64,000 bases of DNA from an uncultured Spirochaetota bacterium (GTDB lineage: Bacteria > Spirochaetota > Spirochaetia > SZUA-6 > Fen-1364). The notes under the pieces were generated by a model, which saw nothing but the letters and a program-made list of their open reading frames with translations, had not been told where the DNA came from and made no database searches. This document shows positions 1 to 64,000 of the stretch, one piece after another. The position numbers were made by a program, and so were the translations under genes. The stretch is taken from assembly GCA_963734545.1 (NCBI GenBank), contig CAVTHO010000009.1, forward strand, positions 96,001-160,000. The letters are read 5' to 3'. How positions within the stretch are numbered: position 1 is the first letter of the stretch; each line of letters opens with the position of its first letter.

Positions 1-499
1 TGAAGGACATGCCGTAGCGCTCGCGCGCCTCCAGGTACTCCTCCTCCGTGAGGATCTGCATCCTCTTCAGCTCGGTGTCACCCGGGTCGATGACGATGTA
101 CTTCTCATAGAAGAGAATGGATCGGAGCGCCGCGATCTGGAGGTCGAGGAACAGCCCGATGCGGGACGGCACGGAACGGTAGTACCAGATGTGGGCCACG
201 GGCGCGGCCAGCTCGATGTGGCCCATGCGCTCCCGGCGGACCTTGAAATGGGTGACTTCCACGCCGCAGCGGTCGCAGATCACGCCCTTGTACCGGATGG
301 ACTTGAACTTCCCGCAGTAGCACTCCCATTCCTTGGTGGTGCCGAAGATGCGCTCGCAGAAGAGTCCGTCTTTTTCCGGCCGGAGGGTCCGATAGTTGAT
401 GGTTTCGGGCTTCTTCACCTCGCCGTATGACCATGCCCGGACCTGGTCCGGAGACGCAAGCTTGATGTTTATGTGATCGAAATCCTGGAGATTTCTCAT
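1..499 (-). CDS. rpoC: RNA polymerase beta' subunit, N-terminal part (runs off left edge)
   Basis: Manual translation from ATG at 499: [66 protein letters not shown]...CDRCGVEV (RpoC zinc finger); GGAGG RBS; directly after rpoB. Confidence 0.98.
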
Positions 500-520
500 T
501 CGTGCCTCCGTGCTCAGGGC

Positions 521-4018
<3,498 letters not shown>

Positions 4019-4147
4019 TCAGCCCCCCTCACAATGAACCGACCACCGGGGACACGTCTCCCCGGCGGTTCGGTCATGAGTCGACAACTTGCGCGGGTGA
4101 ATCCCGCTGCTTTCACGGCGCGTGATGCGCCACTGTGTGCGCGTGCG

Positions 4148-4531
4148 CTATTGAATCTCAACAACCCCGCCAGCCGCTTCGAGCTGCTGCTTGATTTTCG
4201 CGGCTTCTTCCTTGGAGACGTTCTCCTTGAGGGTCTTGCCGCCCGCCTCCACCATGTCCTTTGCTTCTTTCAGGCCCAGCCCGGTAATGGCCCGGACCTC
4301 CTTGATGACGGGGATCTTTTTCGCCTCGTCATAGCTCTTGAGAACAACGGTGAACTCCGTCTGTTCCTCGGCCGCGGGCGCGGCCGCTGCGGCGGGCCCC
4401 GCCGCCATGGCCATGGGTGCCGCCGCGGTGACACCGAACTTTTCCTCCATAGCCTTGACGAGCTCGGAGACTTCGAGGACCGTCATCGAGGAAATCGAAT
4501 CGAGAATCTGCTCCTTGGTCATAGCTGCCAT
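4148..4531 (-). CDS. rplL: 50S ribosomal protein L7/L12
   Basis: [19 protein letters not shown], Ala-rich hinge, [12 protein letters not shown]. Confidence 0.99.
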
Positions 4532-4597
4532 TTATCTTCCTCCTTGTGTGGATTTTTCCGAGCGAACCAGCTGGCTGAGCTGAGAAGACTGGTATCG

Positions 4598-5140
4598 CTA
4601 ATGTGCTTCTTTTCCCTTCTTGTCGGCAACCGCCGCCAGCGTGCGCACGAGCTTGGACGCCACGCCGTTCATCGCGTACATCATGTTGCGGATGGGCGCG
4701 TTCATCGTGCCCATGAGCATTGCCAGGAGCTCCAGACGGCCGGGCAGCCGGGAGAGCGCCTCGATATCCTTGGAGCTGAACAGCTTGCCGTCGATCACGC
4801 CGCCCTTGATCGTGAGCGGGGCGGTCTTCATGAAGTCGATCATGACCTTTGCCGCCGGGCTGGGGTCCTTGCCGAGGAACGCAAGAGCGGTGGGCCCCTC
4901 GAGCATCGCCGATGCGTCCGGCAGTCCCGCGTCCTTCATGGCAATCCGCGCGAACGTGTTGCGCACCACGCGGTAGGCGGCGCGCTTGTCGGTGAGCTTT
5001 GCACGCAGCTCGGTCATCTGGGGAAACGTGAGCCCGCGAAAGTCCGAGAATATCAGGTCCGGGGCCGCGGTGAACTGCTCTTTCAGCTTCGTGACCGCGT
5101 CCACCTTGTACTGCTGTACCTTCTTTGCCGTTTGTGCCAT
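4598..5140 (-). CDS. rplJ: 50S ribosomal protein L10
   Basis: DFRGLT...VVRNT...LEGPTALAF...LSRLPGR; canonical position between rplA and rplL. Confidence 0.97.
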   Translation of the reverse strand: MAQTAKKVQQYKVDAVTKLKEQFTAAPDLIFSDFRGLTFPQMTELRAKLTDKRAAYRVVRNTFARIAMKDAGLPDASAMLEGPTALAFLGKDPSPAAKVMIDFMKTAPLTIKGGVIDGKLFSSKDIEALSRLPGRLELLAMLMGTMNAPIRNMMYAMNGVASKLVRTLAAVADKKGKEAH

Positions 5141-5154
5141 TTCGTGTGCGCTCC

Positions 5155-5844
5155 TTACGCGACGAACGCCTTGTCCTTGGGGGACAAGCGTATGCCGGGG
5201 CCCATGGTGGAGGAGAGCACGATGGACTGCACGTAGTCTCCCTTGAGATCCGATGGCCTCTTGCGGACCACCTCCTGGATGAATGCGGTCGCGTTGGCGG
5301 CGATCTGGTCCTTGCCCATGGAGAGCTTGGCCACCGCGAGGTGCACCACCCCGCCCTTGTCCGCCCTGAACTCCACGCGGCCCTTCTTCAGCTCATCAAG
5401 AGCTTCCTTGATGTTGAACGTCACCGTCTGCGTCTTCGGGTTGGGCATGAGCCCGCGGCGGCCCAGGATCTGCCCGAGCTTGCCGACGTCCTTCATCATG
5501 TCGGGCGTGGCCACGGCGATGTCGAAGTCCAGCCACCCGCCCTTGATCTTCTCTATCAGGTCGGCGTCACCGACGTACGCGGCTCCCGCCTTGCGCGCCT
5601 CCTCGGCCTTGTCGCCTTTTGCGAACACAAGAATCCGCTTGTCCTTGCCGAAGAGGTGCGGCAGCGCCATCACGTCCCGGATGGTGTGCTTGCTCTTGAT
5701 GTTCAGCTTCATCGAGACTTCCACCGTCTCGTCGAACTTCGCATACGCGAGCTCTTTGACCAGGTCCACCGCCTTCTCCAGCGGGTAGGTCTCGGCGTGG
5801 TCGTACTTCTCCACAGATGCCCTGTATTTCTTTCCGTGCGCCAT
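5155..5844 (-). CDS. rplA: 50S ribosomal protein L1
   Basis: AKFDETVE, LGRRGLMPNPK, SSTMGPG motifs. Confidence 0.99.
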   Translation of the reverse strand: MAHGKKYRASVEKYDHAETYPLEKAVDLVKELAYAKFDETVEVSMKLNIKSKHTIRDVMALPHLFGKDKRILVFAKGDKAEEARKAGAAYVGDADLIEKIKGGWLDFDIAVATPDMMKDVGKLGQILGRRGLMPNPKTQTVTFNIKEALDELKKGRVEFRADKGGVVHLAVAKLSMGKDQIAANATAFIQEVVRKRPSDLKGDYVQSIVLSSTMGPGIRLSPKDKAFVA

Positions 5845-5847
5845 GGC

Positions 5848-6279
5848 CTAGCCCTCCACCGTCACGCCCATGCTCCGGGCGGTTCCCGCAATGATCTTCA
5901 TTGCGGCCTCCACGTCCTTCGCGGTGAGGTCCGGCATCTTCTGCTCGGCGATTGCCTTCAGCTTGTCCCGGGTGAGGACGCCCACCTTGGTCTTGTTCGG
6001 CTCTCCGCTGCCCTTCTCGAGGCCGAGCGCCTTCTTGATGAGAACCGCCGCGGGAGGAGTCTTGGTGACGAAGGTGAAGCTCTTGTCCGTGTAGATCGTG
6101 ATGACCACCGGAATGAGCACGCCTTCTTCCTGCTTGCGCGTCCTCTCATTGAACTGCTGGCAGAACTGCGCGGCCTGCACGCCGTGCGGCCCCAGCGCCG
6201 GTCCGACCGGGGGCGCCGGGGTGGCCTTGCCCGCCGGCACCTGCAGCTTGACCAGTGCCTTGACTGTCTTTTTCGCCAT
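5848..6279 (-). CDS. rplK: 50S ribosomal protein L11
   Basis: [29 protein letters not shown]. Confidence 0.99.
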
Positions 6280-6294
6280 ATTGCCTTTACCTCC

Positions 6295-6330
6295 GTGGTC
6301 CTATCGCCCTCCGCACGGGGAGAGCTCCCA
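6295..6330 (-). promoter_or_regulatory. Putative L1-binding autoregulatory leader upstream of rplK
   Basis: Sense strand reads TGGGAG-CTCTCC-ccgtgc-GGAGGG-cgatag-GACCAC just before the RBS, matching the GGGAG...ACCAC pattern of L1 operators. Confidence 0.6.
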
Positions 6331-6386
6331 TTCGGGACACCGCCGCGCGCGACGCGCCGAGGCCGTGCCCCATGAGGGTTCGTATG

Positions 6387-6940
6387 TCAAATCTTCTCCA
6401 CCTGGAGAAAATCCACCTCGACCGGTGTCGACCGGCCGAATATTCCCACCATCACACGGAGCTTGCCCTTCTCCGTGTTTACCTCTTCGATGCTTCCCGT
6501 GAAGGAATCGAACGGACCGTCGATGATCCGCACCATCTCTCCCATCGAGAAGCTCTGCCGCGGCTTGAGAACACGGTCCGCCTTGATCTCGCCCGCCTTC
6601 TGGAGTATCCCGCGCGCCTCGTCCTGGGAGATGGGCTGTGGCTTCTGATTGCGGTTGGACCCCACGAAACCCGTGACACCGGGGATCTTGCGGATCTCCT
6701 GGCAGACCTCTTTCCACCCGGGTCCGGAAGGTCCATTTCCACCATGATGTAGCCGGGAAGGAACTTCTTGGTGGACACCTTTTTGTGCCCGTCCTTGATC
6801 TCGACGACCTCTTCCGAGGGCACCTTCACGTCGAAGACGTGGTCCTTGAGCGTTCCCTTGTCGACGAGCATGCGCACGTGCTTCTGGACCTTGTTCTCAT
6901 ACCCGGAATAGGTATGCACGACATACCACGCCTTTGACAT
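6387..6940 (-). CDS. nusG: Transcription termination/antitermination factor NusG (one probable sequencing frameshift near 6715-6722)
   Basis: N-part WYVVHTYSGYENKV...FLPGYIMVEM; C-part GVTGFVG...VRIIDGPF...IFGRSTPVEVDFLQVEKI in another frame. Confidence 0.95.
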
Positions 6941-6952
6941 GCCGCCTCTTGC

Positions 6953-7133
6953 CTAAAAGATCCAGTCAACGAGCTTGAAGAGGATGAAGTCCACCGCCCC
7001 GAGCATGAGCGCAATGAGGATCGTGGAGACCAGGACCACCCTCGTGGACGCGAGGGCCTCCTCCCGGCTGGGCCATGTCACCTTCTTGAGCTCCGCGTAG
7101 CTTTCCTGAAAGAACGAAATAATTCTTCTTCAT
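6953..7133 (-). CDS. secE: Preprotein translocase SecE (one extra A near 7121-7125)
   Basis: Manual reading MKK/IISFFQESYAELKKVTWPSREEALASTRVVLV...; ELKKVTWP motif; 181 nt (3n+1); lies between tRNA-Trp and nusG. Confidence 0.92.
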
Positions 7134-7166
7134 GTCCTCCGTCCCTCGGATGTCCCTTTCCCCATT

Positions 7167-7239
7167 CAGGCCAGGCAGGACTCGAACCCGCAACATCCGG
7201 TTTTGGAGACCGGCGCTCTACCATTAGAGCTACTGGCCT
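7167..7239 (-). tRNA. tRNA-Trp (CCA)
   Basis: Cloverleaf AGGCCAG...CCGGT-CT-CCA-AA-ACCGG...GTTCGAGTCC...CTGGCCT-G; 3' CCA not encoded. Confidence 0.96.
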
Positions 7240-7285
7240 ATGCACTCGCACCTGCGTTGTCGCTGTCCCTCGCCGTAGAAAAGCC

Positions 7286-7462
7286 TTACTTTACCTTCAC
7301 TTCCTTGTGGAGAGTGTGCTTCCTGTCCCACCGGCAGTACTTGGTGAACTCCAGCTTGCCCTGGGTATTCTTGCGATTCTTCGTCGTGGTGTAGTTCCGC
7401 CGATCGCACTCGCTGCACTGCAAGGCGACAAGCTCCTGGTTCTTCGCTTTACCTTTGGCCAT
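7286..7462 (-). CDS. rpmG: 50S ribosomal protein L33 (zinc-ribbon type)
   Basis: Manual translation, 58 aa: [58 protein letters not shown]. Confidence 0.97.
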
Positions 7463-7540
7463 CGGGATCTCCCTGGAGTGAGTACCGCCACGGCGCGCAC
7501 GGTACCCCGCGCGATTTACGTGGCATTCGTATGGAGCGCA

Positions 7541-7568
7541 AATTTACAATGTGCCCCATTTGTGTCAA
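7541..7568 (-). promoter_or_regulatory. Putative sigma70 promoter for rpmG-secE-nusG
   Basis: TTGACA-N16-TAAATT on the minus strand about 80 nt upstream of rpmG. Confidence 0.55.
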
Positions 7569-7633
7569 GTGGTACGAGAATCAAGCAGTTGTCCGGACCG
7601 GCGCGATCCCTTCCATCGCGCAGGCCTGTGTCG

Positions 7634-7706
7634 AGCCCTCGACCGGATTTGAACCGGTGACCCCGTCCTTACCAAGGACGTGCTCTACCAACTGAGCTAC
7701 AAGGGC
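7634..7706 (-). tRNA. tRNA-Thr (GGT)
   Basis: GCCCTTG-TAGCTCAGTTGGTAGAGC-A-CGTCC-TT-GGT-AA-GGACG...GGTTCAAATCC...CGAGGGC. Confidence 0.96.
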
Positions 7707-7730
7707 GTAGCCATATCCCCGATGGCCGGC

Positions 7731-7760
7731 ATCCTACCAAACCCCCCGAGCGGGCGTCAA
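7731..7760 (-). promoter_or_regulatory. Putative sigma70 promoter for tRNA-Thr
   Basis: TTGACG-N18-TAGGAT with extended -10 (TGgTAGGAT), 25 nt upstream of the tRNA. Confidence 0.5.
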
Positions 7761-7816
7761 GACACGACCGCCCTTCCCCAAAAACTCCAGGCCCTCACGC
7801 CGCAATGGCGAAAACA

Positions 7817-7847
7817 GGGAATTTAGAAGTGACACTTCTGAATTCCC
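7817..7847 (-). terminator. 31-bp inverted repeat; possible terminator of the recG-rsmD run, or an operator
   Basis: GGGAATTTAGAAGTG-A-CACTTCTGAATTCCC (14/15 arm match), followed on the minus strand by TGTTTTC. Confidence 0.45.
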
Positions 7848-7904
7848 CAAAATCGCCAGGTTTTCGGTGTCCTTCCCAAACCTGTCTTGACAACCCTCTC
7901 GTTC

Positions 7905-8441
7905 TCACTCCCCTTCGCGTCTGAAGAACAGCAGAAGGGATTGGCCGTATTCTCTCCGATCGGTGAGGACCAGGCCCGGCCTCTCGGTAGGGAGCTTCTC
8001 TGCCCGGTGCAGGTGCATGATCGCGAGGCCTCCCGGGGAGAGGTGGGGAGCGGCGCATGCCTGATCCAGAGCAGCGGCCTTGCCCTCGAAATCAAATGGG
8101 GGATCGAGGAAAACGATGTCCCAGGACCGCTGATTCGTCTTCAGAAACCTCTCCACCGGAGCAACGACGAGGTCGATTTGACTTTGCACGAATCTGATGT
8201 TTTTCAGTATCGTCGGCTTCTTCCTCGGGTCCTTCTCCACGAGGAGCACCGGATCAGCGCCTCGGGAGGCTGCCTCCACCCCGAGAATACCGGTGCCGCT
8301 GAACAGGTCCAGAAACGAGATTCCTTCCAGGTCGCCCAGGATGGAGAAAAGGGACTGCCTCATCCGATCCATGGACGGCCTGATCACTCCCGGCGGGCAG
8401 AGTATGGTGCGCCCCCGGTAGATGCCGCCGGTTATCCGCAC
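7905..8441 (-). CDS. rsmD: 16S rRNA (guanine966-N2)-methyltransferase
   Basis: MRITGG..RGR, IRPSMDR, FLDLFSGTG, EAASRGA, FLDPPF. Confidence 0.93.
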   Translation of the reverse strand: MRITGGIYRGRTILCPPGVIRPSMDRMRQSLFSILGDLEGISFLDLFSGTGILGVEAASRGADPVLLVEKDPRKKPTILKNIRFVQSQIDLVVAPVERFLKTNQRSWDIVFLDPPFDFEGKAAALDQACAAPHLSPGGLAIMHLHRAEKLPTERPGLVLTDRREYGQSLLLFFRREGE

Positions 8442-8442
8442 C

Positions 8443-10525
8443 TCATCCCCCCTCGAGCACGCTTTCGAACCGGGTGATCCACGGAGCAGGCACCGTCCCC
8501 GCCAGCACCCTGCCTATGATTGCATGGGCAGGCAGCAGAAAGCCGGAATCCTCCGCCAGGAGACGAATCGCATCGTCCCTCGCCTGCAGCAGCAGGGGCC
8601 CGTGCACGAGGAGATCCGCGACCTGGAAGCTCAGAAATCCGGTTTGCCGCACGCCGAGAAGCTCGCCGGGTCCGCGGAGCTGCATGTCCTTCTCCGCTAT
8701 CCGGAATCCGTCGGTGGTCTCTTTCATGATCTTCAGCCTTTCAATCCCTTCATCGGTGAGCTTCGTGCCGTACACGAGGAACGCATAGGACTGGTCCGGG
8801 CCGCGCCCCACCCTGCCGCGAAGCTGGTGCAGGGTGGAGAGCCCGAAGCGCTCCGCGTGCTCGACGACCATGCACGTGGCGTTGGCCACGTCCACGCCCA
8901 CCTCCACGACGCTCGTGGCGACAAGGACCTTCAGTGTGCCTCCGGCAAACCCCGCCATTGCGCGCTCCATTTCTTCTTCCGGCACGCGCGAATGGATCAG
9001 GGCCACGGGGAGGTCCGGAAAGACCTTTTCTTTCAATTCACGGTAGGCGGATTCCGCGTCCTTCACGGCGAGGGCGCCGGACTCCTCGATGAGCGGGTAC
9101 ACGAAATAGGCCTGCCTGCCCTTTTCGAGCTCCTCCCGCACCCGACGGTAGACTTTCTCCTCGTTGCCCTCCCGGGCAAGGTGCGTGACCACGGGCTTCC
9201 GCCCGGCCGGGCATGGTCCTGATGGAAGAAACATCCAGGTCTCCGAAAGCGGTAAGAGCCAGTGTCCGCGGGATCGGGGTTGCCGTCATGAGCAGGAGGT
9301 CCGGTGCCTCTCCCTTCCTGAGAAGCGCCTGCCTTTGCAGAACGCCGAACTTGTGCTGCTCGTCCACGATCACGAGCCCCAGAGCGCGAAAGGCCACCTC
9401 CTCGGAAAACAGCGCGTGCGTGCCAAAGAGCAGGTCCACCTCTCCGGCTTTCAAGGCGGCCAGGAGAAGCGCGCGCGGCTCGCCCGTCACGGACCCGGAG
9501 AGGAAAGCGATTCTGACTCCGAGCGGCTCGAGAAGCCTCGCCGCGTTCTCCGCGTGCTGCCGGGCCAGAAGCTCGGTCGGCGCCAGGAATGCCGCCTGCT
9601 CGCCGCCTGCCGTGACCAGCAGCGCGGAGAGCAGCGCAACCAGGGTCTTGCCGCATCCCACGTCTCCCTGCAGCAGCCGCGCCATGGGGACGGCCGAAGA
9701 GAGATCCGCCTCGATCTCCCCCATGACGGCTGCCTGGTCACTGGTAAGGGCAAAGGGGAGCCGGCTGATGAGCGCGTCGCGCATCCCGGGGCCGAGGGCG
9801 CGCTTCCTCGGCCGGCGCGCTGCAAGGGCCCGCTTGCGCCGGAGGACCGCGATCTCGAAATAGAAGAGCTCTTCGTAGGCGAGCGCGCTGCGATATCTCT
9901 GCGCCGCCTCCACGCTCGGGGGAAAATGAACGCCGCCAAGGGTTTCCCGGGGACCGGGAAGCGCCCGGTCCCTCAGAAGAGACTCGGGAAGACTCGGCTC
10001 GATGGAGGGAAGCACGGACGCCAGCGCGTGCTCGACGATCCTGCGCATGGCGGTCTGTGTGAGACCTTCCGTGAGAGGATAAACGGGAAGGATCCTGCCG
10101 AAACCAGCGGGGCGTTCGCTCCATGGCTCCAGCTCGAAGTCGGAGCACTCGAGCTCTCCCCTCCTGAGCCGGAAGCTTCCCCAGATGAAGAACCGCGCGC
10201 CCGGCTGGAGCACGCTGCGAAGAAAGGGCCTGCCAAAGCACAGGAGAACCGCTTCGACGGTTCCGTCGGAAACAACCGCCTTCGGCGTCCGCCGGGCCCC
10301 CCAGCCGACGTCGGTCGTCGATACAACGGTCGCCACCACGCACACCTTGTCCACTCCGGCGGCGCGCGAGAGGGGAATCGTGGTCGAGCGATCCTCGTAT
10401 GCGCGGGGCAGAAGGAGCAGAAGATCCCGCACCGTCGAGACGCCGAGCCGCTGCAGGCGCTCGGCAAAACGCGGCCCCACGCCGCGCAGGGAGGAGATGC
10501 TCTGGGTCAGCTCGCCAAGGAACAC
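8443..10525 (-). CDS. recG: ATP-dependent DNA helicase RecG (probable sequencing frameshift near 9205-9212)
   Basis: LLQGDVGCGKT, APTELLARQH, DEQHKFG, MTATPIPRTL in one ORF; ATSVVEVGVDV, LHQLRGRVGRG, RGPGE in the next frame. Confidence 0.95.
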
Positions 10526-10554
10526 GGGGGTGCTCCGTGTGGCTCCCGTCCCCG

Positions 10555-11142
10555 TCAGATGGGAAGCATCTGAAAAGCGAAGACTATGTAGTGCACAACG
10601 GCCTCACCGAAGAGCCACGCAACAAGAAGGAGGCCTATGGTAAGGAGCAGGTGCTGGGTATAGCCTGAGCCCCGGCCCAGCCTGAAGAGCTTCGTCACCC
10701 ACGCGACGATCGGCTGTATGATGGTGTCCGCCACTTTCCAGATCGCGGATCCGGCCGGTGAGCGGAGCAGAAACGGTATGATCCGCAGCACGCCGACGAT
10801 GAGGAACAACAGCAGGATGAACCGCGCGCCCGACCATGCCGCGGAGAACACGGAGGCGAGGAAGAAGCCGAGCGTGATGCGGCCGTAGTACAGAAGCTGG
10901 TTCACCAGATCGAGGACAACGACGAGGCCGAGGATCGCTGCCAGGGGCGAGAAATCGAAGAGACTGCCGCGGAGGAATCGGATGCGGCTGAAGAGGTCGA
11001 GGTACGGATCGGTGGCGCCTGCAAGCAGGTTCCATGCTTTTCCCAGCGCCCGGGGTGCGAACCAGCCAAGGACGATCCGAAGGGAAAGAATGAAGAGATA
11101 CGCGATCAGGACAACGTTGATGATGGTGAGAGCAATCAGCAC
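10555..11142 (-). CDS. yggT: YggT family membrane protein (two repeats)
   Basis: LRIVLGWF...ATDPYL...FDFSPL motif; GTG start after GAGGAGG. Confidence 0.85.
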   Translation of the reverse strand: MLIALTIINVVLIAYLFILSLRIVLGWFAPRALGKAWNLLAGATDPYLDLFSRIRFLRGSLFDFSPLAAILGLVVVLDLVNQLLYYGRITLGFFLASVFSAAWSGARFILLLFLIVGVLRIIPFLLRSPAGSAIWKVADTIIQPIVAWVTKLFRLGRGSGYTQHLLLTIGLLLVAWLFGEAVVHYIVFAFQMLPI

Positions 11143-11191
11143 GAAAGGCCTCCTCAAGTGTGGCGGCACGAGCGCACGGGCGCCCGGCGCG

Positions 11192-11857
11192 CTATGCGAA
11201 AAACGTAGACGGGACGAGCTTCTCCACGAGGGAGATCATCGTCTTGTTGATTCGTTCCAGCTCGTCCGCAGTGAGCCCGGAGCCGAAGGCCACCTTCTCC
11301 CGCCAGTTCGGCGTGAGTATGTCGGACGCAGAATGGGCGTCGGAATCGACGACCATGGAGGCTCCCGCCTCGCGCGCGAGGGCCACGACCCTGCCGTTTC
11401 CCAGGCCGTGCGAGAAGCGCGCGGACACCTCCAGGTGCACGCCGTTGGCGGCCGCCAGGCGTACTTCTTCCTCTGATATAAGCCCGGGGTGGGCGAGAAT
11501 GTCTACCCCCGCCTCGATGCCGGCCCTGTTGGTCCCGAGCGCCACGGGTTCGCAGACGGTTTCCCCGTGCAGGACCACCAGGCGCGCCCCGAGCTGCCGC
11601 GCGCGGCGCACCAGGCCCGCGATCTGGCCGGGCGGGACATGCGTCAGCTCCACGCCGGGAATGATGCGGATCTTCACGAAGGGCTGCGTCTCCCGGGCAA
11701 ACTGGACCACTGCCGAGAGCAGGCTGTCCAGATTGGACGCGTCGGCGTGGTCCGTGATGCCGATTGCCCGGTAACCGGCGTGCTCGGCGCGCCGGATCAG
11801 CTCGCCCGGGGACAGAGCTCCGTCGCTCAGAAACGTGTGCGTGTGCAGATCGATCAT
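11192..11857 (-). CDS. PHP-domain phosphoesterase (histidinol-phosphatase-like)
   Basis: MIDLHTHTFLSDG, ITDH, GVELTH, LAHPG, DSDAH motifs; ATG overlaps hom stop. Confidence 0.88.
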   Translation of the reverse strand: MIDLHTHTFLSDGALSPGELIRRAEHAGYRAIGITDHADASNLDSLLSAVVQFARETQPFVKIRIIPGVELTHVPPGQIAGLVRRARQLGARLVVLHGETVCEPVALGTNRAGIEAGVDILAHPGLISEEEVRLAAANGVHLEVSARFSHGLGNGRVVALAREAGASMVVDSDAHSASDILTPNWREKVAFGSGLTADELERINKTMISLVEKLVPSTFFA

Positions 11858-13158
11858 TGCCCCCCTCCCCCGGGCATGGCCAGGACCCTGAAGTAGCGCG
11901 ACTCGGGATAGATCCCGTCCGAAGATACTATCTTGGCAAGGGCCGCGCGCACCTGCGCCTCCTCGGCCTCGTCCACGAGCATGAACAGATCCGAGGGTTT
12001 GGTCTTGTCCTCCCATTTCTGGTGCACGCTCTCGATATTGATGGCGTTCTCCGCGCAGATGCGGGTGACGAGGGCCCAGATGCCGGGCCTGTTTGCGGTG
12101 ACGAAATGAAAATAGCACTTGTTCACCATGCGTGCGGCGGGGAACGGTTGCATGCAGGCAAGTGCGGGAAGAGGAGCCCGCGGCACCTGCCGGGAGAGGA
12201 TGGTCTTCAGCACGTCCCCCAGGTCCGATGCCAGTGAAGAGGCGGTGGGGCTCCCGCCGGCCCCTTTTCCCTCATAGACCGATGCGCCGAGGAAATCGGA
12301 GTCCACGAGCACTCCGTTGAACTCGTCACGGACGCCGGCAAGGGGATGGTCCAGCGGCACCAGCGCCGGGTAGACGGTGACCAGCGGCGCCCCTTCCATC
12401 ATGCGGGCCTGCGCAACGAGCTTGAACACGAACCCGCTGGAAAGGCAGAACTCGATGTCCTTCTGCGTCACGCCGGCAATTCCTTCGCACAGGATGTCGC
12501 GCGGCTCGATCCAGCAGTCGAACGCGAGGCTGGCGAGAAGCCCGATCTTCTGCGCGGCGTCGCCGCCGCTCACGTCGAGCGTCGGGTCCGCCTCGGCAAA
12601 CCCCTTTTGCTGGGCCTGCGCAAGGGCGTCGGCAAAGGAAAGTTTCTCCTCGGTCATGCGCGTGAGAATATAGTTGGTGGTTCCATTGACGATGCCGACG
12701 ATGCTTCTCACCCGGTTTCCCATGAGGCTCTCGCGCAGGACCTTGATGATCGGTATGCCGCCGCACACGGCGGCCTCGAACTTCAGCTCCACGCCGCGCG
12801 CGCCGGCGAGCGCAAGGAGCTCCCGTCCGTGCGCGGAGAGAAGCGCCTTGTTCGCCGTGATCACGTGCTTGCCGCGGTTCAGCGCCTCGCGGACCAACGG
12901 GAGGGGTGCATCCGCCCCGCCGGTGAGCTCCACGACGATAGGCACGGAAGGGTCATCCAGGATTTCGTTCCATCCGCTCACCACGCGGGTGCCCGGTCCC
13001 ACGCGGCGCTTCCGGGAGGCGTCCCGGACGCCGACCCAGGGAACTTCGATCGTCACCCCCAGCCGCCGCCCGAACTCGGCCGCGTTGCGCGTCAGCAGGT
13101 TGTAGAAGCTCTCCCCCACCGTGCCGAAGCCGACGAGACCGATTCTTACTCTGTCCAT
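11854..13158 (-). CDS. hom: Homoserine dehydrogenase with C-terminal ACT domain
   Basis: GFGTVG, VITANKA, FEAAVCGGIP, NGTTNYIL, GFAEADPTLDVSG, GKGAGG. Confidence 0.95.
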   Translation of the reverse strand: MDRVRIGLVGFGTVGESFYNLLTRNAAEFGRRLGVTIEVPWVGVRDASRKRRVGPGTRVVSGWNEILDDPSVPIVVELTGGADAPLPLVREALNRGKHVITANKALLSAHGRELLALAGARGVELKFEAAVCGGIPIIKVLRESLMGNRVRSIVGIVNGTTNYILTRMTEEKLSFADALAQAQQKGFAEADPTLDVSGGDAAQKIGLLASLAFDCWIEPRDILCEGIAGVTQKDIEFCLSSGFVFKLVAQARMMEGAPLVTVYPALVPLDHPLAGVRDEFNGVLVDSDFLGASVYEGKGAGGSPTASSLASDLGDVLKTILSRQVPRAPLPALACMQPFPAARMVNKCYFHFVTANRPGIWALVTRICAENAINIESVHQKWEDKTKPSDLFMLVDEAEEAQVRAALAKIVSSDGIYPESRYFRVLAMPGGGGQ

Positions 13159-16100
13159 ACGTCGGCCACCTGCGGGTATTCACGCAGGCCGGCGAGCACC
13201 TCCTCGGCATGCGCGACCCTGATCTGCGACGAGGCTTCCACGACGATCTCCCGGCCGTTGCCGCTTCCGAGGTGGAAGAAGAGCGAGCAGCCGCCCCGCC
13301 TGTCCAGCAGGAATTCACGGATCTTGTGAAGGCTCTCCTCGGTGCCTACTTCTTCGTTGAGCCTGACGTGCACCGCCTGCGCCGGCTTCTGCGGCAGCGC
13401 TCCCGGCGCCATGATGTCCTCTACCTTCACTTTCGCCTCTCCCCTCGTGGTATCGATCTTTCCCCTGACCCCGACGATGGAGTCATTCGCAATGAGCGCG
13501 CGTCTCGCATCATAGACATCCGAAAAAATGATCAGCTCGATGGAACCGCGGTAGTCCTCCAGCCGGGCAAAGGCCATGGTCCTGCCGTTGCGGGTGCGTA
13601 TTTCCCGCAGCTCGCTCAGGATCCCGACCAGGTTGCAGGCCCGCTCGTTGGAAAGGCTCTCCTTTGCGGAGAGGTCCACCGTCACGGTGCGCGCAATGAG
13701 CTCCCGCCAGGCATCCAGCGGGTGCCCGGAAAAGAAGAAGCCGAGGTTCTCCTTTTCCGACTCCAGGAGTTTTGCCGCCGGCAGCTCCGGCTGGCGCTCG
13801 AGATCCATGGCTGCGGCGGGCGCGTCGGCAGCCCCTTCGAACAGCGACACCTGGCCGTAGCGCGCAGCTTCCCGCTGTTTCGCGCAGAGCTCCATGACCT
13901 TCGCCATGTTGTGCAGGAGGGTGGCGCGTGTCTCCCCCAGGCGGTCGAACGCCCCCGTGATCACCAGGCTCTCCGCCACTTTGCGGTTCACCTCGTGCGA
14001 GTCGATCCGGTTGAAGAAATCCAGGAAGCCGGCGAATGGGCCGTTCTTCTCCCGCTCACCGATGATGGCGTCCACCGCCCCGGCGCCCACGTTCTTGATG
14101 CCCAGAAGACCGAAAACGATCTTCCCCTTCTCGACCGTAAAGTCTTTCTGCGAGAGGTTGACATCCGGAGGGAGCACCTCGATGCCCATCTCACGCGCCT
14201 CGTGGATGAGCTGGGCCATGCGGTCCGTGTCGCTCATCTCGTTCGTGCAGTTGGCCGCGATGAACTCCGCCGGGTGGTTGGCCTTGAGCCAGATCGTATG
14301 ATAGGCGGGGATGGTGTATGCGGCGGCATGGCTCTTGTTGAACCCGTAGCCGCTGAACGCAAAGAGGAGCTCGAATATCCTTTCCGACGTGGCGGCGTCA
14401 TAGCCGTTGGCTTTGGACCCGGTGAGGAACTTCTCCTTCATCTTGAGCATTTCCTCGGGCTTCTTCTTTCCCATTGCCCTGCGGAGGATGTCGGCCTGGC
14501 CCAGTGTAAACCCCGCCACGACCTGGGCCATCTCCATGACCTGCTCCTGGTAGACCGGGACGCCGTAGGTCTCCTTCAGGACGCTCTCCAGCTCCGGCAG
14601 CGGGTACTCGATCCGCTTCCGGCCGGACTTGTTTTCCACGAATGTGTCGATGTGGTCCATGGCCCCGGGCCGGTACAGCGCGTTCAAGGCGATAAGGTCC
14701 TCGATCTTGCCCGGCCGCGCCTTCTTCAATACGCCCTGCATGCCCGAGCTTTCGAACTGGAAGGCTCCCGTGCTCTTGCCCTCGCAGAACATTCTGAAGG
14801 TGGCGGGGTCATCCTCGGGAATGGATTTCAGCTCGATGGCAACACCCTTTTTCCGCACGAGCGCGAGGGCGTCCTCGATCACCGTGAGCGTCTTCAGGCC
14901 GAGGAAATCCATCTTGACCAGCCCGCACTCCTCGAGGAAATCCATTGTGTACTGGGTGGAAACGAGACCCGTCTTGGGATCGCGATACAGCGGCACGTAC
15001 CGCACGAGCGGCTCCCTGCCGACCACGATGCCCGCCGCGTGCGTGGAGGCGTGCCGGTGCAGACCCTCCAGCTTCAGGCTGATCTCGATCAGCTCCTTGT
15101 ACTGCGGCCCGCGGTTGGCCACCTCCTCCAGCTTCGGGTTTTCCTTCAGCGCCGTGTCCAGGTCGATCTTGGGGCCTTCGGGAACGAGCTTGGCGATGGC
15201 GTCCGCTTCGTCGTAGGGAAGGTCGAGGACACGCGCCACGTCGCGGATCACCGCGCGGGCCTTCAGCGTGCCGAACGTGATGATCTGGCCGACCTTGTCC
15301 TCACCGTATTTGCGGGTGACGTAGGAGATGACCTCATCCCTTCGGCGATGGCAGAAATCGATGTCGAAGTCGGGCATGGACACCCGTTCGGGATTGAGGA
15401 ACCGCTCGAAGAGCAGGCCGTACTTCAATGGATCGATGTCGGTGATCTTGAGGCTGTACGCCACGAGGGAGCCCGCACCGGAGCCCCGGCCCGGGCCCAC
15501 GGCGATGCCGTTCTCCTTGGCGTAGTGGATGAAGTCCCAGACGATGAGGAAGTAGCCGGTGAAGCCCATGGAGGTGATGATGGAAAGCTCGTATTCGAGC
15601 CGCTTCGCAGTCTCCGGAGGCACCGGGTCGAACCTCTCTGCGAGCCCCTTGCGGGCGAGGTCCGTGAGGTAGCCTTCCGGCGTGGTGCCGGCCGGCACCA
15701 CGTACACGGGAAACTGCGGGCTGAGGCTCGGTATCTCCAGGGTGCATGACTCGGCGATCGCCACCGTGTTCGCGATGGCCTCGGGCAGCTCGGCGAATAC
15801 ATTCGCCATCTCGTCCCCGGACTTGAAGTAGAACTCGGGGTGCTCGAACTTCATCCGCTTGCCCTCGGACACCTTCTTGCCGGTGCCGATGCAGATGAGC
15901 ACGTCCTGCGCGCGCGCGTCCTCCCGGGCGGTGTAGTGCACGTCATTCGTGGCGACGAGCGGGATACCCGTTTCACGGGAAAGCTTCACGAGCTCCTTGT
16001 TCACGAGCGCCTGTTCGGGGATCCCGTGGTCCTGCAGCTCCAGGTAGAAGCCGTCCGGCCCGAAAAGCTCCCGGTAGTACAGCGCGCGCGTCCGGGCCTC

Positions 16101-16562
16101 GTCCGGCTGGCCATTCAGGATCGCGGCAGGGATGTCGCCGGCAAGGCAGGCGCTGAGGGCGATGAGCCCTTCGTGGTGCTGCTCGAGGAGCTCGTCGTCG
16201 ATGCGGGGCTTGTAGTAGAAGCCTTCCGTGTACCCCAGGGAGCTGAGCGCGAGAAGGTTCTCGTACCCTTTCAGGTTGCGGGCGAGAAGCACGAGGTGAT
16301 GATGCCGCGTGCCCTTCTCACTGCCCGACTTTTCGCGGCGTGACCGGGGCGCCTTGTAGCATTCGGAGCCGATGATGGGCGCGACGCCCCCCTTCCTGCA
16401 TTCCTTGTAAAACGCGAGTGATCCGAACATGTTGCCATGGTCGGTCAGCGCAAGATGAGACATGCCCAGGTGTTTCGCGCGGGCCACCAGGGCTTCTATG
16501 GAGGAAGCGCCGTCAAGGAGAGAGAAATCCGAATGGCAATGCAGGTGCACGAACGGTGTCAC
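13146..16562 (-). CDS. dnaE: DNA polymerase III alpha subunit
   Basis: FVHLHCHSDFSLLDG, GPGRGSGAGS, MPDFDIDF, KMDFLGL, YGFNKSH; 1138 aa, no intein-sized insert. Confidence 0.99.
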   Translation of the reverse strand: MTPFVHLHCHSDFSLLDGASSIEALVARAKHLGMSHLALTDHGNMFGSLAFYKECRKGGVAPIIGSECYKAPRSRREKSGSEKGTRHHHLVLLARNLKGYENLLALSSLGYTEGFYYKPRIDDELLEQHHEGLIALSACLAGDIPAAILNGQPDEARTRALYYRELFGPDGFYLELQDHGIPEQALVNKELVKLSRETGIPLVATNDVHYTAREDARAQDVLICIGTGKKVSEGKRMKFEHPEFYFKSGDEMANVFAELPEAIANTVAIAESCTLEIPSLSPQFPVYVVPAGTTPEGYLTDLARKGLAERFDPVPPETAKRLEYELSIITSMGFTGYFLIVWDFIHYAKENGIAVGPGRGSGAGSLVAYSLKITDIDPLKYGLLFERFLNPERVSMPDFDIDFCHRRRDEVISYVTRKYGEDKVGQIITFGTLKARAVIRDVARVLDLPYDEADAIAKLVPEGPKIDLDTALKENPKLEEVANRGPQYKELIEISLKLEGLHRHASTHAAGIVVGREPLVRYVPLYRDPKTGLVSTQYTMDFLEECGLVKMDFLGLKTLTVIEDALALVRKKGVAIELKSIPEDDPATFRMFCEGKSTGAFQFESSGMQGVLKKARPGKIEDLIALNALYRPGAMDHIDTFVENKSGRKRIEYPLPELESVLKETYGVPVYQEQVMEMAQVVAGFTLGQADILRRAMGKKKPEEMLKMKEKFLTGSKANGYDAATSERIFELLFAFSGYGFNKSHAAAYTIPAYHTIWLKANHPAEFIAANCTNEMSDTDRMAQLIHEAREMGIEVLPPDVNLSQKDFTVEKGKIVFGLLGIKNVGAGAVDAIIGEREKNGPFAGFLDFFNRIDSHEVNRKVAESLVITGAFDRLGETRATLLHNMAKVMELCAKQREAARYGQVSLFEGAADAPAAAMDLERQPELPAAKLLESEKENLGFFFSGHPLDAWRELIARTVTVDLSAKESLSNERACNLVGILSELREIRTRNGRTMAFARLEDYRGSIELIIFSDVYDARRALIANDSIVGVRGKIDTTRGEAKVKVEDIMAPGALPQKPAQAVHVRLNEEVGTEESLHKIREFLLDRRGGCSLFFHLGSGNGREIVVEASSQIRVAHAEEVLAGLREYPQVADVWTE

Positions 16563-16697
16563 GCGACGCGGGCCCCCTCCCTAGGCATGGACGCCGAGGG
16601 CGCGCGAGTGCAGGGATGTACTTTAGCGCGCCAGCCCCGACATGATAACCGTGCGCGCACTCCGTGTAAAGAGAACCCGTGCACGGTATCCCGTGCG

Positions 16698-17885
16698 TCA
16701 CCGGCGGCAGGCTTCTCCGACTTCCACGACCGCGCGGATGACCCGTGCGACCTCCTGGTCGGTGAGCGAGGCGCTCAGGGGAAGGCTGATGCAGGAGCGA
16801 AAGCACCGCAGCGCGGAGGGGAAGTCATCCGGCTTCAGGGAATACTTGTCCCGATAGTAGGACATGAGGTGCAGGGGAATGAAATGGACCGAGACGCCTA
16901 TTCCCCGCTTCACGAGCTCCTCGATGAAGCCGTCCCTGTCGATGGACAGCTTTGCTTCCCTGATTCTGATGATGAAAAGGTGCCAGGCGTGGTTGTCCGA
17001 CCGGGGAGGCACCTGCAGGAAATCGAGGCCCCCGAATGCCGCCAGGTATTTCAACGCAACGGCGCGGCGCTGCAGAAGAAGGGTTTCCGCCTTCTGGAGC
17101 TGCACCCTTCCGATGGCGGCGGCGAGATCCGTGAGATTGTACTTGTAGCCCGGTGCCACGACATCGTACCTCCACGTGGCCCCCGGATCCGTGTACCGCT
17201 TCCAGACGTCCCTGTCGATCCCGTGCAGGCGCATGACGCGGATGCGCCGCGCCAGCTCATCCCTGTCGGTGACGACCATTCCCCCTTCTCCCGTGGTGAT
17301 GGTTTTGGTTGCATAGAAGGAGAAGACCCCTGCATCGCCCAGCGTGCCCAGAAACCGGTTTCCCATGCGCACGGGGAACGCGTGTGCGGCGTCTTCCACC
17401 ACCGGTACGCCGTAGGTGACGGAGAGACGGCCAATGGCCTCCATGTCGCAGGGCAGTCCGGCCAGATGCACGGGAATGATGGCGGACACCCGCCGCCCCG
17501 CCCGTGCCATCCGGTCCAGCGTCTCCTCCAGGCGGGAGACGTCGATGTTCAGCGTGGCGGGGTCGATGTCGACAAAGACGGGATCCGCGCCGAGATAACG
17601 AACGACCTCGGCCGTTGCCGCGAAAGTGAACGGCGTGGTGAGCACGACGCTGCCCGGGCTCACGCCGAGTGATTCGAGGGCCAGGTGCAGACCGGCGGTG
17701 GCGGAATTGAGGGCAATCGCGTGCCGGGAGCCCGCGTATGCGGCGAACTCCGATTCGAACCGCGCCGCCACGTCGCCCGTCGTGAGCCACCCGGACCGCA
17801 TCACGGCAAGGACGGCATCCTCCTCCTCCTTGCCAAGGGACGGACGGGAGAAGGGAACAAATGGGGCGGACGGAACTTCACTCAC
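16698..17885 (-). CDS. DegT/DnrJ/EryC1/StrS PLP-dependent sugar aminotransferase
   Basis: NSATAGLHL, VEDAAHA, FSFYATKTITTGEGG, GYKYNLTD. Confidence 0.93.
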   Translation of the reverse strand: MSEVPSAPFVPFSRPSLGKEEEDAVLAVMRSGWLTTGDVAARFESEFAAYAGSRHAIALNSATAGLHLALESLGVSPGSVVLTTPFTFAATAEVVRYLGADPVFVDIDPATLNIDVSRLEETLDRMARAGRRVSAIIPVHLAGLPCDMEAIGRLSVTYGVPVVEDAAHAFPVRMGNRFLGTLGDAGVFSFYATKTITTGEGGMVVTDRDELARRIRVMRLHGIDRDVWKRYTDPGATWRYDVVAPGYKYNLTDLAAAIGRVQLQKAETLLLQRRAVALKYLAAFGGLDFLQVPPRSDNHAWHLFIIRIREAKLSIDRDGFIEELVKRGIGVSVHFIPLHLMSYYRDKYSLKPDDFPSALRCFRSCISLPLSASLTDQEVARVIRAVVEVGEACRR

Positions 17886-17925
17886 CGTGCTTCCCTGGCG
17901 GCGCGGCACTCCGCGCCTCGTCAAG

Positions 17926-19404
17926 TCAGAACTCCTTCTCTTCATGCGCGGGACCGATGCCCGGGATCACCTCCTGCAGCACCGCGCGCAGCGCGCGCTT
18001 GTTGCGGAAGAGCGCGGCACATTGCGCGTCGCGGAAACAAATCGGCCGAAGCCGCTCCAGGACCGTGACAATCCTGCCGTTTATGAGAGTCTTCCTCCTG
18101 AGCTTGAGGATCTTGGGATGCTCGGTTTTTTCCGGTGTCTCGGTATCGGCGTACAGCTTTTCCAGCAGCTTTTCGCCCTTGCGGAGACCGGTATACAGGA
18201 GGGGGATATCGTTGCCCGGCTCGTAGCCGTAGAACCGGATCATCTGCTCGGCCAGATCCTTGATGGAGACGCTCTCTCCCATGTCGAGGAGGTAGACCTC
18301 ACCTCCGGATCCGACGCCTCCTGCTTTCAAGACCAGGGAAGAGGCCTCGGGGATGGTCATGAAGTATCGCCGGGCTTCCGGATGCGTGACCGTCACCGGC
18401 CCGCCCTTGAGGATCTGGCGGCGGAAAAGGGGCAGGATGCTGCCGCTGGAGCCCAGGACATTGCCGAATCGGACGACCAGGAAGTGAAGGCCGTTCCTGC
18501 CCTCTCGCAGGACGATCTCCTCCGCCAGCAGCTTGGAGGCGCCGTACACGGAGCTGGGCTCCACCGCCTTGTCCGTGGAGATGAGCACAAACCTCTCCAC
18601 GCCGCTCTTTCTGGACGCATCCACGATGTTCCTGGTTCCGAAGACATTGTTCTTCACCGCCTCGACGGGATTGGCCTCCATCAACGGCACGTGCTTGTGG
18701 GCGGCGGTGTGGAACACGACGTGCGCGCGCGTGCGGGACAGGATGAAGTGCAGGTAGTCCCCATCCTGCATCTCGCCGATTATCGGCACGATGGTCGCTT
18801 TCTCCCCGACGCCCTCTTCCTGGAGCAGGCGCAGCTCGTGCTCGATCTTGTAGATGCTGTTCTCCCCGTGGCCGAACAGGTACAACCTCTCCGCGCCGCC
18901 CTCCAGGAGCTGGCGGCAGAGCTCGGACCCGATGCTCCCGCCGGCGCCGGTCACGAGCACTCTCTTCCCCCGCACGTAGGCGAGGCTCTTTTTCAAATTC
19001 ACGCGCACCGGGTCGCGCGCCAGGAAGTCCTCGGGATCGATCTCGCGCGCCTGGATGAGGTGCGCCTCGCCGTCGAGTATCTGCGCGATCTGGGGCACGA
19101 TGCGGATCCTGGCGAACCGGGCCCGACGGAGGATGGCGTAGATCTTGGCGAGCTGTTCGCGTGTCGCGCTGGGAATCGCGATGATCGCCTCGTCTGCCGG
19201 CGTGGTCTTGATCATGCGGGCGGCCGCCTCGATGGGCCCCAGCACCGGGATCCCGTCGATACGCCTGCCGATCTTCGCCGGGTCGTCGTCCAGGAATGCG
19301 ACCACACGGCCGAAGACCCTCTTGGTCCTGATCTCGGCCGCAATCGTGATGCCCGTGAAGCCCGCGCCGATCACGTAGATGGTGTTGCGCGAATCGTCCG
19401 CCAT
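17926..19404 (-). CDS. Nucleotide-sugar 4,6-dehydratase (CapD/PglF-like), no N-terminal TM helices
   Basis: VLVTGAGGSIGSEL, HTAAHKHVP, ISTDKAV, YGASK, VRFGNVLGSSGS, GLRKGEKL. Confidence 0.92.
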   Translation of the reverse strand: MADDSRNTIYVIGAGFTGITIAAEIRTKRVFGRVVAFLDDDPAKIGRRIDGIPVLGPIEAAARMIKTTPADEAIIAIPSATREQLAKIYAILRRARFARIRIVPQIAQILDGEAHLIQAREIDPEDFLARDPVRVNLKKSLAYVRGKRVLVTGAGGSIGSELCRQLLEGGAERLYLFGHGENSIYKIEHELRLLQEEGVGEKATIVPIIGEMQDGDYLHFILSRTRAHVVFHTAAHKHVPLMEANPVEAVKNNVFGTRNIVDASRKSGVERFVLISTDKAVEPSSVYGASKLLAEEIVLREGRNGLHFLVVRFGNVLGSSGSILPLFRRQILKGGPVTVTHPEARRYFMTIPEASSLVLKAGGVGSGGEVYLLDMGESVSIKDLAEQMIRFYGYEPGNDIPLLYTGLRKGEKLLEKLYADTETPEKTEHPKILKLRRKTLINGRIVTVLERLRPICFRDAQCAALFRNKRALRAVLQEVIPGIGPAHEEKEF

Positions 19405-19455
19405 TACTATGAATGTCGGAAGGTTTGAGACGCGCATGAGCGGACGCGGTGCTCG

Positions 19456-20007
19456 CTAGCCGGGCTGCGGCGCCCCCGGGGGGGGCCCTCCCTCCACGCG
19501 CGCTTCCAGCGAATCGAACCCGAAGTCCACCTCGAACGAGTTGTCGTACATCGCCAGGCGCACCTTGGCGCGCCCCTTGCGGCGGTCCACCCGGACAATC
19601 ATCCCCTCCAGGCCTTTGAGCGGGCCCGAGACGATTCTGATGCTCTTGTTCTCGTCGAAGTATGCCACGGATTTCTTCACGATTTCCCCGAAGGAGAGAA
19701 AGTGGGAAAGAAGGTCCTGGTCCCTTTTCTCCAAAGGCGCGATCTTCTCATTCGACGGAAGAAATCGGATGAAACCGGGAGCGCGTTTCAGGCCGGCGTA
19801 GAGGGCGGGGCCGACGGAATCCGCCTGCAGGAACACATAGCTGGGAAAGATGGGGGCGAGAGAGTCGTGCCACGCGCCCAGTCTTCTGATGCGCAGGCTG
19901 CGCCGCGGCCACAGCAGCCGCGCGTCTGCCCCCCGAAGCCTCTGCTCGGCAAGTGCGAGAAAACGGGCTTCGCTTCCTGTCCAGATCTGAAGGGCGTAAT
20001 AGGCCAT
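19456..20007 (-). CDS. loaP: NusG-paralog antiterminator (LoaP/UpxY-like)
   Basis: YALQIWTGSE, PIFPSYVF, IVSGPLKGLEG, basic KOW motif VDRRKGRAKV; precedes glycan genes. Confidence 0.8.
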   Translation of the reverse strand: MAYYALQIWTGSEARFLALAEQRLRGADARLLWPRRSLRIRRLGAWHDSLAPIFPSYVFLQADSVGPALYAGLKRAPGFIRFLPSNEKIAPLEKRDQDLLSHFLSFGEIVKKSVAYFDENKSIRIVSGPLKGLEGMIVRVDRRKGRAKVRLAMYDNSFEVDFGFDSLEARVEGGPPPGAPQPG

Positions 20008-20126
20008 GTGACCCTGTCGGTTCGCCGACGGTATCACCGTGGGCACGCCTCATCAAGCCCTGTCATGAAAGCCCACGCATGGGCTGAACATCGGGCGGTG
20101 CCGATAATCGAGTGCAAGGAGTACAC

Positions 20127-20624
20127 ATGTTCAGGCGATTGCTCCCCCTGTTCTGGATGGTCCTCATCGGCGCCGTGCCGCTTGCCGCAGAGACCGTTCT
20201 GCTGGTCGTGCAGGAAAGAATCGACGGGAAACCTCTCCCTCCGCCGCTGGCGGCCAAGGAAGGGCTCGGAAGCGGCCTCTTCGACGCGGGCTTCATCGTT
20301 CTGGAGTTCCCCGACTCTGACCGGGCTCCTGACCAGGCGGCCGTGACACATACGGCGCGCTCGGCCGGAGCCGACCTGATATTGACCGTCTCCGTCGAGT
20401 ACACCGAGACCGCGGTCAGCGCGAACCTCTTCGGTCGCTCGGCACGCGCTGTCTATGCCCTCACGAACGCGGCCAACGGCATGGTCCGCGTAAAAGGGAT
20501 GCAGAACGTATCGAACAAGGACAGGGAGGCGGAGGTTGATCGACGCGCCCTCGGGGAGGAATTGGGCGCGCTCATCGCGAAGAAGGTTGCCGAGGCGCTC
20601 ACAGCAGCCGCGCCGGCGTCCTGA
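20127..20624 (+). CDS. Hypothetical secreted protein
   Basis: AAGGAG RBS; signal-peptide-like N-terminus MFRRLLPLFWMVLIGAVPLAA. Confidence 0.7.
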   Translation: MFRRLLPLFWMVLIGAVPLAAETVLLVVQERIDGKPLPPPLAAKEGLGSGLFDAGFIVLEFPDSDRAPDQAAVTHTARSAGADLILTVSVEYTETAVSANLFGRSARAVYALTNAANGMVRVKGMQNVSNKDREAEVDRRALGEELGALIAKKVAEALTAAAPAS

Positions 20625-20745
20625 GGGATGGCCTCGCACGCGCCCCGATTCTCCGCTATAATTGAAGAGTAATGCGCCGCATGGGTGAAAATTCTCGTCG
20701 GAGACTCCCCCTTTTTTCCGATCATGAAAGGAGGAGAACCTCCGT

Positions 20746-22146
20746 ATGAAGAGATGGATCGGGCTTTCCCTGCTCCTCGTGCCTCTCCTCGTGTCCGCCG
20801 CGGGCTTCTGGGACGGGAACGCCGCCCTGCAGAGGGGCGATGCTGCCTTCGAGAGCGGCCTGTACGCCGCATCCAACTCGTTCCCGAAAGACACGCGCAT
20901 CCTCATCGAAAACCTCGACACAGGAAAGACAGCCACAGCGACAATCACGGATCGGATCGAAGGGCGGTCCGACATCCTTGTTCTGCTGTCGCCGAAAACA
21001 GCCGAAGCGCTCGGCATTCCGCAGGGGACGCTTGCCAGCGTACGGGTGACGGTCACGTCCTCCCCGAGCGCCGTGACTGCGCAGCCTTCTGAGCGGGCCT
21101 ACAGCCCCGACCCGGATCTCAATCCCGCGGCAGCGTATCCCGCCGATGAAAGGGCTCGTTCGGCAGACACGAGCACCGCTTCGATGGAGAGCCTGCCTGC
21201 CCCGCAGGCGCCGGCTGCTCCCGCGCAGGCGCCGACCACGCTCGCCGAGGCGCCGCTGCCAGTCGGCACTGAGAGCCCCCCGGCCGAGAAGCCGCCGGAC
21301 CAGCAGGTCGCGGATCAGAAGGCAACGGATCAGAAGACGGCAGACCAGAAGGCGGCGGACCAAAAGGCAGCGGAACAGAAAGCGGCGGACCAGCAGGCTG
21401 ACGAGGCGATCATCGCCGCGGCAGCCGCGCGCACGCCACAAAAGCAGCTCTTCCTTCCCCCGCGGGAGGACGAGAAGTTCGTCTATCACAAGCCTGTCGA
21501 AACCACTGCAACGCAGACGGTCCAGGCTACCGCGGCGGAAACCCAGCCGCGCATCACCTCGGTCATCGGTGAGCCTGCTGCCGCGCCTGCCCCTGCCGGC
21601 ACGGGTGATATGCCGCTTGCCGAGGCCACGGCCCCGGAGGAATCTCGCGCGCAGGAGATCGTCAGCGCGGGGCCCGCGACCCCCCCCATGGGAACCGGCG
21701 GGGAATCCGCGGCTCTCGCCGCGCCCGAGCTGCTGACGGAAGGGCAGCCGGCTGTTGCGCAGGAGCCGGTGCAGACAGAGGTGAGCAGCCCCGTCGTGAC
21801 CCCGTCGACGGCGCAGGAAGCGCCGAAGCTCGCCCTCGTCGCCCCCGAGGCGCCGTCAGCCGTGCAGGCAGCGGTTGCTCCTGTGGTCAAGGCCGCGACC
21901 ATCCCCCGGATCGCAAAGACTGAAACATACTATCTCCAGCTCGGTGCCTACGCCTCGGAAAAGGTGGCGCAGGACCTTGCGGCGAGCCTCCCCTCGACGT
22001 ACCCCACGCTGGTTGTCGCGCCCGCGGGCGCGGGAACGGGGATGTTCAGGGTCCTGATAGGACCGCTCAACCGGGCCGAGAGCGGTACCGTGCTCACCCG
22101 ATTCCGCTACCGCGGATTCCCGGATGCGTTCCTGAAGCAGGAGTAG
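20746..22146 (+). CDS. Secreted SPOR-domain protein with RlpA-like N-terminus and long Pro/Ala linker
   Basis: Signal peptide; YAASNSFP..T.I.IENL..GK...LLSP.TA..LGI; C-terminal YYLQLGAY...RVLIGP...GFPDAFLK. Confidence 0.85.
   Translation: MKRWIGLSLLLVPLLVSAAGFWDGNAALQRGDAAFESGLYAASNSFPKDTRILIENLDTGKTATATITDRIEGRSDILVLLSPKTAEALGIPQGTLASVRVTVTSSPSAVTAQPSERAYSPDPDLNPAAAYPADERARSADTSTASMESLPAPQAPAAPAQAPTTLAEAPLPVGTESPPAEKPPDQQVADQKATDQKTADQKAADQKAAEQKAADQQADEAIIAAAAARTPQKQLFLPPREDEKFVYHKPVETTATQTVQATAAETQPRITSVIGEPAAAPAPAGTGDMPLAEATAPEESRAQEIVSAGPATPPMGTGGESAALAAPELLTEGQPAVAQEPVQTEVSSPVVTPSTAQEAPKLALVAPEAPSAVQAAVAPVVKAATIPRIAKTETYYLQLGAYASEKVAQDLAASLPSTYPTLVVAPAGAGTGMFRVLIGPLNRAESGTVLTRFRYRGFPDAFLKQE
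21298..21402 (+). repeat. Coding 15-bp tandem repeat, 7 degenerate units (DQKAA)
   Basis: DQQVA-DQKAT-DQKTA-DQKAA-DQKAA-EQKAA-DQQAD. Confidence 0.85.
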
Positions 22147-22154
22147 CCGCTCTC

Positions 22155-22202
22155 CCGCCCGCACGGCACTCCGTGCAATTTCTCCGCCCGCACGGTACTC
22201 CG
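22155..22202 (+). repeat. 19-bp direct repeat pair carrying a palindrome-family element
   Basis: CCGCCCGCACGGCACTCCG (22155-22173) and CCGCCCGCACGGTACTCCG (22184-22202). Confidence 0.75.
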
Positions 22203-22257
22203 ATTTCGCAGCGCGGGCGCTTGATTTCCCCCGCTGACAGTTGCACTATTGGCATGG

Positions 22258-24312
22258 ATGCCCATGACGCGTAAGGCAGCGGAGAAGCGGGCCGCCGAGC
22301 TTTCCCAGCTTCTCAGGGAGTACCAGCGTGCGTACTACGTCGAGAGCCGTCCGCTCGTCTCGGACAGCGAGTTCGACGTTCTGTTCGATGAGCTGCTCGC
22401 CATTGAGCAGGAGCACCCGGATCTCGCCCTTCCCGATTCCCCCACGCGGCGTGTCGGCTCAGACCTCACCCAGGAGCTTCCCGAAGCGGCGCATACCATC
22501 CCCGTTCTCAGCCTGGATAAGTCCTACACGGGAGAGGAGCTCGCGGCGTGGACCGCGAAAACCGCCCGCAATGCCGGCGAAGAGCTTTCCTTCGTCTGCG
22601 AGCAGAAGATAGACGGTGCGTCCATGGTCCTTTACTACGAGGAGGGAACCCTGGCCCGGGCTGTGACCAGGGGCAATGGCCTCGTGGGCAATGACGTCAC
22701 GGGGAACGTGAAGACCATCGGCGCTGTCCCGCTGCGCCTCGCCCAGCCCGTGACGGTCGCGGTGCGCGGGGAGGTATTTCTGGCGCACAGCCTTTTCGCA
22801 TCGATCAATGCGAAGCTGGATGAGCCATATGCCAATCCGCGCAACTTCGCATCCGGAACGCTGCGGAGGGTCAAGAGCAGCGAGGTGGCGGGAGTTCCGC
22901 TCAGCATCTATGTATACGAGGGCTTTTTCGAGAAACAGCCGGACACGCACCACGAGATACTGGAGCAGCTCGAGGATCTCGGTTTCCGCCTCAACCCGCA
23001 CGTGGGATTCTTCTCGGACGGTCCGTCGCTCTCATCGGTGAAAAGCCGGCATCCGGCCTGGCGCACCGGGTCCCTGAAGGATATCCCCGACTTCCTCGAG
23101 GCTGAAAGAAAGGGTCGCAGGAGCCTGGACTACGAGATCGACGGAATCGTGGTCAAGGTGGACGAGGTTTCCGTCCGTGAGAGGCTGGGGTACACGGGCC
23201 ACCATCCCCGCTGGGCAATCGCGTTCAAGTTCGAGTCTCCCGAGGGGGCCACGACCGTCAAGGCAATCGAGGTCCAGGTGGGCAGGACGGGGAGAGTCAC
23301 TCCCGTGGCTCGGGTGGAGCCGGTCAAGATCTCGGGCGCCACCATCGCGAATGTCACGCTGCACAACCAGGAATACATCGACATGCTCGAGCTGGCCGTG
23401 GGAGACCGGGTGGCCGTCTCGCGCAGGGGTGACGTCATTCCCGCGGTGGAGCGGGTGCTGGAAAAGAACGAGACGGGCGCCGCCACCTGGAAGCTGCCCG
23501 AATCCTGCCCGACGTGCGGAACGGGGCTCGTGAAGCAGGGCGCGCATCATTTCTGCCCCAACGCGGCCTGCCCGGACCAGGTGCGGGGCAGGCTGAATTT
23601 TTTCGTCGGCAGGGGACAGATGGACATCGAGGGACTCGGTCCGGAAACCGTCGATGTGCTCATCAAGAACGGATTGGCGCGTGATGTCGATGACCTATAC
23701 TTTTTCGATCCTGACAAGCTTCTGGATCTCCCTGGATTCGGAGAGAAGAAAGTGGCGCAGATCAGGGAGGGAATCGAGAAGAGCAAGGAGCAGCCATTTC
23801 ACGTCGTGCTTCCATCGCTCGGGATTCCCGACATCGGCCAGAAAGTGACCGAGCTTCTGATCGAGGCCGGCTACACGGGAATCGATTCACTGGTCGCGCT
23901 TGCCGCGGCGGGAGACCCCGCGCCGTTTCTGGCCATCCACGGAATCGGCGAGCGCACGGCAGAGATCCTGATGCGGGAGCTGCGAAAGAAGGGGATGAAG
24001 CGGCTCATCGAGAGACTGCGCAAGGCGGGTCTGAACCTCGAGGAAAAGGCGCAGCCGCAGCGCGCGGACCTGCCGCAGACGTTTGCCGGCCAGACCTGGT
24101 GCGTCACCGGCAGCTTCGCCAGCTTCAGCCCCCGCGAGAAGGCGATGGAAGAGGTGACCCTGCGGGGCGGAAAAGCGGTTGATTCGGTGACGTCGAAAAC
24201 CACACACCTGTTAGTCGGCGGGAGCCCCGGGAGCAAGCTGCAGAAGGCGCAGAAGCTCGGCGTCAAGATCGTGAATGAAGACGAGTTTCTCGCGCTGCTT
24301 CGGAAGTCTTGA
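22258..24312 (+). CDS. ligA: NAD+-dependent DNA ligase
   Basis: EQKIDG adenylation motif, TRGNG, YANPRN, PRWAIAFKF, CPTC zinc finger, C-terminal BRCT. Confidence 0.98.
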   Translation: MPMTRKAAEKRAAELSQLLREYQRAYYVESRPLVSDSEFDVLFDELLAIEQEHPDLALPDSPTRRVGSDLTQELPEAAHTIPVLSLDKSYTGEELAAWTAKTARNAGEELSFVCEQKIDGASMVLYYEEGTLARAVTRGNGLVGNDVTGNVKTIGAVPLRLAQPVTVAVRGEVFLAHSLFASINAKLDEPYANPRNFASGTLRRVKSSEVAGVPLSIYVYEGFFEKQPDTHHEILEQLEDLGFRLNPHVGFFSDGPSLSSVKSRHPAWRTGSLKDIPDFLEAERKGRRSLDYEIDGIVVKVDEVSVRERLGYTGHHPRWAIAFKFESPEGATTVKAIEVQVGRTGRVTPVARVEPVKISGATIANVTLHNQEYIDMLELAVGDRVAVSRRGDVIPAVERVLEKNETGAATWKLPESCPTCGTGLVKQGAHHFCPNAACPDQVRGRLNFFVGRGQMDIEGLGPETVDVLIKNGLARDVDDLYFFDPDKLLDLPGFGEKKVAQIREGIEKSKEQPFHVVLPSLGIPDIGQKVTELLIEAGYTGIDSLVALAAAGDPAPFLAIHGIGERTAEILMRELRKKGMKRLIERLRKAGLNLEEKAQPQRADLPQTFAGQTWCVTGSFASFSPREKAMEEVTLRGGKAVDSVTSKTTHLLVGGSPGSKLQKAQKLGVKIVNEDEFLALLRKS

Positions 24313-24337
24313 CTTCCCCCCCGGCCGGACTTAGAGT
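24309..24337 (+). promoter_or_regulatory. Putative sigma70 promoter of the BMP ABC operon
   Basis: TTGACT-N17-TAGAGT upstream of AAGGAGG RBS. Confidence 0.55.
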
Positions 24338-24369
24338 AGTGCGAGATATCAGACATCAAGGAGGTTTCC

Positions 24370-25504
24370 ATGAAGCGATTTTATCTGCTGGCCGCGGTGG
24401 CGCTCAGCGTCGCTCTCCTGTTGACAGGGTGCGCGCAGAAGGCAAAGACGGCTGCCAAGGGAAAGATCGGTCTCGTGTTCGACCTCGCGGGCAGGGGCGA
24501 CAACTCGTTCAACGATTCCGCCTACAACGGGCTCGTCAACCTGGCCAAGGAGTACAAGGGCTGGATCGAGGGAGACCCGAGCAAGGTGAACTTCGGCAAC
24601 CAGCTTCAGCTCAAGTACGCTGAGCCGAAGGGCGGCGGCCAGGACCGTGAGACCCTGATGCGTGCGCTCGCGGAAGAAGGCTACAATCCCATCTTCGGGA
24701 TCGGGTTCGCGTTCGGTGACTCCATCGCCAAGGTGGCAAAGGACTTCCCGAAGATCCACTTCGTCGGCATCGACGTGTTCCTCCCAGACCTGAAGGCGGA
24801 CGGCAACATCCTTTGCGCGGGCTTCACCGAGAACGAAGGGTCCTTCCTCGTCGGCGCGCTGGCCGCTCTCAAAGCGGACGGCAAGAAGATCGGCTTCATG
24901 GGCGGCGTGGACATCGGTCTCATCCACAGGTTCGAGAACGGGTTCCGCGCGGGGGCCATGTACGACAACCCGGCCTACCGCAAGCCCGGCGCAGTCCTCG
25001 TGCAGTACATCAGCAAGGAGTTCACCGGCTTCAACGACCCCAAGGGCGGGTATGACGTGTCCATGAACCTCTACAAGCAGGGCGCGGACATTGTCTACCA
25101 CGCGGCAGGCGGCTCGGGAGATGGCCTGTTCAAGGCTGCCATGGAGACCGGCAAGCTCGGCATCGGAGTGGACTCCGACCAGGCGCTGGTGTACGCTGCG
25201 GCAACCGACCCGGGCGGTCCAGGGCAGGGCGAAGTTCGTCATGACCTCGATGCTCAAGAGGGTGGACAATGCCGTGTTCGCCATCGGCAAAGAGTTCATC
25301 GACAAGGGCACAATCGCCGGTGGCTACCAGACATTCAACCTTGCATCGGACGGCGTGGGCTATGCGCTGAACGACCTGAACAAGGCAGACCTGGCGCAGT
25401 ACGGCGACAAGATGCAGGAGCTGAGGACAAAGATCATCGACGGCACGATCAAGGTGCCTGATGAGAACGTCGACGTTGCCGCATGGGCAAAGACGCTGAA
25501 GTAG
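24370..25504 (+). CDS. BMP family ABC substrate-binding lipoprotein (probable frameshift near 25210)
   Basis: Lipobox LTGC, GRGDNSFNDSAYNG, GADIVYHAAG, IGVDSDQ; C-terminus TSMLKRVDNAV in shifted frame. Confidence 0.9.
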
Positions 25505-25517
25505 ACGGGTTTTGATC

Positions 25518-25547
25518 AGGCGGGAGCGGAAGCTCCCGCCTTTTTTT
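25518..25547 (+). terminator. Intrinsic terminator after BMP gene
   Basis: GGCGGGAGC-GGAA-GCTCCCGCC followed by T7. Confidence 0.85.
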
Positions 25548-25602
25548 CTCACAGGGGCCGCCCGTGACGACATGTGCGGCCCCAAGCGGAGAATCCATCG
25601 CC

Positions 25603-27123
25603 ATGTCTGAGAATCTTCTGGAGATGAAAGGGATCACAAAGCGTTTCCCGGGAGTGACGGCAAACGACGGTATCTCCTTCGACCTGCGCCCCGGGGAGGT
25701 CCATGCGCTTGTCGGGGAGAATGGTGCAGGCAAAACAACCTTGATGAAGATTCTCTACGGACTGCACCGTCCAGATGCGGGGAGCATTCTCGTTCGCGGA
25801 GCTCCTGTGTCCATACGCGGTCCCCGGGAGGCCATCCGCCTGGGCATCGGTATGGTGCATCAGCACTTCATGCTCTTCGCCCCTTTCAGCGTCCTTGAAA
25901 ATGTCATCCTCGGGGAAGAGACCCACACGGCAGGGGTGCTCCGAAACGCCGGACCTCGACAGAAGATCGCCTCGCTGGTCGAGGAAAACCGGCTGGCCGT
26001 GGATCCTGACTCCCTGGTGGAGGACCTCTCCGTCGGCATCCAGCAGCGCGTGGAAATTCTGAAGATCCTCTACCGGGGAGCCGTCATCCTTGTATTCGAC
26101 GAGCCGACCGCGGTGCTCACACCGCAGGAGTCCAGTGAGCTCTTCAAGACATTCCGTGAGATGGAGCGGCAGGGAAAGGGCGTCATTTTCATCAGCCACA
26201 AGCTGGACGAGGTCCTGGAAGTCGCGGACCGGATCACCGTCATCCGTCAGGGCAAGGTCGTGCAGACCATGGACCGGGCCGATGCCACGAAGCAGAAGAT
26301 CGCCACGCTGATGGTGGGCAAGCCCGTTCTCCTGGAAGTGGACCGGGCTGCCCGGGAGCCCGGCAAGATCGTCCTCGATGTAAAGAACCTTCGAATGAAA
26401 AGCCCCCGTGGATATGCCGCGGTGGACGGACTTTCCTTGACCGTGCATGCCGGTGAGATCTACGGAGTGGCCGGCGTGGAGGGAAACGGGCAGACCGAGC
26501 TCGTCAAGGCCATCGCCGAAGGGGCGGAAGCGGAGTCCGGCGATATTCTCCTGTCGGGTGAGGACATCACGCACCTGAGCGTGCGGGAGCGGCGCGCGCG
26601 CGGCATTTCCCACATACCGGAGGACCGGCAAAAGGAGGGCCTGCTGATGCCGTTCTCGGTGGCATGGAACATCGCACTGGGGCAGCACTACCTGCAGCCG
26701 TACGCGTCGCGGTTCCAGATCATCAAGAAGAAGGCCATCCGGGAGCACGCGCGGCAGGTGATCGCCCAGTACGACATACGTACGCCCTCGGAGGAGACGC
26801 CGGCAAACGCGCTCTCCGGCGGAAACCAGCAGAAAGCGGTGGTGGCACGGGAGATCGGCACGGGAGATGTCCTGCTCGTTGCCGCCCAACCCACCCGCGG
26901 CGTCGACATCGGGGCCACGGAGTTCATCCACAAACAGCTCCTGGCTGCGCGGGCTGCAGGGCGCGCGGTCCTCCTGGTCTCCGCGGATCTGGACGAGCTT
27001 CTTTCCCTGTCCGATCGGATCGGTGTCATCTTCAAGGGGAAGATCATCAAGGAGTTCACCCACGACCAGGCAGTGAGAGAAGAGGTCGGTCTGTACATGA
27101 CGGGGGAGAAATCGAATGCGTAA
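25603..27123 (+). CDS. Nucleoside/sugar ABC transporter ATPase (double ABC domain)
   Basis: GENGAGKTT, QQRVEILK, FDEPT, LSGGNQQK, QPTRGVD. Confidence 0.95.
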   Translation: MSENLLEMKGITKRFPGVTANDGISFDLRPGEVHALVGENGAGKTTLMKILYGLHRPDAGSILVRGAPVSIRGPREAIRLGIGMVHQHFMLFAPFSVLENVILGEETHTAGVLRNAGPRQKIASLVEENRLAVDPDSLVEDLSVGIQQRVEILKILYRGAVILVFDEPTAVLTPQESSELFKTFREMERQGKGVIFISHKLDEVLEVADRITVIRQGKVVQTMDRADATKQKIATLMVGKPVLLEVDRAAREPGKIVLDVKNLRMKSPRGYAAVDGLSLTVHAGEIYGVAGVEGNGQTELVKAIAEGAEAESGDILLSGEDITHLSVRERRARGISHIPEDRQKEGLLMPFSVAWNIALGQHYLQPYASRFQIIKKKAIREHARQVIAQYDIRTPSEETPANALSGGNQQKAVVAREIGTGDVLLVAAQPTRGVDIGATEFIHKQLLAARAAGRAVLLVSADLDELLSLSDRIGVIFKGKIIKEFTHDQAVREEVGLYMTGEKSNA

Positions 27124-28217
27124 GCTCGGTTCAGTTCGCTTCACCCTGCTGGAAAGGTCGGCCCCGTTCATCGGTTTCCTGGCCTCCGCGGTGGTGCTCA
27201 TCCTGATCGTCATCGTGCTTGGTGAATATCCCGGGACCGCGCTGGGCGCCATCTACAAATTCACTCTCCAGACGAGCGCCAAGCTCGCCCAGGTCCTGTC
27301 TATCTCCATACCCTTCTACCTCTCGGGCCTCGCAGTGGCCATCGCGTTCAAAGCCGGCGTCTTCAATATCGGGGTGGAGGGGCAGTACTTCGTCGGCGGC
27401 TTCACGGCGGCGCTTGTCGGGATTTATCTCAAAGTGCCGCCGGCAATCCATGTTCCCCTCATCGTGCTTGCCGCCATGCTGGGAGGGGGACTCTGGGCAT
27501 TCGTGCCGGCAATCCTGAAAGTGCGGCGCGGGATACACGAGGTCATCACGACCATCCTGTTCAACAACATCGCAATCGCGCTCGTGACCTATTTCGTGAA
27601 CAACCCCTTTTCGGGTCTCCAGAAGGGCCAGAGCCTGGAGCCTCAGACCCGTAAAATCATGTCTACCGCGGTCTTCGAAAAGCTGAACGGCTTCTTCCGT
27701 GCCATCGGCTGGAACGTGCCCGACTACGTGTATCTCGACTACAGCCTGATCGTGGCGGTGGTTTTCGGGCTGCTGATCTGGTTCCTGCTCTCCCGCACCC
27801 GCTACGGGTTCGAGATCCGGGCGGTCGGCACCTCAATGGATGTCTCCCGATACGCAGGGGTCAAAGTGAACAGGGTCCAGATAGGCGCCTTCGTGGCAAG
27901 CGGCGCCCTTGCCGGGCTCATCGGACTGCAGGAGATTTTTGCCATCCGCGGCTTCTATACCTACAGCCTGGCCTCAGGGCTTGGGCTTCGACGGTATCGC
28001 GATCTCCCTGATCGGAAGAAACTCGCCGATTGGCGTCATCTTTTCCGCGGGACTTTTCGGATTCCTCAGACAGGCAGGCTACGGCCTGCAGCTCTTCACC
28101 AAGGTCCCCAACTCCGTCACATACGCCATCCAGGGTCTCATGATTCTTTTCATCGTGGTCATCAACGAAGTGATGGTGCGCGTCGTGCGAGGGCTGCGGA
28201 AGAAGGAGGTGGGCTGA
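27116..28217 (+). CDS. ABC transporter permease 1 (probable frameshift near 27977)
   Basis: FNIGVEGQ, HEVITTI, TRYGFEIRAVG; GFDGIAISLIGRN in shifted frame. Confidence 0.88.
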
Positions 28218-29093
28218 TGGACTTCTCATTTGTCACCTTCTTCCTGGTCAAGGGGCTGGAGATCTCCTCCCCCATCGCCTTTGCCGCTCTGGGCGGCGTC
28301 TTTTCGGAGCGCGGCGGAGTGGTCAACATCGCCCTGGAAGGGATCATGACCGTGACCGCCCTCACGCTCGTCTGGGGCGCCATCACGTTCCACAGCATCT
28401 GGATGGGGCTGCTCGTCGCCGTGATCTCCGGCATGCTCATGGGGCTCATCCACGCGCTGGTCACCGTGACGTTCAAGGTGGACCACGTGGTGAGCGGCGT
28501 GGCGATCAACATCTTTGCCATCGGCCTTACGCGGTTCCTCAGCCAGAGCTGGTTCGGCCAGGAGACGCAGTCCGCAATCAACTCCCGGCTTTTCCCGAGC
28601 TGGCTGGGCATCAATTCGCTGGCCTTCTGGCTGATCCCGCTAACGGCGCGTTGCCTGGTTCGCCATCAACCGCACGGTCTTCGGGCTGCGGCTGCGCAGC
28701 GTGGGGGAAAACCCCGAAGCCGCCGACACGCTGGGCGTCAACGTCTACTTCATGCGCTACGCGGGCGTGATCATCTGCGGCGCGCTGTGCGGCCTCGGCT
28801 CGGCCACCCTGTTTGCCGACAAGTGGATCAGCGGCATGGTGGCGGGACGCGGCTTCATCGCGCTGGCGGCCGTGATATTCGGCCGATGGAATCCGATCGG
28901 AGCGGTGCTCGCCTCGCTGCTCTTCGGCTACGCGGACACCGTCAGGATCGTGTTCGAGACCCGGATCCCCATCCCGGTCCAGTTCGTGCAGATGTTCCCG
29001 TACATTCTGGCACTCGTGGTGCTGGCAGGGCTTGCCGGCCGCGCCCGCGCGCCTGCCGCGGACGGAAGGGCGTTCGAGAAGGGCGAGGGGTAG
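28217..29093 (+). CDS. ABC transporter permease 2 (probable frameshift near 28648)
   Basis: FSERGGVVNIALEG; then GLRLRSVGENPEAADTLGVNV, GRGFIALAAVIFGRWNP. Confidence 0.88.
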
Positions 29094-29240
29094 AGCACGC
29101 GGCCGAAGGCCGCGTGCTAAAGGGGCCCCAGGGCGGCAGCCGGCTGCGGAGCAGACGGCGGGAGCCCTGGGGGGAGCACCCTTGCCGAAGGCCGCGTGCG
29201 AGAGGGGGGGCGCCCTTGGGAAGGCCGCGTGCGAGAGGGC
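29094..29240. repeat. Composite REP/MITE-like intergenic element
   Basis: Perfect 11-bp hairpin 29094-29118; three copies of GAAGGCCGCGTGC; 37-bp segment 29130-29166 recurring inverted at 30921-30957. Confidence 0.7.
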
Positions 29241-29246
29241 CGAGTA

Positions 29247-30690
29247 TCAGCCCTGTCTCCTGCGTTCGATTCCGTGCCAGGGCGCGCCTGCGCGCCGCTT
29301 CCTCCTGTTTCGCTGCGTCCGCATGATTCGATTGATGCCGGGCACCTCCTCGAAGAACAGAGGCAGAAGGAAGGGCCTTTCTTCTTCCCGCAGGCCGCCG
29401 GTGACCCTGATCCTGGGTATCAGGGCGAACGTGGTGACGAGCCTGAGAATGAACGAGGCGACAAAAAGGAGAGGAAAAGCGCTCACCGCGAGACCGAGAA
29501 CGGTGATCGAACGCTCCCCCATGAGATTGAGGAAACCCCCCGGCAATGAGCGATGCCAGGCCGCCGGCAATGCTTCCCACCATCGTCGAGACAGCCATGT
29601 ACATTCCGCTTTCTTCGGGAGAAGGAAAACGGGTCACGAGCTTCACCCCCGCATTGGTCGCCGCCGGGGGGAAAATGCCCCCGATGAGGCCGGCGAGACC
29701 GACCCAGAGGATGGCGGTGCGCGGAGTCGCGAACAGCCAGATTGCGGGAATCAGGCACCAGAAAGAATAGCCGATGAGGAGAACCCGCTTGACGCCGATC
29801 CTGTCGACCATTCTGCCGACGGTTCGGGCAGCCAGAAAGGTCCCCACCAGGGCGGTCGCGCTTACCGCGAACATTCCTCCGAGGAGATCATTCTTGAATT
29901 GGAGATTCTCCATGAAGTAAAGGACGCAGAGCGCTCCCCCCAGGCCCATGCTCAGGTTCCAGCTTGCCGTGAAGAGCAGCCAGGGGCGGAAACTCTTGTC
30001 CCGCAGGGGCACGAGCATGCCGCTCAAGGATCCGCCGGAGGGCTTTCCTTCGAGCGGCGGCTCGGGGATGGTGCCGTGGATGAAGATGTCGACCAGACCG
30101 AGAACGCTGGCCGCGGCGAGAATCGCGGCGGCAATTTCGAGCTTTCCGCCCGGGGGAATCAGATCCATCAACAGACCGGAAGGGAGGATCACTGCGATCA
30201 CGACGAGTGAAATCCAGCTGTCTCTCCTTCCCCAGAATGTGCCCTGCACCTCCCGGGGAATAATTGTCGTCAGCCAGCCGAACCATGGTCCCGGAGAGAG
30301 GTTGCCGATGAGCGTGGCGACGCAGATTCCCAGCATGAAGACGAGGTACGCGGCGGGATGACCGGCTCTCCAGAGCAGGAAGGCGACAGTGATCCCTACG
30401 AGCCGCAGGACCCTGTCCGTGAGAGCTGTCCAGAACCAGACGAGCTTGCGCGACCCGGCCCTTTCCCCGAGCATTGCCCCCAGCGGCTGAACCACCACGA
30501 CCCAGGCAGCGAGCGCGCCGAGGACCCCCCACTGGAATTGCGTCATTCCGATTGCGTTGCCGAAGTAGACGTAAATGATGCCGGTGATGACCGCACCCCA
30601 GGCGGAGCCGAGAGTGCCGGTGAAGATGTGCTTTCTCATCAGGGACGGCAGCTCGCCGGTCTGCACAGGCCTGCGAAGAAAGTATTTCAC
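29247..30690 (-). CDS. MFS transporter (probable frameshift in G-run near 29536-29542)
   Basis: About 12 hydrophobic segments; GAMLGERAGSRK and GRMVDRIGVKR motif-A copies; start uncertain. Confidence 0.82.
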
Positions 30691-30844
30691 TCGGCTCTTT
30701 GGCGCCGAAGCAATGGGCGGAACCGAATGGCGCGGAATACCGCGCCGAGATGGCGGGAAGCTCTGCTGGCTCATCATTTTCCCAGTTCAACCAATGAGAA
30801 TTGATCTCTCAACCGATGATTGTCAATACAACTCGCGGTTGCGG

Positions 30845-31120
30845 GAGTGCGCGAGTACGCCCTCGGCCCGAAGGCGGTACCCGTTCGGCGAGTACGCCGT
30901 CTGCGGGGCCTCCTTTCGCAGGCTCTCGCCGTCTGCTACGCAGACGGCTGCCGCCCTTCGCACGCCTTCAGCGTGCTACGCATCCCTGTGCTCGTCGGCC
31001 CTCGCCCTCCGTGGCTACGGCCCCTTGAAACGGACCGCTGTTTTCCGCTATCCTCCCGATCGCTTTTCCAACTCTGCGCGGTACCCCGCGCGTTCATTGC
31101 TGCGCGGTATGCCGCGCAGC
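30845..31120. repeat. Composite palindrome-rich intergenic element upstream of bioY
   Basis: Holds the inverted 37-bp copy (30921-30957), a 32-bp unit (30991-31022) also at 40167-40198, and two GCGCGG-N4-CCGCGC palindromes. Confidence 0.7.
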
Positions 31121-31137
31121 TACTCCGGAGGTGCGCG

Positions 31138-31722
31138 ATGGCTTCACACCTGGTCGCTGACGTGATCCGCCCCACGGGCACAAGGACCGCGTGGATATAT
31201 GACGCCGCTCTCGTGGCCGGCTTTTCATTGGTCATCGCGCTGTGCGCGCAGGTCGCCATCCCCCTCCCCTTCACTCCCGTGCCCGTCACTCTCCAGACCC
31301 TGGCGGTGCTCATGGCCGGCTGTCTCCTGGGAAGCGGCCGCGGCGCGCTGGCCGTGCTTGCCTACCTGGGTGAGGGCTTTGCCGGTCTGCCCGTCTTCTC
31401 CGCCGGCAGGGCGGGAATCGCCCACCTGCTGGGACCTACCGGCGGTTACCTGCTCGGATTCGTCGCGGCCGCGTTCATCGTCGGCATGTTTGCCGAGCGC
31501 GGCGCGGGCCGGTCATGGCAGGGCACCCTCGTGATGCTGATCGTCGGAAACGTCGTCCTCTACGTGCCGGGCGTCCTGTGGCTGGGCGCATACACGGGCA
31601 TGGACCGCGCGGTCACCCTCGGGTTCCTTCCGTTCGTGGTCGGAGATCTGTTGAAAACAGCGGCGGGCTGGGGAATCCTCTCCGGCGCTGCCCTCGCAAC
31701 GGGAAGAGCGCGCAGGACCTGA
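31138..31722 (+). CDS. bioY: Biotin ECF transporter S component BioY
   Basis: IPLPFTPVPVTLQT, GLPVF, GPTGGYLLGF, LPFVVGDLLK; GGAGGT RBS. Confidence 0.93.
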   Translation: MASHLVADVIRPTGTRTAWIYDAALVAGFSLVIALCAQVAIPLPFTPVPVTLQTLAVLMAGCLLGSGRGALAVLAYLGEGFAGLPVFSAGRAGIAHLLGPTGGYLLGFVAAAFIVGMFAERGAGRSWQGTLVMLIVGNVVLYVPGVLWLGAYTGMDRAVTLGFLPFVVGDLLKTAAGWGILSGAALATGRARRT

Positions 31723-31757
31723 TGCTTTCCCGCCGTCGGTCGAGGGGAAAGACCTAA

Positions 31758-33194
31758 GTGATCCTCGCCTACGACATCGGCACGACCAACCTGAAAGGCG
31801 CGCTGGTGAGCAAGGAGGGCAACGTCCTTGCCCGTGCGCAGGTCCCGGTTCGCATGGTGCCGAGCAGGGATCCGGACCTGTGGGAGTGCGACTCGAACAC
31901 GTGGCTTTCCGGTCTGGCGCTGGTGACCGCCCAGCTCGGCCTGCGGGAGAAGGGCCGCATACGCGCGGTGGTGGTGAGCGCGAACGGTCCCACGCTCGTG
32001 CCGGTCGACGCCGCGGGAGAGCCGCTCGACTTCGCGATGATGTGGATGGACCGGCGCGCGCGCGAAGAGGCGGATCTCATCTCGGAGTTCTCCGACACGC
32101 CCCTGGACGCCTCGTTCTACCTGCCCAAGGCGTACTGGATCATGCGGCACAAGCCGGAGATCTACGAGCGCACGCGCCACTTCCTTCCCTGCGCGGAGTA
32201 CGTCTCGCTCTTTCTCACCGGCAATGCGGTGCGCATCGTGCCCACGCAGCTCTTCAAGGACTTCTTCTGGAACGAGGCGGCAATCCCGCGGCTGCACATG
32301 GACCAGGACAAGTTCCCGCCGTTCGCGGAGATCGGCGAGCTCCTGGGCACGGTGAGAGCCGAGGCGGAAGAGACCCTTGGAATTCCACAGGGTCTGCCGG
32401 TCATCGCGGGCGGTCCTGATTTCATCATGTCCATCCTGGGCACGGCCTGCATCGTGCCGGGAAGAGCGTGCGACAGGGCCGGCACTTCGGAGGGAATCAA
32501 CCTGTGCTGGTCGGCTCCGGTGCACGACCGGCGCCTGCTCTGCTTTCCCCACATTGTGCGGGGCGCCTACAATGTGTCCGCCATGATCTCCTCATCGGGC
32601 TCCGCCCTCGACTGGGCAGCGCGCACGCTCGGCCATCGGCACGCGGACGTCGACTCGCTGGTCAAGGAAGCGCAGGAGGCGGTGCCGGGTGCGCGGCGGC
32701 TCCTCTTCCTCCCGTTCCTCGCTCCGGAGCGTTTTCCTCTCTGGGACCCCGATATACGCAGCGCCTTTCTCGGTCTCAGCCTGGAGCACGGCAAGGCGGA
32801 AATGATGCGCGCGGTCGTCGAATCAACCGGCTTCGCGGTGAGAACGGTAGTTGCGGCCATGGAGGCGGACGGCTGCCAGGTGACAGATCTGCGCGTCTCA
32901 GGCGGCCTTGCGCGGCTGCCCCTGTGGTGCCAGACGCGGGCAGACATCACGGGCAAGAAGGTGCTCCTTCCCGAGCAGGAAGACTCGGATCTCGTCGGCA
33001 ACGCGTGCGTGGGATTCTACGGCGTGGAGGAGTTCGAAAGCCCCACCGAGGCCGCGGAGAGTCTCGTGAGGTTCAGGAAGACTTTTCATCCCGATCCCGG
33101 CGCGCGCCAGATTTACGATGAGCTCTTTGCCCTGTTCGCGAAAGCCTGCACCGAGCTGGGGGACCTCTTTCGGGGCCTGTCACCGCGCGCATAG
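31758..33194 (+). CDS. FGGY-family carbohydrate kinase (xylulokinase-like)
   Basis: DIGTTNLK, WMDRRA, AGTSE, FLPFLAPERFP, SGGLAR. Confidence 0.9.
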   Translation: MILAYDIGTTNLKGALVSKEGNVLARAQVPVRMVPSRDPDLWECDSNTWLSGLALVTAQLGLREKGRIRAVVVSANGPTLVPVDAAGEPLDFAMMWMDRRAREEADLISEFSDTPLDASFYLPKAYWIMRHKPEIYERTRHFLPCAEYVSLFLTGNAVRIVPTQLFKDFFWNEAAIPRLHMDQDKFPPFAEIGELLGTVRAEAEETLGIPQGLPVIAGGPDFIMSILGTACIVPGRACDRAGTSEGINLCWSAPVHDRRLLCFPHIVRGAYNVSAMISSSGSALDWAARTLGHRHADVDSLVKEAQEAVPGARRLLFLPFLAPERFPLWDPDIRSAFLGLSLEHGKAEMMRAVVESTGFAVRTVVAAMEADGCQVTDLRVSGGLARLPLWCQTRADITGKKVLLPEQEDSDLVGNACVGFYGVEEFESPTEAAESLVRFRKTFHPDPGARQIYDELFALFAKACTELGDLFRGLSPRA

Positions 33195-33216
33195 GCGCGC
33201 GCCGCCCGTCCCGGGC

Positions 33217-34452
33217 TCAGAAATACACTTTCACGTCGAGCGCAACGGAAACGGCCGCAGGCGTGTTGCCGAACTCCGTCCACTTCCCGCCGTGGGCCCA
33301 GTTCACCGTCAGGTCCACCGACGAGTCCTTCACGAACGTCGTGGTGATGCCGCCGCTGCCAAAGAACGAAAGGTCGGTCAGGCTCAGCAGGCAGGATGCC
33401 GTCAGGCCGATCTTGTCGAACACGGGATCTCCATTGTCGGTCACCGTCGGCTGCGTGAGGGAAACGAACAGGTAGTCCGGGGCCTGTCGCCCGGGCCGTC
33501 CGGCCAACTCCCCGGCAAGGACGAGACTGCCCGTGGAGCGCAGGGCCTGGTACACCACGCTCAACTCTCGCCGGGAGAGCCCTTCGGAAAGGTGGTAGTA
33601 CTCTGCAAGGAACGTGGTGCGCACGACAGGGATCTGCGCCGACATGCCTGTCAGGAAGCTGTACGGGAGACCGTGTGCCGTGCCTGTCAGCACGTCGCCG
33701 GGCAGGCCCCCTTCCACAAAGGAGCCATATTTTCCCTTTCCATAGATTGACCCCTCGAACCAGACCTGCAGGGTGTCCCAGCCCGGCACCTCATAGAGGG
33801 GCGCAACCGATGCATTGAGCGCTCCGGTCCAGGACTCGCTCCGGCTCCAGTACCCGGAGAGCGAGAGGTCCGTGCCGGGAATCGCTGACGTGGAGACCTT
33901 GGTGCCAAGGCCGGTCTGGCCCGCCGCGTCGTACAGCACGCCGAAGCTCATGAGCGAGATGGATTTCGTGATGAGCTCCAGCTTGAGCGCAGTGACTCCC
34001 TCCCGTACGGCGCGCATGGCGGTGGGATCTTTCGGCGGATTCACCGGGTCCGAGGGATTGAACACATACCCGGCGCCCCATTTGAGCCTCTGCTTGCCCA
34101 GACGAAGGTAGAGCAGGTCACCGAAGCTGATGTCCGAGTAGAGCTCATTGACCAGGAAGGAAAGCGTCTCCACCTTCGAGTTCGTCAGGTGATCGAGAAC
34201 ATTCGAATCCTGGAAAGTGAAGTCCAGCAGCCCGAGGGTGGTGTACTGCCGGGAAAACGTGAGCTTCCCGTCCACCAGCGCGCCGGCCGTCACCTCGGTG
34301 AAAGGGCCCGGGTAGGCTGATTGCTCGTTCCGGACGTTCATGATGACCTGTCCATCCACGTCGCCGGCGAGCGTGAAGGAGCTCTTCTCCTGGGAGAAGA
34401 GGGAGCCCGCCATGAGGATCATGGCAGCTGACAGAACGATGACGCGTTTCAC
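33217..34452 (-). CDS. Hypothetical exported / outer-membrane beta-barrel-like protein
   Basis: Signal peptide; LRLGKQRLKWG..FNPSD motif; ends in VYF. Confidence 0.7.
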   Translation of the reverse strand: MKRVIVLSAAMILMAGSLFSQEKSSFTLAGDVDGQVIMNVRNEQSAYPGPFTEVTAGALVDGKLTFSRQYTTLGLLDFTFQDSNVLDHLTNSKVETLSFLVNELYSDISFGDLLYLRLGKQRLKWGAGYVFNPSDPVNPPKDPTAMRAVREGVTALKLELITKSISLMSFGVLYDAAGQTGLGTKVSTSAIPGTDLSLSGYWSRSESWTGALNASVAPLYEVPGWDTLQVWFEGSIYGKGKYGSFVEGGLPGDVLTGTAHGLPYSFLTGMSAQIPVVRTTFLAEYYHLSEGLSRRELSVVYQALRSTGSLVLAGELAGRPGRQAPDYLFVSLTQPTVTDNGDPVFDKIGLTASCLLSLTDLSFFGSGGITTTFVKDSSVDLTVNWAHGGKWTEFGNTPAAVSVALDVKVYF

Positions 34453-34477
34453 TCTGTAGTCCTCCCGGGTGCGATTT

Positions 34478-35239
34478 TCAGAAGTCGTAGGGGAAGAGTC
34501 TGCCGGACTCCAGGTATTCTTTCGTGAAGAACTGGTCGGGAACGCTCTTCAAGACGGTGATGTCGTAGATGCGCAGGCTGCTCGTGTCCTCCGGCTTGAG
34601 GGCATCCACGTACTTCATGTCGATCACCTTGATGCGCCCGTCCGCAAGCTCGGCGCCCGTGACAGTGTAGTACTTGAGCACTTTTTCAGACACCGCGTAG
34701 AACGCCTTCTTGATGGTCATGCGGGTGGATTTCTCCACCCATTGCTGGACCAGGCTGTAGGCAAGCTTCCGGTTCTTCGCGCGAAGCTCGAACCGATAGC
34801 ACGCCTTGCCGTCGACGGTCTCCTCTCCCTTGTAGCTCACCGTGTAGTCGAGGTTCGTGTTGAAGCGGGTGAGATCGAGATTCGAGGTCTCTCCGCCCCT
34901 CGCATTGGCCGTGGCCGAGGTCTTCACCACCTTGTTGGTGGTCGCGAAGCGCTGGTAAAAGACGTCCTCGTTGCGCAGGAGGGCGAAGTTCTTCTGGGAA
35001 GCGGGCGCCGTGGCCACCCAGACCACCTTGTTGTCCTTGCGCACGAAGAATCCTTCCGTGGCCCGGTCCCCGCCGCTGGCAAAAGTGTCCACGACAGACA
35101 TCCGGGCCTTGCAGTTCACCGGGAGGTTGACGGCGTCCACGGCGTCGATGTACGCGGCGACGTCGCCCTCGGGAAAGCTTTGCGCCGCAAGGGGCAGCGC
35201 GGCCGCGGCGATCAGGACGAGAAACAGGATCCTCTTCAT
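34478..35239 (-). CDS. Outer-membrane lipoprotein-sorting (LolA-like) protein
   Basis: Signal peptide; GEETVDGKACY..EL, FYAVSEKVLK, VPDQFFTKEYL pattern. Confidence 0.8.
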   Translation of the reverse strand: MKRILFLVLIAAAALPLAAQSFPEGDVAAYIDAVDAVNLPVNCKARMSVVDTFASGGDRATEGFFVRKDNKVVWVATAPASQKNFALLRNEDVFYQRFATTNKVVKTSATANARGGETSNLDLTRFNTNLDYTVSYKGEETVDGKACYRFELRAKNRKLAYSLVQQWVEKSTRMTIKKAFYAVSEKVLKYYTVTGAELADGRIKVIDMKYVDALKPEDTSSLRIYDITVLKSVPDQFFTKEYLESGRLFPYDF

Positions 35240-35267
35240 TGAATTCCTCCGATGGAAATGTCGTGTC

Positions 35268-36485
35268 TCAGCGGTTGGCCATCTGGGCCGCCGCCTGCTG
35301 CTCTGTCTCACGCCCGACCGTGCGGAAGGTGGTTGCGAACAGCAGCAGGAACAAAAGGGCAAGCGGGACGAGCAGGGTCAACCCGTTCAGCGTGAGGCCC
35401 ATGCGGGTCATCCCGAACATGTACTGAAGCATCAGGAGCGGCGGTCTGACGATCCGCGTTTCGAAAATCGCGCTGATCACGCCGACCACGCCGCTGCCCA
35501 GCAGGTACCCGATGAACAGCTCGACAAGGGCCTCTCCGAAAAACAGCATCCGTACCGTTCCCCGGGGAAAACCCAGGGCGCGCAGGGTCCCGATCTCGTC
35601 ACGACGATCGAAGATGTTCGTCAGGATGATCGAGCGGATGCCGATGAGCAGGGCGAGAAAGATGATCATGGCCATGACGCCGAACATGATGATGTTGTTC
35701 GTGCCCAGGCCGAAGAGAAACCGGATGAACTTGTCGTCGCGATAGCCCTTGACCGGAAAATCCTTTACGACGGCGGAGAGATCCTTCACCATGCCGGGAA
35801 TCCCCCGCTCGTCCTTGACGTACACCTTGTAAAAGGGGGAGGCATCGCCCAGCTCGGACATGGTGAGGTAGTCCTGGACCCTGATGGTGATCCCCTCGTC
35901 GTACCACGGCGCGGAGGCCCGATAGATTCCCGTAATCACGAAGTCCATCGCATTGCGGGCGCCGAAGGCCGAAGGGATGAAAACAGTGATGCTGTCCCCG
36001 GTCTTCAGCTTGTACTTGGCTGCCAGCACCGTGGTGATGAGCACACCGTATTCATCCGCGGGTCCGGGGTACGCGCCTGCCACCAGCTCCGTGCCTTTCC
36101 TGTAGGGCTCGTCCGCCTGGAGATCCGTTGCGCTCACCATGACATATGCGCGGGCAGTCCCTGCCTGGATCTCACAATAGCTCAGGACCCAGGGCACCAG
36201 CAGCGCCGTATTGGGACTGGAGGAAAGGTAGTCCCGCGCCGCGCGCGCCTGCGCCGCATAGCTGTCGATGTTTTCCGACTTGAACTCGAAGCCTTCCTTC
36301 TGGGATATCCAGAGATGTCCCGTCCACTTGGCAATGGTGTCTGCCCGTATGTGCGCGGAGGTCCGGGCCCCCAGGGCGAATGCGAACACGAGGACGGCCG
36401 CGCTCAGCGCGCCGGCCGCAATGATAAAGCCGGCCCGCATGGGGCGCTTCATGATATTGTTCACCAGATAGCGGATCAGTTCCAT
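35268..36485 (-). CDS. FtsX/LolE-like ABC permease
   Basis: DRRDEIGTLRALGF motif; large periplasmic domain. Confidence 0.85.
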   Translation of the reverse strand: MELIRYLVNNIMKRPMRAGFIIAAGALSAAVLVFAFALGARTSAHIRADTIAKWTGHLWISQKEGFEFKSENIDSYAAQARAARDYLSSSPNTALLVPWVLSYCEIQAGTARAYVMVSATDLQADEPYRKGTELVAGAYPGPADEYGVLITTVLAAKYKLKTGDSITVFIPSAFGARNAMDFVITGIYRASAPWYDEGITIRVQDYLTMSELGDASPFYKVYVKDERGIPGMVKDLSAVVKDFPVKGYRDDKFIRFLFGLGTNNIIMFGVMAMIIFLALLIGIRSIILTNIFDRRDEIGTLRALGFPRGTVRMLFFGEALVELFIGYLLGSGVVGVISAIFETRIVRPPLLMLQYMFGMTRMGLTLNGLTLLVPLALLFLLLFATTFRTVGRETEQQAAAQMANR

Positions 36486-36490
36486 GGCGG

Positions 36491-37753
36491 CTACCTCTTC
36501 TCCAGGGTGGTCAGGATGGACAGGCGTCCTCCCCGGATGGCGGGGAAGAGGGGGGCCAGCACGGCCACCGCGAGGAATATTCCCCCCACCAGAGCGATCT
36601 TGGCCGCGTGAAATGAGGGGCGGAACCCGTCGCCGATGACGTAGGCAAAAAACGTAAGGCTGTTCTTGACACCGGTGGCATGGAAGAAGGCGATCACGCC
36701 GGCACTTGAAAGGAACCCGAGAATCGCCCCGGCGGCGATGATCAGGAAGCCCTCGAGGGCGAACTGGAGCGTGATGTCCCACCGCGCGAACCCGAGGGCC
36801 CGCATCGTGCCGATTTCGCTGTAGCGCTCCATGATCGAGAACGCAGTGAGCTTCATCACCAGGAGCACGCAGATGGCCAGCAGGATGGACTCCACCGCCT
36901 TCATCATCACGTCGAAACCCAGAACGATCTCGGCGAATATAGGGGCGTACTCGCGCCAGGAGACCACCTTGAGCCGCGGATGGTGTGCCCGCAGCCAGTC
37001 GCCAACCCGGGGCAGGACTTCGTTGGCTGTGCGGGCGTCGTGAAGGAAGCCGACGACCTCGGAGGCGAGGGGCTGCGTGTATCCCACCAGAGTGCGGAAT
37101 CCGGCCAGATCGAAATACAGCCCCGAGAACCCGAAATCGTTCTTGGGCATTGTCCTGAAGTCGATACCTCCTTTGACCGTGACGAACCGATCCACGAACT
37201 CCCCTTCCCGATTGGGCAGCAGGAACACGTAGCGACTGCCGACGTCCACCGTCTTGTCACGCTCGTAGTCCATCCAGGTCGCCGCGCACACGGCGGGTTC
37301 TCCCGCCTCGACGCGGAATCCCTTTGCATAGTACAGGTCGGTGAAATTGCGATCGAATGTCGCCATTTCCATCGCCACTCCCTGGAAGCCTTTCTCCGCA
37401 TCATTTGCGCCAAAGAGAAGGCCGCTGAACACGATCCTCTCCTGGGAGCCGCTCACCTCGGGCAGACCAGCGAGGAACTGCTTCACCGAGGCGATCTCCT
37501 CGGGCTGGAGCATCTCTTCCGGCTCATAGTGGTAGTAGCCGAACGTGTTCTTCGTCTCGATGTCCTTCCCGAGCACCCGGAAATGACCTGAGAAGGACCG
37601 GCCGAACATGTCGGACTGCTTTTGGGAAATATCCTCGCTGATGTTCTCAAAGAGGAAGGTGAGGAAGGACCCGAAAAGGGCGATGAGGAGGAGGACCCGT
37701 GTGCGCCAGCCATGGCGTCCGAGGTTCTTGATGCAGAGCTGGAGCCGCTCCAT
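36491..37753 (-). CDS. FtsX/LolC-like ABC permease
   Basis: ERYSEIGTMRALGF; C-terminal FPAIRGGRL. Confidence 0.85.
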   Translation of the reverse strand: MERLQLCIKNLGRHGWRTRVLLLIALFGSFLTFLFENISEDISQKQSDMFGRSFSGHFRVLGKDIETKNTFGYYHYEPEEMLQPEEIASVKQFLAGLPEVSGSQERIVFSGLLFGANDAEKGFQGVAMEMATFDRNFTDLYYAKGFRVEAGEPAVCAATWMDYERDKTVDVGSRYVFLLPNREGEFVDRFVTVKGGIDFRTMPKNDFGFSGLYFDLAGFRTLVGYTQPLASEVVGFLHDARTANEVLPRVGDWLRAHHPRLKVVSWREYAPIFAEIVLGFDVMMKAVESILLAICVLLVMKLTAFSIMERYSEIGTMRALGFARWDITLQFALEGFLIIAAGAILGFLSSAGVIAFFHATGVKNSLTFFAYVIGDGFRPSFHAAKIALVGGIFLAVAVLAPLFPAIRGGRLSILTTLEKR

Positions 37754-38430
37754 CACGCTGCCTCGACCTGGCCGTCGTGCAGACGGATGACGCGCGCGGC
37801 CCGGCGCATGACGCTGGGATCGTGCGAGGAGAAGATGAAAGTCGTGCCCCGGCTCTTGTTGATGCTCTCCATGAGCTGGAGGACCTCGTCTCCCGTGCCT
37901 GAGTCGAGGTTGGCCGTGGGCTCGTCGGCAAGCACGATCAGCGGGTGCGTCACCAGGGCGCGGGCAATTGCCACGCGCTGGCGCTGGCCGCCGGAAAGCT
38001 CGAAGGGCTTGTGACGAAGGTGATCCGCCAGCCCGACTGCGCTCACGAGCTCCATCACGCGCTCGTGCTTCTCCTCCTTCGACAGCTCGCGATGAAGGAT
38101 GAGGGGAAGACGGACGTTCTCATACACGTCGAGCACGGGCAGGAGATTGAAGGACTGGAAGATGAATCCCAGGGTCCTGTTGCGGTACCGGGTGCGGAGG
38201 GCCTCCGACAGCGCCTGGATATCCTCACCTGCCACCTGGACCGTTCCGCCTGTGGGTGAGTCGATCAGGCCGATCATGTTGAGCAGCGTCGTCTTGCCGC
38301 TTCCCGACGGCCCTGCAACGCATACGAAGGAGCCGCTCTTTATGTCCAGGTCTATGCTTTTCAGAGCACGGACAACGGTTTTGCCGAGATGGTAGTCTTT
38401 GGAGAGCTTGCTGATGGTAATTCCGTTCAT
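37753..38430 (-). CDS. LolD/MacB-type ABC ATPase
   Basis: GPSGSGKTT, GFIFQSFNL, LSGGQRQRVAIARAL, LADEPTANLD. Confidence 0.95.
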   Translation of the reverse strand: MNGITISKLSKDYHLGKTVVRALKSIDLDIKSGSFVCVAGPSGSGKTTLLNMIGLIDSPTGGTVQVAGEDIQALSEALRTRYRNRTLGFIFQSFNLLPVLDVYENVRLPLILHRELSKEEKHERVMELVSAVGLADHLRHKPFELSGGQRQRVAIARALVTHPLIVLADEPTANLDSGTGDEVLQLMESINKSRGTTFIFSSHDPSVMRRAARVIRLHDGQVEAA

Positions 38431-38465
38431 ACAGACCTTCCTTGCCATTAATCAATTTGAATCGT

Positions 38466-38494
38466 AGGCTAATTGTTTAAAGTTTAATTGTCAA
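38466..38494 (-). promoter_or_regulatory. Sigma70 promoter inside an AT-rich patch, driving the export operon
   Basis: TTGACA-N17-TAGCCT, followed by AAGGAAGG RBS. Confidence 0.7.
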
Positions 38495-38637
38495 TATCTT
38501 TTAATAAATTAATTTTCTATTGATTTATTTAACCTCTATCTAGCTTTCTAGTCATATTCACTCTTATAACACCAGTCGAATCCCTGTTGTATACCATGCG
38601 GAAGTCGAATTTCATGAGTGTGAAAGGCCGGGCGGAA

Positions 38638-40087
38638 TCAGGTTCTGGGCTGCGGGGTGATGCTGATAACGTGCGCCGCTGACTCGCGCAGAGGTTCGCT
38701 CAGGCGGATATGGATGTCCCTGCCTTCCTCGAACCAGGTAACATAGCTGAGTGAGCCGAGGATCCTGACTCCCGCGTAGGGCAGAAAGCGGAGGGCCGGG
38801 AAGCACGATTGTCCGGCCGGCGGGCGTGCCCAGGAGAATCGCGTAGACGGTCATTCCCTTGCCGGTGTAGCGCACTTCGATGCCCTCTTCGGTGACGCTG
38901 TCGGCATCCCCCCAGGGACGCGTGCCGAATATCGCCTCGCCGTTCACTTTCAGCCAATCCCCGAGCCCCCTCAGCCTTGCCCGCTGCGCCGCGGAGAGTG
39001 AGCCGTCCGCCCCGGGCCCGACGCCGAGCAGCAGATTGCCGCCGCGGGCAACCACGTCCACAAGAAGACGCACCAGCGCGGGGACGGAGAGCATGTTCTC
39101 CTCTTTCTCCTCGGTCGTGCAGCCGAAGGAAAATCCCAGGCCCCGGACGCATTCCCACTTGCCGATGCCTGCGCTCGGGGCAGCCGCGTACTCGAGGGTG
39201 CGGACATCCGCGTGAGCCCCGGGGGGAGCAGCCATGCGCCGCTTCGGCTCCCCGCGGGGCCGGGGAGCAAACAGCCGCGCGAGCGCCATGGCGGCCCGGT
39301 GAGGAATGCTGCGCGATTCACCCAGGTCCGAGTGGCCGAACCTGTCATTGATCACGCCGTCAGGCACCGCGTCATAGTAAAGTGAGAGAAGCTTCCGAAG
39401 GTCCTCGCCCCGGGGACTGCCGATGTCGTTCCAGAGGATCGAAGGCTTGTACCGTGCAATCAGCTCGCGCCAGTGTGCATCCACGTAGGCCGCGTAGCCG
39501 CGCGCCCGCGGGGTTGCGGACACGAGGTCCTCCAGGTTCCGGATGGGTGTTCCTCCGAACGTCCAATCCAGACCGCCTGAATAGTACACGCCCAGGCGCA
39601 GTCCGCTCTCGCGCGCGGCGGAGGCCGTCTCACCTATGATGTCGCGGGAGAGCTGCCAGCCCCGCTTGCGCGGATTGCGCCGGCGCGCGGGCCACATCAG
39701 GAAACCGTCATGGGGCTTTGCCGTGACAACCAGGTAGCGCGCGCGGCACGACAGGATCGGCTCGATCCATGGGAAGGGTCCCAGTCCTTCATCCCCTGCC
39801 GGAATGTCCGTGCAAAGGCGTCATACCGCGCGAGACGGCCCCACTTTGCCCGGTGGTGCTGCTGGGTGGGGCTGCCGGAGATGAGCATGCTGTTGGCGTA
39901 CCATTCGGCGTAAGGGTTGTTGGCGAACCAGTACTCCCAGCCGTGCTCATCGATCACGCGGGGAAGCTCACCCGTGGGCGGCGCCCACGCCGGGACCGCG
40001 TACGGGCCCCAGATGGACGATGATCCCCAGCTTTGCGTCGTCGTACCAGTCCGGCACGGGACGCGCCGCGAACAATTCCAGGCTCAC
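38638..40087 (-). CDS. Alpha-L-fucosidase (GH29), several frameshifts
   Basis: PVPDWYDDAKLGIIVHWG, NPYAEWY, GVYYSGGLDW, LWNDI nucleophile, NDRF, WECVRGLGFSF, GGNLLL. Confidence 0.85.
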
Positions 40088-40190
40088 GAGTTGGTGCCCA
40101 TGGGCGGCCTACCGTCCCAGTCTACGGGCCTCCCGCCTACGGGCGTGCCGTCGCGTACGTCCCGTACTCGTCGGCCCTCGCCGTCCATGG

Positions 40191-43926
<3,736 letters not shown>

Positions 43927-44934
43927 TCACCACTGCTGCTCTGCGATGGCCATGATCTCCCGCGGCGTCGCCGTACCCGTCATGAACAGCTTCTGCACGG
44001 TCACGCCCGCGGCAAAAGTACCGAGCATTGCCGCTTCCCAGGGGTCAGCGCCCGCGGCAAGGCCGGCGGCAATTCCGGCAGTCGCGCTGTCACCTGCTCC
44101 CACGGTATCGACAGGGCCCGGGATCCGAGGCGCGGGCACTTCCTGCGTGCCGCGTGCGTCCTGCACGAGAATGCCGCGCGCGCCGCGCGTGAGAAAGATC
44201 GTTTTTTCCCAGCGTCGGAACAGGATTTCCGCGGCGCGCGCGGCCACGGCCAGGGGAACCGGGTCCGCAGACACCCACCGCTCCCCGCACAGCCTGAGCG
44301 TCTCACGGTCGCTGAGCTTCCGCATCGCCCCCGCGTAGCTGTCGCTGAAGTGTCTGCTGTCGCAGAGGAAAGGGATGGCCGCTCGGGTGGCTGCTGCGGC
44401 AAGCGACTGCCGGAACTCCTCCGTGTGGATGCCCTTCAGGAGCTGCTGGTTGATGATGACCAGGTCGAGGGAGGCAAGCGATTCGCGCAGAGCCCGCAGG
44501 AGATCGCGCGCCGTGTCCGCGTGCAGCACGTTGGCATTTCCGAGATCGATCCTGCCCTGTTCCTGCTCCTCTTCGATGGGCTTGATGTAGACCGGCGTGT
44601 CCCAATCGCGCTCCTGCGCGAGGATCCCGCCGGTGTCCGCTGCCGAAGCGCCGAGGATGCGCAGCATCTCCCGTCCGAATGGATCGCTGCCCGCTATTCC
44701 GAACGCGCTCACGCGCTCCACGCCCATTGCCAGGAGATTGCTCACCACGTTGCCCGCGCCTCCCAGGGAGTAGCGCGGGTGCCGGACCGCACGGGTAGAC
44801 AACCCGGTCTCCACGGAGGTCTCCGAGAGCGACGAATCCATGGTCCAGTATGCATCGAGGCAGAAATCCCCGATCACACCGACACGCGCACGACGGATAT
44901 CGTCGAGAAGCTTTTCCAGGCGGTCTCTTGTCAT
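43927..44934 (-). CDS. PfkB-family kinase, RfaE/HldE domain I-like
   Basis: VIGDFCLDAYW, LGGAGNV, TRGARG, DTVGAGDS. Confidence 0.88.
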   Translation of the reverse strand: MTRDRLEKLLDDIRRARVGVIGDFCLDAYWTMDSSLSETSVETGLSTRAVRHPRYSLGGAGNVVSNLLAMGVERVSAFGIAGSDPFGREMLRILGASAADTGGILAQERDWDTPVYIKPIEEEQEQGRIDLGNANVLHADTARDLLRALRESLASLDLVIINQQLLKGIHTEEFRQSLAAAATRAAIPFLCDSRHFSDSYAGAMRKLSDRETLRLCGERWVSADPVPLAVAARAAEILFRRWEKTIFLTRGARGILVQDARGTQEVPAPRIPGPVDTVGAGDSATAGIAAGLAAGADPWEAAMLGTFAAGVTVQKLFMTGTATPREIMAIAEQQW

Positions 44935-45049
44935 GCCGGGCCGCAGTTTAGACAAGCCGCGCACCGTCATCAAGGACTGGAAAGGCCAGGGCTCTTCTCT
45001 TATACTGGCGCGTCGCCGCGGCGTTCGCCGATCGAATGAAAGGATGCAA

Positions 45050-46207
45050 ATGGTCGCAACCATCGTTCTGGCACTGTTCTTCGTACTCTTCCCGGCCCTC
45101 ATCATCTGGCTGGGAGAGAAGAGGTTCGCTCTCGTGGACAGGATCGGGGCGGTGGTGATCTGCTACGCGGCAGGGCTCATCCTGGGCAATATCGGGATCC
45201 TGCCGAAGGGGGCCGCCGCGGTGCAGGACATCACCACGACCATCGCGATACCGCTCGCGCTGCCGCTCATGTTTTTCTCTCTGGACGTGGGCGCGTGGGC
45301 GCGCTCCAGCGGCAGGGCGCTTCTCGCGTTCGGGCTGGAAGTCGTTGCGGTCGTCGTCGTTTCCATTGCAGGCTTCTTCGTCTTCAAGGGAGTGATCGGG
45401 CCTGAAACGGCGAAGCTCACGGGGATGCTCAACGGCGTGTACACCGGCGGGACAATCAACCTTGCCGCAATCGGGACAGCCCTCCGGGTGAGCCCCACCC
45501 TCTATGTCGCGGCCAATACATCCGACATCGTGATCTCGGGCCTGTACCTCCTCTTTCTCGTCACGATCGGACAGAGGGCCATCGGTATTCTTCTTCCCGC
45601 CTGGAAGAAATCCGCCGCCGGCCCCGCGCAGATGGCGGTCGAGGAATGGGGCTCGTACAAGGGCTTCTTCTCCCGGGAGAGGTTCCCTCCCCTGGTCGTT
45701 TCATTCGGTCTCGCGCTGCTCATCTTCGCGATCGGCGCGGTCTTCAGCCTGCTCCTGCCGGGACAATGGGGCACGATCGTGACGATCCTGGTCATCACCT
45801 CGCTGGGCATCGCGGCCTCCTTCATCGCGCCGATCCGGCGCATCCGCATGACCTACCAGCTCGGCCACTATTTCATCCTTGTGTTCTGCCTCGTGGTGGG
45901 GTCCATGGCGGACCTGAGCAGGCTCCTTTCGGTGATCCCCGGTGTCATCGGCTATGTCAGCGTGGCGATATTCGGCTCTCTCATTGTGCACCTGCTGCTG
46001 TGCGCGATCTTCCGCATCGACACAGATACGATGATCATTACCTCGGTTGCCGGGATCTGCTCGCCCCCGTTTGTGCCGATGGTGGCAGCAGCGCTCAAGA
46101 ACCGCGACATCATTATGCCGGGTGTCATCACGGGAATCATCGGCTGGGTGACCGGCACGTATCTCGGCATAGGCGTGTCCACCGTCCTTTCCGCGCTGGT
46201 GCATTGA
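45050..46207 (+). CDS. DUF819-family membrane protein
   Basis: GVYTGGTINLAAI, ITSVAGICSPPFVP; about 11 TM segments. Confidence 0.8.
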   Translation: MVATIVLALFFVLFPALIIWLGEKRFALVDRIGAVVICYAAGLILGNIGILPKGAAAVQDITTTIAIPLALPLMFFSLDVGAWARSSGRALLAFGLEVVAVVVVSIAGFFVFKGVIGPETAKLTGMLNGVYTGGTINLAAIGTALRVSPTLYVAANTSDIVISGLYLLFLVTIGQRAIGILLPAWKKSAAGPAQMAVEEWGSYKGFFSRERFPPLVVSFGLALLIFAIGAVFSLLLPGQWGTIVTILVITSLGIAASFIAPIRRIRMTYQLGHYFILVFCLVVGSMADLSRLLSVIPGVIGYVSVAIFGSLIVHLLLCAIFRIDTDTMIITSVAGICSPPFVPMVAAALKNRDIIMPGVITGIIGWVTGTYLGIGVSTVLSALVH

Positions 46208-46208
46208 C

Positions 46209-47618
46209 ATGACATACCAGGAGATACTCGAGCGCACACGGGCCCTTGCCGCGCGTCCGGTCCGCAGGCTGGACCAGGGGAAACGCGCCGCGTTCATGAG
46301 CGGGTTCACTGCCCGGACCAGCGGTTCGGCCCGGCTCTTCGAGAAGGCGGGAAAAGTGCTTCCGCGGGGAAGCGGCCACGCGTGGACGCCCCATGTCCCC
46401 TATCCATTGTACATGGACCACGGGAAGGGAAGCCGGTTATGGGACGTGGACGGAAACGAGTACGTCGACTATGTGCTGGCCGGAGGGCCCCTCATCCTGG
46501 GGCACAACCACGAGGGCCTGCGCCGGAGCATGCTCGACCTGATCTCCCGGCGGACGTACTTCCACGGATTTCACGACGAGATGGAGCTCAAGGCGGCGGA
46601 AAAAATCATCCGCCATTTCCCCGGCATAGAGAAGGTGCGATTCACCTGTTCGGGCACCGAGGCAAACGCGGCGGCGGCGAGGATCGCCCGGTCCTTCACC
46701 GGCAGGAAGAAGATCGCCAAATACCTGGCGGGCTACCACGGGTGGAGCGACCAGTTCATGACGGACATGGAGGTGCCCGGCAGCGGACGCTTCATTTCCC
46801 AGGGAGTGCCGGGTGAGATCCTCGACCTGACCGTGCTCGTGCCGCCGAATGACCTCGACGCGCTGGACAAGGCGCTTGCGCAGCACGATTCCGACGGCGG
46901 CGTGGCGGCCGTGTTCTGCGAGCCTGTCGGCGGAGAGTCGGGTCTCGTGCCCTTTGCGGAAGGCTTCCACGCGGCCGCCATGGAGATTGCCCACCGGCAT
47001 GGTGCGCTCTATGTCTTTGACGAGGTGGTGACCGGTCTCCGCATGGGTCTCGGCGGGGCGCAGGGAGTCCTCGGCGTCAAGCCGGACCTCACCACGCTGG
47101 GAAAGGCGCTCATGGGCGGGTGGCCGTCCTGCGGCGCGGTCTGCGGCAGCGCAGAGGTCATGGAAACCGCCTGCACGGGAGTGATCCCCGACGGGCGGCC
47201 GTTCGCCTACATTGCGGGGACCCTGCCGGGAAACACCCTCTCGGCGGCTGCCGCGTATTACACGATCGGGGAGCTGGAGAAGCCGGGGGTCGTGGAGCGC
47301 ATGCTCGCCGCGGCCGCCGACTACGTGGACAAGCTGAACGCGCTGTTCGCCGCCCGGCGGTGCGGCTTTTTTGCGTACAACTTCGGCGGTATCATCCGTA
47401 TCGAGATGACCTCGCCGCACGGAGTTCCCCTGACCCGGCCCGAGGCAATGCAGGAGATCATACGGCGGCGGGCGACGCTGGAGGAGTACTCATTCATTCT
47501 CCACGCCCAGGGCGTGCTCACGTGCAACGGAAGGGACATGGTGTCCTGCAGTCACTCCGCGCAGGACAATGACAAGGCCGTCGAGGCATTCTCGTCCCTG
47601 GTCGATTCGCTCGAGTAG
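46209..47618 (+). CDS. Class III PLP aminotransferase (GSA-aminomutase-like)
   Basis: WDVDGNEYVD, SGTEA, YHG, FDEVVTG, DLTTLGK. Confidence 0.9.
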   Translation: MTYQEILERTRALAARPVRRLDQGKRAAFMSGFTARTSGSARLFEKAGKVLPRGSGHAWTPHVPYPLYMDHGKGSRLWDVDGNEYVDYVLAGGPLILGHNHEGLRRSMLDLISRRTYFHGFHDEMELKAAEKIIRHFPGIEKVRFTCSGTEANAAAARIARSFTGRKKIAKYLAGYHGWSDQFMTDMEVPGSGRFISQGVPGEILDLTVLVPPNDLDALDKALAQHDSDGGVAAVFCEPVGGESGLVPFAEGFHAAAMEIAHRHGALYVFDEVVTGLRMGLGGAQGVLGVKPDLTTLGKALMGGWPSCGAVCGSAEVMETACTGVIPDGRPFAYIAGTLPGNTLSAAAAYYTIGELEKPGVVERMLAAAADYVDKLNALFAARRCGFFAYNFGGIIRIEMTSPHGVPLTRPEAMQEIIRRRATLEEYSFILHAQGVLTCNGRDMVSCSHSAQDNDKAVEAFSSLVDSLE

Positions 47619-47629
47619 GAGGCTCCCGC

Positions 47630-48466
47630 ATGGAAGGCCAGAAGGCAGCCAGGGGCACGGCGCTGGTCACCGGCGCCTCCCGCGGCATCGGAGGGGCAAT
47701 CGCGCAGGCCCTTGCGGCGGACGGATGGGAAGTGGTTGCCGTCTGCCGCGATCCCGACAGGATCCCCCGCGCACAGAGGGCGGACGCCGTGCGCTACATC
47801 GGCCTCGACCTTGCGGAGAAGCGGAGCGTCGACTCGCTGGTGAAGACCGTGAAGGCGGTGGACGTGCTCGTGAACAATATCGGCGCCAGTCCGATAGGCC
47901 CGGCGGAGGAGGTCCCGATCGATAAGGTACGGGAGCTCTTCGAGCTGAACTTCTTTGCAGCGGTCCGGCTCACGCAGGCGTATCTGCCGGCCATGCGGAA
48001 ACGCGGACGGGGCGCGGTGATCTTCATCGGCTCCATGAGAAGCGAGGCGCCCACGCCTTTCTCTTCATTCTACTCCGCCAGCAAGGCCGCGCTGCGCTCC
48101 TTCTCGGAATGTCTCCGCATGGAGGTGAGAGAGTACGGCATCTCCGTGTCATTGATCGCGCCTTTCTATATCCGCACAACCCTGCCCCAGGAGAGGCAGT
48201 TCGCCCCCGGGTCCCCGTATGCGGCGGCCGTGCGCAGGGTGAAGGAGAGCCGTGACCGCATGATCGCCGGTGCCGCGGAGCCCGCCGAGGTAGCGCGGGT
48301 GGTCCTGAGGATCCTTGCCGCGGGCAGGCCGCGCGCTTTCTATGCCGCGGGTCGGGCCGCGGGGTTGCAGGCGTTTCTGGCGCGCCACCTTCCCCGGCGG
48401 ATCGTGGAAGCGAGCATGGCGCGCAGGTTCAGGCTCAACGGCCCGAAAGAAGAGGGAAAGCCGTGA
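47630..48466 (+). CDS. Short-chain dehydrogenase/reductase
   Basis: TGASRGIG, LVNN, YSASK. Confidence 0.92.
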   Translation: MEGQKAARGTALVTGASRGIGGAIAQALAADGWEVVAVCRDPDRIPRAQRADAVRYIGLDLAEKRSVDSLVKTVKAVDVLVNNIGASPIGPAEEVPIDKVRELFELNFFAAVRLTQAYLPAMRKRGRGAVIFIGSMRSEAPTPFSSFYSASKAALRSFSECLRMEVREYGISVSLIAPFYIRTTLPQERQFAPGSPYAAAVRRVKESRDRMIAGAAEPAEVARVVLRILAAGRPRAFYAAGRAAGLQAFLARHLPRRIVEASMARRFRLNGPKEEGKP

Positions 48467-49491
48467 GAAGGCAGTGCCTCTGGTTCGAGGGGGCCGGGCG
48501 TGTCTCCGTGCGGGAAGAGACGATGGACGGGCCGGGCAGCGGCGAGGTCCTCCTCGAGTCGGTCGTGAGCGCCATTTCGCCCGGTACCGAGATGCTCTTC
48601 TATGGTGGAAAGCTCGAAGAAGGGGCAGCGGTGGACGCGACGATACGGGACTATCGACGCGAGCTTTCCTATCCGCTGCGCTATGGCTATTCCAGCGTCG
48701 GAAGGATCGTGAAGGCGGGTGACGGAGTCGACCCGGCGCTCGTGGGCAGGCTCGCGTTCGCCTTCATGCCGCACGCATCGGCGGCCTGCGTCCCCGTGGA
48801 CCTGGCCGTCCCCGTGCCCGAGGGAATCGATGCCGAGGAAGCCGCATTCCTTGCGACCGCCGAAACCGCGGTCAACCTCGTGCTCGACTGCCGCCCCCTG
48901 CTGGGAGAGCGCGCGAGCGTATTCGGTCTTGGCGTGATCGGTCTTTTCACGGCCGGCCTCCTTTCCCGGTTTCCCCTTGCATGCCTTTCCGGCTGGGACC
49001 TGCACGCGCTTCGCCGGAAGGCGGCGGCAGCATGGGGTGTGAAGGCGGAAGACCCGGAGGAAAAGCCGCCCGGAGTGGGAACAGAGGACTTCGCCGTGGA
49101 GGCAAGCGGGTCATCGGACGGATTCCGTCTTGCCCTGTCTTCCTGCGGATTCAACGGACGGCTGGTAGTCGGCTCCTGGTACGGCAGGGCGGCCCGCGGG
49201 CAGGCCTTCGAAGCTTTCGATACGCTGTTCCACAGGAACCGGGTTCGGATCATTCCCAGCCAGGTGAGCACGATCGATCCGTCCCTGACAGGGCGATGGA
49301 CCCGCGCACGGAGACTGGCCTCCGCATGGGAGGCCATCCGGTCTCTCCGGCCGGGTCGCTTGATCACGCAGCGTGTGCCCTTTGCCCTGGCCGCGGATGC
49401 CTACCGGCTCATCGCCGGCTCCCGGGGCCGGACCATCCAGGTCATGCTCGTGCACGAGAGCGCAGGAATTCCGCCACTCGCGCCCGGATAG
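48463..49491 (+). CDS. MDR-superfamily dehydrogenase lacking canonical Zn ligands
   Basis: SAISPGTE, YPLRYGYSSVG, GLGVIG, VGSWYG, FHRNR..I..SQV. Confidence 0.85.
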   Translation: MRRQCLWFEGAGRVSVREETMDGPGSGEVLLESVVSAISPGTEMLFYGGKLEEGAAVDATIRDYRRELSYPLRYGYSSVGRIVKAGDGVDPALVGRLAFAFMPHASAACVPVDLAVPVPEGIDAEEAAFLATAETAVNLVLDCRPLLGERASVFGLGVIGLFTAGLLSRFPLACLSGWDLHALRRKAAAAWGVKAEDPEEKPPGVGTEDFAVEASGSSDGFRLALSSCGFNGRLVVGSWYGRAARGQAFEAFDTLFHRNRVRIIPSQVSTIDPSLTGRWTRARRLASAWEAIRSLRPGRLITQRVPFALAADAYRLIAGSRGRTIQVMLVHESAGIPPLAPG

Positions 49492-50311
49492 CCGCGGCGC
49501 CTTCGTCTCCCCCGGCGGCCAGCTCCCGACCGGCAAATCCCGGCAGGATGTCCACCCGGACGCGCACCGGCCACGCGCGGGCAAAAAGGGTATGGGCCAC
49601 CGCCTGCAGCATGGCGCCGAATCTCTCCCGGTCCTCCCGCGCTTTTCGAATCAGTGTGAGCGGATTGCCCTGCGCCCGGCGGGAGAGCACCCCGCTCACC
49701 ACTATGGGAATGACGACAGCGTCCGGGACGAACCGCAGGAAAAATGTGGTGCTGGCAGACCATCCGGCAAGGGCTTCCACGGCCCCCGGAAGCACCGAGG
49801 GGTCCGGCTCGATCTCACCGGCCGGGAAGGTAAGCAGCGCGCCGCCGGTGCGCAGGTGGCTGATGGAGCTGCGCAGGGCTTCCCGCCGCCTCTCCTGCTG
49901 TTCGGGGAGGAAAAAAAGGGAGCGCGAGGCAGCGGGAAGCGCGCGCAGGAATGGGCGGTCCGCCGCGAGGATCCTGAGATCCGGCCGCGGGATGGCAGCG
50001 CAGAGGCACACGGTATCGGTCATTCCCGGATGGTTGGAGAGCAGAATCACCGGACCGGTCTCCGGAATCCGCTCCGCGCCGGTGATCACGAAGTCCCGCA
50101 CGTACGCGGAGATGATGATCGGCGCCGCCTCGCGGAGACTGGACGCCACGACTGCGTCGTCGAACTCCACCAGCCGCCGGGCCAGCACGCGCGCCGGATG
50201 CCGGAAGGCGAGCTCGAGGCTCCGGCGAAAGACGCGCAGATTGCTCAGGCCCAGGGCGGAGAGGATATCGAGCGTGTTGATGGCGATGAGGTCCCGTTCC
50301 CGCGCGTCCAT
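49442..50311 (-). CDS. PlsC-like glycerolipid acyltransferase
   Basis: NHPGMTD (HX4D) and FPAG motifs. Confidence 0.82.
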   Translation of the reverse strand: MDARERDLIAINTLDILSALGLSNLRVFRRSLELAFRHPARVLARRLVEFDDAVVASSLREAAPIIISAYVRDFVITGAERIPETGPVILLSNHPGMTDTVCLCAAIPRPDLRILAADRPFLRALPAASRSLFFLPEQQERRREALRSSISHLRTGGALLTFPAGEIEPDPSVLPGAVEALAGWSASTTFFLRFVPDAVVIPIVVSGVLSRRAQGNPLTLIRKAREDRERFGAMLQAVAHTLFARAWPVRVRVDILPGFAGRELAAGGDEGAAAIRARVAEFLRSRARA

Positions 50312-50445
50312 GCTTTCGCCGGCACGGTAGCACAGACCGCGCGCGGCTGCAATTCACACGAATGTCACGGAGGACCGCGGTCACCGTATTCGGTGACATT
50401 CGTGACCGGCTTGCGCGCGAGCCGGCACATGCGTACATTGCACGC

Positions 50446-50829
50446 ATGTTTCGCCTGTGCTTCCAGCGCGCTTTCACGGCCCGGCACTTTCTCACGGGCG
50501 GCAACTGGGGTGCCGAGAATGCGCCCCACCCGCACCGCTACCGAATCGAGTGGGAGCTGCGCGCGCAGGAGCTGGACGCGCACGGCTACCTCGTCGACCT
50601 GGTTGAAGTCGAGCGCAGCCTCGGGGACGTGCTCGGCAGGTACCGCGGCGCCCTGCTGAACGACCTGCCGGAGTTCGCGGGGCTCAACCCATCGCTGGAA
50701 CGTTTTGCGAAGCTGCTGTGGGACCGGCTCTCCGCCTCGCTCCGTCCCGGTGTGAGCTGCGCCGTGCGCTTGTGGGAAAACGAATCCGCCTGGGCGGGCT
50801 ACGACGGGACCATGCCCGGTCCGGGCTGA
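50446..50829 (+). CDS. 6-pyruvoyl-tetrahydropterin synthase / QueD-like (COG0720) protein
   Basis: FTARHFL, ENAPHPHRY, LNDLPEF, NPSLE, LWENE. Confidence 0.85.
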   Translation: MFRLCFQRAFTARHFLTGGNWGAENAPHPHRYRIEWELRAQELDAHGYLVDLVEVERSLGDVLGRYRGALLNDLPEFAGLNPSLERFAKLLWDRLSASLRPGVSCAVRLWENESAWAGYDGTMPGPG

Positions 50830-50839
50830 GCCGCGTTCA

Positions 50840-51940
50840 ATGCGCGTCGGGCTCGTGATCTATGGGGAACTCTCGACAGCCTCGGGTGGTTTCCTCTATG
50901 ACCGGATGCTGGTGGACGCGCTCCGTCGCGGGGGAGATACCGTCGACGTGATTTCCCTGCCGTGGAGGAGCTACGGCAGGTGCCTCCTTCAGAATCTGGA
51001 CAGGGGGCTTCGCGCGGCCCTCCTCGCATGGACCGGAGACCTGCTGCTGCAGGACGAGCTGAACCACCCCTCCCTCATTCTTTTCAACAGGGCGCTTACT
51101 CGCCCTCGTGCGGCGCCGGTGATCTCGATCGTGCATCACCTGAGATCCTCCGAGCAGAACCCCGCCTTTGCGCGCGGCGTGTACCGCCGTGTCGAGCGCG
51201 CGTACCTGCTGTCCGTCGATGGATTCATCTTCAACAGCCACGCCACCCGCGGAAGCGTCGAGCGGCTGATCGGTCGTCCTGTCCAGGGGATCGTCGCCAC
51301 TCCCGGCGGAGACAGGCTGGGTCCCCTGCCGACAGAGGAGGAGGTGCTGCGCCGGTGCAGCGAGAAAGGGCCTCTCCGGGTGCTCTTCGTGGGAAACATC
51401 ATCCCGCGCAAAGGGCTCATCAGCGTCGTCGACGCATTGGGGCAGGTCCCTTCTCACCTCTGGAGGCTGACCGTCGCCGGCTCGCCCGAAATGAATCCCC
51501 GCTACGCGGCGGAGGTCGGCCGCGCCGTTGCCGCGCGCGGCCTGCGAAACAATGTGTGCATGGCCGGCCGGCTCGATGACGCCCGGCTCGCTGAAGCCTA
51601 CAGGACGCATCACGTCCTCGCGGTGCCCAGCCTGTACGAGGGATTCGGCATCGTCTACCTCGAGGCAATGGGTTTCGGCGTTGTTCCCATAGGCTCCCGG
51701 ACCGGCGGCGCAGCCGAGGTGATCGAACACGGCAGATCCGGCTGCCTTGTGCCTCCGGATGATTCGCGCGCGCTTGCGGACGCCATTGCCGGCCTGGCCA
51801 TTGACCGTGCCTTTCTGCGTGACCTGGCCCTGGAGGCCCGCCGGCGTTTCCGCACGTTTCCCGGATGGGAGTCAGGCATGACCGCGCTGCGGGAGGACCT
51901 CCACGACATGGCCAGGCGCAAGGGAGACCGGCATGGATGA
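50840..51940 (+). CDS. GT4 glycosyltransferase
   Basis: SGGFLYD, FVGNIIPRKG, PSLYEGFGIVYLEAM. Confidence 0.92.
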   Translation: MRVGLVIYGELSTASGGFLYDRMLVDALRRGGDTVDVISLPWRSYGRCLLQNLDRGLRAALLAWTGDLLLQDELNHPSLILFNRALTRPRAAPVISIVHHLRSSEQNPAFARGVYRRVERAYLLSVDGFIFNSHATRGSVERLIGRPVQGIVATPGGDRLGPLPTEEEVLRRCSEKGPLRVLFVGNIIPRKGLISVVDALGQVPSHLWRLTVAGSPEMNPRYAAEVGRAVAARGLRNNVCMAGRLDDARLAEAYRTHHVLAVPSLYEGFGIVYLEAMGFGVVPIGSRTGGAAEVIEHGRSGCLVPPDDSRALADAIAGLAIDRAFLRDLALEARRRFRTFPGWESGMTALREDLHDMARRKGDRHG

Positions 51941-52832
51941 CGAAACCTTCATCCGCTACCTGGCCTCGAAAAGGTCCGTGGACGACCGGGCGTTGAACCG
52001 GGGCGTCTGGGATGCAATGATCGCGGCTGCCCGGGACCTGTCCGCACGCCCGCCGATTTTTCGACATGCCCCGGGGGGCGGTGCCCAGGTGGACGGTCCC
52101 CGGGTGCTCGAGCTCGGCGGCGGCATCGGCACAATGGTGGATCGGGTTACGGAGGAAGGCCGGCTTCTGCCCGCATCGTGGACCATGATCGACTCGCAGC
52201 CCGCGCTGATTGCCAGGGCGCGCCAGAGGCTTGCACACACGGCTCCCTTTCCCCTCGAGCTGCTTGCCACCGAACTCGATGCCTATCTCGCAACGCCATT
52301 TCGGCCGTTTGACCTGGTGATCGCCAACGCTTTCCTCGACCTGCTGGATCCTCCCCGCGCGCTCCCCGGAATTGCCGGACTATGCAGGCCGGGGGGGCTC
52401 GTCCTCTTCTCGATCACGTTCGACGGGCTCACGGTGCTCGAACCGGAGATCGATCGCGACCTGGACGCCACAATCGTAGCGCTCTACCACCGCACCATGG
52501 ACGAGCGCACTGCGGGCGGGGAGAGATCAGGGGACAGCCGGTGCGGAAGGCATCTTCTCACCCTGCTGCCCCGGTGCGGCTACCGGATCGTCGCGGCTGG
52601 CTCGTCGGACTGGATCGTTCATCCGCGCAACGGGGAGTATCCCGCGGACGAGCGCTTCTTCCTGAGCTGCATCCTAGGATTCTTCGAGGAATCCCTTTCC
52701 GCAAGAGCCGAGCTCGATCGGACAACCCTTGACCGGTGGCTGCGCGCGCGGCGTGCGCAGCTTGCAGAAGGCGAGCTCGTGTTCCTGGCGCACCAGCTGG
52801 ACGTGCTCGCATCCGTGGAAGCTCGTTCGTGA
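51933..52832 (+). CDS. Class I SAM-dependent methyltransferase-like protein
   Basis: YLASKRSVDDRALN, VLELGGGIG, DLVIANAFLD, ITFDG. Confidence 0.85.
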   Translation: MDDETFIRYLASKRSVDDRALNRGVWDAMIAAARDLSARPPIFRHAPGGGAQVDGPRVLELGGGIGTMVDRVTEEGRLLPASWTMIDSQPALIARARQRLAHTAPFPLELLATELDAYLATPFRPFDLVIANAFLDLLDPPRALPGIAGLCRPGGLVLFSITFDGLTVLEPEIDRDLDATIVALYHRTMDERTAGGERSGDSRCGRHLLTLLPRCGYRIVAAGSSDWIVHPRNGEYPADERFFLSCILGFFEESLSARAELDRTTLDRWLRARRAQLAEGELVFLAHQLDVLASVEARS

Positions 52833-54157
52833 CGGATACCGGCGCTCCGGTCGTGATGCTGGCAAGCGGGACCCAGGGCGATGTGCAGCCGTTTCTCGCT
52901 CTCGCGCTGGGCCTGCGCAGGGCCGGCATTCCTTCGGTGATCGCCGCTGCTCCCCGGTATCGATCCCTCGTCGAAACGAGGAACATCGGATTCTCCGCGC
53001 TGGAAGGCAACCCGAGCGATCTCATGGCAGGTTCCGGATCCATGGCCGCGACCCTGAGCAGCGGAGCGGCGCAGGGAATCGCATCCACCGCCCGGTTTCT
53101 GCGCGCGGCCCAGTCAGAGTACCGGCGCATGCTCGAATCGGCGGCTGCGGCCTGCAGACCGGCGCGCGCAATCCTTGCAGGCCTGCCCTCCACCTGGGGT
53201 TTTTCCATAGCGGAAGCCCTCGGGGTCCCCTGCATCCTCTGCATGCTGCAGCCCTTTGGCCGAACGCGCGCCCTTCCCTCGGCGCTCCTGCCCGCGCGCA
53301 GGTCCCTCGGACACTGGTACAACCTGTTGAGCTACCGCGTCATCGAGCAGGCTATGTGGCTGCCCTGGCGGCGCGTCACGAATGCCTGGCGTCGGCAGAC
53401 GCTGGGGCTGCCGGCACTCCCGATGGCAGGACCCTGGCAGCGGATGTACGCTTCCGGGTTCTCCTGCCTCTATGGATTCAGCCCCGCGATACTTCAGGCC
53501 CCGGTCGACTGGCCTCCCGCCCACGTCATCACGGGCTTCTGGTTCCTCGAAGAAGAGCCCGTTTGGACGCCCCGTCCCGCCCTGGAGCGGTTCCTTTCCC
53601 TCCACGATCCGGCGTTGTACATCGGGTTCGGGAGCATGGGAACGAATCACGCCCGCAGAGTGCTTCGAGTTGTCGAGGCCGCCCTCGAGCTGAGCGGGCT
53701 GCGCGCCGTGGTTTCTCCCGGCAGTCATTCCCTCGGCCTGAGGTCGGAAGATCCGCGCCGAATCTTCTTCGAGGAAGAGGTCCCTCACGCCTGGCTCTTC
53801 CCGCGGACCGCGGCCGTCATGCACCACGGCGGCGCGGGCACGACCGCCGAGGGCCTGCGCGCCGGAGTTCCCTCACTCATCTACCCCGGGGCCGCGGACC
53901 AGTACTTCTGGGCCGAGCGGATCGCGAGGCTCGGCGCGGGCCCGCGCCCGGTGGGCCGAGCCGACCTGACGCCTGCCGGCCTGGCGCGACTTTTCACGCG
54001 CGTGGCGACGGATCGGGCGATGAGGGAACGGGCCCGGCTCATCGGGGAGAGAATTCGAGCGGAGAACGGCGTGGAGAGGGCGGTTGAAGAGCTGCTGCCG
54101 CTGCTCGGCGGCAGCAGTCTACGCGGGCCCCGTCCCGCCTCGCCTGCTCGAGAGTGA
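52829..54157 (+). CDS. GT1 glycosyltransferase (sterol 3-beta-glucosyltransferase-like)
   Basis: GTQGDVQPF, YIGFGSM, PHAWLFP, HHGGAGTT, DQYFW. Confidence 0.92.
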   Translation: MTDTGAPVVMLASGTQGDVQPFLALALGLRRAGIPSVIAAAPRYRSLVETRNIGFSALEGNPSDLMAGSGSMAATLSSGAAQGIASTARFLRAAQSEYRRMLESAAAACRPARAILAGLPSTWGFSIAEALGVPCILCMLQPFGRTRALPSALLPARRSLGHWYNLLSYRVIEQAMWLPWRRVTNAWRRQTLGLPALPMAGPWQRMYASGFSCLYGFSPAILQAPVDWPPAHVITGFWFLEEEPVWTPRPALERFLSLHDPALYIGFGSMGTNHARRVLRVVEAALELSGLRAVVSPGSHSLGLRSEDPRRIFFEEEVPHAWLFPRTAAVMHHGGAGTTAEGLRAGVPSLIYPGAADQYFWAERIARLGAGPRPVGRADLTPAGLARLFTRVATDRAMRERARLIGERIRAENGVERAVEELLPLLGGSSLRGPRPASPARE

Positions 54158-55330
54158 CACTATCGCGAAGCCGGCCGCGGCAAATCCGGCGCCCATCCAG
54201 TAGGGAGCCGGCGGGCCGAATGCCTGGTGGGCAGCGCCTGCGAGCCCGGGCCCTGCTATCAGGCACGCGCTCAGAACCGACTGCACGCCTCCCATGACCC
54301 GGCCCACCCCTGCTTCCGGAGCGCTGTGCGCCACAAGACTCATGAGGGATGGAATCCCGAGGCCTGTCCCTATGGCAACCACGCCGAGGAGCGGAAAGAG
54401 CATCCAGCCTGCCGGCGCGATGGCGGCAAATGGAAACATCACCACGGCCGCCGCCGCTCCGATCGATGCAAGCCTCGCTTCTCCCACCCGCGGCGCGACG
54501 CGTCCCACGAGGAATCCCTGGGTGAGCACCGCGCAGGCTCCTATGAACGTGAAGAACAACCCGTTGGCGGAAGGCGTCCAGCCGAACCGTGCCTGGCTGA
54601 AAAGAGGAAATGTCAGGGGCAGGCCGGAGAAGGAGAGGTTCAGCGCGGCAAGCGTGAGAAGAAACGGCCTGAGAGTGGGGCGGCGAAAGACATCTATGAG
54701 GGCGCTGACCGGATTTATACGGAGATTCTGCCGGTCAGCCGTCAATCGATCTGGACGGTGGAAATCCCTGATGGCGAAAAACCCGAAGAGGGCATTCCCC
54801 AGCGCGATGCCGCTCGCGGCGAACGCGGGAATCCGCAGACCGCGGGCCCCGAGAAATCCCCCGAGCAACGGGCCCGCAGCCACTCCCAGTCCGACGGCAG
54901 CACCCGCCAGACCCAGCCAGCGCGTGCGGTCGGAAGGTCCTGCGCCGTCGGTGATGTAGGCCTGGGCGGTCGCGAAGCTCCCTCCCACGAGGCCGCCGAA
55001 GGCCACTGCGGCGAACAGCACGGCAAGGGACCCGGCAAGGCCGATACCCAGGTAAGCGACGAAGCTGCCGAGCAGGCAGGCCACCAGGACCGGCCTCCTG
55101 CCGTGCCGATCCGCGAATGATCCGATCACGGGGGCCCCGATGACCTGCATGACGGCATACGCGGAGCCGAGGGCCCCGGCAAGCAACGCGCCGCCGGCAT
55201 GGCGCTGGACGTACAGCGGCAGAAGCGGTGCGACCATTCCGAACCCGGCCATATCGAGGAAGATCGTGACGAGGATGAACGCCAGGCGCGGTTTCGGCAT
55301 GAACGCCGGCGGATTTCCGAAGCTCTGCAT
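54119..55330 (-). CDS. TetA-like MFS efflux transporter
   Basis: TIFLDMAGFG, GSFADRHGRRPVL, AQAYITD, GPLLGG. Confidence 0.88.
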   Translation of the reverse strand: MQSFGNPPAFMPKPRLAFILVTIFLDMAGFGMVAPLLPLYVQRHAGGALLAGALGSAYAVMQVIGAPVIGSFADRHGRRPVLVACLLGSFVAYLGIGLAGSLAVLFAAVAFGGLVGGSFATAQAYITDGAGPSDRTRWLGLAGAAVGLGVAAGPLLGGFLGARGLRIPAFAASGIALGNALFGFFAIRDFHRPDRLTADRQNLRINPVSALIDVFRRPTLRPFLLTLAALNLSFSGLPLTFPLFSQARFGWTPSANGLFFTFIGACAVLTQGFLVGRVAPRVGEARLASIGAAAAVVMFPFAAIAPAGWMLFPLLGVVAIGTGLGIPSLMSLVAHSAPEAGVGRVMGGVQSVLSACLIAGPGLAGAAHQAFGPPAPYWMGAGFAAAGFAIVSLSSRRGGTGPA

Positions 55331-55386
55331 CCCCCCCATGCGTACATCGTCTTGCACCATTCTGCAACCCCCGGCACAATCAGGGT

Positions 55387-56337
55387 GTGCCAGGCGGTCA
55401 TGAACGGGAAAGCGCGGGCCACGCCTCCGCGGTACGGGCCTACTACGAGAGCAACACGCGGCTCTTTCTTGCGCTCGGCATCGGCAGGCGGACGCTCGCC
55501 ATCCGGCGGGCCGTGTGGGCGGATGGGGTGGATGATCTCGCCGCGGCCGTGAACTACGTAAACGGCCTTGTTGCGGCCGAAGCGAGGCTGGCCGCGACAA
55601 AGGACGGCGCGCTTCGGATTCTCGATATCGGCTGCGGTGTCGGAGGCAGCCTGCTCTTCCTTGCCGGCGCGGTGAATACGCCGCTCCAGGGGATCGGCGT
55701 CACCATCAGCCCGCGGCAAGCCGTCATTGCACGAAGACAGGCGCGCATCCGGGGGCTTTCCTCAAGGTGCTCTTTCATCGCGGCGGATTTCGCGCGCCTC
55801 ACCGGTCTTCCCCGGTTCCCTCTCTCCTTCGCCATCGAGTCATTCGTCCATTTCACCGCGCCGGCAGAGTTCTTCACCGCGGCGGCAAGATCGCTTGCGC
55901 CGGGAGGACGTCTGATGGTGATCGACGATTTCCTCGCCGGTGACCGGCATTCGCCCAGGGAACGCGGGCTTGTCAGTGCCTTCCGGCAGGGGTGGCTTCT
56001 GCCTTCGCTCTGCACGGTCAGGCGCGCGGTCCAGTGCGGCGCTGAATGCGGCATGCGCCTGGTGGAAGATCGCGACCTGAGCAGTTTCCTTTCCCGAAAA
56101 CCCGCAGGCTCGCGGATAGGAAAACCCGCAGGCTCGCGGATGGGAAAACCCGCAGGCTCGCGGATGGGAAAACCCGCAAGCTCGCGGATGGGTTGGTGGG
56201 CCGTGCGCGTCATGCGCGCGCTTCCCGTGCCGTGGCCTTACTGGAGAAGCACGATGGGAAGCCTCGCCCTGGAAGCCTGCAGGCGGGCAGGGCTGGTCGA
56301 ATACCATGTCCTCGTGTTCGAGAACCAGCGGGCATGA
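55387..56337 (+). CDS. SAM-dependent methyltransferase (sterol/tocopherol MTase-like) with repeat insertion
   Basis: VRAYYE, ILDIGCGVGG, GVTISPRQ, AIESFVH, LAPGG. Confidence 0.82.
   Translation: MPGGHERESAGHASAVRAYYESNTRLFLALGIGRRTLAIRRAVWADGVDDLAAAVNYVNGLVAAEARLAATKDGALRILDIGCGVGGSLLFLAGAVNTPLQGIGVTISPRQAVIARRQARIRGLSSRCSFIAADFARLTGLPRFPLSFAIESFVHFTAPAEFFTAAARSLAPGGRLMVIDDFLAGDRHSPRERGLVSAFRQGWLLPSLCTVRRAVQCGAECGMRLVEDRDLSSFLSRKPAGSRIGKPAGSRMGKPAGSRMGKPASSRMGWWAVRVMRALPVPWPYWRSTMGSLALEACRRAGLVEYHVLVFENQRA
56096..56191 (+). repeat. 24-bp tandem repeat x4 (coding VNTR, KPAGSRMG)
   Basis: GAAAACCCGCAGGCTCGCGGATGG x4 with only two substitutions. Confidence 0.95.
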
Positions 56338-56338
56338 C

Positions 56339-56962
56339 ATGCGCCGCCTCATGACGGCAGCAGCCTGGAGCGGAATAGCAGGGCCGATCCTCTTCGCCGG
56401 CGCGCTGGCCGTCCTCTCATTCGTGGAGCAGGACTTCATGCGCACCCTTGGCTGGGAGCCGCTCACCGCGGCCACTCGTGACTGGCCCAGCGGCCTGGCC
56501 CTGGGTCCCGGGGGCATTGTCATGACCGCGGCGTTCGTCGCATGCGGGCTGCTCCTCGTGCTCTTCGCGGCCGGACTCCGGCGGGCGTTTCCTGCCGCCC
56601 CCGTCTCGGCCCTTGCCGCTATTTTCATGGCCCTGGCTGGATTGGCCATGAGCTTTCTCGCGTTCTCCACCGACCCCACGAACAGCCAGGGACCCGCCAC
56701 CCTGCACGGCCGCATCCACGATGCGGCCTTTATTGCTCTCGGTGCAACGCTTCTTGTATCGCTCGTGGCCTTTGGTTTCGTATTCCGCACGGACAGGAAG
56801 TGGAGCGCGAATGCGGTCATCTCGTGGGTGACGGCGGCGTTGATCGTCCCGTCATTCACGGCCAAGGGAATCGTCTTCTACTTCTTTCTTGCCTCGTACC
56901 TGGTCTGGTGTGAGGCGGCTGCCGTCCGCCTCCTGCGACGCATCGGCGCTCCGCCTACTTGA
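56339..56962 (+). CDS. DUF998-like membrane protein
   Basis: SGLALGPGG, FSTDP...TLHGRIH; 5-6 TM segments. Confidence 0.72.
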   Translation: MRRLMTAAAWSGIAGPILFAGALAVLSFVEQDFMRTLGWEPLTAATRDWPSGLALGPGGIVMTAAFVACGLLLVLFAAGLRRAFPAAPVSALAAIFMALAGLAMSFLAFSTDPTNSQGPATLHGRIHDAAFIALGATLLVSLVAFGFVFRTDRKWSANAVISWVTAALIVPSFTAKGIVFYFFLASYLVWCEAAAVRLLRRIGAPPT

Positions 56963-57557
56963 ACATGTCCACCGTGTCCTGCTTCTTCCTTGCCTGCGCA
57001 TAGGCAGCGTCGACCTCTTCGTCCTCGAGATATCTGCGGAGATCCGCCGCCTGCTCGGTGGTGAACACGATCTGGTCGCTGCTGGCAAAGGCTGCGGCGG
57101 TCCGCATGACAAGCGTGATGCGCAGCGCGTCTGCGCCCTCCAGCCGCGCGCTGAAAACGAGCTTGACCTCGCGCGTGCCCTGCGCATCCCATCCCTCGCC
57201 GCGGCGGAACATCTGCGCAAGGTCGATCGTGGTGATCTCACGGGTGATTTCCACGTTGTTGTCCATCGCGAGCCGCGCCCACTCCTGGAACTTCGCAACG
57301 GCTTCACGGAGGGAGGCACGCGCGGGACCTTCCACGATCATCCCGTATCGCGGCGCGGAGCTGCCGAAAAGATTCTGTACGCTGATGGCAATGATCCCCG
57401 GGTTGTCGGCAAAGGCGAGGAATGTGAGGCCCCGCCTGCTGTCCTTGATCTGGCCGTAGACCACCGACTGGCCGGTCGGGACCGGGCTCCAGGGAGGCAG
57501 GCTCGAACAGCCGGCAATCAGAACCAAGAGAAGGACAAAGACGAACGACTTACGCAT
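56955..57557 (-). CDS. Hypothetical lipoprotein
   Basis: MRKSFVFVLLLVLIAGC lipobox; GGGAG RBS. Confidence 0.75.
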   Translation of the reverse strand: MRKSFVFVLLLVLIAGCSSLPPWSPVPTGQSVVYGQIKDSRRGLTFLAFADNPGIIAISVQNLFGSSAPRYGMIVEGPARASLREAVAKFQEWARLAMDNNVEITREITTIDLAQMFRRGEGWDAQGTREVKLVFSARLEGADALRITLVMRTAAAFASSDQIVFTTEQAADLRRYLEDEEVDAAYAQARKKQDTVDMFK

Positions 57558-57560
57558 TGC

Positions 57561-59207
57561 TCACTCCCGCTCCAGCTCGATCTGCTCCAGAATCGCCTCG
57601 CAGGGCCCCCGGCCGGACCATCGGGGCTCGATTGCGGCGATGCCTTGTTCGATGGAGAGCTCGGTGGCTACCGGCTGCGGGGAGCTGCCGGTGGCGGGAG
57701 AGGCCGCTCCGTAGCTCCAGTCCGCAACAGCGCCTTTGCCGTCGTACGCGACGACTTCCAGGCTCACCGAACCCGAAGGACTCGGGACAGCCGCCGGAAT
57801 CACGACTGCCCGCGCTGCCAGCCGGAGCTTCTCTCCCGGCTTGACCGGTATGCGATACCCTGTGCCGAGCGCCCAGTCCCGGGTCCCGCGATGCAGGAGG
57901 TGAACGGCCGTGGGGGCTCCCGCGGCATCATAGTCTATTCGAAGCGTGCCCGCTCCCGGGTCCCGGGTCCACAGCATCCCCCAGTCCTCGATGGGCATGA
58001 TCAGCTTCGGCATCGAGCCTGCATTGAAGCTTTCAAGGGGCACCGGCTCCCGCGCGCTCGTTCCGCTGACCATTTCCAGGCCCAGGGCCTGGAGGCAGCC
58101 GACATCGACGGTACGTCCCTTGAAATGCGCCCTGTCCCGGTAATCCACCATGCCCAATCCCTGGTCGTACTCCCACATCGCCCACCCAATATGCAACACC
58201 TCGAGGCTCGTGCGGACGTCTGAAATCCAGCGCAAACGATCCTCCGCGGGCGCCACCTTCTTGTAGACGCCGAACTCACCGCAGAACACGGGAACGCTGT
58301 GTGAGCTGCCCCAGTCGGCAGCTCGCGAAAGCTCCTTTCGAATCCGGGCCGCGTCCCAGCGCTCCTGGCCATACCAGCGGACCTGCTCGCGCGCTTTCGC
58401 GTCCCGCAGAATGCCGGCCGCCGCCGCAACCGCTTCAGGGCTCGAAGGATACGGGATGCCGGCAAGCTGCTTCTGGATCTCGCCGGTCCACTCGGCGCCC
58501 TGGTGGGTGAAGGTGAAAGGCTCATACCAATGGAAACTGTAGACGACGTTCCCGTCCGCAAGGGGCTTCAGGGCGAGAAGACCATTGATGCCTCCCCATG
58601 ACTCCCCGGTCGCGATGATCGTGCTCTGCGGGGCGCCGCGCCTGATTGCCTCTGCCAGGCGCTCCTGCGCGGGAGGCCACCAGCCGGCGTCTATCTTTTC
58701 CACGGTGGACAGGTGCGGCTCGTTCATGACCTCGAAAAAAACGCGCTCTGTCGAGTAGGCGGCGTATCGGCGCGCAAGGGCTTCCCAGAAGCTTTCGACC
58801 CTGGACCTGAAAGCAGCATCGTGCGCCAGCCTGCTTTCAAAATCGTTGTTCGAGGAGGCGCCGTGAATCGGGTCCACGATCACGGCGAGCCCCGCATCGA
58901 GGGCCATGCGGACGGCTTTGTCCACGTACCGGATGGGGTCCAGAAATGTTTCCGGCACGGCGTCGTTGTAGAGGACTTCGGGCGCAATGGTCAGCCGGAC
59001 GACGCTGATGCCGGTTTCCTTGATCAGGGAGAAGTCGCTCTCCGTGAGCCGGTGTGCGTAGCGTTTCGGGTCGGAGTATGAGGAAAACCAGTTGTCGATA
59101 TTGATGCCGCGTGCAAGGAGCTGCAGCCGGGCAGAGGGAACACCCCCGCTCCAGAGCATTGGCGAGGCGAGAATGGCGAGCACGATCGCAAGAGTAACAC
59201 GCTGCAC
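57561..59207 (-). CDS. Secreted GH5 glycoside hydrolase with C-terminal beta-sandwich (CBM-like)
   Basis: RGINI, VMNEP acid/base, YSFHWYEP, CGEFG nucleophile, GWAMWEY; start uncertain. Confidence 0.88.
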   Translation of the reverse strand: MQRVTLAIVLAILASPMLWSGGVPSARLQLLARGINIDNWFSSYSDPKRYAHRLTESDFSLIKETGISVVRLTIAPEVLYNDAVPETFLDPIRYVDKAVRMALDAGLAVIVDPIHGASSNNDFESRLAHDAAFRSRVESFWEALARRYAAYSTERVFFEVMNEPHLSTVEKIDAGWWPPAQERLAEAIRRGAPQSTIIATGESWGGINGLLALKPLADGNVVYSFHWYEPFTFTHQGAEWTGEIQKQLAGIPYPSSPEAVAAAAGILRDAKAREQVRWYGQERWDAARIRKELSRAADWGSSHSVPVFCGEFGVYKKVAPAEDRLRWISDVRTSLEVLHIGWAMWEYDQGLGMVDYRDRAHFKGRTVDVGCLQALGLEMVSGTSAREPVPLESFNAGSMPKLIMPIEDWGMLWTRDPGAGTLRIDYDAAGAPTAVHLLHRGTRDWALGTGYRIPVKPGEKLRLAARAVVIPAAVPSPSGSVSLEVVAYDGKGAVADWSYGAASPATGSSPQPVATELSIEQGIAAIEPRWSGRGPCEAILEQIELERE

Positions 59208-59302
59208 GGTGACAGGGTATGTCTTCAGACTCGCCCCGGCAAGACCGGTCCGGAAAGTCGGAAAAAACCGGATTCGATTTTCCGTGCTTTCCATTCCGGT
59301 TC

Positions 59303-59311
59303 TGGTATAAT
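59303..59311 (+). promoter_or_regulatory. Extended -10 promoter for the small Cys protein
   Basis: TGGTATAAT, 21 nt upstream of ATG with AGGAG RBS. Confidence 0.55.
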
Positions 59312-59332
59312 TCACAAAGGATAGGAGATTGC

Positions 59333-59539
59333 ATGGGTGACAAGAGCATGTTCTGTGCCTACCATGCAGAATGTCCGTTTTTCAACGTCGCTGACGCATC
59401 CGAGCTCGTGAAAGTGCTGAGGCACCTGATCTGCCTCCGCACGCATACGAAGTGCGAGATCAGGACAGAGCTGCTGTCCGGCAACAAGGTTCCCGCGGAC
59501 GCGCATCCCAACATACGCCTGGCGAAATGGCTCAACTGA
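59333..59539 (+). CDS. Small four-cysteine hypothetical protein (68 aa)
   Basis: C-x5-CPFFN...C-x6-C...KVPADAHPN; own promoter and RBS. Confidence 0.7.
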   Translation: MGDKSMFCAYHAECPFFNVADASELVKVLRHLICLRTHTKCEIRTELLSGNKVPADAHPNIRLAKWLN

Positions 59540-59586
59540 CAAGAGCCGCCGGGCCGGTCATCCCTTCATAAGCGGACGGCACACAC

Positions 59587-60216
59587 CTACAGCGAGCGGC
59601 AGAACCGGACCATCTCCCGAACCGCCTCGGCCATGTTCTGCGCGTACGTGCGGCCTGAGCTCTTGCGCGGCTTGAACGAGTGGTCCCCGTCTTCCAGATA
59701 TGCCACCCGAATCGCGGCAGACAGCGTGTAGCCGGCAATCTCCTCCCGGGTCCCGAGCGTATCCCGGGTGCCCTGAAGGATAAGCGTGGGGGTCTTGAGA
59801 TCCTTCAGGTGCGCCACTCGAAGACTGGCCGGTCTTCCCGCCGGATGAAACGGGTAGCCCAGGCAGACCAGACCTTTCACACCGAGCCCGTCCGCCACCA
59901 TGCTGGCAATCCGTCCACCCATCGACCTTCCGCCAATCACCAGCTCTGACGGCGAGCCGAGCTGATCCACGACGCCGGCCCAGCAATCCTGCAGCACCTT
60001 CGGCGCATCAGGGGCGGTTCTCCTGCCCGTCTTTCGAAACTCCTGCATGTAGGGGAACTCGAACCTGATCACTTGAATGGACTCACCGACCAGCGCGTGC
60101 GCCATTTCTTCCATGGGCGGAGAGTCCATGAGCGACCCGGCTCCGTGCGCAAGAACCACGCGCAGCCAGGGCTTCCCGGCTTCCGGGGTGTCGATCAGCA
60201 AAGGTACAGTACTCAC
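59587..60216 (-). CDS. Alpha/beta hydrolase (KANL3/Tex30-like)
   Basis: LAHGAG, FEFPY, GGRSMGG, LGYPFHP, QGTRD, DGDHS; GGAGGAGG RBS. Confidence 0.88.
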   Translation of the reverse strand: MSTVPLLIDTPEAGKPWLRVVLAHGAGSLMDSPPMEEMAHALVGESIQVIRFEFPYMQEFRKTGRRTAPDAPKVLQDCWAGVVDQLGSPSELVIGGRSMGGRIASMVADGLGVKGLVCLGYPFHPAGRPASLRVAHLKDLKTPTLILQGTRDTLGTREEIAGYTLSAAIRVAYLEDGDHSFKPRKSSGRTYAQNMAEAVREMVRFCRSL

Positions 60217-60280
60217 GCAGCCTCCTCCGCGCCTATGGCCCCGGTGCCCGCAGTCACTTACATTGGACTGGGAAACAGGG

Positions 60281-62245
60281 ATGGCTATTGAAGAATATCG
60301 CCGCAAAAGAGACTTCAGCAAAACACCCGAACCCGAACCGGGAAAGCTGGACGTCGGGGGAAACAGGTTCGTCGTCCACCGGCACGAGGCGCGCAACCTC
60401 CACTATGATCTGCGGATCCAGGCGGGAGGGGTCCTGTCCTCCTGGGCCGTGCCGAAAGGATTCTCATACGATCCGGTGGACAAGAGGCTCGCGGTAAGGA
60501 CCGAGGATCATCCGCTCGAGTACACGAGCTTCGAGGGGGCCATTCCGCGCGGCCAGTACGGCGCCGGTACGATGCGCATCTGGGACGTCGGGGAATACGA
60601 GGTGCGGAAAGCCCCCGACATCCATAGAGCAATCGAGAAGGGAGAAATCAAGCTCGAGCTGCGGGGCCGGCGATTGCGCGGGGAATGGCACATGGTGCGC
60701 ACCAAGGGGGGCGAAGGCAGGGACTGGCTGCTTTTCAAGGCCCGGGATCGCTACGCCGGGTCCGGTAGCGACTTGTTCGGAGGCGCGGACATGAGCCGGG
60801 CAATCCAGAGACCGCCGCTCGGCAGGATTGCCCGAATGGAAGCCTCGCCCTGGCCGCTGCCCTTCGATGACCCGGACTGGCTTTTTGAACCGGCGCTGGC
60901 AGGGAAGCGCGTGCGCGCGTCGATCGACGGCCCTTCGGTCAGCATCCGGGCCGGGGCGGAAGACCTTGCCCCGGAGCTGCCGGCCGTTGTGGCGGATCTG
61001 GGGAAAATACGCGCGGAGACGCTGCTCTTCGATGGTGTTGTCGTCACGGGCGAATCAGCGCCTGTTCTGTACGTCTTTGACGTGCTCTACGCCGAAGAAT
61101 GGGACCTGAGGCAGCTCGCGCTCCGGGAGCGCAAGGCCGTCCTCCGTTCGCTCCTGCCGGACCTGAAATGCGTATTCCGGGTCGACCCGGTGGCCGAGCG
61201 CGGCTCGGCGCTCGCACAGGCAGCCGCCGAATCGGGGCTGTCGGCGATTCTGGCCAAGCGCGCGTCGAGCAGATATCAGGCAGGACTCTCGGAGGACTGG
61301 CGGCACATACCGGTTACCGCGGCAAAGACCCGGAACCAGGCCAGGAAGCCTCCCCGCCCGGCCGAGTTTGCAATAACGAATCCCCGCAAGGTGTACTGGC
61401 CCGAGCAGGGATACACGAAAGGGGACCTGCTGGCCTACTACGAGCTGACCGCGGGCTGGCTCCTCCCTTACCTCAAGGACCGCCCCCTGCACATGTACAG
61501 GTGGCCGGATGGAATACGGGGCAAGTCGTTCTATCAGAAGCAGCTCCCCGAGGGAATTCCCGACTGGATCGAGACGGTGGATGTCGCCAAGGCTGGCGAG
61601 GAGCCGACGCACTACATCGTCTGCAACGACCGAAGGACGCTGCTGACCCTCGTGAACCTCGGGACCATAGACATTCATCCCTGGCTTTCCCGCAGGGGCA
61701 GCCTCGATTCTCCGGACTGGGCGATCCTCGACCTGGACCCCAAGGAGGCTCCATTCTCGAATGTGATCAAGGTGGCGCGCGTCGTCGGCAAGCTCCTGCG
61801 GGGGCTCGGCCTCGAGGCCTACCTGAAGACTTCCGGCTCCACCGGGCTGCACGTCTGCATCCCGTTGAAGCCCGGCTACACCTACGAGCAGAGCCGCATG
61901 TTCTGCGAGGCCGTTGCGCGGCTCGTTGTGCGGGACCATGGTGACATCGCGACCGTGGAGCGCGTCATGAGCCGTCGCGGGGGCCGGGTCTACGTGGATT
62001 TCCTTCAGAACCGAAGGGAGCAGACGGTCGTCCCGCCGTACGTGGTGCGGCCGGTGGAAGCTGCGTCGGTCTCGATGCCGCTCGCCTGGGACGAGCTCGA
62101 AGGGGAGCTGCGCATCGAGGACTTCACGCTGGCCACGGCACCCGCGCGCATCGAGAAGACGGGAGACCTTTTTCGCACTGCCCTCGGCAAGGGGCAGGAT
62201 CTTGCGGGGGCCATCGAAGCCCTGGCGCGTTCCCTCGAGGCCTGA
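60281..62245 (+). CDS. ligD: LigD-like NHEJ protein: phosphoesterase + degenerate ligase + polymerase
   Basis: PE: YRRKRDFSKTPEP, HEARNLHYDLR, EDHPLEY; POL: ITNPRKV, LDLDP, KTSGSTGLH, YVDFLQN; ligase motifs mutated. Confidence 0.9.
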   Translation: MAIEEYRRKRDFSKTPEPEPGKLDVGGNRFVVHRHEARNLHYDLRIQAGGVLSSWAVPKGFSYDPVDKRLAVRTEDHPLEYTSFEGAIPRGQYGAGTMRIWDVGEYEVRKAPDIHRAIEKGEIKLELRGRRLRGEWHMVRTKGGEGRDWLLFKARDRYAGSGSDLFGGADMSRAIQRPPLGRIARMEASPWPLPFDDPDWLFEPALAGKRVRASIDGPSVSIRAGAEDLAPELPAVVADLGKIRAETLLFDGVVVTGESAPVLYVFDVLYAEEWDLRQLALRERKAVLRSLLPDLKCVFRVDPVAERGSALAQAAAESGLSAILAKRASSRYQAGLSEDWRHIPVTAAKTRNQARKPPRPAEFAITNPRKVYWPEQGYTKGDLLAYYELTAGWLLPYLKDRPLHMYRWPDGIRGKSFYQKQLPEGIPDWIETVDVAKAGEEPTHYIVCNDRRTLLTLVNLGTIDIHPWLSRRGSLDSPDWAILDLDPKEAPFSNVIKVARVVGKLLRGLGLEAYLKTSGSTGLHVCIPLKPGYTYEQSRMFCEAVARLVVRDHGDIATVERVMSRRGGRVYVDFLQNRREQTVVPPYVVRPVEAASVSMPLAWDELEGELRIEDFTLATAPARIEKTGDLFRTALGKGQDLAGAIEALARSLEA

Positions 62246-62262
62246 GCCCGGCCCGGACCGGG

Positions 62263-63474
62263 TCAGTCGTCCGGATCGTCCCTCCCCTTGTACCTGATCA
62301 GGGTGAGGTGCATCTCGCTAGGAAACGCTTTGAGGCATTCCGCTCGATGAGGGAGCGCCTTGTCGTGCTGACCCGTGCGGGAGAATATGATTGCGAGATT
62401 GCAGTGCGCATCCGGATAGCGGGGCTCGAGGGACAGCGCGGTCTGGTAGGCATGGATCCCCTCGTCATGCTTGCCAATTGCCACCAGGCAATTGCCCAGA
62501 TTGTTCCACGCCTCCGCGAAACCACGATCGGCATCGATAGCCTGCAGGTAACGCTCCGCCGCGTCCGCCTCGCGTCCCAGCTCGTAGAGAACATTTCCGA
62601 GGTTGAAGAGCGTTTCCGGATCTGGTTCCGCTTCGAGGGCCCGGCGGTACGCATCCGCTGCCCGCTGAAGATCGCCGCGCTCCTCGGCCTCCACCGCCTC
62701 GGAAAACCACCGGCTGTGGCTCTGGTCGCCTTCCGGGAAGATGGACACGCGGGGAGATGTCATCTCCCGCTCCGTGTCGAAATCCATGAGCCTCTGGCCG
62801 CTGGGCTCGGCCCAGCCTCCATCCAGCAGCCGGATGCGCAGCCCGCTGTCATACGCCTCGAGACGCCCGGCAATCTGTTCTCCATCCGGCACCCACTGGG
62901 CGATCTCGGAGAGGCTCTGGCGCAGCAGCGCGGTGGAGACTCCGGATGCCGTCAGCCGGCCGAGGTTGCGCGCAAGCAGGATGTCCTTGAACTCGAACCA
63001 GGCCAGCCGATTGGCCACGCGCGCGGGAGGGAGCAGCCCTCGGCGCATCCAGCTGCGGACCACGGAAAGGGGCTCGTCCACGATGCGGCCCACCTGGGCC
63101 GCGGTGTACATTCGGGAGATATCGCTCAATTCTCCTTCGGCGCCGATCAAGGCCAGGAACTCGGCCTCGTCCACCAGCCGTATGGGTGCCCCCTGTTTCT
63201 TCAGCTCGCGGAAGCGCAGCATGTTGCGCGCAATACCCCCGTCCGGCGTGAAGTGCCCCGTTGCCTGGCCCGCTATGAGAAGCTCCGTGGTGGTCCCTGG
63301 CTCGCGCACGGGGCGGCCGCCGGCCCGGGTGATCCGCTGGACCGCCTCTGCCCTGTCCATGGAGACCAGACGACCGGTGAGCGCCACTTCCCTGCCGGCG
63401 AGCGATTCCTGAGGCGGCACTTTTTCCCTGCGCGGTACCCCGCGCATTTCTTCTTCCGTCACGACGTCAGGCAT
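62263..63474 (-). CDS. BRCT + MerR-type HTH + TPR protein
   Basis: LAGREVALTG...GG...IRLVDEAEFLALIG (BRCT); YTAAQVGRIV...VRSWMRRGLLPP (HTH); LFNLGNVL, AWNNLGNCL, AHCNLA (TPR). Confidence 0.85.
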   Translation of the reverse strand: MPDVVTEEEMRGVPRREKVPPQESLAGREVALTGRLVSMDRAEAVQRITRAGGRPVREPGTTTELLIAGQATGHFTPDGGIARNMLRFRELKKQGAPIRLVDEAEFLALIGAEGELSDISRMYTAAQVGRIVDEPLSVVRSWMRRGLLPPARVANRLAWFEFKDILLARNLGRLTASGVSTALLRQSLSEIAQWVPDGEQIAGRLEAYDSGLRIRLLDGGWAEPSGQRLMDFDTEREMTSPRVSIFPEGDQSHSRWFSEAVEAEERGDLQRAADAYRRALEAEPDPETLFNLGNVLYELGREADAAERYLQAIDADRGFAEAWNNLGNCLVAIGKHDEGIHAYQTALSLEPRYPDAHCNLAIIFSRTGQHDKALPHRAECLKAFPSEMHLTLIRYKGRDDPDD

Positions 63475-64000
63475 CCAGAAGCCCCTCGAACACGGGTGCG
63501 CGAAGCAATCCCGCTGAGGTGAGCTCAGCGAAGCTTACCGCGCAGAACAGGCCCGGCTCAACCCACCTCGCGCGTTCAGGGCAGGACACGAGCGGCGTGT
63601 CTCTCGGCCGCTGTCTCAGGAGCGTGTTGATCCTTTCGCGGACCCCTTCGGTGAAGCCGCCCCCCACTCTCCCGACATAGCGAAGCGCACCTTCCTGCTC
63701 TCCGGGAAGGCCGTTGCTCGCCACGAGCAGGCTCTGGAAGTCATCGCCATCCTTCTCGATATATCCGATGATGGCAACGTGGACCTGGAGCCGCCGCTTG
63801 AACTTCACCCAGGCGCCGTTGCGCTTTCCCGCCGCGTATGTGCTGGAGAGGCGCTTTGCCACGACTCCTTCAAGGCCCTGCTCGCAGGCCATCCGGTACA
63901 GCATCTTTCCTTTGGCGCGGACCCCTTCTGAAAGAATCACGCCCGGACACGGGGAATCCTTCATGATCTCTTCGAGGACCCCGCGCCTTTCGGAGAACGG
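63467..64000 (-). CDS. Stand-alone ATP-dependent DNA ligase, C-terminal part (runs off right edge)
   Basis: GLEGVVAKRLSSTY, WVKFK, OB domain YVGRVGGGF...WVEP...LRAPVFEGL; frame open to window end. Confidence 0.88.
   Translation of the reverse strand, partial: PFSERRGVLEEIMKDSPCPGVILSEGVRAKGKMLYRMACEQGLEGVVAKRLSSTYAAGKRNGAWVKFKRRLQVHVAIIGYIEKDGDDFQSLLVASNGLPGEQEGALRYVGRVGGGFTEGVRERINTLLRQRPRDTPLVSCPERARWVEPGLFCAVSFAELTSAGLLRAPVFEGLLDA

Follow-up and report, generated by a model that had tools for sequence, protein, structure and literature searches.

Background

[quoted passage not shown] Methanocella paludicola has a stand-alone Lig, Pol and PE. Akey and colleagues in 2006 and Aniukwu and colleagues in 2008 reportedly found that a ligase-dead mycobacterial LigD still joins ends, with LigC as the backup. 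The order of the LigD domains differs among species, according to a passage in a review (PMC8656161). Split or 'nonconventional' NHEJ, in which the LigD domains reside on separate proteins, is described in passages of Sharda et al. 2020 (PMC7719229); the systems are classed there by the presence or absence of domains, and inactive ligase domains go unmentioned in those passages.

This work concerns a gene in a 64,000-nucleotide stretch of DNA (the window) from an uncultured Spirochaetota bacterium. The gene resembles a PE-LIG-POL LigD in its domain order, in PE and POL domains that score above the NCBIfam cut-offs, in a homologous central module and in its linkage to Ku. It differs in that the central module of its protein, P0001, has neither the Lys nucleophile nor the lysines of motif V, is missing the motif III and IV acidic residues and has no OB domain. 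We call this module the pseudo-ligase, psiLIG. The locus is like split NHEJ systems in having a separate ligase polypeptide encoded beside Ku, with the end-processing domains elsewhere, but unlike them P0001, although its ligase function was lost, has kept that domain as a folded pseudo-enzyme flanked by PE and POL. It also recalls the mycobacterial ligase-dead LigD, since both combine a dead LIG domain with another ATP-dependent ligase that, as we propose for our locus, seals in trans. However, the mycobacterial protein is a point mutant made in the laboratory that keeps its remaining motifs and its OB domain, whereas the Spirochaetota pseudo-ligase is natural and lineage-wide, carries many substitutions, has lost the OB domain and is accompanied by a dedicated ligase of the LigD type. 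We found no description of a PE-psiLIG-POL architecture with an inactive ligase in the literature, subscription papers and supplements lying beyond the reach of the search.

The gene and its end-processing domains

The PE-psiLIG-POL gene, defined by its open reading frame and translation, occupies 60281..62245 on the plus strand, stop codon included, and encodes the 654 amino acids of P0001, DDPDWLFEPALAGKRVR. We place its start at the ATG at 60281 because the frames of the orthologues L005, L006, L011 and L016 begin just two codons ahead of their MAIEEY. The long open reading frame has an upstream ATG at 60077, which we rejected as the start as the orthologue frames begin further in. Against TIGR02776, the equivalog for DNA ligase D, the whole protein reaches 311.7 bits, below the cut-off of 373.2, and the match consists of two segments that leave out most of the ligase region.

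The PE (3'-phosphoesterase) domain spans 60290..60748 on the plus strand, residues 4-156, and is recognized by TIGR02777 (200.5 bits, cut-off 144) and PF13298 (E 3e-41). It retains H35, H41, D43, R45, E75-D76-H77 and Y81; the HxH...HYDLR and EDH..Y residues are conserved in at least 81/82 to 84/84 family rows. The POL (primase-polymerase) domain follows the central module at 61394..62242 on the plus strand, residues 372-654, with matches to PF21686 (E 3e-87) and TIGR02778 (248.7 bits, cut-off 214.7). It retains D484, D486, the SG..G.H motif, D573, Q576 and N577, and the three aspartates, the glutamine and the asparagine are invariant across 84-88 family rows. The sequence-only reading had claimed that the PE and POL residues are kept, and this is borne out by at least 81/82 to 88/88 family rows. 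Judged from the alignment, the catalytic residues of both PE and POL in P0001 are intact.

Between PE and the module lies a linker (60749..60835, plus strand, residues 157-185) that carries a clade-specific motif, RYAGSGSDLFGGADM. The motif is identical in 15/15 close orthologues; it was not found in the distant pseudo-ligase clade or in true LigDs. The linker residues have pLDDT below 50 in a domain-only model. The AlphaFold2 model of the full-length protein has a mean pLDDT of 89.1 and a pTM of 0.80.

A ligase module without its catalytic residues

The psiLIG module, of NTase fold, covers 60836..61315 on the plus strand (residues 186-345, 160 amino acids), and its catalytic residues are missing. 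We compared it in an alignment, A1, of 93 Lys-less family rows with 14 lysine-bearing LigDs (P0096-P0109). Motif I and the stretches FDGVVV, GLSAILAK and DWRHIP share A1 columns with K.DG.R, DGE, G.EG..AK and W.K.K, so the altered motifs III, IV and V named by the sequence-only reading do stand where the true motifs would be.

The remnant of motif I, WLFEPALAGKR, lies at 60878..60910 on the plus strand. Ala205 (GCG, 60893-60895) stands where the AMP-accepting Lys sits and Ala207 where the Asp sits, as had been claimed, and the translation and A1 agree on both. The Lys column holds K in 1/90 family rows and the Asp column D in 5/90, versus 14/14 true LigDs for each; E203, G208 and R210 are still kept. 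Motif III (FDGVVV, 61028..61045, plus strand, from residue 250) keeps D251-G252 and has Val253 instead of Glu, a residue found in 0/92 family rows versus 14/14 true LigDs. In motif IV (GLSAILAK, 61235..61258, plus strand, from residue 319) Ser321 replaces a Glu that only 2/92 family rows and all 14 true LigDs have, while the motif IV lysine, K326, is kept in 90/93 family rows and in 14/14 true LigDs. Motif V (DWRHIP, 61295..61312, plus strand, from residue 339) keeps W340, and both of its lysines are gone, replaced by His342 and Pro344; the first column has K in 3/92 family rows and the second in 0/92 (Pro in 67), versus 14/14 true LigDs at both positions. Motif IIIa (VLYVFDVLY, 61064..61090, plus strand, from residue 262) is kept, with F266 in 87/92 and D267 in 92/92 family rows, and both in 14/14 true LigDs. 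Neither close nor distant homologues restore KxDG; a restored motif would have spoken against a genuine loss.

In P0001 motif V and POL lie 27 residues apart, versus 120-190 in the 14 lysine-bearing LigDs, and a Pfam search of the protein gave no PF04679 match; the OB domain is thus absent, as had been claimed. Across the pseudo-ligase family the spacing is 25-58 residues. What stands in its place in P0001 is a short linker (61316..61393, plus strand, residues 346-371), in which the pLDDT of the full-length model drops below 50 at residues 348-360. The subclade to which P0001 belongs is also without about 25 residues after motif III. Four features by which a LIG domain is recognized, namely KxDG, acidic residues in motifs III and IV, lysines in motif V and the OB domain, are thus missing from psiLIG. 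Since it keeps E203, R210, F266 and K326, which line the nucleotide pocket in ligases, the module may still bind a nucleotide or carry out some chemistry other than ligation.

The fold of the module can be recognized once its relatives are included. The Pfam match of P0001 to PF01068 is below threshold (23.2 bits versus a cut-off of 26.2, residues 258-340), and a PDB search with the isolated module as a single sequence gave insignificant matches only, the best being PurE at E 0.01. A profile of 15 orthologues aligns along the entire NTase part with 6NHX, 6NHZ and 1VS0, structures of the ligase of M. tuberculosis (Mtb) LigD, at E 4e-14. The top Foldseek matches of the module are NTase domains of ATP-dependent DNA ligases, with probability 1.00, and chain 1vs0_B superposes with an rmsd of 2.8 across 168 columns. 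The pLDDT of psiLIG in the full-length model is 87-96, and its ESM Atlas feature matches are clusters of ligase adenylation domains, at 0.92. We conclude that psiLIG is a homologue of the LigD ligase NTase domain and, as modelled, that its NTase fold is complete.

Neighbouring genes and genome co-occurrence

The order at the locus is the PE-psiLIG-POL gene followed, on the opposite strand, by a BRCT/MerR/TPR gene, a stand-alone LigD-type ligase and Ku. The first of these (62263..63474, minus strand) encodes P0003, a probable BRCT, MerR-type HTH and TPR protein of 403 amino acids, and its start overlaps the stop of the ligase gene. It is present in 11/14 related loci and, in those that show the ligase gene too, adjoins it. 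The N-terminal 250 residues of P0003 were found in 0/66 canonical LigD loci. A complex prediction of P0003 with the linker plus psiLIG scored 0.00 in two runs without controls, which counts neither for nor against a contact.

The 3' part of the stand-alone ligase gene is at 63467..64000 on the minus strand; the ligase has NTase and OB domains, the rest of the gene extends beyond the window, and Ku comes next. The full gene, on L003, encodes 287 amino acids with KWDG, DGE, EGVVAK and WVKFK, scores 228.6 bits against TIGR02779 (cut-off 227.75) and is the sole other PF01068 match in the genome. Ku scores 255 bits against TIGR02772. A Ku accompanied by a nearby LigD-type ligase with intact motifs is what defines a bacterial Ku-dependent NHEJ locus, and this one has both, the Ku operon with its ligase lying 1.2 kb from the PE-psiLIG-POL gene. 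Of the 14 related loci, 10 show the ligase and 5 show Ku, and the remainder are truncated where a contig or flank ends.

The same partnership holds at the level of genomes. The pseudo-ligase occurs in 28/61 related genomes. A true ATP-dependent ligase above the cut-off is encoded in another open reading frame in 28/28 of these versus 1/33 of the genomes without a pseudo-ligase, so the co-occurrence of Lys loss with a stand-alone ligase, raised by the sequence-only reading as something to look for, is real. Ku was found in 26/28 genomes with the pseudo-ligase versus 0/33 without; it was not found in G412 (97% complete) and G447 (88% complete). Linkage is not obligatory because in the complete genomes G456 and G459 the Ku-ligase pair is distant from the pseudo-ligase gene.

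Alternative roles considered for the module

One might argue that the dead NTase is a 5'-dRP/AP lyase, cleaning abasic ends ahead of sealing by the stand-alone ligase. According to passages of PMC4770248, the isolated ligase domain of Bacillus subtilis LigD has 5'-dRP lyase activity, and this activity is independent of the ligation active site because it persists in K24A, K189A, K206A, K208A and E184A. psiLIG is well folded and under selection, and the near-invariant K326 would be available to it. However, the same passages name no nucleophile in the ligase domain that could be looked for in psiLIG, the main activity was later attributed to Lys331 of the POL domain (in the relevant part of PMC6547435), and the B. 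subtilis construct contained the OB domain that psiLIG is without. We consider a lyase role improbable.

It is very hard to believe that psiLIG is still a ligase that takes AMP on another lysine, such as K209 of AGKR or K326. K209 is four residues off the canonical position and K326 is widely kept in the family, but the K209 column is unconserved (R 48, K 23, T 7 of 90 rows), which leaves the AGKR lysine unsupported as an alternative acceptor, K326 corresponds to the usual lysine of motif IV, which does not act as the nucleophile in true LigDs, and the remaining catalytic residues and the OB domain are missing as well.

Conservation, selection and origin

The same residue losses are common to about 90 protein clusters, and the module is retained in three families of the order. 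It is conserved across an order-level lineage of Spirochaetota. The organisms of this lineage are soil and wetland spirochaetes. We measured selection as NG86 dN/dS in 11 orthologues, which gave 51 usable pairs. The median is 0.199 for psiLIG, 0.138 for PE and 0.114 for POL; for the closest pair psiLIG has 0.102 at dS 0.94, and its maximum among the 51 pairs is 0.398. In 15 orthologues 59 columns of the module are invariant. The module is under purifying selection and is not evolving neutrally. As for the Ala codon at 60893-60895, contigs from 3/4 other metagenome runs span it and all are identical there, which disposes of sequencing error. One metagenome-assembled genome, L013, has an in-frame stop at the end of the module.

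A decaying relic, a neutral spacer or a sequencing or assembly error is an extremely improbable explanation: a median somewhat above those of PE and POL, the further residues missing from the P0001 subclade and the stop in L013 could be read as decay, but dN/dS is far below 1 in every usable pair, the invariant columns and the breadth of the family count against it, the fold is predicted with confidence, and the independent contigs agree.

In our careful tree 33 pseudo-ligase domains form one clade with support 100/99, separate from all lysine-bearing LigD ligase domains, and the pseudo-ligase by this evidence has a single origin. The same tree places the stand-alone ligase among true LigD NTase domains, with sister-group support of 85/86. 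A clade of pseudo-ligase plus stand-alone ligase is not rejected, with an AU p of 0.218 on that tree and of 0.919 against a poorer quick tree. The stand-alone ligase may have come from a duplication or from a separate acquisition.

Elsewhere in the phylum, an even sample of 400 other genomes contained 8 with a match, all weak, the best at E 1.2e-9. One of these, G208, has a 693-amino-acid open reading frame with a 307-amino-acid ligase frame adjoining it. Among the 24 runs listed, none was an RNA run carrying the PE-psiLIG-POL gene.

Proposed explanation

We believe that the gene product is very probably the subunit that processes the ends in a split NHEJ system, in which psiLIG is non-catalytic and sealing takes place in trans. 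P0001 would have descended from a LigD of the PE-LIG-POL type. Its ligase module has lost all the residues for nucleotidyl transfer and the OB domain, and persists as a folded NTase-like domain under purifying selection. Ku would hold the ends while PE and POL trim them and fill them in, and the stand-alone ligase from the Ku operon would seal them. The part played by the dead NTase we infer to be non-catalytic; it could be a rigid spacer that fixes the geometry of PE and POL, a surface for docking or for binding DNA ends, or both. The sequence-only reading had spoken of a retained pseudo-ligase scaffold, as opposed to decay or error. The retained pseudo-ligase stands; the word scaffold goes further than the observations and describes a presumed role.

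One lead on docking comes from M. tuberculosis LigD, where, according to PMC13717202, the Ku C-terminus has a bipartite interface and touches both POL and the NTase of the ligase domain (D522, K579, L580). In a hand mapping on the alignment of our profile to Mtb LigD, these residues align with A245 and A286-V287, within conserved stretches of the pseudo-ligase. It is only a lead because structural constraints conserve the same stretches in true ligases as well.

A more ambitious version of the split-system reading is that the dead NTase and the lineage-specific BRCT/MerR-HTH/TPR protein belong to a bacterial NHEJ machine with four components, namely Ku, the stand-alone ligase, PE-psiLIG-POL and P0003 as a scaffold. 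Without catalysing anything itself, psiLIG would sense breaks or offer a platform for docking, and would thereby link the processing of ends to a ligase that arrives in trans. We regard this version as doubtful; if true, bacteria would have an equivalent of the non-catalytic scaffolding of eukaryotic NHEJ.

Implications

Some of these proteins are currently named as if they were active. The NCBI name for P0022, P0050 and P0068 is 'non-homologous end-joining DNA ligase', and the JGI name 'bifunctional non-homologous end joining protein LigD' is attached to 33/106 among the matches listed. Such names are annotation errors. It is important to realize that surveys of NHEJ that score the presence of domains would tally pseudo-ligases as ligases.

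The BRCT/HTH/TPR gene is inherited alongside these genes and is a candidate for a new accessory factor of bacterial NHEJ. The enzyme itself is a lineage's departure from the all-in-one LigD, keeping the body of LIG and dropping its chemistry. This makes it a natural experiment on what LIG does besides ligation, be it geometry, docking to Ku or DNA, or lyase activity, and a clean system for studying those roles with no competing ligation.

Domain make-up and loss of ligase chemistry

The open reading frame that covers the finding lies at 60077-62245 on the forward strand. We start its 654-residue product, P0001, at the ATG at 60281 (MAIEEYRRKRDF) because the open frames of four orthologous loci extend no more than two codons ahead of that methionine. 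It has an N-terminal LigD 3'-phosphoesterase domain (PE; PF13298, E 3e-41; TIGR02777, 200.5 bits, cut-off 144) and a C-terminal LigD primase-polymerase domain (POL; PF21686, E 3e-87; TIGR02778, 248.7 bits, cut-off 214.7). The module between them, psiLIG (residues 186-345; 60836-61315), stays below the threshold of the ligase adenylation profile PF01068, with 23.2 bits against 26.2 over residues 258-340. Pfam and NCBIfam profile searches found no OB domain in P0001, and 27 residues separate motif V from POL versus 120-190 in 14 true LigDs.

We aligned P0001 with 106 database matches, of which 14 (the true LigDs P0096-P0109) have an OB domain. Remnants of four ligase motifs can be read in the translated forward strand: WLFEPALAGKR for motif I (residues 200-210; the Ala205 codon is GCG, at 60893-60895), FDGVVV for motif III (from residue 250), GLSAILAK for motif IV (from residue 319) and DWRHIP for motif V (from residue 339). 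They share alignment columns with K.DG.R, DGE, G.EG..AK and W.K.K of the true LigDs. The sequence-only reading had reported these strings, the alanine codon, the loss of the motifs relative to ATP ligases, the missing OB domain and the intact PE and POL residues, and each was found as it said.

The same pattern of loss is common to all 93 rows of the Lys-less family (P0001-P0095). Every true LigD (14/14) has the motif I lysine and aspartate, the motif III and motif IV glutamates and both motif V lysines. The Lys-less rows have the motif I lysine in 1/90 (P0083 only; Ala in 56) and the aspartate in 5/90, so homologues do not restore KxDG; the motif III glutamate is found in 0/92, that of motif IV in 2/92, and the first and second motif V lysines in 3/92 and 0/92. 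Throughout this family the catalytic residues of PE and POL vary little or not at all, and both sites of P0001 look competent. These losses show P0001 to be a LigD derivative that would be incapable of the ligase reaction as it is known, since it has lost the nucleophile, the conserved acidic residues in motifs III and IV, both motif V lysines and the OB domain. K209 in AGKR, close to the missing lysine, might have served as a shifted nucleophile. This is very unlikely because its column varies among the 90 rows (R 48, K 23, T 7 and others).

Retention of the fold and selection

Judged from the alignment, the fold core is retained in the Lys-less family. E203, G208 and R210 are each present in 90/90 rows, D251 in 91/92, F266 in 87/92, D267 in 92/92, K326 in 90/93 and W340 in 91/92. 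A profile built from 15 orthologous modules aligns with the M. tuberculosis LigD ligase structures 6NHX, 6NHZ and 1VS0 (E 4e-14), with profile positions 38-203 covering chain residues 20-184, which comprise the complete nucleotidyltransferase (NTase) part but nothing of the OB domain. AlphaFold2 models full-length P0001 with a mean pLDDT of 89.1 and a pTM of 0.80 (psiLIG pLDDT 87-96), and the domain alone with pLDDT 81-96 over residues 41-190 of that model. The top Foldseek matches are all NTase domains of ATP-dependent DNA ligases (human LigIV, M. tuberculosis LigD 1vs0_B, archaeal ligases), with an rmsd of 2.8 over 168 columns to 1vs0_B, and ESM Atlas features are consistent with this assignment.

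Selection acts on the domain, and it is no artefact of assembly. We calculated NG86 dN/dS for 11 orthologues (55 pairs), using only pairs with dS < 2.5. The medians are 0.138 for PE, 0.199 for psiLIG and 0.114 for POL, no pair exceeds 0.398, and the closest pair, the window and locus L004, gives 0.102 for psiLIG at a dS of 0.94. In 3/4 wetland-metagenome runs, contigs that are 95-99% alike span 60893-60895, and no difference is listed for them across 60878-60932. The earlier arguments against random decay and sequencing error are borne out by these values and by the agreement at the alanine codon.

In one subclade (P0001, P0004-P0007, P0034 and P0036) about 25 residues (ALDxxGxPSxxALxxxLxxG) are missing after motif III, at about 61046-61063 on the forward strand in the window. 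The stretch is present in other pseudo-ligases and in true LigDs; the dead domain of this subclade is still undergoing trimming. In one MAG locus (L013:10001-10603) an in-frame stop interrupts the gene where psiLIG meets POL, and its source annotation is a 367-residue PE-psiLIG protein (P0075). Two others (L015 and L017) have frame breaks within POL. Each of these could reflect either a mistake in assembly or a genuine split.

Distribution and phylogeny

Modules more than 50% identical to psiLIG occur in 14 Spirochaetota MAG species among the species-representative genomes searched, where matches at or below 39% identity are ordinary LigDs of other phyla. A search of 60 relatives found psiLIG in 17/20 genomes of the window's genus, 18/24 of its family, and 2/2 and 7/7 of two further families in the same order. 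One more family has a single weak match, interrupted by a stop codon (G460, 1/8 genomes), and psiLIG was not found in the remaining four families of this set. Matches in an even draw of 400 genomes from elsewhere in the phylum were all weak. In another order of the phylum, genome G208 has a 693-residue ORF (G208:C52:8909-10684) with a weak pseudo-ligase-like match at 31% identity, adjoined on the opposite strand by a 307-residue ligase ORF. This pair could be an instance of the split architecture beyond the window's order.

A maximum likelihood tree of 70 NTase domains groups 33 pseudo-ligase modules in a single clade (support 100/99) that excludes every lysine-bearing domain. Degenerate ligase motifs also occur in two other LigD-like proteins, P0164 (761 residues, WMWEPCIAGTR; one cluster member is named from Usitatibacter) and P0144 (893 residues, WCFEPKLSGTR with FDGVIV), which are placed separately on long branches. 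Both sit apart among true LigDs, outside the spirochaete clade, and so seem to have lost ligase chemistry independently.

The stand-alone ligase, Ku and the locus

The window's genome has only one other PF01068 match and one Ku (TIGR02772, 255 bits), both just downstream on the opposite strand. The stand-alone ligase has FKWDG, LDGE, EGVVAK and WVKFK intact as well as an OB domain, and from its likely start it scores 228.6 bits against TIGR02779 (cut-off 227.75). Among 61 related genomes including this one, 28 have the pseudo-ligase. In 28/28 of these, versus 1/33 of the others, a further ORF encodes a ligase that exceeds the Pfam cut-off, a co-occurrence that the sequence-only reading had proposed as a test, and Ku is found in 26/28 versus 0/33; these counts are a description and not a statistical test because the genomes are kin. 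Of 14 related loci, 10 show the ligase and 5 show Ku, in every case downstream and encoded on the opposite strand, and the remaining loci are truncated by contig or flank ends. Two complete genomes have the Ku-ligase pair distant from the pseudo-ligase gene.

Between the P0001 and ligase genes is a gene for a 403-residue protein (62263-63474, reverse strand), whose start overlaps the ligase stop. By Pfam and NCBIfam it has a MerR-type HTH, four TPRs and, probably, a BRCT domain. The BRCT assignment is probable from profile matches: only 15 bits in Pfam, and in NCBIfam a match to the C-terminal part of a DnaQ-type model (E 8e-8) with weaker ones to the C-terminal part of LigA models, regions that carry BRCT domains. 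The protein is present in 11/14 pseudo-ligase loci, and its N-terminal 250 residues are absent from 66/66 canonical LigD loci of other phyla. Its family (99 clusters) bears only names such as 'tetratricopeptide repeat protein'. It is a candidate accessory factor for NHEJ and may serve this system as a regulator or scaffold.

The linker between PE and psiLIG (60749-60835, forward strand) contains RYAGSGSDLFGGADM, which is invariant in 15/15 close orthologues and predicted to be disordered. The distant pseudo-ligase clade has RDRYAR...FFDL in its place, and true LigDs lack it as well. It appears to be a short linear interaction motif, with a DLF core reminiscent of clamp-binding peptides.

A proposed split system and candidate roles of the dead domain

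We infer a split NHEJ system in which Ku would hold the ends, the PE-psiLIG-POL protein would heal and fill them, and the stand-alone ligase would seal. Ligase-dead mycobacterial LigD reportedly still supports NHEJ with LigC sealing (work of Akey in 2006 and Aniukwu in 2008). Split NHEJ gene sets are documented (PMC7719229) and the three-domain LigD is well studied (PMC8656161).

There are three candidate roles for the dead domain. It could be a rigid spacer that keeps the PE/POL geometry inherited from the three-domain LigD, which is compatible with the full-length pTM. It could be a docking surface. The M. tuberculosis Ku C-terminus touches POL and the NTase part of the ligase domain at D522, K579 and L580, according to PMC13717202. 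Mapped by hand on the profile alignment these correspond to A245 and A286-V287, within conserved stretches of psiLIG, and we treat this as a lead only for docking. Finally, it could have a residual non-ligase activity. In B. subtilis the dRP lyase of the LigD ligase domain persists after mutation of ligation residues (PMC4770248), and the main lyase nucleophile is assigned to POL in a later paper (PMC6547435).

We found no description of a conserved, catalytically dead ligase domain within a LigD-type protein in the openly accessible literature searched. P0001 lacks every catalytic feature of an ATP-dependent ligase that we tested and has the expected fold, PE and POL features, so we rate psiLIG a pseudo-enzyme domain of the LigD family in a lineage-specific four-gene NHEJ locus. 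We expect this to surprise NHEJ specialists somewhat. P0022, P0050, P0068, P0069 and other Lys-less proteins are publicly named 'non-homologous end-joining DNA ligase' or 'bifunctional NHEJ protein LigD', and their residue pattern argues that they cannot ligate. This corrects a systematic annotation as 'NHEJ DNA ligase', and psiLIG offers a natural way to study what a ligase domain does apart from catalysis.

Follow-up and report, generated by a model that had tools for sequence, protein, structure and literature searches.

The window, that is, the whole stretch of 64,000 nucleotides analysed here, belongs to an uncultured Spirochaetota bacterium and ends inside the gene of a stand-alone ATP-dependent DNA ligase. 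Downstream of this ligase and on the same strand, an open reading frame encodes a protein made up of a BRCT domain, a MerR-type winged helix-turn-helix (HTH), a conserved linker and TPRs (Table 1), referred to below as the BRCT-HTH-TPR protein. The GC content of this frame by codon position (0.71/0.47/0.78) was like that of the real genes of the window, more than 120 full-length homologues with identities of 53–91% were found, and the AlphaFold model of the whole protein reached a pLDDT of 85.1 and a pTM of 0.79. The family has 429 sequence-cluster representatives at E ≤ 1e-10, and at present its homologues bear no annotation beyond 'TPR repeat protein'. Proteins with BRCT plus MerR are already labelled as such by automatic databases. 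The original prediction, made from the sequence alone, had proposed the domain order BRCT, MerR-like HTH and about four TPRs, a start of the gene inside the 3' end of the ATP-dependent ligase gene, and convergence with ligD. The three domains were confirmed by profile and fold search, Pfam and the AlphaFold model. The other two points were read directly from the sequence: the ATG (63474-63472) and the ligase stop codon (63469-63467) give an overlap of 8 nt, ATGCCTGA, and the stop of the LigD-like gene at 62245 lies 17 nt from that of the BRCT-HTH-TPR gene. If the gene started instead at M10 (63447), about 20 nt would separate it from the ligase.

Table 1. Features of the end-joining locus in the window.
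Feature	Position	Strand	Basis
BRCT - MerR-type winged HTH - conserved linker - TPR gene (P0001)	62263..63474	(-)	ORF and translation, 403 aa
BRCT domain, aa 25-112, RFC1/LigA class, pocket T33, G34 and R41	63139..63402	(-)	Profile vs PDB, Foldseek
MerR-type winged HTH, aa 122-192	62899..63111	(-)	Pfam MerR_1 and model elements
Short helix (198-209) and conserved linker motif, aa 193-232	62779..62898	(-)	Conservation, low model confidence
Variable spacer, predicted disordered, aa 233-250	62725..62778	(-)	pLDDT, conservation, alignment
Four TPRs and capping helix, aa 251-394	62293..62724	(-)	Pfam, AlphaFold model, Foldseek
Inter-stop spacer, GC-rich, 17 nt, short inverted repeat	62246..62262	.	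Read from sequence
Stand-alone ATP-dependent DNA ligase, 3' half, runs off window	63467..64000	(-)	PF01068, PF04679
LigD-like gene: 3'-phosphoesterase, degenerate ligase nucleotidyltransferase, primase-polymerase	60281..62245	(+)	Pfam; ATG 60281
Abhydrolase_11 gene, divergent from LigD-like gene	59590..60216	(-)	PF20408, E 6e-73

The N-terminal domain had been likened to the BRCT tail of the LigA encoded in the same window, and this likeness was confirmed. The strings FAGQTWCVTG, at 24082, and KIVNEDEFLALL, at 24265, are both within LigA (22249..24312, + strand), LAGREVALTG is located at 63402 on the (-) strand, and the two regions were aligned both by BLASTP and by the HMM of the family. BLASTP of aa 1-120 against the window LigA, a single comparison, gave an E-value of 1e-7 with 27% identity over 103 columns at residues 598-684, which is the Pfam BRCT region, and the family HMM matched the LigA BRCT at 24058-24300 with an E-value of 8e-6. 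The Pfam BRCT model (PF00533) scored 15.1 bits (E 0.027) on the window protein, below its cut-off of 21.3; this cut-off was passed by 6 of the 11 scanned relatives (27.5–38.7 bits), and precomputed PF00533 matches were present on 4 of 120 close homologues. When a profile of 70 family sequences was compared with the PDB, matches were obtained to the BRCT of RFC1 (2ebu, E 2.5e-9), to Escherichia coli LigA (2owo, E 3.3e-9) and to the BRCT of Thermus thermophilus LigA (E 2.3e-7), and from NCBIfam the C-terminal region of PRK06195 matched the protein with an E-value of 8e-8. PPR proteins, which topped the profile table, were rejected, as they were weak matches summed over repeats of which no single stretch passes. 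Foldseek with the full-length model returned TPR matches alone and none to the N-terminal domain. For this reason the structural comparison of the domain with the PDB refers to aa 17-120 modelled separately (pLDDT 74.2). This model shows strand-helix-strand-strand-helix-strand-helix, which is the beta-alpha-beta-beta-alpha-beta-alpha order of BRCT, and BRCT domains were all 50 of its top 50 Foldseek matches, the best being that of RFC1 (E 4.8e-6, TM 0.59) and the weaker ones including the BRCTs of XRCC1, Lig3 and Lig4 (E 2e-3 to 4e-3). Both the profile and the predicted structure place the N-terminal domain among BRCT folds of the RFC1/LigA class; a BRCT fold is what the original prediction required.

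In yeast Rfc1, the 5'-phosphate pocket is made up of T166, G167, R174 and K209, of which T166, G167 and R174 bind a DNA 5' phosphate (PMC9359705, section 9). In BRCTs of this class the Thr-Gly follows strand 1 and the Lys is in helix 2. Judging from the alignment, the pocket residues T33, G34 and R41 are kept in the BRCT of this family (63/70, 70/70 and 57/70 sequences, respectively), and their spacing (+1/+8), in the register taken from the profile match, is identical to that of T166, G167 and R174. The equivalent of K209 is ambiguous, with an insertion of about 8 residues; an arginine or lysine occupies position 83 in 41 of the 70 sequences.

Behind the BRCT, PF13411 (MerR_1) matched aa 123-189 with 28.7 bits, above the cut-off of 21.6, the match spanning positions 1-67 of the 69-position profile. 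In the AlphaFold model this HTH comprises helices 125-131 and 136-144, strands 152-154 and 157-161, and helices 162-176 and 181-191. A single-sequence search of the PDB with the region gave weak matches only, to GlnR (E 0.23) and CarH, and no defence-system signature was found in the PADLOC scan beyond a weak HTH match (mad1, E 1.5e-4). In the linker that follows, at least 90% of 65 sequences keep R215, G219, G226, Q227 and F232, and its majority fraction of 0.59 is on par with that of the folded domains, with a pLDDT of 50-55. The spacer at aa 233-250 has a majority fraction of 0.23 and a length that varies in the alignment, and pLDDT falls below 50 at 230-247. The C-terminal part was recognised by TPR_1, TPR_2 and TPR_11 with E-values from 1e-20 to 3e-22, the latter for TPR_1, and was modelled as eight paired helices at 252-382, which make four TPRs, followed by a capping helix at 387-394. 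Its Foldseek matches were consensus TPRs (TM 0.93 on target), the TPR domain of OGT, and MamA. Six asparagines of the repeats (N291, N294, N324, N325, N328 and N359) recur in 90% or more of the sequences and, together with the conserved linker, they would be expected to behave as a binding motif.

The window ligase matched TIGR02779, the NHEJ ligase domain, with an E-value of 2.4e-37. Its motif I (Lys-x-Asp/Glu-Gly) lies beyond the end of the window, and all 46 stand-alone ligases that could be aligned have the motif intact. No BRCT was found in the stand-alone ligase by domain scans. An apparent ligase-BRCT fusion (P0232) was discarded: its middle and junction resemble out-of-frame ligase and its BRCT part has a Met of its own, so it is probably, from its sequence, a read-through in an error-rich assembly. 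The LigD-like protein matched PF13298 (E 4e-41) and PF21686 (E 4e-87) as well as TIGR02778 and TIGR02777, and its match to PF01068 was partial and below the cut-off. A single-polypeptide LigD with an active ligase domain was not found here, as none of the 32 family members that could be aligned, one of which is the window copy, has an intact motif I, and the Pfam scan detected no OB domain in the LigD-like protein. Taking these sequences at face value, the end-joining system is split, with the active-site lysine in the stand-alone ligase and a LigD-like protein that has lost motif I. No Ku gene is visible in the window, which ends inside the ligase gene; in the nearest relative (L001, 90% identity over 380 columns), ku is directly upstream of the ligase and its product matched Pfam Ku with an E-value of 3e-43. 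The Abhydrolase_11 gene is a recurrent neighbour: 18 of 80 surveyed loci (best 80 of 475) have it beside the LigD-like gene.

The survey covered the best 80 of 475 confirmed genome stretches, from Spirochaetota and Planctomycetota MAGs, fetched with 10 kb on each side. The HMMs used for the neighbours were built from the same 80 loci, and a gene was taken as directly upstream when it was less than 250 bp away on the same strand. Among these best 80 of 475, the BRCT-HTH-TPR gene was directly behind the ligase in 51 loci and directly behind Ku in 4 (total 55/80), at least one NHEJ gene was within 10 kb in 61 (25 of 25 for the spirochaete-labelled loci), and Ku was present in 53 according to the HMM table. 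The original prediction had relied on homologues being enriched next to NHEJ genes, and both the 55 adjacent loci and the 61 with such a gene within 10 kb bear it out. Unbiased clustering of the neighbours in the best 80 of 475 loci and the window gave the stand-alone ligase in 51, Ku in 49 and the LigD-like protein in 34, with the next commonest family in only 10. In the window and in many surveyed loci, the start of the gene overlaps the ligase stop or follows it within a few nucleotides, and the adjacency persists across two phyla despite protein identities of 33-45%. The presence of this conserved gene behind Ku or ligase in many spirochaetes and planctomycetes suggests an extra component of break repair. 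MerR-TPR forms that have no BRCT stand behind the ligase in 5 loci (best 80 of 475), which indicates that the BRCT is dispensable. Nineteen of the best 80 of 475 loci, 18 of them Planctomycetota-labelled and 1 unclassified, lacked NHEJ genes in the sequence fetched, which in 2 of them comprised less than 1.2 kb upstream, and no alternative partner common to the 19 was found among their neighbours. In a tree of the family built with FastTree, the unlinked copies were nested among linked ones, forcing at least 7 changes.

The reading that we prefer, with a probability of roughly 45%, is that the BRCT-HTH-TPR protein is an end-binding adaptor that serves a split NHEJ machine of several components as a conserved accessory subunit. 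According to this reading, Ku would bind the break, the RFC1/LigA-class BRCT would hold on to the 5'-phosphorylated end or nick by its Thr-Gly...Arg pocket, and the neighbouring duplex would be bound by the adjacent MerR-type winged HTH. A peptide of a partner, be it Ku, the stand-alone ligase or the LigD-like protein, could then be docked by the conserved linker motif and the four TPRs. The sole ligase that is catalytically competent would thereby reach ends that are being processed by the LigD-like phosphoesterase/polymerase with its dead ligase domain. As the ligase has no fused polymerase or phosphoesterase domain, another route for its recruitment is needed. DNA-end binding, partner docking and recruitment are activities that we infer from sequence and models. 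A prediction of the complex between the ligase and the BRCT-HTH-TPR protein (L001 copies), run without controls, scored 0.00, where the mark was 0.32, and counts neither for nor against binding. The original prediction had spoken of a DNA-binding scaffold or regulator for multi-component end joining; its structural and genomic parts, the BRCT fold and the NHEJ linkage, held, and the function keeps the standing of a proposal drawn from sequence. A bolder and more tentative version of the adaptor reading describes, for spirochaetes and planctomycetes, a four-protein machine of Ku, stand-alone ligase, dead-ligase LigD-like processor and a break-end adaptor whose BRCT would clamp the 5'-phosphate end while its TPRs would hold the tail of a partner, and considers it a possible functional counterpart, of independent bacterial origin, of the eukaryotic BRCT scaffolds by which ligases are organised at breaks.

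The protein could instead be a transcription factor for the end-joining operon and possibly for other genes, its HTH sitting on an operator, its BRCT sensing ends or a phosphorylated ligand and its TPRs oligomerising or binding a co-regulator. To our knowledge, all characterised MerR_1-family proteins are transcription factors. The HTH, besides scoring above the MerR_1 cut-off, is as conserved as the remainder of the protein, the gene sits in an operon open to autoregulation, and TPR-less BRCT+MerR proteins, automatically named as regulators, exist; automatic cluster names also call relatives of the protein 'MerR family transcriptional regulator'. Moreover, the 19 of 80 unlinked loci (best 80 of 475), nested among linked ones on the tree, reveal that the protein can persist off-operon, as expected of action in trans, and fit a trans-acting regulator equally well. 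However, in classical members of the MerR family the HTH is N-terminal and leads into a long antiparallel coiled-coil dimerisation helix, and their target promoters have an over-long spacer of 19-20 bp that holds a dyad operator. The protein shares with MerR regulators (MerR, CueR, BmrR and the short GlnR/TnrA) the winged HTH, but this HTH is central, behind the BRCT. In addition, the modelled helix after it (198-209) has 12 residues, with no long MerR coiled coil in the model, and TPRs take the place of an effector-binding domain. A ku promoter was read in 16 of 20 spirochaete loci, with the form TTGACT-N17-TAnnnT in 15 of them and an N18 spacer in the other. Among the ku-upstream promoters of these 20 loci, to which the comparison applies, no MerR-type spacer of 19-20 bp was found and the spacer sequence was not conserved; nor was there a visible dyad in the spirochaete loci, the window itself stopping short of the promoter. 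Rfam gave no match in the long GC-rich ku leader of one of the loci (L003). A ku promoter with a 17-bp spacer argues against activation of the classical MerR type and, together with the short modelled helix, it argues against a classical MerR protein. The position of the gene as third in the operon, translationally coupled to the ligase, and the conservation of T33, G34 and R41 in the 5'-phosphate pocket of a DNA-end-binding BRCT class also speak against a transcription factor. We consider this the main alternative, less probable than the adaptor.

A dual role, in which an end-sensing factor would join the NHEJ enzymes at breaks and also alter the transcription of repair genes when ends are present, would draw on the evidence for both the adaptor and the regulator, on the union in one protein of modules for binding ends, DNA (the HTH) and peptides, and on the persistence of the gene both linked and unlinked; it is a compromise for which no datum requires two functions, and we regard it as improbable. 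Even less credible is a role outside end joining, for example as a general nucleoid or nick binder or as a partner in another repair route, the ku/ligase linkage being merely historical: the 19 of 80 unlinked loci (best 80 of 475) and the action of the nearest BRCT relatives, LigA and RFC1, at nicks and primer junctions and not at double-strand breaks are in its favour, but the adjacency is kept across two phyla despite 33-45% protein identity and other neighbour families are common to at most 10-12 loci (best 80 of 475).

If the end-binding adaptor is real, bacteria too would build scaffolded multi-subunit end-joining machines, with a third conserved non-catalytic component and a division between active ligase and pseudo-ligase LigD in two phyla. 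It would also provide a tractable model of a single BRCT domain reading DNA ends, and a role for the several hundred sequence clusters of the family. The original prediction knew of no characterised protein with this architecture, and the literature search agrees, as it found no paper on the BRCT-HTH-TPR architecture and none on an NHEJ accessory protein of such a kind. The standard account of bacterial end joining is that of a minimal system of two proteins, Ku and LigD. End joining is described as Ku + LigD only in the parts of PMC7969030, PMC5124664 and PMC6379672 that were available, and the available part of PMC9226535 concerns PolX only. With canonical Ku plus multidomain LigD, the locus shares a neighbourhood of Ku, NHEJ-type ATP ligase, 3'-phosphoesterase and primase-polymerase. 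It differs in having its ligase as a protein of its own, in the loss of motif I from the LigD-like protein, and in a third or fourth conserved gene, the BRCT-HTH-TPR gene, inside the operon.

With the eukaryotic repair scaffolds XRCC1 (with ligase III) and XRCC4 (with the ligase IV BRCTs) the protein shares a functional idea only, that of a non-catalytic, BRCT-bearing partner of the ligase at breaks, and homology with the eukaryotic BRCT scaffolds is limited to the BRCT. In those eukaryotic systems the ligase itself carries a BRCT, whereas the bacterial ligase found here has none, and the closest BRCT relatives are of the DNA-binding RFC1/LigA class, unlike the protein-binding one. With the BRCTs of RFC1 (Rfc1/p140) and LigA the domain shares fold, sequence homology, its occurrence as a single BRCT and not as a tandem pair, and the Thr-Gly and Arg of the 5'-phosphate pocket at equal spacing. 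The differences are the insertion of about 8 residues, placed before helix 2, and the joining of the BRCT to an HTH and TPRs instead of to a clamp loader or a ligase.

The BRCT gene lies in ordinary chromosome: rpoB, the genes of ribosomal proteins L10/L1/L11, recG, dnaE and ligA are present in the window. In codon-position GC (0.71/0.47/0.78) the gene resembles the others of the window, which has 65% GC, and both the genome scan and the tree gave Spirochaetota MAGs as the nearest relatives. The ATG of the gene (63474-63472) overlaps by 8 nt with the stop of an ATP-dependent DNA ligase gene that continues past the window end; with M10, a possible second start, the gap to the ligase would be about 20 nt.

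Features of the window around the BRCT gene
Feature	Position	Strand	Remarks
Methyltransferase-domain ORF	55387..56337	(+)	Ends with several tandem copies (about 56080-56210) of an 8-residue unit, Gly-Lys-Pro-Ala-Gly-Ser-Arg-Met-like
Abhydrolase_11 gene	59590-60216	(-)	Divergent from the LigD-like gene
LigD-like gene	60281..62245	(+)	Convergent with the BRCT gene, 17 nt between stops
GC-rich spacer	62246-62262		Holds a short inverted repeat, which may be a shared terminator of the LigD-like and BRCT genes
BRCT gene	62263..63474	(-)	ATG-initiated ORF, 403 aa

No BRCT domain was reported by Pfam in the whole protein, and residues 1-120 alone reached 15.1 bits, under the cut-off of 21.3. The original prediction had likened this N-terminal domain to the tail of the window's own LigA, and the likeness proved to be real: BLASTP against LigA 598-684 gave 27% identity over 103 columns (E 1e-7), single-sequence phmmer gave weak matches to E. 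coli LigA and RFC1 BRCT chains, and in NCBIfam the BRCT-bearing C-terminus of PRK06195 was matched at 8e-8. When a 70-sequence alignment of the family's N-terminal domain served as search profile, it matched the BRCT of RFC1 (2ebu, 2.5e-9; 2k6g, 2.9e-9), E. coli LigA (3.3e-9) and the T. thermophilus LigA BRCT (2.3e-7) and, more weakly, the BRCTs of TopBP1, ligase IV and PARP1. PPR proteins topping this profile ranking were set aside, their scores being sums of many sub-threshold repeat matches. The AlphaFold model of residues 17-120 had a pLDDT of 74.2, strands and helices followed the BRCT order both in it and in the full-length model, and its top 50 Foldseek matches were all BRCT domains, with RFC1 (E 4.8e-6) and LigA at the head. 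PMC9359705 places the DNA 5' phosphate site of the yeast Rfc1 BRCT at T166, G167, R174 and K209. In the profile alignment, T33, G34 and R41 of the family were in register with the first three of these residues and were kept in 63, 70 and 57 of the 70 sequences, respectively; an insertion of about 8 residues prevented placement of the K209 equivalent.

Further along the protein, Pfam matched MerR_1 at residues 123-189, where the score of 28.7 bits exceeds the cut-off of 21.6, and TPR families at residues 254-384, the best E being 3e-22. The full-length model (pLDDT 85.1, pTM 0.79) shows a MerR-type winged HTH (helices 125-131 and 136-144, hairpin 152-161, helices 162-176 and 181-191), a short helix at 198-209, a low-confidence stretch at about 210-250 and, at 252-394, four TPR helix pairs with a cap; no long coiled coil followed the HTH in this model. 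By Foldseek, the TPRs are similar to peptide-binding ones, for example those of OGT, and a set of their Asn residues is kept in at least 90% of sequences. In OGT, a ladder of Asn residues like this binds the peptide backbone. Conservation was near-equal across the parts of the protein (majority fraction 0.55-0.59), the poorly modelled linker 193-232 included, and only residues 233-250 were variable.

The 866 matches included more than 120 listed full-length homologues, 53-91% identical to the protein; those listed came largely from Spirochaetia MAGs and, where a source gives any name, were mostly called 'TPR repeat protein'. Searching residues 1-250 against every cluster representative yielded 990 representatives at E <= 1e-3, 429 at <= 1e-10 and 68 at <= 1e-30, and the top 150 were mostly of 370-430 aa and matched at the N-terminus. 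The BRCT-MerR-TPR order was the same in the relatives scanned with Pfam, 6 of 11 passing the BRCT cut-off, and shorter BRCT+MerR proteins also exist.

Of 518 candidate stretches, 475 were confirmed in a scan that took one genome per species, and the best 80 of the 475 were surveyed: 25 loci were labelled Spirochaet*, 47 had a Planctomycetota-type label, 6 were unclassified and 2 were labelled Alcaligenaceae. Neighbour genes were called crudely by codon-position GC, all 1232 proteins were clustered, and families were identified by Pfam on representatives. Setting the query family aside and counting the window where a family was present in it, the commonest neighbours were the stand-alone ATP ligase (51 loci), Ku (49) and the LigD-like protein (34), the next family reaching 10 loci. 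HMMs from these clusters, run on the six-frame ORFs of the 80 loci, located the ligase directly upstream of the BRCT gene on the same strand (<250 bp) in 51, Ku directly upstream without an intervening ligase gene in 4, Ku anywhere in 53, the LigD-like protein anywhere in 39 and any of the three in 61, percentages that are descriptive and not genome-wide because the HMMs score their own source loci and the best 80 of 475 were surveyed. All 25 spirochaete-labelled loci were linked to NHEJ genes. The 19 loci with none of the three (18 Planctomycetota-labelled, one unclassified; upstream sequence under 1.2 kb in two) had no other neighbour in common.

On a FastTree phylogeny of 79 sequences, from which the frameshifted L040 and L046 were left out, unlinked copies nest among linked ones and well-supported branches force at least seven label changes, so that linkage looks ancestral and repeatedly lost. 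BRCT-less MerR-TPR forms, starting 3-18 nt after the ligase, were seen in L027, L029, L037, L053 and L062 and occupy three or more positions in the phylogeny. The copies of the two Alcaligenaceae-labelled contigs (L034, L079) nest among Planctomycetota sequences; possibly these contigs are mis-binned. The Abhydrolase_11 gene recurs beside the LigD-like gene in 18 of the 80 loci, 17 of them spirochaete. Between the BRCT and LigD-like genes, 12 of the 25 spirochaete loci encode a protein of about 1136 aa (e.g., L003:11916-15323, minus strand), absent from the window, that combines PD-(D/E)XK nuclease, RNase H-like and SF1 helicase domains. This protein, for which PADLOC gave helicase-type matches only, such as MkoA, may be an additional end-processing component.

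In the LigD-like protein, Pfam found 3'-phosphoesterase and primase-polymerase domains but no OB domain, and the ligase nucleotidyltransferase domain was matched only in part and below threshold. When proteins were aligned to the ligase HMM, the lysine of adenylation motif I was kept in all 46 alignable stand-alone ligases and motif I was intact in none of the 32 alignable LigD-like proteins (31 without the lysine, one with it and without the acidic residue). Thus, the active ligase is physically apart from the end-processing modules in these loci.

The likeliest reading of the BRCT-HTH-TPR protein, to which we assign a probability of about 0.45, is a putative non-catalytic adaptor linking the stand-alone ligase to Ku-bound ends. 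The protein would bind a 5'-phosphate end with its flanking duplex while its linker and TPRs dock a partner, thereby connecting the ligase to ends processed by the pseudo-ligase LigD. A serious rival, less likely in our view, is that it regulates the end-joining operon, since its HTH belongs to the MerR type and the gene persists where it is unlinked. MerR regulators remodel promoters with an over-long spacer. Among the 20 spirochaete loci whose sequence extends far enough upstream, 16 have TTGACT and TAnnnT elements ahead of ku, separated by N17 in 15 loci and by N18 in one, with a spacer of variable sequence; judged by these elements, the ku promoter is a standard one, not of the over-long-spacer type. 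A dual role is improbable, and a role outside NHEJ even more so.

A conserved TTGACT-N17-TAGCTT-like promoter was observed 31-126 nt ahead of ku in L001-L019, L040, L046 and L057 (e.g., L003 around 3680-3810). Several loci have, downstream of this promoter, a long GC-rich leader that contains inverted repeats; for the leader of L003, Rfam gave no match. The Ku C-termini of 49 loci (e.g., L001:8115-9098) share, in both phyla, a short Ala-Pro-Ser-containing motif with Lys before it and a Lys-rich end after it, which is a candidate TPR ligand.

Full-text literature searches returned no paper describing the BRCT-HTH-TPR architecture or an NHEJ component of this sort. BRCT+MerR proteins are already tagged by automatic resources, and therefore the domain combination is catalogued, but not studied. 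Bacterial NHEJ is described as Ku + LigD in the abstracts of PMC7969030, PMC5124664 and PMC6379672, and the conserved arrangement in the loci surveyed here is, at the sequence level, a pseudo-ligase LigD and a stand-alone ligase next to ku.
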